A stretch of 64,000 nt of DNA from Pelomyxa schiedti (lineage: Eukaryota > Protista > Evosea). This document shows, piece after piece, positions 1 to 64,000 of this stretch. The stretch is from contig JAHLWZ010000859.1 in NCBI GenBank assembly GCA_020536535.1, positions 6,447 to 70,446 of the forward strand, given 5' to 3'. The notes under the pieces are model-generated. The model saw only the letters and a list, made by a program, of their open reading frames with translations. It searched no databases and was not told where the DNA came from. Position 1 is the stretch's first letter. The number at the start of each line of letters is the position of its first letter. The translations under genes and the position numbers were made by a program.

Positions 1-754
1 TGTCGGCAAGGGACCCTTTATTGAGGCACGTTTTGGATGTAAAGGTGTGAGGCACACTCTTCACTTGTGTTTTCGCTTGTTGTTTTTTTTTTTTTTTTTT
101 TTTTTTTTACTTACTTGTTAGCTTGGCAGGTTGTGTGCAACCAGAGAAGGACATTCATCAACTTCACAATCAAAAAAGAGTACATGGGAATGTGCCATTG
201 TGATGTCATTGACAACTTGAGATTTTGCTATTTTATTTCGGATAAGCTAGAACCATATGTGATTCTTACAGTAGTGGACCCACAAGTAGGGCGCCTCCAC
301 CGACTTACAAAAGCCCAAGTTTGCTTTGCCTCTCATTATTATACGGCGTTCACACATGAAAGGTCGGTCACCTTGCACAGTCACTGGAAAAATTCCGGGT
401 TAGATTTGGCATCAGTAACGAAACCTATCACTACACACCACTCAGAGAAAGACAGGAAACAGACACTTTTGTGCGCACAGGTGACAAGAGAGGAATCCCA
501 CCACCAGGCACCAAAGCGCACTCGTCTCACTTCCACCTGGTATGGAATCTTCCCACTTCACTTCTTCTCACTCAAGTAACCTCTCACAGAAAATTCGAGT
601 TGCAACCAAGATGCTGGAGGCACGGATGCCTATCTATTCCCTGCTCAACATTGGGGCTCTGCGGGAGGCTGTAGAGCCAGTAAAGTACTCCTTCTCGCGT
701 GTGTCATTGGATTGGGAGGCAACCCTCCCCCTTCTCATGACTGACGCAGAGTAA
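1..754 (+). CDS. 3' part of a multi-exon hypothetical protein (5' end outside window)
   Basis: Coding-like segments (VVCNQRRTFINFTIKKEY..., RLTSTWYGIFP, KIRVATKMLEARMPIYSLL...LLMTDAE*) separated by short T-rich intron-like stretches; no family recognised. Confidence 0.4.
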
Positions 755-955
755 CAAAAGTACAACTAGAAGACAACGAATGAAAATTTAGGAGAATTTT
801 CTTTCTGTTTGATTGAATTCAATCACACATAACAAACATGGGTGGTGATAACCAACTCTCATCGTAGCTTTACGAAGAGAATGTTGTTATTTGACAGGTG
901 TGTATGGAGATACAACGGGGTATGTTGAGTAAGCACTGGCCTCAAAGGGACGAGG

Positions 956-1208
956 TCAGCTCATCTGGCAGTTGGGTCCCCTCCTTGGTGCCCCAGTCTC
1001 CACTACATTGACAAACCTCCTTATGAAAAGGGTGAGAAACGAGTCCACTGAGTGGAGAAATGTCACGAGGAGGGGCAAAGTACTTGTTGTAAAGAATTCT
1101 CTTGTAAGCTCGTCCCCTTGGGCTCTTCTTCTTCTCTGTTGGTGCAACCTTTGGTGTCTGAGCCCTGACCTTTCCTGCTCGTGCAAGTCCTCCATGTACT
1201 TTGCCCAT
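956..1208 (-). CDS. RPS30: 40S ribosomal protein S30 (eS30), 2 exons, no ubiquitin-like leader
   Basis: [42 protein letters not shown]|[20 protein letters not shown]; GT-AG intron at 1083-1020 restores the canonical YNKRFVNV. Confidence 0.97.
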
Positions 1209-1465
1209 TTCTGGTTTTTGGTGTTTGCTTTGTTTTGTTTTGTTTGCCTTCCCTTGCTTCTTCTTTACTTTTTGTTTCTTTTTGTGCTTGTACCTTCCTG
1301 CAGATACCAGGGTATAAGAAGCCTTTGCATTTATGAACCCAGTATGTATCTCAATACACTTTTTTACGAACCAAGAAGAGAACGCTATTTATACCCATAA
1401 TGGGAAGGTTTCGGTACCCGAAATTTAAGCGAATCGCGAGACAAGAAGTTAAGTGCCTTAAACCA

Positions 1466-2843
1466 ATGAGTAAGGAAAACACCTGCTAGCCCTTCGAAGG
1501 GTCTGGCAATTGTGGAAGGCATTTCACTCTACCAATTTTTGACGGGTACATAGGCTGTCCTCTTGGTGTCCTGGGCGGTCTCCGTCTCCAAACAAGAAAT
1601 TAGAAAGCGAAACGGCTCGATGAAGCTGGTCTCCGGGATGGCCCGGGGGAGCCACCTTCGCGACTGCACCACGATGGCGCAGTCCACGTACAACTTGACA
1701 TGGCAAATGCTGCAGGAGACGCAGGAGGGGTACAACTACGACGAGGACCCGTGCCGGAAGAACAGGGCTCCGAAGCCTTCCGATGGCTCGGCGGAGTTGT
1801 ACCTGTTCGGCGCCGTGCCGCACCCCGTGGACCTCAGCTTCACTACTGACGGCCTGCTAGATGGCGAGAATCCCCCTCCGCCACCAACTGAGGATTTATT
1901 GCGTGAGGTAAAGGCTCCACGAACAAATGGGGCTTCTTTTGTTGCCCCTTTTTTCTTCTGTTTGCTCTGTTTTTCCCTGGTGGACTTATTTGAAGGTGGC
2001 AAGATGTGTTCAAGTAAAGGGGGATGGCATCAGCAGGGTACTGTTGCCACATGGTTGCCCTGTGACTCTTGTTCTGGGCAATTTCTCAAAACACGCCAGG
2101 GTGTTTGTTGTCACTTTGCCATCTCATTCCAATCTGGAATTGACAAGTGTTGTCGTGCTGCCCATGAAAGTAAGTAAGTTGCTTTTCTGGCGCAATATTT
2201 AAATAAATAAATACAAAAACAAACACAAAATACAAAACCAAAAAGGTTGCTACTATAGCAGTTGCTTCTTCTCCTTTCCTTGAAGAAAAAGAATACCTTG
2301 ATACTGGTGTTTTCCCGGCATGTGCAACTCAGCAGGCCCATCACCGTTTAGTGTTTCAATCAGCCAAATGTAATTTGTGGCAATTCTCCTCACTGTACAT
2401 ATAACAATCAGGCCTTCACCTTGCGTTTCAGTGTGCTTTGCATCCCCGGGTCGGTGCTGGCAGGTTGAAGACTACACTTCCGACACCGCCTCACTGACTC
2501 TTTTAGCCCGGCAAGAGTTATTCCATCACACTTGTTGAAGCGAATAGTTAATATGTCCCACAGTACCATTCCACCTTCGATTTCACACATTCTTACAACC
2601 AAAAACACAGAATTTTCCACACAAGAAGACCCTTCTCCTGGCACTACAATTCCAACAAGGCGAAAGGCTTCATCACTTCCTTCTCTCGCCCTGTATGGTG
2701 AGTTACAGGCTTCTGTTTATCCCGCTGTTGGTGAGGACTACTTTGGAACCATGGGTTTCTCATGGCGCTCTGGGGACATCACCTGGCCCTGGCGCAAGGA
2801 CCACCCTCTGGTTCTCACAATTCGTCTCGTTTCCTCTCCATAA
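1466..2843 (+). CDS. multi-exon hypothetical protein (start uncertain)
   Basis: GC3-biased exon ~1554-1907 (AVLLVSWAVSVSKQEIRK...), then exons VARCVQVKGDGISRVLLPHG..., PSPCVSVCFASPGRCWQVED..., and TIPPSISHIL...LVLTIRLVSSP*, joined by GT-AG introns. Confidence 0.5.
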
Positions 2844-2990
2844 AAAAAACGGAAATTTTTTTCTCCCGCAATAGAAACCACAAATTGTGCGGTTCTATCC
2901 TTGTTTTCTTGCAGTTGCCTCTCGGTTAATTATTACGAAACAAATCGTACGTCCCGGCGTTCTCTTCGGCTGCTACCGCACACAAACGAC

Positions 2991-5900
2991 ATGGACCACA
3001 ACAGAGGAGGCGGTGGTTTCCGTGGGTACAAGGCAGGGGGCCGCGGCCGCGGCGCGTCGCGGGGACGAGGGGGATCTGCAGGCGGCAGAGGGCGGGGCCG
3101 CGGGCGTGGAGGGGGAGGAGCAAGCCGAGGACGCGGGGCCCCAGGCAGAGGCGGGGGCCGAGGTAGGGGCAGGGGGGGCCGCGAGGACGGAGATGGGGGA
3201 GGCATGGGCATGGGTAGGGGCCGGGGCATGGGAAGAGGGAGGGGGAGGTCCACGGGGATGGGGGGCCGGGGCATGAGTAGAGGCCGAGGCAGGGGAGGCA
3301 TGGGGGCAGGTGGGGACAGGGGACGCGCCAGGGGCGGCAGGGGCGACGGCCGCGGGCGCGGAAGAGGGAGGGACAACGGCATGGGGAGGGGCCGAGGCAG
3401 GGGAGGCAGGCCCGCAAGGACCCGCCCCGACTACGAGGAGGACGAGGAGGGCGACGAAGAGGACGATGAAAACGAGGATGAGGACGAGGACGAGGCACAG
3501 CGTGACCCACGCCGAAAATCAGGTAGTGTGTTCGGGGATGATGACGATGACGATGATGGTGAAGAAGAAGACGACGAGGACGAGGACGAAGACGAGGAAC
3601 GGGGAGAAGACGAAGAAGAGGAGGAGGAGGAAGATGAGGATATTGGGGACGATGACGAGTATGAAGGGGATGAACAACAGGAAGGACAGGGAGAGGGAGA
3701 GGATGAGGATGAGGGGGAGGAAGATACTGGGGGGCTGGCCCCCAAGCGGCAGCAAAACACACGCGAAGCTGGTAGGAAGAGGCCAAGCACCAATCCCGTG
3801 GATGGTAGACTCTCACTCTTTTTTTTAATTACTTCGCTTCTTAGTTGGTTCTTTGTTTTATTTTAGTTTCATTATTAACAATGACACTTGCAGATACTAG
3901 AACACTTCCCAAGCGTGCAAGATTAATCCAACCTGAGAAAAGAAAACTTCTTGATAGACTGTCAACATTCCCAAACCGCAGACAAGAGAAGCAAGAGGCT
4001 TTGGACCTTGTACATCAAGCGAACAAGGGACTTGATTTTGCATTCAAATCCCAAAATAAAGAAAAAGTGGTAGCAGCTGTGCAGAACGCCTATTCTATCT
4101 TCGAGGGCCAGTTCAGGCGACTATGTCAGAGAAGGGAATGTGCCAGAGTCATCGAAATTATCATTAAATATACTTCCAATGAAAATCGTGAAGTGATCTG
4201 GAACGAACTTTCGGGTTTCAATCCTCACTAGAAAAAATTTGAATCCACTCACACATTACTTCAGGACACATTAAGGGACTACTTTCCAAATCTTACGCCT
4301 GCCACGTCGTAAAGGCACTTTGTTCTTATGGTAAGCATTCCCAATTGAGAGATCTCATTCGTGGTTCCGAATTTACTCTGCTGAAAAAACGGGTGCGACC
4401 CTGTTTCTAGGGGTTCTTATTATCGTTCCTCTCCACTCATTGCAAATATCTAGTGGTCTGCAGCAACAGTAGAACAGTTATATGAGACCGGGAATGCACA
4501 ACAACGGGCACAAATGTGTGATAATTTATATGGCGTCACATACCGTAAACTTAAGGTTGCCACTCCCATAATCCTGATTAATCAAGACAAAGGAGGAGGA
4601 TCCTTCAATTACTACATTTGAAATAGCGATGGAAAAAGCGCCTGAAAGAATGGCCAGAGCCCTGGAAACGATGAGAAAAAAGCTGGAAACACTTGCTGAA
4701 AAGAAACACATCCCTGAATTTTCGATATTTCATCATCTGGCATGCAAGTATTTGAGGTAGGATGTTTGTAGCCTTTTGTGCCATTAATCTGTCTACTCCA
4801 GCAACGCCCCTCCAGCACAAGCTTCAGATGCTGTTGTACATCTCAGGGATATTATTTTGCGTATGGTACACACTCCTGAAGGCTCGATAGCTGGTGTTTA
4901 TGCAGCTACCTATGGCTCTGCAAAGGTATGTACAAAGGACGAGGATATTCAATAATACTAAGTTATTTGTAGGACAGGAAAGTCATGCTTAAAGCAATGT
5001 CCGACTATGTTGCTCCAACCTTTAAGGATTCAGGTGGTTGTTGGTTTGCAGCACGTCTACTTGATGTAACGGATGATACAGAGCAGACTACAAAGTACAT
5101 ACTGGAGGTTACCACACTCACATTCTTACAAATATTTGACCCTCCCCTTTCTTCAGCCCATCAAACGGGATATCCCTGAGCTTATACTAGACAATTATGG
5201 TTGCATTCCCTTCATTGTATTACTGGATCGGGCCAAATTTTTGAAACACAATACTGTGAAATCTTTTGCAGTACCAAGTTTGCACAGGCACCTCCCTTTA
5301 TGTTCCATTTTCTTTTTAACATGTTTTCGGTATCGCATTTAGTAAAAAGGACCCTGAAGTTCGAAGGAAAGAACTCCTTGCACACGTTGGACCCGCTTTG
5401 ATTCACTCCTGTAAGGAGCAGTGCTCGCAAATGCTTCAACACTGTAATTCCGGACATGTGTTGTTGGGAATGATCAAAGTTTCATCTGGTGCAACTTTCC
5501 CCTCCATACCGTTAGACCTAACCTGTTTTAGGAGATGCGGACTTAGTTGATGCAGTAGTAAGCGCCTTGGAAGAAGATTTCCAAAGGTATCCAGAGCCCG
5601 TGACCCACAAAGTGAAACCAGAAAAACCACTTAAGAAAGCTCTCCCACATGCGGGCACTTCCAAAAAAGGAAAGGAGAGACATGGTGAAGGCAGTGAAGA
5701 GGAGCAGGATGAAACCCCAATCCTGGCAAGAGATAAGGTCCCACAAAAACCCGAGGTGATAGAAGAGGAGAAAATATCTGCCTTTGAGAAAACTGCTTCT
5801 CATTGGCATATCCACACCTTACTCACGGAAGAGTTTGATGGTACAATTCCCTTCAATATCACACAACCCAAAGTACTAATCTGTTTTAGATTCCCAGTTC

Positions 5901-6172
5901 GGCCCGAAACTTGCCACCGCTCTTGGATCAAACCTTGCACAATTTGCACTTTGTAGCAGTAGACATGCTTTCATTTTGGAGTCACTCTTCAAGAATGTGT
6001 CTCGCAGTAAGAACAAAAAGCTTCTTGCACAGGTTTTTGCCCTCTCTATTTTGTGAACTATTTATTGACTTTCGACTAGATGAAACGGCAGTTTGACCCT
6101 AAAGCAGTACAATCTTTGCCTTCCAACAGCGGCTGTGAGGCTCTTAAACATATTCTAGAATCTCTCAGTTAA
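2991..6172 (+). CDS. PUF6: Puf6/PUM3-type nucleolar Pumilio/CPL-repeat protein with N-terminal RGG (GAR) and acidic tracts
   Basis: Spliced exons give RECARVIEIIIKY, RMVHTPEGSIAGVYAATYGSAKDRKVMLKAM and LLDVTDDT, matching the PUM3/Puf6 pattern (HTxDG...GTxKDRK...D..DDT). The first exon, MDHNRGGGGFRG..., splices in phase (GAT G|AT ACT AGA). Confidence 0.85.
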
Positions 6173-6298
6173 TACAGAGCACACACTTCTGGGTTTGGCC
6201 TACAGAATAGGCCCAACAAGCCCTAGTGATTTAAGATAACCACAAGCCTGCATTTACTGTTTTTGAAACGGTTGGGCAAAAAAAAAAAACCAAGTAAA

Positions 6299-7787
6299 AT
6301 GGCGGCTGATGTGTCACATGCCATTCAACAAGTACAATTTGTAGTTACTCCTGCAAATAAACCGACGGTGGCGGTGAAATCTTGGCCGCAATACAGCAAC
6401 GGAAGTGGTGTGGCTGATCCACGGTATTCAGTGGCCCAGCAACTGCTACCCAACAAGACCGGCGGTTATGGCGTACGCGATCTCGACTTACCGTAGCATT
6501 TAAGTAACCAGTTTTTTCCACTCAAAGAAGCCACCCCCTGCTATTGTACGAGGCAGCATTGCAGATCCTGCAATGAACGAGCTATTCCAGACTGATAGGC
6601 TCGTCAGTGTTAATAACGGTCTCGTTGACACTATAGTGCGATGCTACAATCATCATCACAACTTGGTTTGACAACTGCGCTTGAGAACGTCTTTTTCACC
6701 TCGCCAACCAAAGGTACTTCGACCAGAGGATATTTGGATTGCCATTATGTCACAGTTCTCGTTGTTTGTCAATGCAAACGCCGAGAGATTGAGATCACAG
6801 TTTGTGGCTCACACCGGTCAGAAGGTTATCCACCTTTGGCATTTCCCGAAACAAAGTAGTGACTTTAACTCACAGGAACTTACTGTTTATGGATCTGGAT
6901 CACTCTATACTGCTGCTTACGAGAAGTTATGTAACGACATGGCTGAGGAAATTAGAAAGAACCTCGTAGATGCCACTGTTTGTGAGTGGGTCACTCCCAA
7001 TTTCTCAACAACAACAGCTACAGACAAAGTTCGTTTTCTTGTCAGTTTGTTCTAAGCTCATGAACTGAAGGTTGTAGGATCTGCAACATTGATGTCCGCA
7101 ATGCAGAAGTACTTTGCCTATAAGGTAATCCGACAAGCCATCCTTTCACTCACTGAAAATAGATGAGCTTAATGTGTGGAATTCCACAAGTTACTCTACA
7201 AGGAACACCGGCAGACTGGATGGAAATCAAAGCCCGCACACAAAGGCTTTCTACATACGGGTTGGAGAATTGGGTGCAACTTCTAAATCCCGTATTGGAT
7301 GAGTTTATTGCAACTTCCCAAGGGCGAAGCAATAATAATTTTTGGCAACGAATTTGCCACTACACCTCAGTTCGCTTTTCTTGGTGATTTTTTTGTGCTC
7401 TAATATTGCTGATAGACTGGAAGTGGACCAACCTATTTGTCAGGGTGGGTCTCTGTATTTTGTGCATTCAATGAAAAGGGACACTGGCAAGCTGACACCA
7501 GGGATGTTAGTGTATGGACTGGCCAGCACATCACAAATGAATGGCCAAGTAGAAGCTTTTTCCGTTTCATAACCTTCCACTAAAATGGCCTAGTCATAGA
7601 TATTGAAGATACACCCCCAGGTTTTGTCTCCACGCCCGTAACAGTCGATGACAACGGCACAATTTACAAGACCACGCTTTGGAGTGGTTCCTTTGTACAA
7701 GAGTGGTCTCCCGATAAGCTCACAGCCCACCCCAGGCTAGACTGGCTAATGACTCTCAACGCACCAGACACAGAAAACTCAGAATGA
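6299..7787 (+). CDS. DUF4419 family protein
   Basis: Family motifs [70 protein letters not shown] and [12 protein letters not shown] across about 7 exons. Confidence 0.88.
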
Positions 7788-7879
7788 GGGGAGAGAAATG
7801 ATAATTTCCATTTTCACCAATGTACATTCATTCAAGACAAGGCAGGCAGAACAGACTATTGTGTAATAACGCACCTCGC

Positions 7880-9114
7880 TCACCAACCACCCTCCATGTT
7901 TGCTCCCACGTCAACAGGCTTGACAGGGTTGCTATGCACTGTTCCTGCATTTCCGCCATCTTTGTTGTCGTTTTCACTCTCAGCGGGGCTCGTCGGTGGT
8001 TCCACGCGGGGCGGCGCCGGCGATGATGGGATGCCGTCAACGGGTGCCGGCGTGTCATCTTTAGGGGGTTGTGGATCGGGGTGGTCTTGAGGTTGGTCCT
8101 CCACTGCATCCTCGTGGATGTACTTTTCTTGGGGGGACGGGGCAGGTGATGGTAGTAGGGGGTCAGATTTGGGCGCGTCGCCCGGGGTTGTGGTTGTGGT
8201 TGTGCTAGTCGTTGCTGGCGTTTCTTCAATTGTGGGAACTCCTGTTGCTGTTGCTGTTGTTGTTGTGGGTGATGGTGACGGTTCTTGCTGTTGCTCGAGG
8301 GCGGAGTTCGTTGATTCTGGTAATTGTGTTGGTTGGGCTGATGGTGGGTGTTCATCTTCAACTTCAACTTCAGAACCAGACTTCGATGTCGATGTTGATG
8401 ATGTCGCTGCTGATTCCACTGTTTCCGTTGGTGTTGTATGTTCTGTTGCAGATTGATTTTCTGTTTTGATTTCAGTTGCCGTGGCAGTTACTTTTTCTGT
8501 TGCTTCCGCTATTGGTGTTTCTGTGGCTGTGGCTGTGGTTGTTGTAGTTGCTGTTGTCGTTGCCGTTGATGCTGATGCTGATGCTGATATTGTCGGTTCT
8601 GTGTTTTCTGTAGTTGGCGTCGGTGATGGTGCTGGTTCTGTGTTTTCAGGCGTTAGTTCGGTTTCTGCTGTGATTTCTGGTGCTGAAGCTACTTCTGCTG
8701 TTGGCTCTTTACCTGTTGGGGCTCTGGGTCCAGGTTCTGGTGCAGAGTCTTTATTTTCGGCTGAAGTAATTTCCTTCTGTTGTACTGTTGTTGTTTCCGT
8801 TGCCGAAATTTCTGTGTTTACTGGGTCCGGCTCTATTTTTGCCACTGACTCTGGAACTGGTACTTGCTCCAATTTTGGTTCAGGTTCAGGTTCAGGTTCC
8901 GGTTCAGGTTCCAGTTTTGGTGATGTTGGTGCTGTTTCCTGTTTTGGTTCTGCTTTTGGTTCGAGTTTTGCTACTTCCTCTGATTTTGGTTCTGGGAGTG
9001 GTGATGGTGATGGTACTGCTGGTTCTGATTCTGATTCTGATTCTATTTTTGGTTCTGCCTTCGGTTCGGGTTCTGGTTTTGATTCTGGTGGTGATGGTGA
9101 TGGCGATGGCACTG

Positions 9115-9172
<58 letters not shown>

Positions 9173-12100
9173 CTTGCTTTCAGCCTGGGGTTCTAGCACT
9201 GGTCTTTGTTCTACTTCTAGTTCTGGATCTGGATCTGGCTTTTGTCCAGACTCTGGTGTTGGGACATCTAGAGTTACTTCCAGTGGGGCTGGTTTCTCCA
9301 ACGAGGCTGGTGTTGACGCCTGAACCTCCTCCATGGAGTTTAACTTATCATCAAGGTCGTTGCGCGCGCTCTCTTCTTCGCTTACTGGCACTTCATTAGT
9401 TTCGTTCACAACATCCTGTTGTGTTGGTTTTTCGTCAACCACAGGATTTTCTGCTTCTCCATCCGAGCTGTGAGTAGTGGTACTGGGAGTTGCCTCACTA
9501 TTTGAAGGCGCTGTTGTGTCAGCAATTTCCCCGGAAATAGCTGTTGATATCTCCTTATTGCTACTCAGGTATGTGTCTTCAGCTTCTAATTTGACAATAC
9601 TTGCTGTTGCTACTGGTTCCGTTTCATTGATAGCAGTTCTTTCTGGCATAGGAGTGAGTTTGGTGCACTCTACACCATCTTTCTCTCCTGTGGTCTCCAT
9701 ATTGGAGGTCTCAGGTGTTTGTGGGTTCAGTTTGACTTCAGATGACTCTTTTTTGGTTGAATCAGGCTCAACAGCAGTAATGTCAAGTGGTGCTGTAATT
9801 GAAAGGTGAGATAATCTTCCCAGGCTTAACTGCGTGGGAAATGAACCTTCTCCCAGCAACTCAGTCTCATTGCCCTGGGGTGGCCCCTCTATCTCACTTG
9901 CATATGCATTACCGCCTAGGGCTTCCTGCTTATCCATAGCGTTCACGTCTTCAGCCTCAACAACATCCGTCGAAAACCCTGTTGTTGAAGTCTCCATTTT
10001 ACTTACTGGAGGTGTTTGGTGAGTGGACACTGAAAGTGAGATAATAAGTTATGGTAATTTTGCTAACAGCTTGTACTGGCTAGCGAAATATATTACGCAT
10101 ATAGTGTACTTTGTGGTGAACAACCTTCATTCATATTGTCTGACTGTGCTCTTTCACCATCTAGCTCCTGGCTAGTATCCTCGCTGTAAGATTTTGGTGT
10201 GGCTTCACTCGGTTCAGTGGGAGTTATGCTGGTCGCAGTTGTTGTTTCTGCCGCGGATTCAACTGATCCCAACCCGAAGTCCTGTTGCTTGAGTGCATCC
10301 TCAGAGGGAGTGGATCCACCACTGATCTGGGTGTTTGTGGTATTGTCTGCACGTGTGAGGTAAGTCACTGTGTTGAAGGGTGTCATTTTTGGTTACAATA
10401 CTTTTTAGTTGCAGGTTTTATTTAATCTTTGTTGTTGTTGGTTTTAACCTTCTGTCATCCCATCTTGGTATGGTATTGAAAACCCCTCGTGGTCTGGGCT
10501 AGTTCCATCACCTGAGACTGTTGTTTCTGGAGGGTTCGGATTATCATCATTCTGCTCATCGTCACTTTCATGTGGAGTACCGACACTAATATTTCCCGTG
10601 CTGGTACTGGTGCCATTCAACACCAACGTATTCTCTGGTACCACTGTTATTGGGTATTCCCCAGTAGAGCTGTCGAGGGTTTCATGTGGAATCTTGACTT
10701 TCTCCTCTATTGATCTTCCTCCTATTGCAGTCATGGATAAATGTTCATGCAACTCATTGGTCTCCACCGTTTCTTGGTTTATCTTATTCTCATTGGGAGC
10801 AGTGATGCCTGATGTTCCACTTGCAACAACGTCATTGCTTACGGTATTATCAGTAGCCCCCATTATAGAATAATTCTCAACTACATTCTCAACTACTTCT
10901 GGGTCTGATGTATGGTCTCGACTGTGATACTCTCCTTCATTTTCTTCTGTAATCCTTGACCCAGGTAGTGCATCGATTGGCCATGTTGGGTGCTCTTGTT
11001 CGGACTCTGTTTTGTTTTCTTCAAGGTACTTCATTTCGGGACTCAAACCATCCACTGGGCCCAGGGCTGATTTATCACTCCAGATTCCTGGGGTGCTGAC
11101 CTCTAGACTTGAATCAGGAATCTCAGTTTTTTCTGTCCCTGTCAGACCTAATAAGAGGGTGAATAATGTTGACCGGAAGAAGAAATTTAACCGTCTTGCT
11201 CGGACATTTTCTCAGCTGTATTGTCCATTTCTGTTGAGGGGCTGCTGGTGGACTCATAGTCTTGATTCTTTGTTCCTGTAGCTATTGTGTGACTTAGGTC
11301 TTCCTCTGTGGATCGATCTTCTTCTGTGATAGAAACTGGCTTGCAGTGTGCGGTCACTGCCTCAGGTTCAACTTTGATCTCAGAGTGGGCAAAGACAGAT
11401 GATAAAATTTCCGAAGACGGTGGTACCTCGCCACGTTGAGTGAACCCTGAAGTGAGTGAAGTTGGTATACTGGGGTGTGTGCCTACGGTATCTATAAGAG
11501 GGAGGTTTAAGAAGGACAAGAAGAAGTAGTTCTACATACTCTCTGCCACACTGTCTATATCAAATCCACGTTCTTCTTGAACATGCTGTTTTTCAGCCGT
11601 GGAAACCTTCTCCAATGGTGGTTGTGAATCATCAATTCTTTCAACAGGGGGTTCACAGGGCACTTGGGATTTGACTTTGATTTCTACCTCACACTTCTCC
11701 ACTTTTTTGGTAGAAGACATGTTGCTTGCATTCAAATTTTGTTGTGTGTGAAATGCGGTATAGAGCTGGTCACATCTTTTTTGTACTTCTAGAATTTCTC
11801 CTCGGAGCTGTTGCATAGGTTGTAATGCTGTCTCCAATGCTGCTTGAATCGCCTTCTTTTGATCATTAAGGTGAGTTTCCTGACTGTCTGATAAGTTCTT
11901 CAAATTCCTTTGTATCGTCTTGCTTAAGTCGGATGCCGTCGCCGTGTACAATGCCTGCCAAAAGAAGGGGCAGGTTAGCCAGATAATAAAAAAAAATTCC
12001 AGCCTGGAATTTGAAAAAAAAAAAGAAAAGAAAACCTTGAGATGTTGGTCCAGTTGCTTCTTCAAGTAAAGATCAAACAGTACATGAGTTACAGGCAAAT

Positions 12101-12800
12101 CTGCAAAACTCAGCTCAGCACACTGCCCCTCCTCTCCCAGTTCCTCCCTCACCAACCCATAATCATTCTCACCAACACAATCACAACCAGAATTCGAGTC
12201 CTCTGCGGTCTGGATTGGGTCACGCCAGGCCTGGTCCAAAGCACACAAAAGCTCAGTCTCCTCCTGGTCCTCAGGCTCCTCTGTGCACACCGGGACTGGC
12301 TGGGGGCGCTTCTCCGAAGCAGATTCGCGCGCGCCGGCAGCGGCGCGAGGCCGAGGCACAGGCCGCCGCAGCTTCCCAGTAAGGAAGCTGTAGCACAGCG
12401 ACGCGCAGTACCACGACCCTATGACGACGACGCCGACGTAGGCGGCGGCCGACGCAGAAGACAGCGCGCTTCCAGATCGCAGCGATCGAAGGAGCGATCG
12501 CGGGCACCACGGCCCGTGCACAAATGCCAGAAGAGACGCGGCCGCGAACACCAAAATCGCCAGCGCGATTCGCGGACGTCGGCCAACCCGCGACGGCGAG
12601 GACGAAGACGACGGCGGCGCAGGCTTCGACTTGGGGCTGTTGATTATGGGAGGCGCCGACGAAGTGGGCGTGTGAGAGCACGAGACGCCGCTGGTGTTGG
12701 TTTGGTTCGCGTCAGCCGAATCGGTGCAACAATTGGTATCGGTGACGGTTGATGTCTTCGTCGCGCACGGGGCGGAGTGTTTGAAGGAAGCCCTGCGCAT
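7880..12800 (-). CDS. large hypothetical protein: two N-terminal hydrophobic helices, coiled coil, very long acidic E/P/T/S low-complexity region
   Basis: Consecutive minus-strand ORFs 11532-12800, 11187-11519, 10444-11055, 10093-10386 and 7880-10030 separated by short introns; TM-like [17 protein letters not shown] and [21 protein letters not shown]; heptad region [21 protein letters not shown]. Confidence 0.7.
8876..9240 (-). repeat. coding microsatellite (TGGTTC)n on + strand, encoding (EP)n, plus a duplicated EPAVPSPSP module
   Basis: About 9 tandem TGGTTC units at ~9116-9172, CAGGTT units at ~8881-8910, and two copies of EPAVPSPSP in the translation. Confidence 0.9.
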
Positions 12801-12945
12801 CCCTTCAGGCTAATTGATGGTTTGGTTTCTTTTTTGATTGGATACAGATTGAGACCGTTTTAAAGCTGAGCCACAGGGTGGTGAAATTGACTCCATTTTA
12901 CACAAAATTGTGCTGGGTTTTAGCCCAGGATTGGGTGTGACTTTG

Positions 12946-18385
<5,440 letters not shown>

Positions 18386-18561
18386 CGAGCTGGTGCCGCT
18401 GGGAAATTGCAATTTTTATTTCCCCTTTTTCGTTCTTTGTGTTTCCGGTATTGAGCCTTGAATTTCAACGGGAGATGAACTTCGTTTGCCGCTTTAAGGA
18501 ACAAAGCACACGGTACAGAATTTATTTTTTTTTATGGACAAGGGAAAGGAAACGGGGAGGC

Positions 18562-20203
18562 CTATGAGGGCATTTGGATTAGAGTGGCGTACTTCCCGTA
18601 CCCCTCTGGCTTTCTTGCAACCCACAGCAGTAATATGGAACTTAAAATCTAGCGCAGTGTTAGGCCGGGTAATGTGCTTCGCTTATTTTACCTGGGGGAT
18701 CCAGTATGCAAAGACTTGGAACACGTAGGGGTTTATAACTTGCCCGGTAATTGGTCTGTAAAGCAGCATTATACCCTACAAGTGGGTTCACTGGGAGTTA
18801 AATTAATCAAGTAACTAAACCTGCAAAAGGAAGCTGACGAGACAGACAACCATAACTAATAACTGGTGATGTTAGGCTTTTCCTGCTAGGACATTGAGAG
18901 TCATACCAATAAATACAAAGATGTTTGCCGAACTGTCGAAAATGAGAAGATGGTGAAAGGAAACCAGGAATTTACATCTGAAGAAAACGTCCGTCTTTTC
19001 CAGGTAGTACACTTTCCTTAAAACCAGAAATACGGTCACCGTATATCCAATAGCACTGATAATACTATACACAGAAATGGCTACAACAGAAGTATTATAC
19101 AACCAATGGACTGTAGGGGTGTATTAGAGGAGGATAAGAATTCGGCAACATACTGTCTTCCTCACTGCTTTCGTATGTAGGTGGACCACATTTCTCAGGG
19201 TGCGCCATGAAGTAAACTGAACAACAGATAGTGTATAAATAGGGCAGGCATAATATGGTCCAAAATAGTATGTTAGCTAGTATTGAGACCCACAGTCTTC
19301 TGTTCACAATAGAAGAATACATTTGTTCGAGCCTGTGCTACATTTCCCCTCATCAATGGAACAAAATGAAATTAGCACTTTACATGTGAACGAGAATCAG
19401 CAGCAACGATGTAAAGAATAAGCACGAAGCTATTGTGCCAAAGAAAAAATTGAGACCAGTTAGGAAACCTTGCTCTCCCGTTCCATATGGCTCCACTTCA
19501 AAATCCAGAACCATGGAAACTACTGCATAAAGTACAGTACCTTTTGTTTTGGTATTGTTGGGAGGTTTTATTTTAATTGGTAACGTGTGCACTGGGAAGT
19601 TTAAAGTGAAAAGACCTGAAAAAGGGGGAACATACAAAAATAGAATGAAAACAAGAAGGCATGAAACTGTACAAGGCGGGAATACCATGCCCTGCACATA
19701 TTTTTGTTTTTCTTGCCCCAACCGCGACGTTTACAGCACTTGCAGCGGCAGCAGCTCGATTCCGGTTGGTTCCACCTAGGAGCCCAAACACCACCAGCAG
19801 GAGCAGGGGAGCCAAATAATGGGCTCGCATAAGCTGGGCTCGTGGTGTAGTTTGAGGTGTAAGCCTGGCTCGAAGTGTAAAGCACCGTAGAGGTTACAGG
19901 GGCAATTCCAGTTGTCGCCGGGGTTGCAGGAAATAACGAAGACGGTGCGGGTAAAATGCCCGATGAAGCCATTAAGCTGGGAACTGGGCCGGGCGCCAGA
20001 CCCGGAGGCGGTTTGGCGTATAAAAAGTGAACGAGAAAGCGCCATGCCGACACGAAACACAGAGCCGTGTAGAGAACGAGGTTTATCGAGTCGATAATAA
20101 CCTCGGAGTAGTTCCAGTCATCGGACGTAGATGTGCCGTTGCTAACAACAGACGTAGATCCGAGATCCCCCAACGCAACAGAGCCACTCCCACCAACCAG
20201 CAT
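18562..20203 (-). CDS. multi-pass membrane protein, THH1/TOM1/GPR137-like
   Basis: About 7 hydrophobic segments across exons, ending LLVMVVCLVSFLLQ...YVFQVFAYWIPQILSSILLLWV. This resembles the last helices of THH1/TOM1 (DUF1084) proteins; family call by pattern only. Confidence 0.5.
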
Positions 20204-20376
20204 TTTTTTTTTCGTGTTTGTGCGATGTGACGGAAAGCCACAAAAATCAACACCGAGGCTGCTTTTCAAATCCTGACACCAGTCCCCTGCCAAAAAAAAC
20301 CATTGCTGAACTTACTGACGTTCTGTTGACTTTGGGGGCGGTTGCTTTCCCCACAGGTTTGTTTGTTTTAGTTGTC

Positions 20377-22900
20377 CTAGCTGTAAAGTGAGCCGCCAAG
20401 TTCGGCACGGGGGCAGACGTGCAGAATGCTGCGGTTGTGCATAAGTGCGTCGATTAGTTCGGTAAGAGTCGGAGCGCGAAGGAATCCGGGCTTGCGGCTT
20501 GTTTCGCAGGAATACCTTTCCGCGGTGTTGGCAAAGGTCAGGCGCTGAATCCTAAGGAATGATGGTTATTAAGCAGGAACTGACTTGGGAAGAGTGGGAA
20601 GCGGAGGAGGAGGAGAAGAAGTTGCCTGCGGTGGGTAGTTACACCACCACGCCGCCTGGACATGGTGAAGGGCTCTGTCCCGGGATTACTGTTGCTAAGT
20701 CGAATTAGGAATGTTCCGTCGTCTCTGCCTGCAAGCCAGAGGTCAGCTTCTGCTTTTGAGGCATCAGGCATGAACCACCTGGTTAATTCGATCATTCATA
20801 AAATGTTAAAAGGGAATCGCAGGTGTACGGTTGGTCAATGGCGGTTTCCATCTTTTTGGTGTTTAAAGATAAAATAAAGGATAGGATTCATACCTCAGCC
20901 ACAATAAACAAGTTTTCAGGAAGATAAAACGCTCCAAACCATTTTTCTGCCATGTTGAATTTGGCCATTGTTACTGCCCCTTCCTCTATTTTTTTTTTAA
21001 ATTAAAGGTTTGGACGTACAGATGTGTACCACATAGAACGGCACTAAGTTTGGCAAAATTGGGGCCAATTGTAGTCTCTTTTGAAACAGCAGTACAAAAT
21101 TCTTCCCAGGCTACTGACTCTTGCAGCCCGCCACTTTTCTGTAGGAAAGAATAAAAGTTCGTCAACAAAGTTGGCACATACGCCAACTGAGCCAAAGTGC
21201 TTAGACCAAAAAAGTCTGCCTGAAGGGGAGTCTATCTGACTTTCCAGCATGACAATCTCCAATTGAAGTAAAACTTGAGAGATAGATGGTCGCTGCCATT
21301 TTATTAGGACCGTTCTGTAAATGAATAAAGAAACGAACCTTAGCAGGATTGGCATCCCAACAAGAAGTGATGAGTTCGGACTACAAAGGATTAGAAGAGA
21401 GTCACATGTACATGTTAAATCACCATGGAAGGAAGAGTGGGTATGGAGGGTGGAGGACCGTCTCTCCAATACTTGTGAGGTACTGTTGCTGGGATAGGCG
21501 GTCTTAGTCCACCAACGATTACATCTCTATAGAAAGGTTCCAGGTCAGTGTAACTACTGAACGATTCTTCCTCAGTATAAATCTCCCACAAAATATAGCC
21601 GAGAGCATAGCTTGTGAAGAATGAAAAATGTGCTATTTTGCAAAAGAGAGATGTAGTCACATGTCTGAAGCAGTGGTTGCAGGTTGTCCAGCCCAAATCT
21701 CTGGTGCCAGGTAAAGTTCTAGAGTGGATCAGAGGACAAATATTCTCCAGAGTTACTCACTTGTTCCTTTCACGTTTTTCGTTGTACGTTTATCATTATA
21801 AAATTGACTGAACCCAAAATCTGATACCTGCCAAAAAGGTTATAAAATAAGTATCTTTTGTCTTGTTTTGATAAAGAAACCTTGACTCGGAAGGACTCAT
21901 CAAGAAGAAGATTTGCTACAAAGCATCACAAATGGAGAAGGGGAAAATCTAACGGGAAAGGGTACCAGGTTTAAGGTCTCGGTGAACGATATGCAGAATG
22001 TCATGGAGCCAATTGATTCCAACAACCTATAAGTTCTGTTAAATCATTTATGGAGCAATTGTATGTACAGCATCATGAGCAATCTTTAATTTACGCCAGA
22101 AACTGAGGACAGGGTCAACATATTTTTTGAGTTCAGGGGGTACAGCTGCTGGCTTTCGAAGAACAACGTCCACATCACACACCATTTTCTCTAAAACAAT
22201 CATCACATTCCCTTCAGCAGTGCAAGCACCTGTGCACAAAATGTTGGAATGGGGAATGCCAACCTAAAAGAAGGAAATACCCAAGAAAAGAACGACGTTG
22301 GTGTGGAAAATTGTCCTGTACGTTGTTGAAATGAAGCCCATGGAGGAGGCAAAATTCAAACCTCAAAATTGCCACTTCTTCCCTGAAAAGAGCCAGTTCT
22401 TCTGGGCTGGACCACTGTTGCTTTTTCGGAACTTTAACAGCGACGTGAATGCCCTTCAAAACCGCTGAAAGAAGACACCTCGTTGTTAAGGTTTAACTCA
22501 AAAGGGAAAGGCATACCTTTGTACACATCTCCAAAGGCACCCCCACCGAGTTTATCCGTTGCTGGGTTGAACAGAATTTCTGAACGTGGTATTTCCGGTG
22601 GCCCTGCTCTGAGGTCATCGACCTTGAAGAGAAAAGTAGGTTGCTCAGTATTGAAAACGAGCAGCAGTGGAACGACACACAGCCTTGCGCGAAAATAACC
22701 CTTTCTTCAACATGATAGCCCAAGCAAGGATCGGTGCCCTTTGTGTTTCCGGAAAAATAAAAAAATGTCAACCGAAAGCCTCAGATGGAGGGGAAGCAGT
22801 GGAATTGTGCCACTCAATGACATATTGGGCAGAAGCTCTTTGCTCAGGAGAGAAAAACCAAGTTAGGAAGCTAAGGGCAAAGAATAGGGTAGTCGATTCA
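20377..22900 (-). CDS. TKL protein kinase with C-terminal SH2 domain (Dictyostelium SHK-type), copy 1; start uncertain
   Basis: GGGAFGDVYKG, VAVKVP, FREEVAIL, IVHRDLKPANLL and DFG; SH2 WFMPDASKAEADLWLAGRDDGTFLIRLS; stop at 20377. Confidence 0.9.
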
Positions 22901-23051
22901 TAAATTGATCTTTTTCACTGGAAAACTCGGGGTACGGAACCAACAGAAAAAGAAAATCAAATGAGCCAAAACAACAACAAAAAAAACCGTAAACGTTGAG
23001 CGGGTGTAAAAACTCCAAAAGAAAAAATAAATAAAAACCCAAAACAAGCAA

Positions 23052-26000
23052 ATGGCAGACGAGGCCGTGCGATTTGGTAGCCCCTTTGTGTTTGTGGATG
23101 TGAAAAACGAGACAGAGGATATCTTTCAAGACGATGTGGAGGACGGTATTGCTGCATGTGCAGCTGAGCAAGCCAAGCTTTGGGCTGAGGAGGCGAAGGC
23201 GCAAGGGAAAGACCCTGCTTTCTTACGTGAACTCCTATCGTTGACAAATAGCTTAGCTTCCTCTGGTACACTTTGTTCGAACATCTCTATTACTTGTTGC
23301 CATCATTTTTTTGACACTTTTTTTTTTTTGTCACCATTTGAGTGCTGGTAGTAACTATTCGTTGCAGGCAAGCCTAGGTCTGGTGCTATGGGTACAACTA
23401 CGAGAATTCAACCACGTTTCCAAAAGGGAAAGCAGGCTGAATTTGATACCCGAGCCAAACGAGTGAGGTTTCTTCCTTTGTGACTTCACTTTACTGTTTC
23501 GTAGGTTGAAGAAGAGGAGAGGGAGAAGAGAAAGGCTTCCTCGAGTAGAGCGGAAAAGCTGAGAGCATTCGCTCTTGAAGAGGAGGCTAAGGCCTTAGCT
23601 GCAAAACCCTCCACTTCAGCTTCTGTTGTAACTGAAACGAGCACCTCTGCTGCTCCCCCACCCCCACCGCCACCGCCGCCACCTGGTATGGGTGATGAGG
23701 TTCAGGCTCTTGTGATCGAGCTTGGCAGTTGGTATGTCAAGGCTGGATTTGCTGGTACCTCCCATTCATTTGAGGCAGTTCAGTTGCTTAAAAAAAACAA
23801 GGTGATGACGCTCCAAGAGCTGTGGCCCCAGCTATCGTTGGAAGGCCAAGGCACACAGGTGTAATGGCTGGAATGGGAAACAAAGATGCGTAAGTCTCTT
23901 GCCCGTAGCTTTTTTTTATAGTTTACCTTTGATAGTTATGTTGGTGATGAAGCACAATCAAAGAGAGGCAAGATCTTTGTTTATTTCTTCTTGAACTCAT
24001 TTCTATAGGAATTCTAACCCTCAAATATCCTATTGAACATGGCATTGTTACAAATTGGGATGATACAGAGAAAATCCTTCATCATTTTTTTTACAAGTAT
24101 TCCCCAGCTTCTCCATAATTTCTTACTTAAGTCAGTGAATTGCGTGTTGCTCCTGAGGAACATCCTGTGCTCATGACAGAGGAACCTTTTAATCCTAAAG
24201 CTAATCGAGAGAAGATGACTCAACTACTTTTGTGTGTCACTAAGTTTGTGATGTTTACTAATGGATTCAGTGAGACATTTAATTGTCCAGCAGTGTACAT
24301 TACCAGTGCCCCACTTCTTGCCCTTTATGCTGCTGGTCGTACAACGGGTATAGTGCTGTCCCTGGGTGATGGTGTTTCGTATGCTGTTCCAATTTATGAG
24401 GGTGCTGTCATTTCTCACGCTGTACTGAGAACCTACATAGGAGGCCGTGATTTGACAGATTATGTACTGTTTCTGTATCGTTTTCGTCAATCTGACATGA
24501 AATTAGATGATGAAAATTTTAACGGAGCGCGGTTACTCCTTCACAACAACCGCTGAAAGGGAGATAGTAAGAGATATTAAGGAAAAATTGGCGTAAGTTC
24601 CTAAAATTATTGCATGAACTCTTATTTCCAAAGATATGTTGCTCTCGATTTTGAGGCGGAAATGGGAACAGCCGCAGCCTCCAGTTCTCTTGAGAAGTCT
24701 TATGAACTTCCTGATGGACAGGTTATCACGCTTGGTAATGAGCGATTCAGGTGTCCCGAAGCACTCTTCCAGCCATCTTTCATCGGAATGGAAGATACAG
24801 GAGTTCATGAAATGCGTAAATCGAACTCCATTGTATCCAATCTACTCATTCAAAAACCAAACAGTTTTCAACGCAATTTATAAATGTGATCCTGACATTC
24901 GAAGTACACTGTTTGGGAATGTTGTCCTTTGTGGCGGATCTTCAATGTTCCCCGGAATCGCTGACAGACTCCAGGCGGAATTAACAAATCTTGCTCCTAG
25001 CACGATGAAAGTGAAGATTATTGCACCTCCTGAGAGAAAGTACAGTGCGTGGATCGGTGGCTCCATTTTTGCCTCTCTTTCCACATTCCAATCTGCCTGG
25101 ATATCCAAAGAAGACTATGATGAATCTGGCCCTGGTATAGTTCATAGAAAGTGTTGGGAAGGTGGTAGTAGTGAATGTATTACACCAAGTCTCATATCCA
25201 CACTTCCCACTCCCGCATCTACCCCTACCTCTACCACTGGATCTATGTCCATTGTCTCCCATCCAGCTACCACAACGATCCCCTCTGCAGTCGCAAGAGA
25301 GAGTATTTCTACTGCTGCCGCACCTACGCCTACGCCCACTCCCACCCCGGCGCCAAGGGAGAAAACGAACACAATTGCGAAAGTGAAACCTCTCTCTGAC
25401 ACCAACTCAATGATGGTTCGTATTGGCACATTAATTGACGACCACTCAGCGCAACTGGTTGCAGGGAGGCCACTGGTGTGTTCCAACTGTGGTGGTGTTT
25501 TCAATACATACAGCAAAGTTGCTTCTGGCTTCTGGGGGTGCGAGTTCTGTGGCACGGGAAATGTTGTGCCTCCAGGAACCCCCACTTTTACGCAACCCCT
25601 GGTCGAATTCTCTCTCAGTGGAGCTGCCACTGCAGGAAATACTGAGCACATGATCGTTTTTTGTGTTGACGTCAGTGGTTTGTACCCTTTTCTGCTTTTC
25701 TCTCCCCCTAATCCACCTCAGGATCAATGAATACCCAGATCTCGGTTCCGTCAGGAGTCCGGCTCGGTGGTGAAGGACCTTCACGCAATACTGTCACTCG
25801 ACTAGAATGCGTGCAAGCTGCTGTTTCTAGTCAAATACGCGCTCTTGTTAAGCAAGACCCAACAGCTAAAGTGGGCTTGATAGCATTTGGTTCAAATCTC
25901 ACGCTCTTTGGTGACGGTACCTCATCACTTATGGTGGAATCTGGTCTCGATGACTACGATGCTCTTTTGAGACGTGCACAGGAGTTCCGAAGTCATTACA

Positions 26001-28362
26001 GACATAATGTGGATGAAACAGCCCCAGCTTTAGTAGAACACATCTCCCGCCTTCAGGTGGGAAGTGGCACAGCCTTGGGTCCTGCACTGGTTATGGCTGT
26101 AGGCTTGTGTGAAGGGTACCAAGCATCAAGGATTATCCTCTGTACAGATGGCCTTGCAAACGTTGGTGTTGGATCAATGGAAGATACTGGTGTGTACTCT
26201 GTTGCAGAAGAGGTGGAATTGGATCTCGTTTTTATTGTGGATTGTACTGGAAGGTATATCTTACACCGGCCTTTGTGTACACTAACACTGCTAAGCATGG
26301 GGTCTTATATTGCAGAAGCCCAAAAGAATATTAAACTCATCATTGATAAGATTATATCATCCGAAAAAGCAAACGTTCGAGTGGCCTTTGTTTCTTACAG
26401 GGATCACCCGCCGCAGGACACATGTAATTTCTTTCTCCCCCTTCCCCTCTAACCCTTCTACAGCCTACATTACTCACCTGGATGATTTTACCTCCTCTTT
26501 GACTGAAATGAAGCGGGCCGTTGATGGAATGTCTGCAAGTGGTGGTGGTGATACACCCGAAGCTGTAGCAACAGCTTTGCGAGATGCTGCCAAACTTAAG
26601 TACCGACCTAGTGCAACTAAGGTGGCAGTTCTTATTACCGATGCCCCTCCGCACGGATTGGGAGTATCTGGAGATGGTTTCCCCAAGGGGGAACCGAATG
26701 GAGTTGATCCCCTCTCAGCTGTTGACCAGATGGCCGCTCAAGGAATTGCACTCTACTCAGTTGGCTGCCAACCTGCCATTGGCCAGTACTTATACACAAT
26801 TGGGTTTATGCGTGCAATTGCTGCTCGTGCCAATGGCAAGTACGTTCCTCTGGAAGATGCCTCCCTTTTGAGCAATGTTATTATTGGTGGTTGCCGTGAA
26901 GAGCTGAGCCTCTACCGTAACGCCCTCACCATATTGGACTCAATGAAGGCCAATGGTGGTAGTGCAGCCAAGGCGGTCGAGGTTCTTAATGCAAGCGGGA
27001 CCAGAATTACTACTCTGAAGTTTGCTGATCCTGATATGGAGAAATTTTCTTCCGAAGTGGCAACAATCGTATCTGCTGCTGATCTTCCAGCTGCCATGCG
27101 AGAACTCTCTAAACGGAGACGATCTCCCATACCGTCAGCAGTCAAGGCTGGCGTCACTGTTGCAGGTTTCATTCATATCACTCCATTTACCTTGTTCTTA
27201 CTGTGAAAAGAGGGAAGCCCACTTACAGCAGATCATGTTTTGCGGGTGGTGAAAAAGTACGGAAGCAAGTATGATCAACTTGTACAGGCTGTACGCGATA
27301 TAGAGGCAAAGAGGCTGGCTCGACAAGAAAGTTCCACTCAGGATGCAGATGTATTCTACAGACGGGTGGCCATGGCTGCCAGAGCAGCTGGAAGTACAGT
27401 TTCTGTGCTCACAATGGAGGGTGAGGATTGCAAGCTTGAAAATCTTGGCGTGGTTGCCGACGCCACCAACGGGCAGGTTGTCTCTTGCCCTTGTCACCCG
27501 CCCCGCATTCCTTCCTCTAAGAAACAACAACTAGGTGGATGTTGTGGACCCCGTCAAGCTGCAGGAGAAAGCCGAGCAGCTTCTCCGCCGAGAAGCCAAA
27601 GCCATCGAAACCAAGATCGCCGTCCACTTTGGCAAGCACGTCGCGTTCCTCGCCGAGCCGACCGACGTCGTGACGCCGTTCGCGGTCTCCCGCGAGCTGG
27701 GCATCGTCACCAACGACGCCGACATCACCTTCGCCTACGGGCCCACGGAGACCGCCACCACGACGCTGCGCGCGGTGTCGGCGACCTCCGGGGAGCCGCC
27801 GGAGGACATGGTCGACCTGCCGTTCCAGGTCGTGCTCGAGTGGACCGACCCCAAGACGGCGACCAAGAGCATCAGGGCGCTTTCGGCCCGCCGCGACTTC
27901 GCGTGGGACCGCGGCCGCTGCGAGGCGTACATCGACAGCGCCACGGTGGCCGTGCGCGCGATCCACGCGAGCGCGGCCATGGCGCAGCAGGGCAAGTACA
28001 CCGACGCCAGGATCAACCTCGTGTCGACCCTGCGGCTGCTGCAGCGCACGCTGACGCTGGAGCAGCACTCGAGGGACTACATGTCTTTCGTTGTGCAAGC
28101 GGAAAAGCTGGACGGCTTCATGCGTGAGGCCATTGCTGCTGAGCAAGTAAGGCAGACAACAACTGGAGACCGCAGCAAAACAAGGGATGATGACGCCAGC
28201 AAGGTAAACAACTAAACCACACCTAAACTACCAAAACAACACCAACAACAAAAATAACTGCAGCACCACGCCTTTCCTAACGTCCACTATCTCACCATTC
28301 CTTAACAGGCCATGTACCAAATGAAAGCAGTCAGCTTGAAGGCATTCCAGAACCGAACGTAA
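23052..28362 (+). CDS. multidomain fusion: charged helix - Pro10 - actin - Sec23/24-type Zn finger - vWA (with inserted second vWA) - C-terminal beta/helical region
   Basis: About 17 exons join in phase from [15 protein letters not shown] to [16 protein letters not shown]. The actin C-terminus HRKCW continues without a stop into EGGSSE... inside a single exon (ORF 24636-25730). Confidence 0.9.
23688..25157 (+). other. complete actin domain within the fusion gene (8 introns)
   Basis: [30 protein letters not shown]...[29 protein letters not shown]...[12 protein letters not shown]...[20 protein letters not shown]...[32 protein letters not shown]...[17 protein letters not shown]...[14 protein letters not shown]. 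Confidence 0.98.
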
Positions 28363-28511
28363 CCAGACCCCATAGCAGCAGAAAAAAAAACTTGTTGTCA
28401 TTGTCTCACTTAATTCTGTTATTCGTTTTTTCGTTTGCAAACGGTGGCTTCCTGTTTCCATTAAAAACCACAGTCATCAAACCCCCGGCAGCTACAGACA
28501 GGCGTCCATCG

Positions 28512-31252
28512 ATGTCCACTCCTCCCGAGTACGATCTCGAAGCCGGGGTGCCCTACGACGTGCCGTCACACGGCGTGAATGCCACGGGCAAGAAGCAACA
28601 GCCGACGCCAACGCGGGCGCGGAAGACCGCCACGTCGGGTGCCAAGCGAGCGGGGCGGGTGCACCAGAACCACGGGCAGGCGGCGGCGGCGCAGCACGGG
28701 GGGAGGTGGAGGAGCCACGCCGCCGCCGCCAACAACGACGGCGAGGGCGACGCGGGGGGGGAGGGGTGCTATAGAAAGCCAGGGAGGTTCTTGTTTGGGT
28801 TCGTGCTGCTGGCCCTCGTGCTGTTCTTGCTGGTGGCGTGGTCCAGTTAGTACTATTTTCCCTCCCATCTTTCCTTATTCTCTCTCTCTCTCTCTCTCGA
28901 TGCATCTAAATATGATGTTCTCGTTCTAACCCTGCCTTTTTTTTTTTTTTTTTTTTAATTATTTGTTTTTGTACTTTTTGGGTCCTTTTTCAAGGAGGGA
29001 GAGTTGGGGATACACCTACTGTAAATGTGATTCTGGGACCACCCGCTGCCCTGGTCACTGTTTCTAAATCCGAAAAGCAAGGAACCGAGTTACCACTGCC
29101 CACACCTCCCGCCGTTGATCCAGACCCCCAAGAGGAGGAACCTGAAGGAGCAGTACAGTCTGGAAGATTACCACCAGTGGGTGAGCCCCCAAGGGTTACC
29201 CCTCCACCTCCTATTGCTCAACCACCCCCTGTTGCAGTACCTCCCAAGTTATCTGAGCAAGAAATAGCTAGAATGACACTAATAGAGGAACACCGTGCCT
29301 CTGTTGTCAAGGTATATATTCACTTTTATTCCAATGCACAGGGGATAGTTTTGAATCTCCCTGTATACAGGGAATGAGAGATGCCTGGGAGGCGTATTCC
29401 AGATTTGCTTGGGGTCAAGATGACTTATTGCCTGTAACTCACAGTGGTTCAAGCTGGCTTCGTATGTTCACCTTCTACAAAAATACACTGATCCAGGTAG
29501 ATCTTGGTATAACTATTGTTGACTCACTGGATACACTTTGGATTATGGGGATGCGTGATGAATTTAAAAAGGCTCGAGAATGGGTGGCCAACAACCTTGA
29601 TTTAAGTGTATGCCTGTTAATCAGTGTAGGCAAAAGTAACAACAGTCAGCCCTGGAATGAAGTCTCACTTTTTGAGACAAACATCCGAGCACTTGGTGGC
29701 CTTCTTAGTGCTTATGATCTCAGCAAAGATGATCTCTTTCTCACTAAAGCTCAGGACCTTGCTCACCGCTTTTTACCGGCATTTGACTCGCCAACAGGAA
29801 TACCATATACCTCCATCAATTTACGCAGGTTTTTTTTGGCATTCCTTTCCCACATGCACTCATATCTTACAGTGGGAGTGCCCGCAATCCTGGAAATAAT
29901 GGCTACACAATTCTGTCAGAAGCCGGTACTCTTCAACTCGAATTTGTATATGCAGCAAAGCATGCCAAAGACCCAGAACTAAAAACAAAAGTATCTGTTT
30001 TTGTTTGTTATTTTTTCTCAGCCCACAACAGGCTCTCAGGGTAATTGATAAAATCGAGGCTGCTGAAAAAGTGAATGGGCTATACCCTGTTTACATTCAC
30101 CCTAGCAATGGACGTTTTGATGAGAGTATAACTCCAAATATATTGGACCAAACACAACCATTCAAAAGATTCTCCAATTACTTTGGGTGCCCTTGGCGAC
30201 AGCTTCTATGAATATCTTTTGAAGCTCTGGCTACTCTTTGGGTAATTTCCCTAAATCTTTTTTTTTTTTTTTTTTTGTTTTTGTTTGTACTCATAATGGA
30301 TGGGGATTAATATGCAATTAACTTGGTGATTATTTCATTTATCCACCTCTGTCTTAGTTCATGAATCTTATTTTGTCTTTGTTGGATCTTTATTATTTTC
30401 CCATTTGTGTTCAGAGGTCCAGGCACAGAAGGTGACAAATACCGGAAAATATATGATGCCGCTATGACAAATGTTGTGGACAAGATGGTTCAGGTCTCAT
30501 CTCCTAGTGGTCTTACTTACATTGCTGACATGCGATGGTCGTCACTGGACCACAAAATGGACGAGCTGGTGATTTTTTTGAAATTTGTGTATTGTTTCAC
30601 TCATCCTAGGCGTGCTTTGCTGGTGGAATGTTTGCTCTTGGTGCTGTGAGACATAATTCTACAGAGCACCCCAACCCGAATAGCAACGTCCATTTTAAGT
30701 TGGGAAAGGAAATTGGCAGGACGTGCCATGAAATGTGGAAAAGAATGCCGTCAGGAATTGCACCAGAGTTCGTGGTGTTTTCTCCAGGCTCTGACTTCTC
30801 TGCTGGTGCAAGTCACTTCTTGCTGAGACCAGGTTTCCTCTCCTCAAAAACATCGCAACTTACTCACTCCAGAAACTGCGGAAACATTCTTTATTTTGTG
30901 GAGGTTAACTCACGACCCCATTTACCAAGGTACCTTCCTCTGCGTCAGCTGTTTTCCCTTACTTTCGGCCAGATTGGGGCTGGGAAATATGGCAAGCCAT
31001 AGACAAACACTGCAGGTGTAATGGCGGTGGATATTCTGGGTTAAGATCAGTGACTTCCACCTCCCCGGAAAAGGACAACAATCAGCCAAGCTACTTCTTG
31101 GCTGAAACACTCAAAGTACCACCTTCCACGTTTTCACAACAGCTAACATTCCCCTCCAGTACCTATACCTGCTTTTCTCACCAGACGACGTAATACCCCT
31201 GGACAAGTACGTTTTCACAACAGAGGCCCACCCACTATCCATTTTCCAATGA
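28512..31252 (+). CDS. class I alpha-1,2-mannosidase (GH47), type II membrane protein
   Basis: N-terminal TM ([18 protein letters not shown]) and Pro-rich stem; [87 protein letters not shown]. Confidence 0.95.
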
Positions 31253-31306
31253 TTGTTTTGTGGGAGTAAAGAGCCCCCAAAAAAGGATTCTTGGTTCTTT
31301 TCAGTC

Positions 31307-32367
31307 TTAGCCTTCTAAATGTGTAACCTCCATCAACATGTAACGCTCCACGTTGTTCTGGTTGGTTTCCACACCCAAGCAGTTGCCATGTGTTTGCGCC
31401 ACGATCTGCCACACATTCAATTCCTCTGTTCCGTCAACAGATACCGCGGCGCAGATGATAGATGCTGATTGCGTGTATCCGGAAGCGTGTTGCGCAAACT
31501 CAGAGGTTCCAGTTCCGACGATGCCTTGTCTGCTCGAGTCTAGTCTAGACGTGTACCTGTCACAATAAATCCCAGGTACCCTTATCTTGATATAATACTT
31601 TCCCTTGGGAATAACAACTCCACCCGCTGGCCATACAAAAAAACAAGTTAGTGAGTGCCTTTGTGTAAACAAGATAATGCCACAAACGAGCAAAGCGAAA
31701 GGTAGGGTAGTGACAACAAATTACCTTGCAGAGACAAGTTGATGCCGCTATCAAACAGCACGTTTGTGAACTTTCTAACAAACCACGCGTTGATTGTGGT
31801 GGTGCCAATGCTATGTCCCTTTGGCCTCTCTTCAGCTACAACAGCAATTCTTGGTCCGGCCATCCCTATCTTGGCCGTAAGGGCCTGCACGGTTTCCTCA
31901 AGCAGCGAGACCCTGAGCCTCAGCCCGAGCACCTCGGTGGTGGGATCGCTCTGGCATTCAGGCTCCAGCACGATCGCGAATCCCATGCCACAAAGCCGGA
32001 AGCAGAACAAATCCGTGTCGCGGGGCGACACTGGCTTGGACGTAACGCCGCTCACGGCACACTGCCGGAGCTCGAATTTCCCGGCTTGGATGGCGGCAAA
32101 GGCATCCTCCACGTCCCTATCAGAGAACGACGAATCCAGGAGGGAGCTCCCTGCGGAGGCCGTAAGGGCCCCTCGGAAAGAAGGAGGCGAAGTCGTGGGG
32201 CACGTGCAAGCAACCACGAGGGAGGTTGGGCCCGACGTGGTGAGGGAGGCCTCGAGGTAGACCTTATGCCGGCCGTCGATGGTGGCGACAGGGGCGGGGC
32301 TACGGTGTGTCACGGCAACCGTCCTCTTAGCTGGGGTGGTAGATTCGGTCGATCCCAGCATATACAT
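31307..32367 (-). CDS. hypothetical protein with short coiled coil and C-terminal beta-rich (C1q/TNF-like or phage-fibre-like) domain
   Basis: Two exons (ORFs 31648-32562 and 31307-31693); heptad LRLRVSLLEETVQALTAKI followed by a beta-strand-rich domain ending ERYMLMEVTHLEG*. Confidence 0.65.
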
Positions 32368-32433
32368 TTCTTCCTTCTTTAAAATGGTTGTGAAAAACAA
32401 CTTGGCTCCGCGGAAACCGAAACGGAACCAGAC

Positions 32434-32475
32434 CAACTTGTGGATTCCATGCACCGGAATGGAATCCACAAGTTG
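32434..32475. repeat. perfect 17-bp inverted repeat with 8-nt loop in a divergent intergenic region
   Basis: CAACTTGTGGATTCCAT-gcaccgga-ATGGAATCCACAAGTTG. Confidence 0.9.
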
Positions 32476-32816
32476 ATCACCTCGGCACCGATATAAAGGA
32501 TCGTGCCGAGAACACGGCGAAATCCACGACGGCGTCGCCGAACGTCGTTCACCACGGAACACCGCACCTGGCCTATTCGCGCAGCTTTGTGCCAGACTTT
32601 CCTTGGGTCAGTGCTCAATCTGAAGAGGTCGTACCGCTGCACTGTCGGCGCCTCACCTACTGCAATATCTCGAGGCAGAGAAACGCCACTATTGTCGCAT
32701 GTGCACCTGTTGGTTAGGTTTTTTTGTTTTGGGACATGGGTGACGGATTTCTGTTAAACTTCAAAGCTTCTCCAAGGTCCTTTCGCAGATTTGCAGTTCA
32801 ACCCAAGGACGTTCCC

Positions 32817-33490
32817 ATGGAGGGCAGAGTGAGTTTGGTTGTGTTGGGTGACGCAGCCGTGGGCAAATCCGCTTTGGTGGTGCAGTTTCATCAGAAGTTT
32901 TTCATCAACGGTTGGCTTCTCACCTGGAAACTTCCGAAAGTGCACTCATTTGTTTTTCTCCTGCAGTTTATGAGCCAACCATCGAGGCCTCCTATCTCCA
33001 CTATGAGGAACAGGATGGGAAACGCATTTCCATTTCCCTCTTGGACACTGGTTTGACTCAATTCCTTGCCTGACTGTATTTAATGCATACAGCGGGAGAT
33101 TGGGCCGACATGCGTGAAGCATACTGCCGCAACGGTGATGCTTTCCTTCTTGTTTACTCCATTACCTCTCGCCAATCATTTGAACGTGTGAACAACTTCA
33201 GGTACTTCAGGGTCAGCTTTCATTCCCTTCTTAATAACACCTTCTGAACCAAAAGGGAAACAATTCAGAGAGTGAAGGGAGCTGGCAAAGTGCCCATGGT
33301 ACTATGCGGAAATAAAAGAGACCTGGAACAAGACAGAGCTGTGTCAAGGCAGGAGGGAATGAACCTTGCACAGTCATTTGGTTGCCCGTTTGTTGAAACA
33401 TCTGCACAGTCTATCTCTGATGCTCAAGGGGTCTTTCTCCTTCTGCTCAATGAACAGCGTCAAAACAAACTTAGAGAATCTACTGACTGA
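32817..33490 (+). CDS. atypical Ras-family small GTPase
   Basis: 4 exons: GDAAVGKS, YEPTIEASY, DTAGDW, FLLVYSITSRQSF, VPMVLCGNKRDL, FVETSAQ; ends ...KLRESTD* with no CAAX. Confidence 0.9.
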
Positions 33491-33605
33491 CACCATAATA
33501 AGCAAAACTCCACTCACAAGGGACAAGACTGCATTTAAAGATAATAAGATAATGCATCCCTTTTCCTACTACAGTTTGTTTGCTTTTTGTAGGGTCAGAG
33601 TAGGT

Positions 33606-36296
33606 TTATGGTGGAGGGGGCCGGTAGTCATTGACCATGACAATGTATAGGGCTCCTTGGAGTGGGTGGGTGGATTTAATGAGTTGTTGCTTTGAGACGG
33701 AGGGATAGAAAGAAAAGGAAGAATACCTGTCCACATGTAGTTGTACGCGCCAAGGCCTTCTTCCGTGAGTGGGTTGTAGTACTCCCGCGGAGTAGGGCCA
33801 CTGCCAACAATGGAGATGCTTCGCTCTTGTAAGTCATCAGCCTCTTCCTCAAAGCCATATCGCTCCAGTCCAACGATGGTAAGCCAATTAATATTTATCC
33901 ATGTGGGTCCCCTCCTGTTGAGGTTTAGTAATTCGGTGCAGTTTGTTTCGTTTTTACATACCAGTAATTAGAGGGATCGAAGGTTGGCTCAGTGGCAGCA
34001 ACAACAGGCATTGGATACGGGAGCCAGAGACTAATTTCGAGGGTTGGATGAGAAAAACCTGAGCTAGGCACACCTTGAAGAATTCTTCATTACAACCAAC
34101 TGTGATTGACATTGATCTACTGTTGCCACTCCTGCTAGCATTGACCAAAATGAAGCAGGTGTTACAACAGTATACAACTCCTTAGTCTATTTTGTTATGG
34201 GTTGGGGTTTCCTCTTTGTCAATTTGGACATGCATTTGGATTTCGGTCAAAGAATAAGCCCATATTCTCATCCCAAAGATTCTGCTGGACGGTTTCCGAA
34301 GTAAGATCCCATTTTGATAGCCATTTACTTGCATCATCTGAGAGATTCAGTAGGGAGGCCATTTCGGAAAGTGCTTTTTGGTCAAGACCAAGCCTGCAGG
34401 GTGCTGAATGGCTCCTATACTTGGGGAGATACATACCAACAATTTAGATCTATGGCTTCAACGATACCATTGTCCCAGCGAGGGCTAGTGTCCCACCCAG
34501 AGTCGGTCCCTTCCCACTGACAAAGATTTGTGCCTTGATAGTCGCGGTTTTGATAAAACCTGTTGTTTTTATTATTGACCCTCTTTTCATCGTTAAGAGA
34601 AGGAATAAGCACCATTCATTATTAGCAGCAAGTGCCGGATATATCTATTTGAAGTGAGACGCAGTGTAGGATGTAACTGTATCAGTGGCATACTGTTCTG
34701 ATAAATTCGATGTCTTGGGTTTTTTTATACAACTCCAGGGATGCCCAAGTTAAAATACCTTATTTCATCTTTAGTAAGAGAGAGTTTTGTGTGGTTATTA
34801 ACAACCTGGTGGTTGAACATCTGGCCCAACAACACCAACCCATACTTCGCGGGGAAGATGTCCAACTTGCGCACTGGCATTTGTAAGGACAATTATCTTG
34901 ATGATAGTCAGATGTTGCGCAATGCTAAGTAAAATACTTGATTTTTTGCTAGTTGCAGAGCATTCTCACCTCCCAAGAGCAATGCAAATACGTGGAACCC
35001 TGTATCCCAGAGCCAAACACCCCGGCCATAGGTTGATTTACTTGGAGTGACTATGTCTCGTACCCAATACCCATCAGCATGCTCTTTTTTTTTAGCAAAT
35101 CAATCAAATGAAAAAAAATGTTGTTATTAAATCACTGAGGATCTTAGATACCTGTATTGTACCAGAATTGAAACCAGGCAGTGTAGTATGTGATAAGGTC
35201 ATTTTCTGCCTCCAGATCAGGTATTTCCACTTCATCTAACCACAGGTCTATTGTGGCTGTTGTGTCATCGATGGCCTGTGAAAAAGTTGGGCGAGCAATG
35301 CAAAAACGGAATTACTTTCTGATCAATTGGAAAGGAAAGAGATGGACTCGAAATAGCGGCAACAAGGCTACGCTGCTCACCTGGCCCAAGTACGAGGGAG
35401 AAGGTATACTCATTCCCATTAATTGTGGCACTATTGTAGAAGTCAAGGCCAACAGCAAATGTTTTTTCGAGAACTTCAGCAGGCTCACCCCAGGGGTTCG
35501 ACAGTCGAGCAGTTATGTTAACCTGTCGAACTATCATGAACTTGCCAACTAGGTTCCCAAGTACCTGAACTCCAGTGGACGAGGCAGATATCACAGGATT
35601 TGCGGCAAAGTCAACTTGACCAAAAAAATCTACAGTAATAGGAGCCGTGCTAAGAGACGTTAAGGTAATCCACGCAACTGCTGTTTCAGAGTCAAGGTAG
35701 GCAACTTGTTCTGCAACCTTACTTTTCTTGGAACAACGATTTAGAAAGAGGCAAGTACTTGCAGGTCATATTCAGTGAAGTACGCATTTATCGTAATGTA
35801 GTCTGGTCTCCACATGTAGTAGTCCAACTGAGAGGGCCCATTTCCTTCGACAAGCACATCGAGCACACTGGACACTGGTTACGTCACTAAGATAGTAATG
35901 GAATCACCTGTGGAACATGGGCCGCCTCTCTGACCAATCAGAAAATTGTCTATAGTTGAGAGCCCTTTGGAATTGTAAGCTCACAAATTAGCAGCACTAA
36001 GGAAGCAAAAGGCGTAACAAAAAGAAGGGAAAATACCCCAATCCGGGGGAGAAAGGATCAAAATTAAGGTAGTGATGGGCACCAGAATAACTTATGGTGT
36101 ACACGTCGTCCACAGCCAAATCGCCACAATGCAGAGGTGCACTCACAGCCGCATTTTTGGGCGTTTTGCTTTGGCCTAGAGTCGACACTTTCGAAGCAGA
36201 AGAGCCCCAAGAGGTAACGGCACACAAGAGAACAATAACAACGACCAAGTAACCTCCAAACGTGCGAGATCTCGCTGTCAAGAATCCGGCGGCCAT
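33606..36296 (-). CDS. secreted glycoside hydrolase, GH63/MGH1-like (alpha/alpha)6 barrel
   Basis: Signal-like N-terminus (YLVVVIVLLCAVTSWG); motifs TPSKSTYGRGVWLWDTGFH, SGWDTSPRWD, IDLNC, YWRGPTWININW and REYYNPLTEEGLGA..YMWTGA. Confidence 0.8.
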
Positions 36297-36569
36297 TGCG
36301 TGCCCAGCCGAACGGTTCGTTTTGTTGTTTTTTAACCGACAAGGCTTGACTAACTTCTCATTGTTTCTCAGGATGGAACTGGCGGCGTGACACCTCCGAG
36401 ATCTTCGCCTGGGAATGCTGCCCAGCCAGGGACTTGATGGCTGTGATCTGATGGTTTTTGTTTTTGAAGGTTTCAGAGTTGGAAAAAACAAAAGGGAAAA
36501 AAGAAAAAACCAACAAACACAGGCAGGTACGCGGTGTGTTGGGGCGACCGTAATTACGACAACAAAGAC

Positions 36570-38465
36570 ATGGAGCGAATAGTCGAGATGGCGTTGCAGT
36601 TGTCCACTACTGGAAAGGAGGCGGATCTCATGAACTTGCATAAGCGTATTTCCGATCACGACACACAGGAGGCTATTAACAGGGTACCTTGCAATGTGTT
36701 ACATTTTGTAGTGTCCGGTTTTTTGGGTTTTTTTTTTCCCCAACAAAGGTCGTTGAGGACTTACGGCAATTTATCACAGCATTCTGGCAACTTGGAAACT
36801 TTCCTCTCGTGCTTGCACCCAACTACTCATACTCTTGCTTTCACATTAATCCTGTGTGTAATCCTTTGTATCATACTCCCTTCAATGTTGAGTGTTGGAC
36901 AGAGTGCATATGAGGACTTCCAACCAAGCTGAGCATCAAAAGTTCCTTGCTTTTTTCAATAACGTGGTTTCTGACGGTGACTTCATGCAGTTGAAGGTCC
37001 AACCATCTAGCTGTATGATATTTTCTATGCTACTACGTCTCATACTATTTTCAGTTTTCAAACTGTGCCACAAAGCAACTGAGTCTTATACTACTACATC
37101 TCCTATTAGTGGTATGCAACAGGAAGTTCGTCAGAGACACTAAAGTTCTACCTAGGAGTACATCTTCTGCAAATGGCTCTTGAAAAAATAAAGAACCGAG
37201 ACCAACCCCAAATTCTCCCCATTCACGCAGACCTCATGAAGTTATGCGTGGCCTCTCGTTTATACAAGTGTGCTTCACCTTCCGTTTAGGAGTAAAACTA
37301 ATCTTTGTTGTATAGAGTGGCAATTCCTTATGTTATGGAAGAGTTTGACACAGTTTCTGAGCACACAACTCCCGAATCTCTCTTGTGCTGGTTGTATTAT
37401 GGAGGAATGGCGTGCATTGCTATGCGTGAGTACCCAAAGGCTTACGACCTCTTCAAGACGGTACACGGTCGCATTCCTTCGAAAGAATATGACATATCTT
37501 AGGCCTTGTTACTTCCAACGCACCAATTGAGTGCCATTCAACTGGAAATTTACAAAAAATTCATTCTTGTGTCTCTTATCTCTGGGGAGGTACTCAAAGC
37601 AACATGCTGATGACCTTAACTCTTTGCGCAGAGCCCCACTTTGAGTAAAGCGCTTGGTGCAAATGCACTACACGTTGCTAAAGCTCTGGCCACAGATTAT
37701 ATTGAATTTGCTACAGCTTTTTCAACCCAGGATGTTGATGCTGTGCACCGGTTTGGAATGACACACTTTTTCCTCTGTTTACACTTTATAGATACGCCGA
37801 GACTCACATTGATGCATTCAAGGTCCTTAATCAAACAATTTCCCAATCAATATTCATTCATGGTTCAGAAAGACAAGAACTTTGGACTTGTGAAGCGTGC
37901 TATTGTAGCTCTTTACAAACAAAATATCCATAAGCACACCAAGATTTACTTGACCCTGCCACTGTCGGAAATTCAAGCATCCCTGAAACTTCCCTCTACT
38001 TCTAAAGTCAGGGACTTTGTTCTTAGGATGGTATATGAGTGTATCCGCGTTCTCCTTAACAATCCTCAACCAGATTGAAGATGGGCAAATAGCCGCAAGT
38101 ATTAATATGAGAGATGGAATTCTTGCCTTCCATGAGGAAACAGAGTCCTACAATAGTGATGAGACAACCCAACGGATCTCCAACCAAATACGTGTAAGTA
38201 ACCTTTGGTTGCGTTACATACCCATTATTACCAGAGGGCAATGACCCTTAATCGCAAACTGGAAAGTCTCGATCAAGAATTGCAGCTCAACTCCACGTAC
38301 ATACAAAAGGCATGTATTTTCTATAACCTTGTTGCATTAGAAGTACTAATGCCATCACAGACTTTCTTCCGTGACCACCACGGCGGACCAGGCGGCAACT
38401 TTGCCATGGGTGGAGACTTTGAGGATGAAATGATGGCTGGTCCTTTTGCCCGTGATGGCCACTAA
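36570..38465 (+). CDS. CSN3: COP9 signalosome subunit 3
   Basis: LHPTTHTL, PIHADLMKLC, LYYGGM, SAIQLEIYKKFILVSLI, KDKNFGLVKRAIVALYKQNIHKHTKIYLTLPL and MIEDGQIAASIN, a PCI-domain pattern typical of CSN3. Confidence 0.92.
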
Positions 38466-38523
38466 TGCCTTTGCCGAGTGCTTGGATACAACAAAACCAA
38501 TTTAGCGTACAACAACAATTCTT

Positions 38524-41236
38524 TTACTTTTTGTTTTCTTGATGTGGGTTGGCCTGGGGATGTGGGCCTTCCTCCCCCAGTTGGATAAGTACTGGAATAG
38601 AGCACGCCATCACCCTGCCATCGAGGTAACTGTACCGTAGTGGGTGGGGACCTGTAGTGTGTGCCGTCCTACTCACTCTGTGTGTTGGGGGTATTGTTAG
38701 TGATGGATGGAGAGCGCGGTAGTGTGTTTTGATGTTTGTGGGTTCAAGTGTTACTGGGAAGACATACATTGAGTGTACAACGTGGCCATGATGCTGCCTT
38801 GATACCACCACTGGTTCCTGACTGGGAGAAATCTGATTCAGGTGCACAATGAACGTGCCTTCCGGGGCAGAGGAAAGCGCGCTCTCAATATCCTCTAATG
38901 TTGCAAACGGAACAAACCACCTGTTTGTGGGGAGTTCTTTGAGAGTAAATATCCTCTAATGTTGCAAACGGAACAAACCACCTGTTTGTGGGGAGTTCTT
39001 TTAGTGGGGGAAATGTACCCCAAAACGGAGAACACTTACTCCTGTGAGCATAGAACATTCAACTTGGAAATTCAACGTTAGAGGCGAGTCCATTTTTTTG
39101 GGGGAAAAGTACTCACTTCTTCAAGAAGTCCACTGTTAGGTGTAAAGAAGTTCCCAAAGCATTGGTACAACAACAGGAATTTGTCTAATGATATCGTGAA
39201 CCCTACTGAATGAACGCATCACGATTTAATATTCAAGTGAAGTGCAAGTAATACCACAATCGCGGACAGCTGCAAATGAGTCAAGTGGCACCTGCGCCGC
39301 TGTGGAGATCAGCCTTGCGAAGTCGCCCCAGGCGACTTCATCTACAAGACCAGGCCCGCTCGATAGCTGAGCCCACAGCTGTGTGGCAGGTGTCGACGAA
39401 ATGGTATACTCACCCCAGGCTCGATCTAACAACGATAGGACTTCTGAAATGCTCGGCCGCTTCAAAGAAGTTAGGAAAAAAAAAAATCAAGAAGGGAGGG
39501 AGACTTGGTTTGGGTCAAACTGTAAGCTCCTCTCTAAGAGTTCTTTCTATGTGGCTGGTGAATGAATACTACAGTGTTGGTATTATATTAAGGCATTACC
39601 AAAGATGGAGGTACTGGCTCATCTGACCCAGTCCGGTGACGCGGGCGTGGAATATTTGGAGGGACTTCAGGGTGGAGGTGTGGCTGTTTCCCTATTTTTG
39701 CTTTCAGATCAGCCTCATCGGTATATTGACCCTCAAAGAGAACTTCTTCTGTGAATAGCTCCCAGAGAAGAAGTGCAAGGGCATAACTAAATAGAATAGC
39801 ATTGGACCATGATGCAAGTGTATTGGATAGGCTTACATATCAGATCCTGTAGATGCAGGTTGTGTCTTCAGAACCAATTCAGGGGCGCTATATAGAGCTT
39901 GCCAAGTTGGTTCAGACGAAGACTGTTCAAGTGGGGGGCACTTACGTGTTCCACAATAAGGCTCATGCAAAGAAACCGTGGTGCCTGGTTGAAACCACTT
40001 TCCAAACCCAAAATCCGCAACCTATTTAGTGGCAATAGCTAAAACACAAAGCACTCATTTCAAAAAGGTGATGAAGAAACTTTGGCAATCATGTGTCTAT
40101 CAATAAGAATATTGCCTGGTTTCAGGTCTCTGTAGCACTATAAGATGGTGCAAATCAACAAAAAGAAATTGCCTGTGTATTATTTTCTTAGTGTTATGCA
40201 AGAACTCGATTCCAATAATCTAGGTTAGGTGAGAGAAGAGTAGGTTGTTAGTGAAAGGTACTATGTCACGGGCGATGCGAAACTTGAGGTTCATGTTCAA
40301 GCCTTGGTGAAGGTGGGCAAGTTCACTGGGCAGGCTAGCAGGGGCGTGGATCAAGGTGTGCAAATTACACGAAAGCCTTTCAAAAACAAGATTCACTGTG
40401 TTGTTCTTTACACATGTGCCTTGGGGGATATTCAGGTTAAGGAAACTTACTGTGAAAAGATTATACCCAAGAATGTAACAATATTGGGGTGGTGGATTTG
40501 TCTGAGCAGAAGTTAAGTCAAGACGCAGCCAGCAAAAGATACTTACTTTAACAAGGCTGCTTCAGCTTTAAACGAACCTATCTCAGTAGCTAGAGTACTT
40601 GTCAGAGCCCCAATGGCACCTGTGTGCGGAATTTTTACTGCCACTTCTGAACCCCCAAGCATTCCTACAGAATATCAATTCATATTTAGTAGGGAAAGAG
40701 GTGCTCAGGTGAGGAGTAAAACCTTTGTAAACGGCACCATATGCACCGGCGCTGATCAAACCATTTGGAAGAATGCATAAAGCATCAGGTATGATATCCA
40801 CTGCCCCATGTGAAGAACTAGTACTAGTTGAGCTTCCTGGGGTCAAATTGACGGAACAGGGGACGGTGGCGGTTTGGGATTGTGGGTCACTTGGACCGTG
40901 TTTGGCCTCTCCTTTGCGCCTCAGCCACAGCCTCTTTTCATACTTTTGAACACCTTGCACCCAACTAACAGGGTAATACTCCGTCGCGGCGGCCTGGGCC
41001 AGAGCCGCCGATCTAAAGGTCGCGATTGGTTTACGGCCTGAGTATGTCACTACCCTGTGAGGTTGGGTTGGTTTGTTTGTTCGTTCGTTCGTGCGTGCAC
41101 AACAACAGGCAACTCACACTTTGCCAAATATGTCGGTTTCTTTAAATGCTTTCCGTACTACGTGTGCTGGAACCCTTTCCGCGTTCATTATCACCATAAC
41201 ACGACTTTCTTCTATCCCCTCATTGGTAGCAGCCAT
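38524..41236 (-). CDS. TKL protein kinase with degenerate C-terminal SH2 (SHK-type), copy 2
   Basis: SAGAYGAVYKG, VAVKIP, IIHRDLKPGNILI, VADFGFGK, GTPLYSAPE; SH2-like WFVPFATLEDIESALSSAPEGTFIVHL. Confidence 0.85.
38887..39001. repeat. 54-bp direct tandem duplication (61-nt period) spanning a splice acceptor
   Basis: aatatcctctaatgttgcaaacggaacaaaccacctgtttgtggggagttcttt at 38887-38940 and again at 38948-39001. Confidence 0.95.
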
Positions 41237-41774
41237 CCGCCGACAAACCACTGTAGTTTTTTGTCCCTACTGGCTGCTGTTGCTGGCGCTCCATGCACTC
41301 CGATACTCAAATTCGCGCAATGGGCGCGATTTTACGGCAAAACGAAATTTTGGTGTCTGGAGTTTGGCAGTAAAAAAATGCCATCAGGAAGATCTAATTA
41401 ATTAAAAACCGCAAACATAATAAAAACCAAAGGGGGAAGAAGTAACACGTACGGCGAGATCATGTCGCGACCGTGGTAGTCAGAGCTACATCATAGGGTT
41501 GAGGGTGGGTACCTTGTTAATGCCAGTGGGAGTGTGACCACACCTGCTGTTATGCACCCAGCCAAAACCCACCAAGGCCACTCCTCGAATCTGCACGCTC
41601 CTCTCGAAAAGTCAATCACAAGGTTTGTGAAACCTTACTTGTAGCATTATATCTCACGACAAACAAGACCACAACGGTAGTAATAAATCCGAAGTACCGA
41701 GTTCCTACTGCCTCGCTTCTTCGTGTTTGGCCAAAAGGAAAAAACCCACGTTGTATTTCTTTATTGAAAACATG

Positions 41775-44628
41775 TTATGAACGGGCATTGAACTTCATTG
41801 TGATGTCGTCATCTTCGTGTTGTTGTGCAGCGTGCTTTTGATACAATACCTGACAAAGTGTTAGGCACTCAAAAGTTAGGAGGTAAAATGAACTTGGTTC
41901 AAGGCTGCCAATGATGCCTCAGGGTTTTGGCTGGATGCAAGAAAAAGTGGTGGGGGTACAGAGAATCCACACCCAAGTAGCGATGAAGATATACTTTGTG
42001 AGGCAGTAATGTGCGAACTGCTTAGAGATGTTGCTGATGTGGTTGTGGTAGCAGTAGCAGTAGCGGTTGAGGTTGGTGTTGGCGAATTGATGGGTGAAGA
42101 AGGAACTGTGGCAGGGGTGAATGAGGCAAACTGGGAATGCAATGAGCCACCATTAGAGGTTAGAAGTGACTCCACTAAATCACTGGCTTCATCTAAACCC
42201 AAGAAGCAGGGGTAGTTAACCTTTTAAGTTTTCATAACCTCATATAAAAAGATAAAGTCAAACCTTAAAGTTGATAACAGATTTCTCCATTTTTCCTCCA
42301 TTCGATTTCTTTGAACCTGACTGGGAAACGGTTCCCCAATTCTTACTAGCATGAATTGGATTGGAGAGAGTTCCAAAAGTACAACGAAACTCTGGAAGTG
42401 TGAGTGCCACCTATTTAGATACATTTGATACCCCCAGAAACAGAATAGTCATCAAAGTATTCCACAATTTTATCTTGGAGGGTGAGTAAACTTTCAACAG
42501 GGGAAAGAAATATATACCTGCACGCTCAGGCAGGGAGATAAGAAGAAAATAGGGCACTAAAAAGACTGAAATGACTTCATTTGCCCATTCAAAGATCCGC
42601 AGAGAATAAAAATTTTCAAATTCTTTGAGTACCTGCATATGAAGTTCAGAACTAGTATTGAAGTTTAGGAAATTACATCAGCTTTGTTCGGATTTTCTTG
42701 CCATCTTTTCGGGAAATAGTGAGTTGAGGAAACGAGATCCGCCATTTTCCCATCGGGGTCACAAAAAACATAAAGTGGCTTCACCATTGACTGTGATTTG
42801 TAAATACAGACTGGAAGATATTTGGATAGTACACGTGTGACACCCAAGAGAACTGTGAGGATAGTGATGTAAAGCACTGATGACAGCCCCCACAATTCAA
42901 ATACGAAATCACTATTGATCAGAGCAAGTACAATAAATACAACTACCAAAGAGCCAATTACGAAAGACAAGAACCTACTCCATTGGTTAAAGTTGAAGAA
43001 GGTGGAGAGGTACTACCGGCAAATGATGACAAGTGATCTACTAGTCTGAAATTGGTCCAGGTACAGATTTGCCTTTAGCACACACGAATCCAGCCTTTGT
43101 TCTAGAATGTGGTCAACCTCATTGAATTCCCTCAGCTTCCATTTTGCCAGGAGTGTCCAACGCCTGGTACTCAATAATGTGGGAGTGGAATGAATTTGCT
43201 GTTCCATTTGGTTATTTAAACGTAAGGCTATTTTTTGCTTGTACCTCGCCATATTTGAAGAAAAAGTACACAAGTAGAAATACCAAAACAAATGGGATCA
43301 TGAATATTGATAATACACCCAGTCCCCTCAAATGGTTTTTCAATCTTTGGCGTTTGAGTATGTGTAACAGAGGAAGAGGGCGCACTTAGTAGAGCACTGA
43401 TCTCTGTTATGGTATATTGGAACACCACGCATCTCTGGTACCACAATTTTGTTGAATATAAACATGACAGTTTCAGTAATCAATGGGGAGTGATATAACT
43501 AGTCCAAACTGTGAATTGGTGTAATTACACCAGGAGGGTACCCATGGGAGTCGTATAGTAAGGGCTTCATCGACAATTCGTTTATTAAACAATCCTATGA
43601 GAAAATTTTCGTCTCGGAGTACTTTCTGAATAACTTCTGTTTTCGAGTCAAAATATTCGTTGAATAAACTAGGAAATTACCTAATTCACTGCCCTCTTTG
43701 GGAAACTTCCTAGAGATTTGACACACTACCTCCCACCATCTGGCTGATTCAAGATCTTTCTAGTCGACATTACAACGGTATAAGAAATGACCGTAATGCT
43801 ACTTTGAACTCCAGACTGTTGATATAGAATGATCTAATAAGCCAGTATGTAATTACTCGCTTTACTGAAAGCACAAGCTAAAAGAAATTTATTTCTACAA
43901 ACAAAGAGTCAAAAGGTTTACTTGAATAAAGAAAATGACAGCGCATAGACTCAAAGAAACGACGGTAATTGTTGGGAGTCTAGATAGGAGGATGAACATT
44001 TTATGGTAGGCAGGTCATACTTCACAAAATCTACATAGAGAATAGGAAATGAAGTTCCGGAAGCGTGAATTAATTCTTCGTAGTCAACAAAGTTGATCAA
44101 AAATGTAAGAAGAAATACAACAAATACAAAAGACCTAGTCTGAGTTAATATGCCAATGATGCTGGTTTTTGCTTGCAAGGAAAAAGTAGTGAAGATTACA
44201 GTAGTTTGAACAACTCTTCTAGTAAAATGCAGAAGAACCCTTTGTGGTAGTAGTATCTATAAACAGTTCTCAAAAACGAATCACTGAGGGTGCCACCTGT
44301 TGTAAATATATAATAAATGTAAGAATTCAACTTGTGATTTGGCATTTTTAATTGCACCAGTGTCAGCAACGTCCACATGAGAAGAAGTTGCGGATGATAT
44401 GGTAGTCAACACTGGTGGCGCTGCGTCCTGAAGGAGACACTCGGCGTTGGTGTATGTGTCGTCGTTGTCACGTACGTCCAATTGCACGCTCCCATCTAAA
44501 TTGTGGGGTGTTTTTTGTTTTGTGTTTGAGTTGCAGACAACCAAAGGGCACGCAATCAGCGTTGTTGTAGCAAATGTCGTTGTCGTAGATACGGTACCTA
44601 TAAGTGGTTGCTTGACTGAACCGTCCAT
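41775..44628 (-). CDS. ATG9: autophagy-related protein 9
   Basis: FLRTVYRYYYHKGFFCILL, RDENFLIGLFNK, RRWTLLAKWKLREFNEVDHILEQRL, HYFPKRW, EVISVFLVPYFLLISLPERA. Confidence 0.93.
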
Positions 44629-44897
44629 TTCGCCCTCCCTCACTTTGTTTTGTTTTGTTTTTTGTTCAAACTTCCTCTCATGCTTTTCATCAAAAACCGA
44701 CTTAGCATCCTGGTTACTAAGTTGTCACACTGAGGTACATCAGGATGGTATCCGGGAGAGGCTGAAGTTCATTGAGGATAGTGTTTGGACTCATCTAGTC
44801 GTGTGTCTTGGGACAGGTCAGCAAGATCCTTCGGGACAACTGGTTGGTCAGATCAAAACAAATCAATTCGCCAAAACAAAGAGATAAAAAAACGACG

Positions 44898-47813
44898 ATG
44901 AGAAACGACAGCGACGTCGAATGTAATACTAGCAGCAGGCCGAAATTACGACCCAACAGCCGCAGCACCTCAAGACCACAAACAAATACGGTTAGTGCTT
45001 CTTTCGTTGGTCTTTTCCTCGCGACTACACGGCGTCTTGTTCGCGTGTTTTTCCTTTCCTTTTTTTTTCCCCCCCTCTTTCCAGTGAGTCGCTGTGTGTT
45101 GCTTTTAGTTTCCCAATCCTCACAAATAGCGTAAACGACGGCGGGAGGAAACACCACTGCGGACACAAGATAAAAGGATTCGCGTGGCCGACGTTCAACA
45201 TCACTCTCGAGAAAACGTTAAACAGTCTACGGTTTCAACTGCCGCGCAACCTGTGCGGCGCGGCAGGCCCCCTTCTTCTCACAAGAACCAAAAGCAGTCA
45301 GTGCGGACATCGCCTGCCCACAACCACATTGCGACACGCAATAATCACATTGTAAGAGGAGCAACTTCTCGGCAATACAGCACTTCTACTTCTATTCCAT
45401 CGGCAGGAACTTCTACTGGAAGACACAACACTCCTTCGAGTGATGATAGTCAAAGTGGCAGTGAAAGCGGAAGTTCAAGCACAACCGATAGTAGAAGTGG
45501 AAGTGAAAGTAGCAGCGGAAGTGGCAGTAGCAGTGCGAGTGGTAGTGGGAGTGGCAGTAGCAGTGGAAGCGGGAATAGAAGCCACCGCTTGGGGCACAGT
45601 TCTAGTAGTAGTGGGTCTGGTAGTTCCAGTAGTAGTGAAGCTGACAGTGACAGCAATACCGGTGAATCCTTAAGGTCACCACCGAAAAACAAGACACTTT
45701 CGGCCACTCGAAAACCCGGTAGGTTGAAGACTTCTGTAGAACGGGGACAGTGTGCTGCTAACGAACTTTCTACCACAGTGATTGTAGGTAGTAAATTGCC
45801 TTACTCGGTACATGTTTCCTCCTTTCAAGTTAAACCGGGAGAGGGTGGTTGGCCTGTGAGAAAGGGAGAAGAAAACATCTCATACTATGTAGCTTGATTC
45901 TCTCACATGGGACAAGCAACACAGAATAAATATAGAGAAGAAGTACTGCTATTGTGGCCAAGATAGGTATGCATCCCTTGATCTAAGATTCTGAACGCAC
46001 TATGTTTACTGTTTTTTCTGTTGTGTAAAAGACGACTATACTTTAAAAAAAAAAAAACACGTTCCTGGCTAATTTACCAAGCAGATCTGAGGAAGATATG
46101 CTTCTGTGTGACAAGTGTCACCAGTGGTTTCATCAAAGTATCGAGTTAACAACTATTTTCTTGATTCAAAAACTCTAGAGTGCGTTGATACACAAGCTCA
46201 AGAAAAGAAGATACCTGGTGATTGGGGGTACTCTTTTGTTTGTAGGATCTGTGGAGGAGGCTTTGAGATTTTCAAAAGAAACTACTTAGCATGGTGAGTT
46301 ATACACCCTTGGGTCTGAATTGATTAAGGGAAAAGGCCTCACATACTGGAGATTGCTTTATTCAACCTGGGACTCCAAGACAAAGCTCGTCGCGAATTAT
46401 TTTTTAACCTTGAAACCGAGGTGTTTCCCTGGGTTATGAATCACTGGGATCCGCTGTGCTTTAAACAAAATCGTATAACAACAATTTTTTGTACATTGCT
46501 CAATGATGGAAGGCACCTCCTGGCAACACCATGCACAAAGTTACATTAGTTTGTCAGAGGACTTCGAGTTTGATTCCGACCACAGTAAACATACATGTTC
46601 TTCTTCCATAGTGTTCCCATCGTTAAACAGGCAAAATAGCATTATGCGACAAGCAAAATCCCTGTTTAAAACATGACTCTCCCAATAAGCACAGCACAGA
46701 AAGGTATAGATATTCAATGAAGCATATTCTCACACGATTTCAGCAGTACAGCCTGCGAACCAAGCAGAAAGAGCGGTCAAATTAACAGCCGAGGAAACAC
46801 GAGTGGTATTATATTTCTTTGGGTTACACTTTAGTGACGTGTCAACAGGTCTACCAATTGACCATAATTTAGTACGCTTTTCTTTCTTTCGTTTTTCATT
46901 TTTCAATTTTTTGTGGAATCCCTAGATTCAGAGTGATACGTTAGAGTCCCAACCACTGGTGCATAACACTACAAAAACACCTCACCAAGAACAGGAATTG
47001 CTTCAGCCCCAACTGCAACAACAACCACAACACACTTCGTCACATTCTCATCATGCCCCTGTTTCAAAGACAACAAGTGAATTTATTCAGTTTGAGAGTA
47101 GCGCTGAAAAAGGTGCAGTCACGGCGGCCTCAAACATCAGACATCACCACAAGTCTCATACCCACCACACTAAATTATCTACGCAATCACTTGACATGGT
47201 TCCCAAAACACCAACACAGTACTGTACCCCTTTCTTTTTCCGACTTCGGAACTTGCTTCTGGATTCCTTAGATACCATTTCATCTCCATCTTCACAAAAT
47301 ACTCCTGGAATTTTGGTAACTACCAGTGTATGTGACACAGGACAAAACACACCAGAAACATCTCACGTAGCAGCAATTACAGAACCTGCTTTCCAGAACA
47401 ATGAAATTCTAAAGGAGCACCACATCGAATCCCCACCAACCCGGCCAACTTGTCATGCTACTCAGGCTGAAAAACAGTCTCAGAGTGATGTGACACCCAC
47501 CTCAACCCCAACACAAACCTCGGCACCAACATCTACATCAACATCACTCTCAAACACAACCTCACCAATATTATCTGCCGCTCATCAACAAGTATCCTCC
47601 TCACAGCTTCACGAAAATCAGCGTTTTGCACACACCACAACTATCACCAACCCTAAAATGCACCCGAAACTGTCCCTCAAACAACGGCAGCCACCACCCA
47701 TAAGAATTCTACCCGCAACCGCAACACACGCAACACCACTTCCACCGATGGTCAATGCACTGACACCTCTCTCATCCACAACCCCCCTTATTCTAAGCCC
47801 ACACCACAGCTGA
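44898..47813 (+). CDS. PHD finger + winged-helix protein (Polycomb-like PHD2-EH / ASH2L N-terminal type) with Ser- and Thr/Pro-rich flanks
   Basis: Spliced KKYCYCGQDRSEEDMLLCDKCHQWFHQKCV...GDWGYSFVCRICGGGFEIFKRNYLAWPHILEIALFNL...FFNLETEVFPWVMNHWDPL. Confidence 0.75.
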
Positions 47814-48352
47814 ACTTATCGTTCTCCATGTGGACTGCATGCATTCCGTTTTTTTAATTGCACCTCACTGCCTGTTGGCAGCTTTCTTGTTACCTCTTTT
47901 TATAAAAGGAGTGTTGTTCATACTGGTTTTGGGTTTACCCCTTAAGGCCCAAGGCAAAAAAAAAAAACCGAAATTTCTCTTCGAGGATAGTGCGGCGGCC
48001 GCGGCGCTGGCTACAGTGGCGTCGCCGAGCCCACTTCAGATTTCGACGAGGCAAACCCCAGCTGTACCTTGGGCCCAACCACAAACACAAACCTTTGTCT
48101 TCAGGTTCAGCTGTGGTAGGCAGACTCTGAGGGATTTCACATAATGGAACAATCTGCTGGGTGGTGTTGTGTAGAATATATTACATTGGTGTAGTTGCTA
48201 AGTGGCTTTGAGACCCCCACAGGTGCAGCTCTGTTTTTTTTTTCCTCAAAATAAAAGATTACGTCTGCCAATGTTGTCCCAAAAAAAGAGGCCAAATAGA
48301 AGCAAAATTCTTTGTTTCAAACAAAAAACCATAATTACACAAAAGTTATAAA

Positions 48353-49435
48353 TCAATCACTTTCAGCACCAGCCTTGACTTCCCAGTGAACACCATCACC
48401 CAAAGATGACCACACAGGCAAAATCCACCTGGGAATCCTCCTCAAGAACCCACAAGCGCCACGGCCACCAGCTCCACCCCCGAAAATGATGTTGAAGTTT
48501 CTCCTAGTGCCCAGGTCATACGGGTTGGTGTGAACAGCGGCGGTCCAGTTTTTAGCAGACATGCACTCGAGCGTGGTCAGGTTATGGGAGACCAGCCACA
48601 TGTGGAACACAAACAGCATCAACGGCGCGAAGGCGCTGCAGCACATGACGAGCGCCACGACCGAGACGACGCGGGTGCCGTCGCTGCCGCCCAGGAAGAA
48701 CTGGCTGGCGCCGGCGTCGCCGCTGAAGGTGGCCACGGCGAAGGGGGCGAGGGCGGCGGCGCAGAGGGAGTAGGAGGCGACGGCCCAGCCGAGCATCAGG
48801 ACGAAGAACTTGTGGTTGTGCCAGCCCACGCAGGTGTTGATCCACACGCAGTGGTGGTCCATGCGGGGGACGCACGCGCCGCAGTCGGAGCAGTGGTGCG
48901 TCCGCGGCGGCTTCTCCGCCACGCACAGCCGGCAGTACCGCCTCCCCGCCGCCCTCAGGGCCTCCAGCGCCTCCTTCCTCTCCCGCCGCCTCGCCGCCCC
49001 TGCCTCCACGTCGCCGTACTCGGCTCCGGACTCGGACTCGGCGCCGCTGGCCGGGTAGTACCTGCCGCTGGGGCCTCGCGCGGAGCAGCAGCCGATGCCG
49101 GAGCCGCCGCACAGGGGGCGGGTGGGCCGGAGGCGCACGCAGCGGGCGAAGCTGGCGGCCCAGGCGGCGGCGGCGGCGAGGTAGGCGCAGCCCAGCACGG
49201 AGGCCCACGCGGCGGCCAACGGCGAGGCGGCGCCGGAGCCGCCGCCCGCCGCGGCCTCCTTCACGGACTCCACGACCACTGCGAAGACGGAGACACAGCC
49301 GAAGGCAGCGATGGCAGGCGCCAGCGACGCACACGCCACACCCCCGAGCCACTTGCACGCCCTGGCGGCCGCACAGCAGCACCCTTTGCCCCCGCACTCC
49401 TCGTCGTTTTCGTCGTCATCGTCCAGTTCCATCAT
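48353..49435 (-). CDS. DHHC palmitoyltransferase (single exon)
   Basis: YCRLCVAEKPPRTHHCSDCGACVPRMDHHCVWINTCVGWHNHKFF, NLTTLE, NPYDLG..RNF; four TM-like helices. Confidence 0.96.
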   Translation of the reverse strand: MMELDDDDENDEECGGKGCCCAAARACKWLGGVACASLAPAIAAFGCVSVFAVVVESVKEAAAGGGSGAASPLAAAWASVLGCAYLAAAAAWAASFARCVRLRPTRPLCGGSGIGCCSARGPSGRYYPASGAESESGAEYGDVEAGAARRRERKEALEALRAAGRRYCRLCVAEKPPRTHHCSDCGACVPRMDHHCVWINTCVGWHNHKFFVLMLGWAVASYSLCAAALAPFAVATFSGDAGASQFFLGGSDGTRVVSVVALVMCCSAFAPLMLFVFHMWLVSHNLTTLECMSAKNWTAAVHTNPYDLGTRRNFNIIFGGGAGGRGACGFLRRIPRWILPVWSSLGDGVHWEVKAGAESD

Positions 49436-49623
49436 TTCCGAGCTGTTAAATTTCTACAGCGAGAAGTTCGGAGGAGGTGATCTAACTCTTTGGGTAGCAC
49501 CTTACACCAGTGCTCTTGTCCCTGTTGTCCATGTTCATACCGGTTGAGATCAAGAAGGACACAAAAAAAATATTGTTCAGGCCGGTGGTCGCGCTGCAGT
49601 GCATCAATGTAATTTCAGAACGC

Positions 49624-50585
49624 CTAAATTTCGAAGAAGATTGTTGTGCCCTGCCCCTCGAGGCACACCGACACCCGGAAGTCCAGACATCGGCGCACCA
49701 AATTCGATGTAAAGTTACAAGCTTTATGCAATAACCGCTTTGCTACGTCCCCTTGATAGTTTGGGGACGGCGGGATTCGAACCCGCGATTGATTTTGAGG
49801 GGTGAAAGACACAAACAGCACCGTAGCTAATTTATTTTTATATGCATCGGCGAAAACAGACCCAGAAAACAGCACTGTTGAATAACGAATTCTGGGGTGA
49901 GTGTGAATTGTGGGACCGGGTGAATTTTCCCTAGGACAGTGTTAATTTTAACACAAAATTGAAAAGGGACCTGATGTTTCAGGATTTCTTGGAGTTCTTC
50001 TTGAAGTTGACTGGTGGTGATCACACCTGATTGCTGTGTAAAGCACTTCTTTGAGCACCACAGATACTTCCTTTGCTCTTGACACTCCTTGTTCGTATGT
50101 TATTGGTGTGGATTTGGTGTGGGCCCTTTCCATGGCTTCCCTATCATCCCTTAACCATTTGCTGCCCACATTCTCGTATGAGTGATCACTGAGAACGCAA
50201 CGATGAACACATCAGTGCAAGGGTTACTTGATGATGCGGAACTTTTTCTTTTGCTGAGGATTTGTTGCTTGCCTTTGGCTTTGTTTTTCTTTGCTTCTAC
50301 AGAACTGCCACGTTTCCCGCCATCACTTCAACAGAGGGGATACCACTGCTATCAACAGAGCTTCCCATTCCGATACTACAAAGCAACTGCAACTGGATCT
50401 GCTCCGGGACCGATTCTGGTGGCTGGGAGCGTCGGCGGTGTGGGTTTTGCGGCCGGGGCGGAGCTTTCTGATTGCGGCGATTTGTGAGATGCTTTCAACT
50501 GATGGCCCAGAGCCGACGCAGGGACCAATGACCCACACCCGGGGCAAAACTCCTCAGTCTCGTTTTCGTTATCATAGGTGTACAC
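49624..50585 (-). pseudogene. decayed Rho/Rac-family GTPase-containing gene
   Basis: Collinear Rac-like fragments PCTDVFIVAFSVI / SYENVGSKW / LRDDREAMERAHTKSTPITYEQGVSRAKEV / LKEVLYTAIR, with frameshifts, in-frame stops and no G-box motifs. Confidence 0.65.
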
Positions 50586-50838
50586 ATTTGGGTGGTGGCA
50601 GTTGGAGCGGCAAGCCGAGTCAGGAGTGCACTTCTAGACCACCTTCAAAGTTTTAGAATGGAAATAAAGTTTTGTTGTTTAGTGGATATCACATTTATTA
50701 ACAACTACAACAAAATCTCTGGTTCATTGCTGCAAAAGGTGGAAGGTAGGTCTCAAAACACACCCCTTGGTGCGATTGGTAAAATCAACAACGACCCCAT
50801 TCTTGTTCTAAAAGGGGAAAGGGCCCGTTTTCGGTGAA

Positions 50839-52077
50839 ATGCAATCAATTCAATTCCAAAGAAGTACAATGGCGAGTACGCCTACAAGAACCACGGCCAA
50901 GTCACAAGTGATGGCAGTGTGCTGTGCGTCAATTGTGGGTACGCCTTGTAGGTCAATGACCGAGTGGGCACGATCGGCGGCGTTGGTGAGGCAGTGGGCC
51001 GAAGAATGGGTCCTCTCTCCATTGTGGGATGCAGTATTTGAGCTCCCGTTCAATGAGACTTACACCAGGGACTTTTTGCCTATTCCACAACATTTTTTGA
51101 TTGTGAGTGTATCTCAGACACTGGGTGTGTTGGGTCATTCTTGGTTCAGGTACAGTGATGACAATGAAACGATGTGTGGCTGCATTGGTGACAACAGGGT
51201 GCTTGTGGTTGCAATCAACAGGCTTCCTGGATGCAATGAGCTCACTAAGCAGCACTTCGTAAGGGACACGACAGCCCCTTGGAACCAAGAGTGTTTACCA
51301 GAACCCTCGCTGACACAATGGGAACCAGTGAGGTTCACAAAGTGCAACAGGAAGTGGATTGTGGGCTGTAATGACGGTGAATCTGTGATATTCATTCACA
51401 GGGTGGTGCGAGGTTCCCCTGTTGGGAGTGATGTTTTGATTAAGTGCAGTCACACAAGGGGAAGTATTGTGCCTGAGTTCACACCACTGGGTGATGACGT
51501 CATTATGCTTCATGAAACAGACGAATACAGCAACACTACTGTGGAGTTTGTTGACGTGAGGGAAAGCTTTGAGAAAAAGGAGCTGGTTGTGACATCAAAG
51601 TTTGAGTGCGGGACGAAATGGCCACTGTTTGAAATAGGAATCACGTGGATGCCTGATGGTTCCCCTTGCATTTTACAGTGTGATGTGTTGGCAAATCCCC
51701 ACGGGAACATCACAACTTACAGGCTGGTCGATTCCTCGACCAAACACACACTAATTCAGGAGTTCCTTTGTAAAAAGGTGGCCACACTAAGCAAGAACCT
51801 CTTGTTTGTAATTTCTGCACAGAGGAAGAGACCAGGACACAACTTCATGCTCCGTCACACTGGTGACCTGGCACATCATCCATCCCTTCGTGTTCCATGC
51901 ACTTGGGCCTCTGGTGACTGGCCAACAGGCCTCATCCTTTCAACATCACACAACCAAAGCAACAACACTGGGGGAGGAAATGAAATACGGTTCTCACTGC
52001 ATGATGGTGTCACTGGATTTCACATTTGTGTCTTCTCTCTGCCACTTCCAACCAATGTCAGATTCAAAGCTTTGTAA
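50839..52077 (+). CDS. single-exon hypothetical protein, 412 aa, predicted beta-rich
   Basis: Uninterrupted 412-codon ORF in an otherwise intron-dense genome; no known motif recognised. Confidence 0.75.
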   Translation: MQSIQFQRSTMASTPTRTTAKSQVMAVCCASIVGTPCRSMTEWARSAALVRQWAEEWVLSPLWDAVFELPFNETYTRDFLPIPQHFLIVSVSQTLGVLGHSWFRYSDDNETMCGCIGDNRVLVVAINRLPGCNELTKQHFVRDTTAPWNQECLPEPSLTQWEPVRFTKCNRKWIVGCNDGESVIFIHRVVRGSPVGSDVLIKCSHTRGSIVPEFTPLGDDVIMLHETDEYSNTTVEFVDVRESFEKKELVVTSKFECGTKWPLFEIGITWMPDGSPCILQCDVLANPHGNITTYRLVDSSTKHTLIQEFLCKKVATLSKNLLFVISAQRKRPGHNFMLRHTGDLAHHPSLRVPCTWASGDWPTGLILSTSHNQSNNTGGGNEIRFSLHDGVTGFHICVFSLPLPTNVRFKAL

Positions 52078-52857
52078 ATTGATTTCGCTTTGAAGGATGT
52101 GAAGGCGAAACGGGGGAACTAGAGATGACAGCACAGGAATGCACAATTGCTCCCAATCCCATACGTCAGTCAGATTTTCCATCCAATCAAAAAAACAAGA
52201 AACAAAAAGAAAACAAATAATGAAACAAACAAGTTGATACCGTCAGTAAACCTAACCGCATACCGGTATGCAACAATCCACATACCAATACGCGCTATCC
52301 TCCTTGCTGTTTCTTGTTTTGTTTTTTTTTCTCATAGGTTTTTTTGTGGAGAATCACGTGTCATCAAATGAGGGGGGCGTGGGGTGCTAGGCGTGTTTTG
52401 GCTACAAAGTTCTGAGGTGTCACGTCTCTACTATGGCGTGATAGCTGCACTACTTTAATCCCCAGCCTCACACCCCCCCAAGCCAAACTTCCATACAGAT
52501 TCTGGAAGTTTGTTGGAGTTCGCTGGAATCAAAAAGTTTGTCGCTCAACTGGTCAATATCCCGCAGTTATAGTCGATGCAAGTATTTCCTTCTCCACGGT
52601 CAAAGAAACACCCGTAGTCCACCACATCACGCTGTTTGTTTTCTAAGAGACTCGAATCACATGTATCTTTGATTCTCTGTACCCGATCGGTTTTTTCCGT
52701 TTTTACGTGCTCATTCTGTGAGTGGCGGCGATGAGGGCGGCGCTTGGGGTGACGTCGCACCCTCTTTTTCCTCTTTCTTCCTCTCTCTTACTTTAAATAG
52801 AGCTCCAGGGCCTCGGCATCTCGTGGGTGTTTTTGTTTGTTTGTTTGTTGTTTCCTG

Positions 52858-55236
52858 ATGTTTTGCAGCCACACAAACCAAGTTAAATGGGCGCGTGGTG
52901 AGTTTATCTGTTTCCCTTCACACTATCAAGCCAACTTTACCACAACAGAAGCAACGCAATGTAAGTCGTATGCCACTGTGATTTTTCTAATTCTTCCCCC
53001 CTATCAGGTGTATATTGTACGAGTTTGGTCTGCATCGTCTTCAGTAATCCTATTTAAAAGGTTCCGAGATTTTAGTAGTCTCTATGAAATTGTGGGCATT
53101 ACTCTTAGCTTCTTAACTCAAAAAAAGTAATTCCACCTACAGGTTCAACGAAAGTTTAGGCACGCCAAAATTCCACACCTCCCTCCAAGACACATTATGG
53201 GGCTTACTGATATGGACGCCTTTGAAGCTAAGCGTGTGCATCAGTTAGAAAGCTTCCTCAAGACTATTGCTTTGCTCCCCAATTGCTTCAATATCCCAGA
53301 GGTTAAGGGGTGGTTACAAGAGCATAGTCCACGATCGAAACCAAAAGTATCAAGCTATTCCCACAGTAGAAATGTAAGGAAAACAAGGTGTCAGATGGCA
53401 ACAACCAGGTTGGAATGCAGCTGATTAGTAAATGCTCAGAGCCTACTCTCGACCTCTCTGGAGTCAAGTTCAACTTCGATCAAGTAGAAATCTCCCACAA
53501 TAGATCTCATATTTCCCCTTACAGACTTCTAGACCCACTTCAGTGAAATTCAAAACCTCGTTTTCTTAACGAACCTGAATCTATCCTTCAATTTGATGCC
53601 ACTGTTCCCTGACCTCACATCCTTGATTAATCTTGAAACCCTTGATGTGAGTTTCAACCGACTCACTTCACTTGAAGGCATTGGTGAGTTGAGATCCCTC
53701 AAGGTGTGCACCAGAATGTCTTACTTCATCAGAAATTTGACTGCCCTTTAAAGCATCTCTTTGTCTCGAGCAACCGTCTCACTCAGATTTCTGAGGAAAT
53801 TGGAAATCTTTCAAACCTAGAGCTATTGCACTGCTTTAATAACGAGATCAGTACCATAAACGCCGCTTTGGGGCGCTTACAGAATCTCAAAGATTTGGAT
53901 GTCAGTGGAAACCCCTTAACAGAGCTTCCAAACGAAATTGGTCACTGCACAGCCCTAGAGGTTAGGGAAGACTTATTCAAGTCTTCTTATTCAATATTCA
54001 GTCCTTGAACGCCAGTGATTGCCATTTGAGTGAACTGCCGCCTTCCATTACCAATCTAAAGCGTCTCTGTGTTCTGAATGTGTCAGACAACTTCCTGTGT
54101 TTTCTTCCTTACGATATTGGACACTTGACACGGTTCCCTAAACTTTATTTTTGCCTTTTTTCCCAATTTTCCTTAGGTTGTGCAGCCTTAGTGTGGCGGA
54201 CAACAGATTAGGAGAATTACCGCCTTCCTTATGGTATCTCACATTTAATCTGCCTTTCGTTCCCCTTTATGCATCACCTGCACAAATTGAACGTTACAAA
54301 CACCAAGATACAACAGCTTGTGCAAGCTTACAGTGCAATTTGGAGGCAATGGCTTGATTCTCTTTGGGAATAATCTCCCCAGTGAATTCATGCACAGCTA
54401 TTCTCTTGGAGTAGAAAAGTTATTCAACACCTTGAAGGGAAAGCTATCCACTCAGCCACTTCCTCCACCGCCACAGCCGCCACCGCTACCGGTAATCGCG
54501 AAGCCGGCCTCACCACCCCCCCAAACGCCACCTTCGCCTCCACCATCTTTCTCTCCCCAATTGCCCCCACAACCGCAGCAGGTCACAATAACCAAGGCAC
54601 AAGCACCAAATGAATTTACCCCTTTAGCTGAAAATCTCAACAGCATTGTTAACACTCTCCTTCAGTGGGTTTTGTGTGTGGATTCTGTACTGCTCACGAA
54701 TTTAAAATTTCAAAAGATTCTTGCTGTAGGCTACACTGTCTCCAACATTCTAGAGGTGCAACCCTTGTTCCTTTCCCAAAACCTAATGTTTCTTCCTTCA
54801 GTGCGTACAAAAGGCACTTAGGATTGTACCTTGTCAGGCAACATATCTCCCACCAGATACATTCAGACAAATGGTGCATGAGGTTTTACTTTGCGAGTCT
54901 GAGGCCACAGCACTAGCGTCTCCCAAATCAAACAGCAATACGACCTCCAACACTTCAGCTGCTCCCAACAGCCCAACTTCAATGCCACCCACCGGCAACA
55001 GCAACAACAGCAATTCAAATTCGAACACAAGCTCCCCCACATCTCCACACCTTAGCAAACTATCCAGTGTAGTGCAGTCCAATGCTGCCTCACTCAGAAC
55101 AGCATTGACCTCATTGAGTTCATTCTTCTCTGATGTTCAATCACTACCGGCACACACCCTCATTGAGCTCAACAACACACTTTCTCCTTCCATCATTCTT
55201 GTAGCCTCCTGGTTGTCCGTTCAATCTCTAACTTGA
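52858..55236 (+). CDS. PX domain + leucine-rich repeats + proline-rich protein
   Basis: PX: VYIVRV...FKRFRDFSSLY...IPHLPPRH...EAKRVHQLESFL; multiple LxxLxLxxNxL repeats (LQNLKDLDVSGNPLTELPNEIG); QPLPPPPQPPPLP. Confidence 0.85.
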
Positions 55237-55301
55237 GCCGAAACACCAAGAGGAAAAATAAACTAAGTTTCAAATTTCGCTCTATTCTTTCAAATGGTTG
55301 A

Positions 55302-58300
55302 CTATGTTCTGCCACCTTTTGGTTTTACTGTCCCTGGTTTGAGAGTAGCCAGGTTTCTTGCGGATTGTGTATTTGATGTGGATAGTGTGGGAGAGTTGGC
55401 CGAGTTTTCAGAACCGCTACTGTTAAGAACAGGTTTGCTTTTCTGGGGTCCGACATGAGCTTTTTGTACTTGGGAAGCGAACTGAAGTGCACTGGAAATT
55501 TTCAATTAGTTTAAACAGTATATTAAAGAATCTAGGAGTACTTCAGAGTGTGATGTAAGTCTTTTTGAGTGGGAGATACGGCAACAATCATAAGAACTTT
55601 CGCTGTGCCGGCTATTAAGATGGGTCAGTTTTGAAAAACCTATAGATTCCGATACTGAGGAAGTTTTTTAGGTATCGAGTCAACATGCAATCAGCGAAGG
55701 GTACATATTTTGCGTTGTTTTCTACGAATACTTTGAGAAACGAAGAACGGAGTGAAGAGAAGTACTTATTGCACTGATTACAGTGATTAGGTGTGACAGA
55801 GATGCGTTAATTGTGGCTGCTTCTTCTTTCTGTTTGCCTACAACTTCACTTTCGTCAAGACGCTCACATCCAGCAAGGTCTATAAGATTCAAAGTGCTTT
55901 CATAAGACTCGTGTGAAACTGCGTTATTGGCCACAATTTTAAGCTGAAATATACTTGGTAGAATTAACTTTTTGGATTGAAAATAGTATGTTTCTGTTAC
56001 CAATGTGATCTGGATGAATGTGCATTTACAGCTGTAGGTGCTTGTGCTCTGTTTTGGTATGCAGCACGGAGCAATTCAAAAACTTGTTCTGGTGATGATA
56101 CTTCCACTGGGTTGCGTTAGCTGACTATAGAAGGTGAAACGAGTGTAAATGTTGAGGGGTGCAGTGTTGACCTGATGCTATGTCAGGTTTTAAAGTTTTG
56201 TGTTCAGGAGTTTGGGGAGGAACGACCCTTTTTGTAAGGTCACGAACTTTGTCCATATAAATCTACAATTTTGTCACCAGCAATACAAAGAAAGGGAAGA
56301 AAACCTCTGCAATACTGACATACAAATGGAAATCCCACCCATAGGGGGAGAGAGTTGCGATACAGCCAAAAATCTGGTCCATGGCCCGTGGTATTATACC
56401 CCTTTGCAGCCAAATACTGGAAGGAAGGTCCGTTTTTGATCTAATGAAGACCTCTGGTGGGCCTTCCATGGTATATGTCTTCCCACTCCCGGTTTGCCCA
56501 TACCTGTACAATGTTAACCGAAATTGATTGGAATAATTCCTACGCAAAGAGACAGCAGTTGTATCCGTCAAGTACACTTTGGATAAAATCAGAGGCAACA
56601 TTTTGAAAAACTATTTCTTGGGATGTCGTAGGAGCCAAAACCTTGGAATGTAAAGACACTCTTAACAAAGTAGTACATACATAGTCAAACTTAAAGTTGA
56701 CCGGTTCCAATCGAGTTTCACCTTTCAAATTTTGCTTTTTTATGGCATAAGTTAGAGTGGAACTGGAAGATGAAGAATACAAGTGGTTTTAAGACTTGAA
56801 GTTCTTCATTACCGGCTGGAATAGAAAATTGGATAGGAATTTCATTTTCTGTTCGATATTAGCGACCAGCATGAAATGCCACATGATACCTTGTACTTTT
56901 CGAATTCGACATACAACTCGAATATTTCCCTCAAGGTCTTGTATTCTATTGTGCATACTACGTCTCGTCCGCTCCCACTGCAGTGTCTTTTCTGTGTGAA
57001 GTTTATGCCTCTCCTCAATTTCAGCTGTATATCTTGCACTGCACGCTTCCAGTTCTCTCTTTTGCTGCTGTTTAATACACTCAATTTCCTGGTTATGCTG
57101 CTCAATTGTGTGCGTCATTTCACTTTGATGAGCCGTAGTGAGAGTTTCTAGTTCTTCACTGTGGTGCTTGGCCTGCTCAGCATATTGCTCCTTCAAGTGC
57201 TAAGGATAATAGATCAGTGAGAAATAGGTTTAGAAAATTGGGTAGATACTTGCAAAGCAGTATTTAGAGATTCAATGGCTTGTTCTTTTTCTCCAAGGAC
57301 AAGAGTTTGCCGGTCATATTTTTCCTTTATTTACATTTAATCCTTCACAAAAAATGCAGGTAAAACCTCCAATTCCCTCTTTGATTTTGCGGCAGCTCGC
57401 AGTTCCACATCTTTTTCCTTCAAACTGCTTCTTGCAGAGTCTAAATCAGCTGTTAATGCTGCCAGCTTGGATTCAAGGAGAGCCATGTGATCTCTGAGTT
57501 TGGATTCCAATGTGCCAGCATGCTCCTTATTCACTCTGAGGCGATCATCTTAACCTATTAGAGGGAAAAACTGCAGGAAACGGATAGACCTCTTTCCACA
57601 AGTGACTTCTCCAAAGTCCTTATTTTCTCTTTAAGAGTAACTTCAGCGGTTGGTTGCCTACAAAAAGATTAGTTTGACCGATTTTTGAGTGATTTTTGCC
57701 TGAGGCAACCTGCTAAGGGGAGTAGCTTCAGTGTTAGGTGGCCTACTTAGTTTAGGAGCAGGTTTCTTGGCCTGCTCAACAATTGGTTTCTTGGCCTCAG
57801 ACACAGGCTTTTTTAGCTGTACCTCTACTCTCGCTTTCTTCCCAGGTGGTTGATAAAGTTTGTTGTGATAGGGAGTTGTTTTCCGCTTGCTAACAGCAGC
57901 TGTGGTACCTGTAGTGCTTGTGCTGGGCTTGGTAGTACTTTTAGCTGGTGGCTTAGACCCTGTTGTGCTGGACTGGCGTAACCCTGCAATACGAGATTTG
58001 CCAAATGGCAGACTTCCTGTGCTACTTGTAGGAACGAGGTGGTTTCGCCGGTTGGTCACTTGAATAGGTTTGGTTGTAGGTCTAGCCTTGGATGAGTGTG
58101 CCGCACTTGTCACAGGTTTTGGTTTTATGCCAATTTTTGGCATTTGTGTGGGATTCTTAAGAGTAGAATTTTTCATCTTGTTTGCTACAATTGGCTTTGC
58201 TGCTGTAGACTTCTCAGCTGAGGGAACAGGAATGCCAGATGGATGTTCCTTAAGAGAAACAGACTTGGGGGAAGGAATAAATAACTAATAGATAAACCTA

Positions 58301-59413
58301 TATTGTACATACACTGACATTGTGCACAGAAAATAAGTTTGAAGAATTTGCATCACAAGGTTTACTGTCACAGCTTCCAAGTTCTCCTAGTGTTTCCATT
58401 TTCAATGGGGCTATAAACATAGCTGATCCATCTGCTATAGCAGATTCCATGCCATTTGCTCTGCTGGTGTTCTCTAAGGCAGGATAGATGACACTGGGTT
58501 CTAATTGTATATCCTCACCGAGATTTTTCACAGCCTCTCCCAAAAACTGTGTGACTTCACCACAATCAATAGTGGATGAGCCTGCATTTTTGCGCAAATC
58601 CCCAGTCCGTGCCATATCACCTGCCATATTCTTATAACCATTATCAAAATTGCCGCCAGTTCTGTTAGCCGTCATTCCAGTTGATAGCAATCCTCCTCCA
58701 AAATTAGCTGTCCCAGGCACAGCGCCCTGTTCCGTTCCAGTTGTTCTGGCAGCGTCGAACATTGGCTTGAGCGACTCCGCCGTCTTCATGAGCTCCTCCC
58801 TCAGTGTCCCCGCGCCACTAGCGCACCCGTTTGACACCACAAACCTCAGGGACGGGGACAGAGCCCTCGAGGACCTGGTGGCCCACCGCTTCCGCCCCAC
58901 GCGCGGCGCCGTCGTCGGCACGGCGCGCCCTCCTCCGCCGCCCACCTCCGCTCCTTGTTCCTCTGAGCCCACTACCCCTGATCCTGTGGCATTCATGGCC
59001 CCAGAAGCTGAAGTGCCCCCACGTGAGGAATTGAGAACATTGGGAAGTGACGAAGTAGTGTTCGAGCACGCCTGCATCCCCTCCTTTTTCCCATAAGCCG
59101 AGTACGCCGACGAGGACGACGGTGCATAAGCGTCAGAAGAAAACAAAGCCGCAGGATTGGGCCCACCCGTTGCCGTTGCCGCTGTTGATGATGTTGTTGT
59201 TGTTGACGACGTAGATGTTGTTGCGGACATCGTCTGTTGTGCGCAGCGCGGAGTCGACGCGACCAGCGTGAAGTTGGCGAATTTCCGGGTCGTGCGAAGG
59301 TGCAGGGGAGGCGACACGGGGGGCAACAACGCCCGCTGTTGTTGGCCGCGATCGGCCCCCCGCCCCGCGTCGCTGTCGCTGATCGCGTCGGCCGCACCCG
59401 TCCCCTCCTCCAT
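55302..59413 (-). CDS. kinesin-14 (C-terminal motor, Kar3/Ncd type)
   Basis: Basic tail and coiled coil; neck RRSMHNRIQDLEGNIRVVCRIR; FAYGQTGSGKTYTM, NAHSSRSH, LIDLAGCERL, INASLSHL, LQFASQV. Confidence 0.93.
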
Positions 59414-59538
59414 TTTGGTTTGTTTCCGTATCCTTTTTTTTTTTCCCTGTGTTCTCTTCTCTGTGTGCGTTTGCGTTGCGTTCGGTTTTGTTGCCAGTAG
59501 ATCCGAGATTAAAGAGGAGGGTGAGGGCTAGAGCTGAG

Positions 59539-60502
59539 TCAAGAGTCGGAGTCAGAGGAGTATGGGCTGTCACTGGCGGGGGAGCTGCTTTCAATGGAGT
59601 CCTCGTAGTCCTCCTCCTCGTCCTCGTCACTTTCTGGGATTCCGGTCTTTTGCCTCCTTTCTGTTTTGGCAAGTGCTAGCAAGTCCTTTGAAATTGAAGG
59701 TGGAGGGCCAAGCTGGCTGGGACTGAAAACAAAGGCAGTGAATAAATAAGTTTGTGGAGTGGGAATGGGTTCTGAACCTTGGCTTTGGCTTCGCGTTTGT
59801 CATTGTCTTTTTTGGAGCGGTGGGATGCTCTCGCGGTTTTGTAGTGTGCTCTTCAAGTTTTAAATCTTGTTTAATTTTGTCTAGAAGTATCTCTACTTGC
59901 GTGTCTTCGGACTGAGGCTCCTGCAGTAAATTAGCAGTGCTGGCAATTTTCTCTTTTCATTCAAACCTCATACAAATCTAATGAAGGTTTGGCTCCTTGG
60001 GGCCTTGGCAGCTTCGTCCCATTCAACATTGCCAACCGTTTATCTATCCAATTTGGATCCTCTGGAAGTGCACGCTGTGTTCCAGATAGTTTGTTAGCTC
60101 TTTCCTGCCACATACATCAGTGAACCTTCCGTTGTTGGAGGTCCACACCATTATGTTCTGATAGTCCAGTGAGTTAGAACTACTGGAAGTGCAAGAAAAT
60201 GAAGGAGAGTCCCTTTGCCTCTGTAATTGCTGAACTCTCAATGTGTATTCAGTCACTTTTTGCCTCACCTGCCTTCCTTGCTCTCCTGTCAACACTGTTT
60301 TCACATAACAAACAAACAAAAAAAAAAGGGTTAGGGCATTATTGCTGCTTATGTTGTTGACCTCACTCGGGAGAACAGACGTCATAAGAGCAACTGCGCG
60401 ATTGTAAGCAGCCACGGCGCCTTGCAGTTGCCCCTGTTGGTCCAATGACGTCGCCAACCGGGCAGCCTCCGCTGCAGCACTAAGTTGGTTTCGTCCCTCC
60501 AT
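59539..60502 (-). CDS. MIT-domain protein with acidic C-terminal tail
   Basis: AAEAARLATSLDQQGQLQGAVAAYNRAVALM...VRQKVTEYTLRVQQL (MIT three-helix pattern); later exons end ESDEDEEEDYEDS...SDSDS*. Confidence 0.75.
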
Positions 60503-60546
60503 CAATCGGGTTTACTCTAAATCACAAGAAAGAGGTCAACAATTGT

Positions 60547-61480
60547 TTACCATTTCAACGGTGATAAGTCAACGACTTCCCATAAGTCGTTGTCGTCTCT
60601 CATGTGGTAGGCTGTTACCTCTTGATGGCCACAGCCGGGGATCCGGCCCGCGATTTCGTGGGAGTGTAACGTGCGGTTCGTGTTCACGTGCACCAACTTG
60701 AACTTCCCCCCGGCGCTCAGCGACCCGTCCCCGCATTCCAACCTCCAGTTGTCGTTGGTGTCACCTGCACACTTGCTTCTTAGTGCCAACGAAAATGGAG
60801 AGGGTGGAGAGGAGGACAAGGCGAACACACCGACTCCTTTGAAGCCGTAGGCAGTTACCTCCTGCTGACCGGTGCAGGGGCTTGGGTGGCCGTAGTGGCT
60901 GTGGAGGTTTTTCTGGGTTATGAGGTGCTCCAGCCTCAGGATGTCAGTGTTGCAGACAGGCTCTCGGTGGTGCTCGAGGCCGTGCGCGTGCTTGATCAAC
61001 CACAGGTAGTTATCGTCCCTGCCATCGTAGCAGGTTACTTGCTGTTGCCTGCTGGACTTTGTGTGCTCGTAGCTAATCCGATAAGTCAATGAGTGTGTGA
61101 CTTCATCATCAGAGTTTCATTTCTGGTCCTGGGTGTGCTTGTACTACTCTCCTGGTAGATTCTTCAAAAAGTTCTATTATAAATAAATCTATTGTTGTAA
61201 AAGGATAAAAAAAGGAGTGTAAATCTCACATGCAATTGGAAGATTTATTGAAAGTGCCACCTGATTGCACCTGGGATGTTGTTCACTTCTGTGGGCTCGA
61301 GAATGAGTCCCACAGAGGAAGAAAAACAAACCTCCTGCCAGCTTCTTATTGCTGTATAGCACATACAGCAGCGTAGGGGAGTGGGAAAATGATTGTGTGT
61401 ATGGTGCGAATCGGGACTTCATTGTTCTGGAAAGAGGATGGGTGTTATGCCTGCAGGACAGGGCCACAGGTCAGGCATCA
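60547..61480 (-). CDS. MIR-domain (SDF2-like beta-trefoil) protein; 5' structure unresolved
   Basis: QQQVTCYDGRDDNYLW, LRLEHLITQKNLHSH...QQEVTAYG...GDTNDNW, KLVHVNTNRTLHSH...HQEVTAY...DDNDLW; in-frame intron at ~60766-60830. Confidence 0.8.
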
Positions 61481-61977
61481 CTTCTTCTCAATGGTGGAAA
61501 AGAGAAAAGAAAGAGCAACAACCACAATCAAGAAACCCATTGTTGTGCAAATTGGGGGGTGGGTGTAATTCTCATCACCCAGTTTACAGATATCAATGAA
61601 GATTGTGTGTTACTTGACTGCCAACAAGTTGATGACCAAAATCAAAATTTTTGTGGGATTATATTGGTTGACCCATGGCACCTGACGCTGTGCATCGCGT
61701 TGTAAGACGAGCCCTTGTGGATGTCCGAAACGAAAGTCGGCAAGCGAACAAAAGTGTTCTCTATTATTTCTATAACTTCTAATCCTTTAGGATAGTTCTA
61801 AACAGTGTGTGTGGTGATGTCACTGCGACTGCTGATAGAACTATAGCCGATCTGGTCCGGTTTGGGTGAGTGTGATTTAGGTCTGCTGGATGTGGGTTCT
61901 GAAACGGCCTACAGCGTCCACAGAATACTCGGGCTTAGGACGTACCACTCACAACCGTCAACCTCAGTGACAGGCTG

Positions 61978-63021
61978 GTGTACTCTGAAAAAGCATTCCG
62001 GGAACTAATCAGTTTTCCTGTATGGAGAATAATATTTTTGTTTAGCATTGCACCTACACGCACATTGGGCCCGATCCACAACACTTGTGGCCTTATGGTC
62101 ACCTGCGATCCCTCGATATATCGGGCCGTTGGCCTTTCGACCACGTTTCCCAACAGTGCCACCATTATGACGGGCGCATCGACTGCTTATGGGACATCGA
62201 CGGCATCTAGCACTACTAGAGTTGCATCTGCTTCGGAAAACTGCGATAATGGGACTGAGCACGCGGTGGGAATCATGACGCAAGAACACATCTCGATCTC
62301 GATCCCACCAACTTCCACAAATTCAAGCACTGAGGACGATTTTATTTCCCTCTCTGAGTATGGTAGTGACTGGAGCAGTTTCGAGGTTCCTCCTCCTTTT
62401 GTATATTGCCTATTCTTCTTTTTTCATTCTGTCATAACTCTTGTGCCGTTCCAAAGAGCCCAACTCCCGTTACTGCATCATGCGATTCCAGTCATGAGGC
62501 TGATCACACAGTTATGCAACAGCCGAGTGAGGGGCACCAAGGTATTGCCTTTTTCTCGGCAGAAATCTTATCATCAACCAGAAAGAAAAAGAGGACGCTA
62601 TGCCGGCTCCCATTCATTGCAACCACAACATCCCAAGCCGCGTACTACAACCACTGCATCCTCCAAACCGCGTACGACAACTATCAAAAGTCCGGCTGCA
62701 CTGCTGAAAAAGAACAAACAACGCCGTAAGAAGTACGCCGTGATCTTGGAGAATTCAAAGACAACTGCCACAAATTCTTCCTTAAGCACCTCTGAGGTTC
62801 CAACTTTTTCCCCTGCACAGCCTGAGGAGTGTGAACCGCCTGCGTATTGGACTCCAGAAAATACCCTCAAGTACAAGGAGTTAGCAATTAGGAAGAAGGA
62901 ATACCTCGACAAGGCCAACACTTCTGATAGAAAATGGTGCCGACAAAGAATGCTCAAAAACTCGCTAAGGATGGACGAGCAGATGCAGAAAATGGTACAA
63001 AATGACAAATTGCATTATTAA
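61978..63021 (+). CDS. hypothetical protein, basic/low-complexity, with helical C-terminus
   Basis: 347-codon ORF, probably containing an intron around 62400-62455; C-terminal PPAYWTPENTLKYKELAIRKKEYL...; no family recognised. Confidence 0.5.
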   Translation: MYSEKAFRELISFPVWRIIFLFSIAPTRTLGPIHNTCGLMVTCDPSIYRAVGLSTTFPNSATIMTGASTAYGTSTASSTTRVASASENCDNGTEHAVGIMTQEHISISIPPTSTNSSTEDDFISLSEYGSDWSSFEVPPPFVYCLFFFFHSVITLVPFQRAQLPLLHHAIPVMRLITQLCNSRVRGTKVLPFSRQKSYHQPERKRGRYAGSHSLQPQHPKPRTTTTASSKPRTTTIKSPAALLKKNKQRRKKYAVILENSKTTATNSSLSTSEVPTFSPAQPEECEPPAYWTPENTLKYKELAIRKKEYLDKANTSDRKWCRQRMLKNSLRMDEQMQKMVQNDKLHY

Positions 63022-63164
63022 AAAATGTTGGTGGGTTCTAATCTTTTAAATCCCCCGGAAATAATAGCTTCAACTAATTCCATGTAAACAGGGTAATGAA
63101 ACCGGAACGATTACTAGTGATAATCTGGCACATAATTCAGCATGTAACAACTAACCAAATCAAA

Positions 63165-64000
63165 TTAACTTAACTTAAATTCAAACAGGCACTTGAAGAA
63201 AAGGCAGATCAGTATCAGCTGGATTTGTTTATTCTGCATTGCATGAAGCTTAGGGGTTATCTGCAACTTACACATGAGTAAGACAACATGTGTGGGAATC
63301 CAATACCCCTCACTTTTCACAGGTTCGAAAAGAAGAGTGGAGTATTCTTTGATTGTGCCCACTTCAGAAGTTTAATGGAAGGCTTGAAGTTCTCACATCT
63401 CGGCCTTTACCAGGTTCTTTTTAACATAGATACTAGAACTTCACCTTGCCGACTCCATATCCGGTACCAGCCTCCATTATAATAGTTACTAACTCATCAA
63501 GGTGGTCTTGGCGAAGCTGTGAAGCAATTCTTGACGTGGATAGATAAGAGGATAATACAACCAGAGTTACAGTCCAAGCAAAAGTTACCAGCTCTCACTC
63601 GCGAGTTTGGGTGTAAGTGTTGTTTGTGTTCCTGTAAGGTACCTTTATTGCATTGGTGAGCAAAGGCCCTGCATTCTTCAGAGATGCCAAACTAAAACGC
63701 ACCAAATAAAGTAATAGATACAAAAATTCGAAATGAAAAACTAGTTGTAGATAGAGTTGACATACTACATAATATGACATAGCTTATGCCTTAGCTCAGG
63801 ATCTGATTCCAATAGTTTCCGGAGCTTCAAATGAGCAAAGGTACATTACAACCTCATTGTCTCTGCACTCATCACACTGCTAGATGATACCAGTGCCGGA
63901 AATTGAAATGTTTGAAACTCAACACCAGGAATATCCTGCCAGTGCCGACTGCAAACAGGATTCCACCAGAGCACTTGAGCACATATCCCCACTGACCACA
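63165..64000 (-). CDS. probable 3' part of a multi-exon gene continuing beyond the window
   Basis: Short helical coding-like segments (LRKLLESDPELRHKLCH, LASLKNAGPLLTNAIK, IASQLRQDHLDE) flanked by GT/AG sites. Confidence 0.3.

What the first reader, a model, noticed from the sequence alone, without database searches (positions are those of the whole stretch)
23052..28362. Full-length actin embedded in a Sec23/24-Zn-finger/vWA protein: candidate new actin-fusion system
Seen: a complete actin domain lacks its own stop. HRKCW runs on in the same exon into a Thr/Pro linker, a Zn finger (CSNC-x17-CEFC, Sec23/24 type), a vWA domain (DVSGS...GTALGPAL...CTDGLANVG) and a C-terminal region. Three upstream exons also splice in phase onto the actin Met. 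Established: actin is almost always a stand-alone ~375-aa protein, and known fusions such as amoebozoan filactin and primate POTE-actin have other partners. From recall, the Zn finger-vWA-tail module resembles the C-terminal part of Dictyostelium circularly permuted Ras (CPRas1)-like proteins. Inference: actin occupies the slot held by the nucleotide-binding domain in that scaffold. The protein may tether an actin-like subunit (seed, cap or decoy) to a Sec23/24-like or metal-dependent adhesion module. I know of no described protein with this architecture.
Basis: partly seen in the sequence, partly recalled or inferred. Interest (0 to 1): 0.93.

Follow-up and report, generated by a model that had tools for sequence, protein, structure and literature searches.

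The report
Actin embedded in Sec23/24-type scaffold
This amoeba gene belongs to a protein family, found in amoebae, dinoflagellates and a rhizarian and not described in any paper I could search, in which a whole actin sits inside a vesicle-coat-like scaffold and keeps only the surface that docks onto the growing end of an actin filament, so it may be a built-in filament cap or anchor.

Summary
The gene has 17 exons and 1495 aa without a stop, identical to Pelomyxa schiedti KAH3745758.1 (named plain 'actin'); 12 of 16 introns are spliced in RNA. The fusion is not a one-off: over 50 full-length database proteins share it (Archamoebae, Tubulinea, Paulinella, dinoflagellates), and their scaffolds form one clade beside CPRas. 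Fold comparison shows that the N-terminal strand and the C-terminal half form one Sec23/24 core without the gelsolin domain; actin fills the slot that holds Ras in CPRas1. Across 24 lineages the actin keeps its pointed-end face (0.91 identity, 0.66 overall) and loses the catalytic/Mg residues (0.32; Q137, D154), the reverse of other divergent Pelomyxa actins. Best reading (0.5, inferred, untested): a non-hydrolysing terminal subunit that docks on barbed ends and caps or anchors filaments. RNA does not bridge the actin-linker junction by 31 bases. The scan noted the paralog on another contig before (s1-383157). I found no paper describing the family.

The parts
23052..23265 (+). Exon 1: N-terminal beta-strand motif (shared with CPRas and with Ras-less relatives) and family-specific helices; part of the Sec23/24-like core
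   Evidence: model residue 1 of the Mastigella ortholog aligns to Sec23a residue 11; intron 23266-23367 spliced in RNA
23368..23462 (+). Exon 2: conserved family motif 2 (GAxGT..RxQPR.QKG), start of a long helix
   Evidence: pLDDT 86-94 for the helix in the ortholog model; intron 23463-23504 not seen in RNA, inferred from phase and homology
23505..23687 (+). Exon 3, first part: end of the long charged helix, flexible linker, 10 prolines (23655-23684) directly before the actin Met; other members carry a WW domain here
   Evidence: sequence; RNA contig from 23596 spliced into actin; WW in P0092, P0036, P0073
23688..25157 (+). Complete actin domain, aa 165-539, over 9 exons; 78% identical to conventional actin; pointed-end face 97% identical; D11E, Q137A, A138P, D154S, H161Y
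   Evidence: ortholog model superposes on actin with TM 0.99, rmsd 0.9
25158..25364 (+). Thr/Pro/Ser-rich linker, in frame after HRKCW, no stop
   Evidence: RNA contig 25151-25432 with 0 differences; disordered in the ortholog model
25365..25600 (+). Conserved pre-finger strand and Sec23/24-type C4 zinc finger (CSNC aa 647, CEFC aa 667)
   Evidence: Pfam PF04810 1.3e-7, above cut-off; four Cys found in 43 of 57 full-length members
25650..26180 (+). vWA1 (Sec23/24 trunk type), first part, with an intact MIDAS-like DxSxS ... T ... D
   Evidence: Pfam Sec23_trunk 5.7e-6, VWA_2 1e-5; motif columns invariant in the family
26207..27284 (+). Nested second vWA domain of the stand-alone VWKA-like family plus helices (aa about 875-1191), inserted in the variable loop after the CTDG strand; seen only in this gene
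   Evidence: Pfam VWA 1.5e-9; 734 homologs at E<=1e-30, e.g. 'VWKA-like protein'; Atlas 0.95; loop is 363 aa here, at most 37 in the other 70 members; junctions covered by RNA
27324..27600 (+). vWA1, second part (resumes after the insert)
   Evidence: HMM match aa 1202-1277; pLDDT above 90
27601..27897 (+). Beta-sandwich domain (Sec23_BS-like)
   Evidence: strands in the model; Sec23_BS hits in relatives P0023, P0084, P0119; Foldseek Sec23/24 1e-18
27910..28362 (+). All-helical domain with the family's most invariant motif, then stop (28360-28362); no gelsolin domain follows
   Evidence: RNA contigs to 28405 with poly(A)

Best explanation
The protein is a member of an old, patchily distributed protist family in which an actin domain is inserted into a monomeric Sec23/24-type core (N-terminal strand, Zn finger, vWA trunk, beta-sandwich, helical domain; no gelsolin domain). 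Shown here: the architecture, its spread, and the pattern of conservation. Inferred: the actin domain has lost efficient Mg-ATP hydrolysis, packs against its own scaffold, and offers an intact pointed-end face (D-loop, 61-64, 191-208, 241-245). That is the face a subunit uses to add onto a filament's barbed end, so the protein most likely binds there as a terminal, non-hydrolysing subunit. The 700-aa scaffold on the opposite side blocks further growth and ties the filament end to partners through the MIDAS vWA and accessory domains (poly-Pro or WW, U-box, WWE, here a second vWA). It would be a barbed-end cap or anchor built from actin itself, the mirror image of Arp11 at the pointed end of dynactin.
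For: Architecture in over 50 full-length proteins, many from complete transcript ORFs; named hosts Pelomyxa, Mastigella, Mastigamoeba, Pyxidicula, Copromyxa, Paulinella, Biecheleria, Polykrikos, Gymnodinium, Scrippsiella. Actin-bearing modules form one clade (SH-aLRT 98). In 24 lineage representatives against 17 other divergent Pelomyxa actin-fold genes: pointed face 0.91 vs 0.49 (p 7e-8; without the D-loop 0.94 vs 0.57); catalytic/Mg set 0.32 vs 0.76 (p 5e-7); barbed face 0.64, no better than the 0.66 average; its lateral part 0.46; pointed above barbed in 22 of 24 vs 3 of 17. Both longitudinal and lateral pointed-facing patches are kept, as a two-stranded filament end requires. Synonymous sites against Pelomyxa's own actin are saturated (0.27-0.35 identical codons, 0.82 between conventional copies), so this is selection, not recent conversion. 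D-loop letters follow the host's conventional actin (A45, N49 in Pelomyxa; K39, D48, V64 in dinoflagellates). AlphaFold pTM 0.75 for the 1181-aa ortholog despite two disordered linkers suggests a fixed actin-scaffold packing (inference from how pTM scales).
Against: No biochemical or cell data. The interface residue lists come from my knowledge of F-actin structures, not from coordinates computed here. The barbed face is neutral rather than destroyed (longitudinal part 0.70, cleft 0.79), and one clade (P0118 and kin) keeps a near-conventional actin with Q137, D154 and H161. I could not read the model's coordinates, so which actin face the scaffold covers is not shown. The control set is one species and may include other fusion proteins. 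Actin-domain phylogeny is unresolved once catalytic columns are dropped (AU p 0.72 for grouping with Pelomyxa's own actins).
Confidence: 0.5

Rival explanations
1. Monomer captor or barbed-capped seed: the conserved pointed face binds one or two G-actins, and the protein either sequesters them or seeds filaments that grow at the pointed end, as gelsolin-actin seeds do; the poly-Pro stretch could feed profilin-actin.
For: Uses the same conserved surface; 10 prolines directly before the actin domain here and Pro-rich linkers in the archamoebal orthologs.
Against: Poly-Pro is not conserved outside this gene; conservation of both lateral and longitudinal patches fits a filament end better than a single monomer.
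Confidence: 0.16
2. Sensor or decoy: the scaffold is a signalling or ubiquitin platform whose slot holds a copy of an abundant switch protein (Ras or actin); the actin copy baits bacterial actin-targeting effectors or actin regulators in phagotrophic cells.
For: The slot holds cpRAS, actin or nothing. Members carry U-box, WW, WWE; the Naegleria CPRas carries a RING (PMC2430557); the closest eukaryotic structural hits of ArnB are WAV3 E3 ligases (PMC12852372). Most named hosts feed by phagocytosis (my knowledge).
Against: Most known effectors and regulators bind the barbed cleft (my knowledge), which is no better kept than in controls; strong purifying selection across three supergroups is not an arms-race signature; most members have no E3 domain.
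Confidence: 0.14
3. Coat or adaptor: the core works like Sec23/24, assembling on a membrane with a small GTPase or a CPRas paralog, and the actin domain couples the coat to the cortex.
For: Fold of Sec23/24 over Zn finger, trunk, beta-sandwich and helical domain (Z 24.6; E 1e-18); Sec23/24 serve as structural parts of the actin-nucleating preconoidal ring in Toxoplasma (PMC12819142); cpRAS-type paralogs exist in the same genome.
Against: 10-18% identity only; no gelsolin domain (alignment ends at Sec23a 621), which in Sec23 bears the GAP arginine (my knowledge); no evidence for dimerisation or membrane binding. This reading is compatible with the best one and does not explain the catalytic loss.
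Confidence: 0.12
4. The subdomain 2 and 4 tips are kept for a non-filament partner such as the CCT chaperonin, or for the protein's own scaffold, and the actin domain is only a structural filler.
For: CCT contact sites map to the tips of subdomains 2 and 4 (from memory, not checked in a paper here); pTM suggests internal packing.
Against: Other divergent actins of the same genome have lost these tips; an internal interface would drift with the scaffold, whereas these residues match each host's conventional actin.
Confidence: 0.07
5. Artefact: misassembly or read-through joining an actin gene to a neighbouring CPRas-like gene.
For: RNA contigs do not bridge the actin-linker junction by 31 bases; the spanning DNA contig is probably the assembly's source.
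Against: The junction lies inside one exon; a second Pelomyxa gene (C562) and over 50 independent proteins, including complete transcript ORFs from Mastigella, have the same order; the N-terminal motifs flank the actin in all of them.
Confidence: 0.01

Closest known systems
CPRas1 (cpRAS-ZnF-VWA) of Dictyostelium and others, and the Ras-less ZnF-VWA group (PMC2430557)
   Same: Same scaffold: N-terminal strand motif, slot, C4 Zn finger, Sec23-trunk vWA, beta-sandwich, helical tail; sister groups in the module tree; equally patchy distribution; function unknown.
   Different: The slot holds a complete actin plus about 110 aa of family-specific helices instead of a permuted Ras; the paper and its supplement do not mention actin.
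Sec23/Sec24 (COPII inner coat) and archaeal ArnA-ArnB
   Same: Core fold: model 1-1181 aligns to human Sec23a 11-621, yeast Sec24 177-754 and ArnAB (Z 22-25).
   Different: No gelsolin domain, 10-18% identity, MIDAS-like motif intact, an actin inserted near the N-terminus; coat assembly not tested.
Filactin (Dictyostelium Fia) and POTE-actin
   Same: A complete actin domain in a larger chain.
   Different: [quoted passage not shown]
Arp11 (dynactin pointed-end cap) and Arp2/3
   Same: Actin-fold proteins that keep one polymer face and act at a filament end (my knowledge).
   Different: They present a barbed face and sit at the pointed end; this family keeps the pointed face, so it should sit at the barbed end, and is fused to its scaffold.
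VWKA-like stand-alone vWA proteins
   Same: The nested insert is 45-63% identical to them.
   Different: Here it is inserted inside another vWA domain, in this one gene only.

Membership tests
Conventional actin | Complete actin fold of about 375 aa | tested here: met
   aa 165-539; ortholog model TM 0.99 to actin
Conventional actin | Stand-alone chain ending at C374-F375 | tested here: not met
   164 aa before and 956 aa after; F375W with no stop
Conventional actin | Catalytic and Mg-site residues D11, Q137, D154, H161 | tested here: not met
   E11, A137, S154, Y161 in this gene; Q137 kept in 7% and D154 in 10% of 58 members
Conventional actin | Polymerises and hydrolyses ATP | not testable with these tools
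   needs biochemistry
CPRas1 (cpRAS-VWA) | Circularly permuted Ras domain G3-G4-G5-G1-G2 | tested here: not met
   No Ras family hit in any exon scanned; the slot holds actin
CPRas1 (cpRAS-VWA) | C4 Zn finger followed by Sec23-trunk vWA and conserved C-terminal half | tested here: met
Sec23/Sec24 | Zn finger, trunk, beta-sandwich and helical domains in that fold | tested here: met
   VIA Z 24.6 over 486 residues; Foldseek E 1.4e-18
Sec23/Sec24 | C-terminal gelsolin-like domain | tested here: not met
   Chain ends with the helical domain; alignment stops at Sec23a 621
Sec23/Sec24 | Heterodimer, Sar1 binding, coat assembly | not testable with these tools
   needs biochemistry
Filactin | Long N-terminal extension (filamin repeats, my knowledge) with actin at the C-terminus | tested here: not met
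   No filamin hit; actin is internal
End-capping actin-related proteins (Arp11 type) | One polymer face kept, the other lost | tested here: inconclusive
   Pointed face strongly kept (0.91); barbed face neutral (0.64), only its lateral part below average (0.46)

The most novel reading that the evidence does not exclude
An ancient eukaryotic family, kept in Amoebozoa, Rhizaria and dinoflagellates, uses a catalytically dead actin carried inside a COPII-like scaffold as a barbed-end terminal subunit, linking filament ends to a Sec23/24-type platform; it would be a new class of actin-related protein and a new way of capping filaments.
Probability: 0.4. Interest if true: 0.92.

Novelty: new variant of a known kind. 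Interest (0 to 1): 0.8.

Why it matters
Actin almost never tolerates fusion, and the known actin-related proteins that cap filaments sit at the pointed end. Here a conserved family, hidden in databases under names such as 'actin, cytoplasmic 2', carries actin inside a Sec23/24-type core across three eukaryotic supergroups and shows a sharp, testable selection pattern (filament-docking face kept, catalytic site lost). It adds a branch to the actin/Arp family, gives the first functional handle on the uncharacterised CPRas scaffold (one slot, filled by Ras, actin or nothing), and joins two founding eukaryotic systems, coat-type scaffolds with archaeal kin and the actin cytoskeleton, in one chain. 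Dinoflagellates, whose actin regulators are poorly known, keep it.

Tried and rejected
Misassembly or read-through: rejected (paralog, orthologs, single-exon junction). Recent gene conversion as the cause of the conserved patches: rejected, synonymous sites are saturated; older conversion or domain replacement is not excluded. Monophyly of the fused actin domains: supported with all columns (SH-aLRT 97) but lost without the catalytic columns, and grouping with Pelomyxa's own actins is not rejected, so I rest the single origin on the scaffold tree and shared motifs only. Arp2/3-like template: rejected because the barbed face is not specially conserved. Sequence search of the C-terminal module against PDB chains found nothing; only fold search did. 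The fold of the nested vWA2 was poorly predicted (pLDDT under 50, mixed alignment), so its identity rests on sequence. Paper searches found no description of the architecture; the library lacks most subscription papers. and part of 52 had a wrong reference or mis-sliced rows and were superseded; two rows (P0264, P0284) were mis-sliced and fixed. The spliced model was searched exon by exon, by reference; the joined model was not sent to any search tool. It was translated only inside scripts (frame check, identity check, codon comparison); whole-protein work used tool-returned ids.
Full report
OBSERVATION. Six-frame reading and splice-site placement give 17 exons from 23052 to 28362 that join in phase to 1495 aa without an internal stop. 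One donor I first misplaced was corrected by RNA (intron 24232-24270). The translation is identical to the public protein KAH3745758.1 of Pelomyxa schiedti, named 'actin, cytoplasmic 2'. The actin domain is aa 165-539. It has no stop: HRKCW continues inside the 813-nt exon 11 into a Thr/Pro linker, a Sec23/24 zinc finger and the first vWA strand, and Pfam finds both Actin and zf-Sec23_Sec24 in that one exon. Single-cell RNA contigs (one sample, three runs) show 12 of 16 introns spliced, a contig that starts 92 nt upstream of the actin ATG and is spliced into actin, a contig that reads the last two actin codons into the linker, continuous cover of the 3' half, and poly(A) at 28405. RNA has a hole at 24740-25150, so it does not bridge the junction by 31 bases; the tool filters conserved genes, so the hole proves nothing. 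The spliced model was searched exon by exon; the joined model was used only inside scripts and never sent to a search tool.

After the CTDG strand of the first vWA the chain enters a second, complete vWA domain (aa about 875-1191) and then resumes the first. The insert belongs to the stand-alone VWKA-like family, is 55% identical to another Pelomyxa vWA gene on contig C831, and occupies a loop that is at most 37 aa in the other 70 members. It is a private addition of this gene and is transcribed.

A FAMILY, NOT A ONE-OFF. The last long exon found 289 representatives; nearly every hit over 1000 aa also carries actin. Two further searches extended this to over 50 full-length proteins. Named sources: Mastigella eilhardi, Mastigamoeba balamuthi (Archamoebae), Pyxidicula operculata, Copromyxa protea (Tubulinea), Paulinella chromatophora (Rhizaria), and the dinoflagellates Biecheleria, Polykrikos, Gymnodinium smaydae and Scrippsiella; many are complete transcript ORFs. 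Predatory dinoflagellates could carry prey transcripts, but their sequences form one clade with dinoflagellate-type actin letters. All members share two N-terminal motifs before the actin and an almost invariant helical tail, which validates exons 1-2 as coding. Accessory domains vary (WW, U-box, WWE). In a tree of vWA plus tail, the actin-bearing modules form one clade (SH-aLRT 98) apart from cpRAS and empty-slot proteins; members inside it without actin are all short fragments. The genome has a second fusion gene on C562 and several CPRas-like paralogs without actin, some with Ras pieces in permuted order. In the C562 gene the actin comes first and the N-terminal motif follows the tail in frame, a circular permutation that is not checked by RNA.

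FOLD. AlphaFold on the Mastigella ortholog with the family alignment gave pLDDT 85.7 and pTM 0.75, with only the linkers disordered. The actin domain matches actin at TM 0.99. The rest aligns, from model residue 1 to 1181, to human Sec23a 11-621 (Z 24.6, 486 residues), Sec24, and archaeal ArnAB; the window's own C-terminal module gives the same answer. So the first strand and the C-terminal half make one Sec23/24 core without the gelsolin domain, and actin is inserted into it. The permuted paralog fits this: the N-terminal segment belongs to the core, not to the actin.

WHAT THE ACTIN KEEPS. I mapped 24 lineage representatives and 17 other divergent Pelomyxa actin-fold genes onto conventional actin (residue sets from my knowledge of F-actin). 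Identity, fused vs control: overall 0.66 vs 0.59; pointed-end face 0.91 vs 0.49 (p 7e-8), without the D-loop 0.94 vs 0.57; barbed face 0.64 vs 0.59, its lateral part 0.46 vs 0.60; catalytic/Mg residues 0.32 vs 0.76 (p 5e-7); phosphate loops 0.55 vs 0.74. The plain 10-residue profile peaks at 46-65, 196-205 and 236-245, the tips of subdomains 2 and 4, so the result does not hang on my lists. In this gene the pointed face is 0.97, and D11, Q137, D154 and H161 are replaced. Synonymous sites against Pelomyxa's own actin are saturated, so recent conversion is not the cause. D-loop letters follow each host's conventional actin, by co-evolution or by old conversion; the actin-domain tree cannot tell. 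The p-values treat lineages as independent and the control is one species, some of whose genes may be other fusions.

MECHANISM. Shown: architecture, spread, fold, selection pattern. From established knowledge: a subunit adds to the barbed end through subdomains 2 and 4; Q137, D154 and H161 serve Mg-ATP hydrolysis; both actin termini lie on the barbed side. Inferred: the domain docks on a barbed end as a terminal, non-cycling subunit; the scaffold, tethered to both termini, blocks growth and links the end to other partners (0.5). Rivals: monomer captor or capped seed (0.16), sensor or decoy platform (0.14), coat adaptor (0.12), non-filament partner (0.07), artefact (0.01). Against the best reading: the barbed face is neutral rather than destroyed, one clade keeps a near-normal actin, and nothing has been tested at the bench.

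KNOWN SYSTEMS AND NOVELTY. The scaffold is the CPRas1-type module described in PMC2430557, which lists cpRAS-bearing and Ras-less forms but no actin form. It is not CPRas1 (no Ras), not Sec23/24 (no gelsolin domain), not conventional actin and not filactin (PMC2441452). Nine paper searches found no description; the library is incomplete. The scan noted the C562 paralog earlier (s1-383157); I had found it independently, and that note is not evidence. Verdict: real, conserved, mis-annotated and apparently undescribed; a new variant of a known scaffold and a new actin-related subfamily. Interest 0.8.

Noticed in passing
L005 2753-7545 (G000:C562:52252-57044): Second Pelomyxa fusion gene: actin first, no nested vWA, and the family's N-terminal strand-and-helix motif placed in frame after the helical tail, a natural circular permutation; its intron positions in actin differ from those of the window's gene.
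   Followed up: partly
window 27535-28059: Sharp codon-usage island inside exon 16: GC at third positions 0.94 against 0.31-0.49 in the other exons; RNA confirms the sequence with 0 differences, so it is not a chimera. The small gene just downstream is also GC-rich.
   Followed up: partly
window 23204: An RNA contig carries a template-switch oligo at 23204, a cDNA 5' end inside exon 1: truncated reverse transcription or a second start that would begin the protein at the GAMGT Met.
   Followed up: no
window 26729-26833: One RNA contig skips 103 nt with non-canonical ends and 5 bases of microhomology, probably a reverse-transcription artefact.
   Followed up: no
window 23968-24008: GC-AG intron within the actin domain, supported by an RNA joint.
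   Followed up: yes
L014 4300-6100 (G000:C831): The closest genomic relative of the nested vWA2 (55% over 303 aa) also follows another vWA-like domain, so this VWKA-like domain looks mobile in Pelomyxa.
   Followed up: partly
L006, L009, L010, L011 (C505, C133, C1100, C218): About ten CPRas-like modules in this genome; several have Ras-like pieces upstream, in permuted order in L006.
   Followed up: partly
G000, whole genome: 85 actin-fold matches, about 20 near-identical conventional copies with an unusual D-loop (G42Q, V45A, Q49N) and dozens of divergent ones.
   Followed up: partly
window 28510-28850 +: Short ORF of about 110 aa ending in one hydrophobic stretch, like a tail-anchored membrane protein.
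   Followed up: no
window 48356-49435 -: DHHC palmitoyltransferase (Pfam 3.8e-32); nine other long ORFs of the window had no Pfam hit.
   Followed up: no
L018 5001-8357, L040 323-3703: Intronless family members on metagenome contigs of unknown host (one of 2.07 Mb); the L040 protein keeps a near-conventional actin with Q137, D154 and H161.
   Followed up: no

Follow-up and report, generated by a model that had tools for sequence, protein, structure and literature searches.

The window, a stretch of 64,000 nucleotides from the anaerobic amoeba Pelomyxa schiedti, carries on its forward strand a gene of 17 exons (23052-28362) whose 1495-aa product is deposited in GenBank as KAH3745758.1 (exact spliced mapping) under the label "actin, cytoplasmic 2". 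This product is not a free-standing protein of about 375 residues with free termini: its actin domain, whose spliced model is identical to residues 165-539 (P0153), is preceded by 164 and followed by 956 residues in the same reading frame. From the N-terminus, a conserved domain and a tract of ten prolines (Pro10) lead into actin, which is followed by a linker, a zinc finger of the Sec23/24 type and a vWA domain that contains another, nested vWA (Table 1). The frame of 1495 codons is open throughout, and the end of actin shares one exon (24865-25677) with the linker and zinc finger, no stop being present after residue 375. Eight introns of 39-49 nt, one of them GC-AG, lie within the actin domain; because such short introns split the gene, motifs were read from the spliced model.

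In RNA contigs from a single sample, 12 of the 16 introns were seen as joints. A contig beginning at 23596 crosses the Pro10 region into the actin exon, phosphate loops 1 and 2 are each spanned without a single difference (the former by a spliced contig, the latter by contig 24346-24463), the intron 25678-25721 is present in contigs from two runs, and the C-terminal region (27162-28359) is represented by spliced contigs in three to four runs. No contig extends across 24629-24990, so that none was seen to join the actin part to the tail.

An alignment of 38 N-terminal extensions revealed the motifs EDI[FY]..E[VI].DGIA.CA.EQA..WA and GAMGT.SRLQPRFQKG in a domain that showed no Pfam match. In the tail, the DxSxS (DVSGS) MIDAS motif of the outer vWA is interrupted by an intron, and the nested vWA has a stand-alone paralog on contig C831 but is missing from a second fusion paralog of the same genome, located on contig C562. 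Among the 291 relatives of the C-terminal region, the long ones bear an N-terminal actin. For the last exon, the ESM Atlas offered no more than a lead to Vwaint/vWA clusters; when the zinc-finger portion of the junction exon was used for a word search, no match appeared in the visible length range, a result that is uninformative since the relatives are longer. The protein is not a Sec23/Sec24 COPII subunit, as zinc finger and trunk alone match, weakly (29.5 and 32.7 bits), and no Pfam match to the Sec23 beta-barrel, helical or gelsolin domains was found in KAH3745758.1.

Table 1. Features of the actin fusion gene, with positions in the window
Feature	Position	Strand	Basis or remark
Conserved N-terminal domain, residues 1-110	23052..23525	+	Common to the whole fusion family
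Charged helix and Pro10 tract (Pro10 23652-23681), directly before actin	23526..23687	+	Translation
Actin domain, 375 residues, nine exon segments	23688..25157	+	Pfam Actin, E=4e-135
Phosphate loop 1, ELGSWYVK replacing DNGSGMCK (D11E, N12L, G15W, M16Y, C17V)	23718..23741	+	Alignment, codon positions
Loop 1 codons	E11 23718-20, L12 23721-23, W15 23730-32, Y16 and V17 23733-38, K18 23739-41	+	
D-loop region, residues 38-52, canonical, one intron inside	23846..23936	+	Sole difference from own actin: Q42G
Q137A and A138P	24308..24313	+	A137 24308-10, P138 24311-13
Phosphate loop 2, SLGDGVSYA replacing DTGDGVTHT (D154S, T155L, T160S, H161Y, T162A)	24359..24385	+	
Loop 2 codons	S154 24359-61, L155 24362-64, S160/Y161/A162 24377-85	+	
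W-loop, AVIS replacing YALP (Y169A, A170V, L171I, P172S), altered barbed-face groove	24404..24415	+	Alignment
Read-through after ..HRKCW, low-complexity Thr/Pro/Ser linker	25158..25469	+	Same exon as actin C-terminus
Sec23/Sec24-type zinc finger	25470..25574	+	Pfam PF04810, E=7.7e-7, above gathering score
Outer vWA / Sec23-trunk-like domain, N-terminal half	25650..26221	+	Pfam PF04811, PF13519
Second vWA, nested in the first	26222..27161	+	Pfam PF00092, E=1.5e-19
Outer vWA, C-terminal half, and family-specific C-terminal domain	27162..28359	+	291 relatives at E<=0.001 (exhaustive search)

The original prediction had described a fused actin with substituted ATP-hydrolysis residues at 23688-24400. 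Its start is correct, but this interval covers the first 167 residues only and the domain ends at 25157. All four substituted motifs that it named were recovered on the plus strand of the spliced model, together with those it had listed as retained, from the D-loop to QPSFIGME. Compared with the conventional actin of the same genome, the domain is 80.3% identical (74 differences in 375 residues) and shows no indels, so that rabbit alpha-actin numbering applies. The Pfam PF00022 match spans profile positions 1-409 of 410 with no Arp-type insertions, the AF2 model (pLDDT 90.2) displays the four-subdomain actin fold, and Foldseek aligned this model to G-actin structures with TM 0.97-0.99 and rmsd 0.6-1.0 A. 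A complex prediction of the fused domain with conventional P. schiedti actin scored 0.30 (mark 0.34) and bears neither way on binding.

At the invariant positions D11, G15, Q137, D154 and H161, the fused actin has E, W, A, S and Y instead, accompanied by N12L and A138P. We take Q137 to be the residue holding the hydrolytic water, Q137, D154 and H161 together to be the water-positioning and proton-relay residues, and D11, N12 and G15 to belong to the metal/phosphate loop. The full DNGSGMK..Q..D..GDGV..H set is present in four of five external free actins, Rozella having gaps at G156 and D157 in the alignment. Retained in the phosphate loops are G13, S14, K18, G156 and D157, as is the whole adenosine pocket. 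Using residue classes (cleft, faces) assigned from general knowledge of actin structure and not computed from coordinates, we found 7/14 phosphate/catalytic sites changed versus 42/221 unclassified sites (Fisher p=0.012), an enrichment that agrees with the selective substitution originally proposed, Q137 and H161 not being retained. By the same assignment, the pointed-end face is near-canonical (35/36 sites), whereas 15 of the 49 sites of the barbed-face groove are changed, including Y169A, V287P, M355A and F375W (pointed versus barbed face, Fisher p=0.0014).

Synonymous sites were compared between the fused gene and conventional actin. The fraction of identical codons is 0.28, while codon usage alone predicts 0.29, and GC3 is 0.35 against 0.81. 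In the residue windows 51-75 and 201-225, the protein is nevertheless 100% identical to conventional actin despite synonymous sites at chance level. This saturation indicates that the fused gene is under purifying selection and neither decayed nor gene-converted. We discarded gene conversion by conventional actin as a source of the mosaic identity, since synonymous sites do not depart from chance level in any window and eight introns absent from the conventional genes are present in the fused gene.

Full-length relatives with the same architecture of actin, zinc finger and vWA number at least 41 and are spread over Archamoebae, Balamuthia, Tubulinea, Paulinella, one Polykrikos transcriptome and environmental transcripts; complete ORFs in the transcriptomes of several species show this architecture, too. 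KAH3745758.1 contains the N-domain motif, actin, Sec23/24 zinc finger, vWA and family-specific C-terminal domain in this order. Its actin falls within a clade of 30 fused actins (SH-aLRT 97), and testing does not reject a single clade comprising all 41 (p-AU 0.73). In the tree, the fused actin domain groups inside the conventional-actin clade, apart from the most divergent paralogs. We found no description of an actin/vWA/Sec23 fusion in the open-access papers searched, and no mention of fusions in those on Pelomyxa and actin.

Across the 41 fused relatives, catalytic and phosphate-loop positions are hypervariable. Q137 is conserved in 5/41, D154 in 4/41 and H161 in 19/41 members; at least one of the three is lost in 40 of the 41 and all three in 17, with a single protein keeping them all, and proline is the commonest state at position 138. 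G13, S14, K18, G156, D157 and the adenosine pocket are retained in most members, so that a degenerate triad next to a retained pocket characterizes the family, and R210, K213, E214, G301, G302 and K336 are near-invariant. In an unbiased entropy contrast, the most excess-variable sites include G158, V159, T160, N12, D11, G15, Q137, R177 and D179, and the most excess-conserved ones lie in the D-loop, SD2 and SD4, with D-loop positions the largest. Filament-contact surfaces, above all D-loop, SD2 and SD4, and the adenosine pocket are thus under strong purifying selection, while catalytic positions are free to change in all parts of the fusion family. The proposal that selection kept the actin surfaces therefore holds at the family level and is supported by the saturated synonymous sites; in the P. 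schiedti protein itself, it applies to the pointed face but not to the barbed-face groove. The two Mastigella proteins that group with this gene in one well-supported clade of fused actins have lost these positions as well, but carry other residues there (C/P/A/N/Q and C/P/N/S/F).

Decay of catalytic sites is common among the free divergent actin paralogs of P. schiedti as well, which often lose Q137 or H161, and part of it may therefore be a lineage trait. The median number of changed catalytic sites is 7/14 in fused actins (60-86% identity) and 3 in free paralogs (62-92% identity), a contrast with p=2e-5 that was not corrected for shared ancestry, family comparisons not being phylogenetically independent. 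The two groups show opposite patterns. Conservation of catalytic sites is 0.55 in the fused family versus 0.76 in the free paralogs, whereas the latter are much more diverged and have lost the surfaces of filament contact, with 0.49 for the pointed face and 0.55 for lateral sites (0.80 and 0.76 in the fused family). Degenerate or non-hydrolysing nucleotide sites also occur in Arp7/Arp9 and Arp10/Arp11, which, like the free paralogs, are actin folds without ATP turnover, with much greater divergence and loss of the filament-contact surfaces. The fused domain does not belong to the Arp classes (Arp1-Arp11), given its 80% identity to actin, its lack of insertions and its position in the conventional-actin clade.

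In filactin of Dictyostelium and Entamoeba, a natural actin fusion, and in primate POTE-actin and NACHT/TPR-actin proteins, which were among our search matches, actin is likewise combined with other modules in a larger protein. Their partner domains differ from the zinc finger and vWA found here, and we know of no report of conserved polymer surfaces combined with family-wide loss of catalytic residues for any of them. The tail resembles that of cpRAS-VWA proteins, in which a nucleotide-binding domain on the N-terminal side is followed by a four-cysteine zinc finger and a vWA/Sec23-trunk, and whose function is unknown (Elias and Novotny 2008, PMC2430557). The fusion protein shares the zinc finger and vWA/Sec23-trunk (PF04810 and PF04811 above gathering scores), but its N-terminal module is actin instead of a circularly permuted Ras GTPase. 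The Pfam matches of KAH3745758.1 include no GTPase of the Ras or any other family, and actin does not occur in the text of PMC2430557 (0 occurrences).

For beta-actin, the combined replacement Q137A+D154A+H161A yields a protein that is ATPase-dead, yet still binds nucleotide, polymerises and keeps its profilin affinity (PMC6867828, 2019; PMC9646518). The fused actin has the same three positions replaced, with polymer surfaces and adenosine pocket kept, and these positions are hypervariable in the 41 relatives, both in line with the loss of catalysis that had been proposed. It differs from the engineered mutant (PMC6867828) in being natural, in the additional D11E/N12L/G15W and barbed-groove changes, and in residing within a 1495-residue protein. 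Loss of ATP hydrolysis from the fused actin domain is therefore well supported, and ATP hydrolysis coupled to polymerisation would be absent, too. The locus is a real transcribed gene in which a complete actin, probably serving as a non-hydrolysing module, is set between the N-domain and the zinc-finger/vWA tail.

Four other readings were weighed against this one. According to the first, which we consider unlikely, D11E, N12L and G15W abolish nucleotide binding and the adenosine pocket is conserved for folding alone, leaving an actin-shaped scaffold; phosphate loop 1, with its W15 and E11, may prevent binding entirely, giving a nucleotide-free rather than an ATP-locked fold. A bulky Trp at the position of the beta-phosphate-binding backbone amide, the loss of N12 and of D11, the latter present in 26 of 26 readable free paralogs, and the hypervariability of G15, G158 and V159 in the family all point this way. 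The loop residues and adenosine pocket retained by this protein and by most members argue against it, as do the nucleotide binding of the engineered triple mutant and the tolerance of non-Gly residues at the G15-equivalent position in some members of the actin/Hsp70 superfamily.

A role outside filaments appears improbable. As a monomer mimic or decoy, the G-actin surfaces would recruit or sequester binders (DNase-I-like, WH2, gelsolin-type), or bind the N-domain or tail intramolecularly. The fused C-terminus and altered barbed groove of this paralog, the conserved N-domain directly upstream of actin and F375 as the most variable site of the family are compatible with such a role, but the excess conservation across the family of the D-loop and residues 61-68, 191-208 and 241-246, which we take to be longitudinal and lateral filament contacts, and a family mean of 0.83 for the barbed face speak against it. 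That the domain is still an ATPase, with E11 serving the metal and the S154 and Y161 hydroxyls a water relay, is highly unlikely: the replacements are polar, the two hydroxyls could in principle still hold waters, and Q137A by itself slows hydrolysis without abolishing it, but the three positions jointly abolish activity in beta-actin, and the many unrelated residues found at these positions in relatives indicate that no alternative catalytic set is conserved. Finally, a pseudogene, an assembly chimera or annotation read-through into an unrelated neighbour can be set aside as extremely improbable, the generic GenBank name and the gap in RNA contigs being outweighed by the open frame, the stop-free junction exon, saturated synonymous sites at 80% protein identity, an architecture recurring in transcriptomes of several species and the second paralog in the genome.

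Returning to the non-hydrolysing module, the fused actin would hold one nucleotide state, or none, and hence would not "age". Its conserved surfaces might let it dock either on conventional actin, where it would be a terminal or an incorporated subunit, or on actin-binding proteins; the actin cytoskeleton would thereby gain a vWA/MIDAS tail. Since the N- and C-terminus of actin are located at the periphery of the filament, the domains on either side could extend outward. Normal copolymerisation of this paralog is doubtful, because its barbed-face groove is changed at residues for D-loop and profilin contact; the intact pointed face with an altered barbed groove would fit addition at the barbed end without further growth. 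A barbed-end cap finds no support for the family as a whole, the barbed face being conserved in the family mean and the asymmetry confined to this paralog. It is possible, and we suggest it tentatively, that the family represents natural "ageless" subunits that copolymerise with or cap conventional actin filaments by way of their conserved pointed-face and lateral contacts, never hydrolyse ATP and plant a MIDAS-vWA adaptor at defined positions; lacking ATP hydrolysis, such subunits would escape the nucleotide clock.

The ATPase of actin is regarded as inseparable from its polymer function, and its catalytic residues are invariant in free conventional actins. Here, evolution has repeated the mutagenesis of biochemists in an actin of high identity that has lost its hydrolytic residues and whose filament surfaces are strongly constrained, a pattern that extends over a whole multi-domain family across amoeboid eukaryotes. 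An entry labelled "actin, cytoplasmic 2" or "actin 11" in a database can thus be a fusion of 1100-1500 residues with a dead active site. The family offers a natural system for asking what an actin subunit does without a nucleotide clock and what zinc-finger/vWA (cpRAS-type) tails, to which no function is assigned, attach to. If the "ageless" reading is true, it would constitute an undescribed way to mark or anchor actin filaments, common to several amoeboid lineages.

The window DNA is eukaryotic and rich in introns, and reading its three forward frames revealed actin-coding pieces between 23000 and 28400, parted by introns of 39-49 nt. The actin part, spliced with a model from GT/GC-AG boundaries, gave a 375-residue domain ending in ..IVHRKCW; the exon that holds this C-terminus has no stop and runs into a Thr/Pro/Ser-rich linker, followed by a Sec23/24-type zinc finger. 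On the same contig, KAH3745758.1 (P0153), a 1495 aa protein named 'actin, cytoplasmic 2 [Pelomyxa schiedti]' in GenBank, is identical to the spliced model over residues 165-539 and maps exactly, when spliced, onto 17 exons. Pfam assigned to P0153 the domains Actin (E=4e-135), zf-Sec23_Sec24, Sec23_trunk/VWA_2 and a second, strong VWA nested in the first; the N-terminal domain had no Pfam match. Elsewhere in the P. schiedti genome (G000), contig C831 carries a stand-alone paralog of the nested vWA (57% identity), with neither actin nor zinc finger nearby; the inserted domain may derive from it. Upstream of the gene, open frames resemble, by eye, protein-kinase fragments.

Coordinates of the window gene, its parts and related loci in the P. 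schiedti genome (L029, a stretch of contig C562)
Feature	Location	Strand
Protein-kinase-like open frames	window, about 21400-22460	-
Gene for P0153	window, 23052-28362	+
N-terminal domain	window, 23052-23525 (P0153:1-110)	
Actin domain, ATG to ..IVHRKCW	window, 23688-25157	
GC-AG intron within actin (41 nt)	window, 23968-24008	
Stretch without RNA contigs	window, 24629-24990	
Nested VWA	P0153:880-1047	
Segment omitted in one RNA contig	window, 26729-26833	
C>T in one RNA contig	window, 27105	
Second fused gene (P0231)	G000:C562 about 52250-56260 (L029:3750-7760)	+
N-domain frame 3' of P0231	G000:C562 about 56490-56600 (L029:7990-8100)	+
Stand-alone vWA paralog	G000:C831:49236-49967	

The gene was found in four single-cell RNA-seq runs, all from the same sample, and the contigs lack 12/16 introns exactly as modelled, including the GC-AG intron, the joint of which is confirmed. 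The P1-loop and D154S/H161Y codons are covered with zero differences, and one contig begins 5' of the actin ATG, within the Pro10 region. A stretch remains uncovered, so that no contig is shown to link the actin part with the tail; such gaps carry no proof. In the nested vWA, one contig of run X2 omits 103 nt that have non-canonical AT..CA ends, possibly as an artefact of assembly or as an alternative form, and a single contig of run X3 (depth 8.7) shows a C>T where the other runs have the genomic C.

Conventional actin is encoded in the P. schiedti genome by at least 20 identical gene copies with one intron each. The fused domain differs from this protein at 74 of 375 residues and has zero indels, so rabbit alpha-actin numbering applies directly. 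The original prediction of substituted ATP-hydrolysis residues was confirmed, as the spliced model and alignment show every listed substitution: D11E, N12L and G15W in the P1 loop, accompanied by M16Y and C17V; Q137A, together with A138P and changes in the surrounding 134-139 block; and D154S, T155L and H161Y, along with T160S and T162A. With residue classes that we assigned from what is generally known of actin structure rather than by calculating distances, 7/14 phosphate/catalytic sites are changed vs 42/221 unclassified sites (p=0.012). The adenosine pocket is changed at 1/11 sites, with R210, K213, E214, G301, G302, M305, F306 and K336 all intact. Near-canonical surfaces had also been proposed, which holds for the pointed-end face (D-loop, 61-65, 200-208, 241-247; one change in 36 sites) but not for the barbed face (143-148, 166-172, 283-294, 322-325, 341-355, 371-375), where 15/49 sites are changed (p=0.0014), among them Y169A, V287P, K291S, M355A and F375W.

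Two alternative histories of the domain were rejected. At positions where the fused and conventional genes encode the same amino acid, their codons match in 28% of cases vs 29% expected from codon usage alone, and GC3 is 0.35 in the fused gene vs 0.81 in the conventional one. Despite this chance-level codon identity, protein windows 51-75 and 201-225 are 100% identical to conventional actin. Together these figures exclude both recent gene conversion and decay, and show that purifying selection outside the cleft is strong. AF2 (45-sequence alignment; pLDDT 90) predicts a fold with TM 0.97-0.99 to G-actin structures.

Homology searches queried the spliced gene exon by exon and used P0153 for full-length steps; the joined spliced model served local alignment alone. 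With the last exon as query, an exhaustive search that used no profile returned 291 tail relatives, the long ones with N-terminal actin. A word search with P0153 gave many more, including primate POTE-actin proteins, which a bulk filter scan of all the hits did not select and which were taken no further. A complete actin domain followed by the tail occurs in 41 proteins in total, from P. schiedti (2 genes), Mastigella eilhardi (2), Mastigamoeba balamuthi, Balamuthia mandrillaris, Pyxidicula operculata (2), Copromyxa protea, Paulinella chromatophora, a Polykrikos kofoidii transcriptome (possibly prey contamination) and, for the remainder, environmental assemblies. Nearly all share a conserved N-terminal domain of about 100 residues preceding actin (motifs EDI[FY]..E[VI].DGIA.CA.EQA..WA and GAMGT.SRLQPRFQKG), and some carry a WW domain between the two. 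Fused actins cluster together in a quick ML tree, with P0153 in a clade of 30 fused sequences that includes both Mastigella proteins (SH-aLRT 97); a single clade of all 41 is not rejected and is the better tree (p-AU 0.73). Another actin fusion of about 1800 residues (P0216, P0232, P0194; Balamuthia and transcriptomes) combines TIG, BRCT, NACHT/AAA and TPR domains with C-terminal actin, and in the quick tree the actin of its Balamuthia copy groups with the Balamuthia ZnF-vWA member.

The second P. schiedti gene, annotated 'actin 11' (P0231), has G15W and A138P in common with the window gene, carries Q137N and G13S, and keeps D11, D154 and H161; it has neither a nested vWA nor an annotated N-domain. 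Just 3' of it, an open frame starts with the family N-domain motif NDEIEDGLAACAKEQAAVWAQ; no actin was detected after it, and the frame could represent either another N-domain gene or a first exon that has been displaced.

Across the 41 members, N12 is kept in 3, D154 in 4, Q137 in 5, G15 in 17, H161 in 19 and D11 in 24; the Q137/D154/H161 triad is complete in a single member and entirely lost in 17. The replacing residues differ among relatives: residues 11/12/137/154/161 read E/L/A/S/Y in the window gene and C/P/A/N/Q and C/P/N/S/F in the two Mastigella proteins. This heterogeneity means that the positions vary freely and have not been re-tuned.

Site entropies were contrasted with those of 20 free P. 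schiedti actin paralogs, with no residue classes set beforehand. The fused family had its largest excess variability at F375, T160, G158, V159, N12, T106, D179, D11, G15, E107, R177 and Q137; these sites represent both phosphate loops, the catalytic Gln and the region of phosphate exit. Excess conservation was largest in the D-loop (M47, M44, H40, G46, N49), at Q59-K68 (SD2) and at K191-I208 and E241-Q246 (SD4). The class comparison of fused members (>=65% identity) with free paralogs (55-80%) gave 0.55 vs 0.76 for catalytic sites, 0.80 vs 0.49 for the pointed face, 0.83 vs 0.67 for the barbed face and 0.76 vs 0.55 for lateral contacts. A median of 7/14 catalytic sites is changed in fused members (60-86% identity) vs 3 in free paralogs (62-92%; p=2e-5, ignoring shared ancestry). 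Free paralogs fairly frequently lose Q137 or H161, so decay of the catalytic site alone does not set the fusion apart; the unusual feature is that this decay goes along with conserved polymer surfaces while overall identity stays high. Besides conventional genes, the genome holds about 40 divergent actin paralogs, many without Q137, D154 or H161; D11 is kept in 26/26 where the position is readable.

According to cryo-EM, Q137 holds the nucleophilic water, which D154 and H161 activate (PMC9646518); Q137A on its own slows hydrolysis. Human beta-actin carrying Q137A, D154A and H161A has no appreciable ATPase, yet it polymerises, binds nucleotide and has an intact affinity for profilin (PMC6867828). 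As the same three positions are all replaced in the fused actin, loss of ATP hydrolysis is a well-founded inference. Judging from its residues, G13, S14, K18, G156, D157 and the adenosine pocket would argue for nucleotide binding, and W15, E11 and L12 against it.

The tail has the same zinc-finger/vWA module as the cpRAS-VWA proteins, which have no known function (PMC2430557), but Pfam finds no cpRAS-VWA GTPase domain in P0153. The actin domain is no Arp: insertions are absent, its identity to actin is 80%, and it falls among conventional actins. Our literature search of open papers found no description of an actin-ZnF-vWA fusion or its dead site. The results support an actin-superfamily pseudo-ATPase that keeps polymer surfaces inside a conserved multi-domain protein; the proposed retention of surfaces with loss of catalysis is supported overall, except that the barbed face is altered and not every surface is canonical. 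Conservation of the filament-contact residues points to a fused domain that may engage conventional actin or actin-binding proteins, and would thereby tie the vWA tail to the cytoskeleton.
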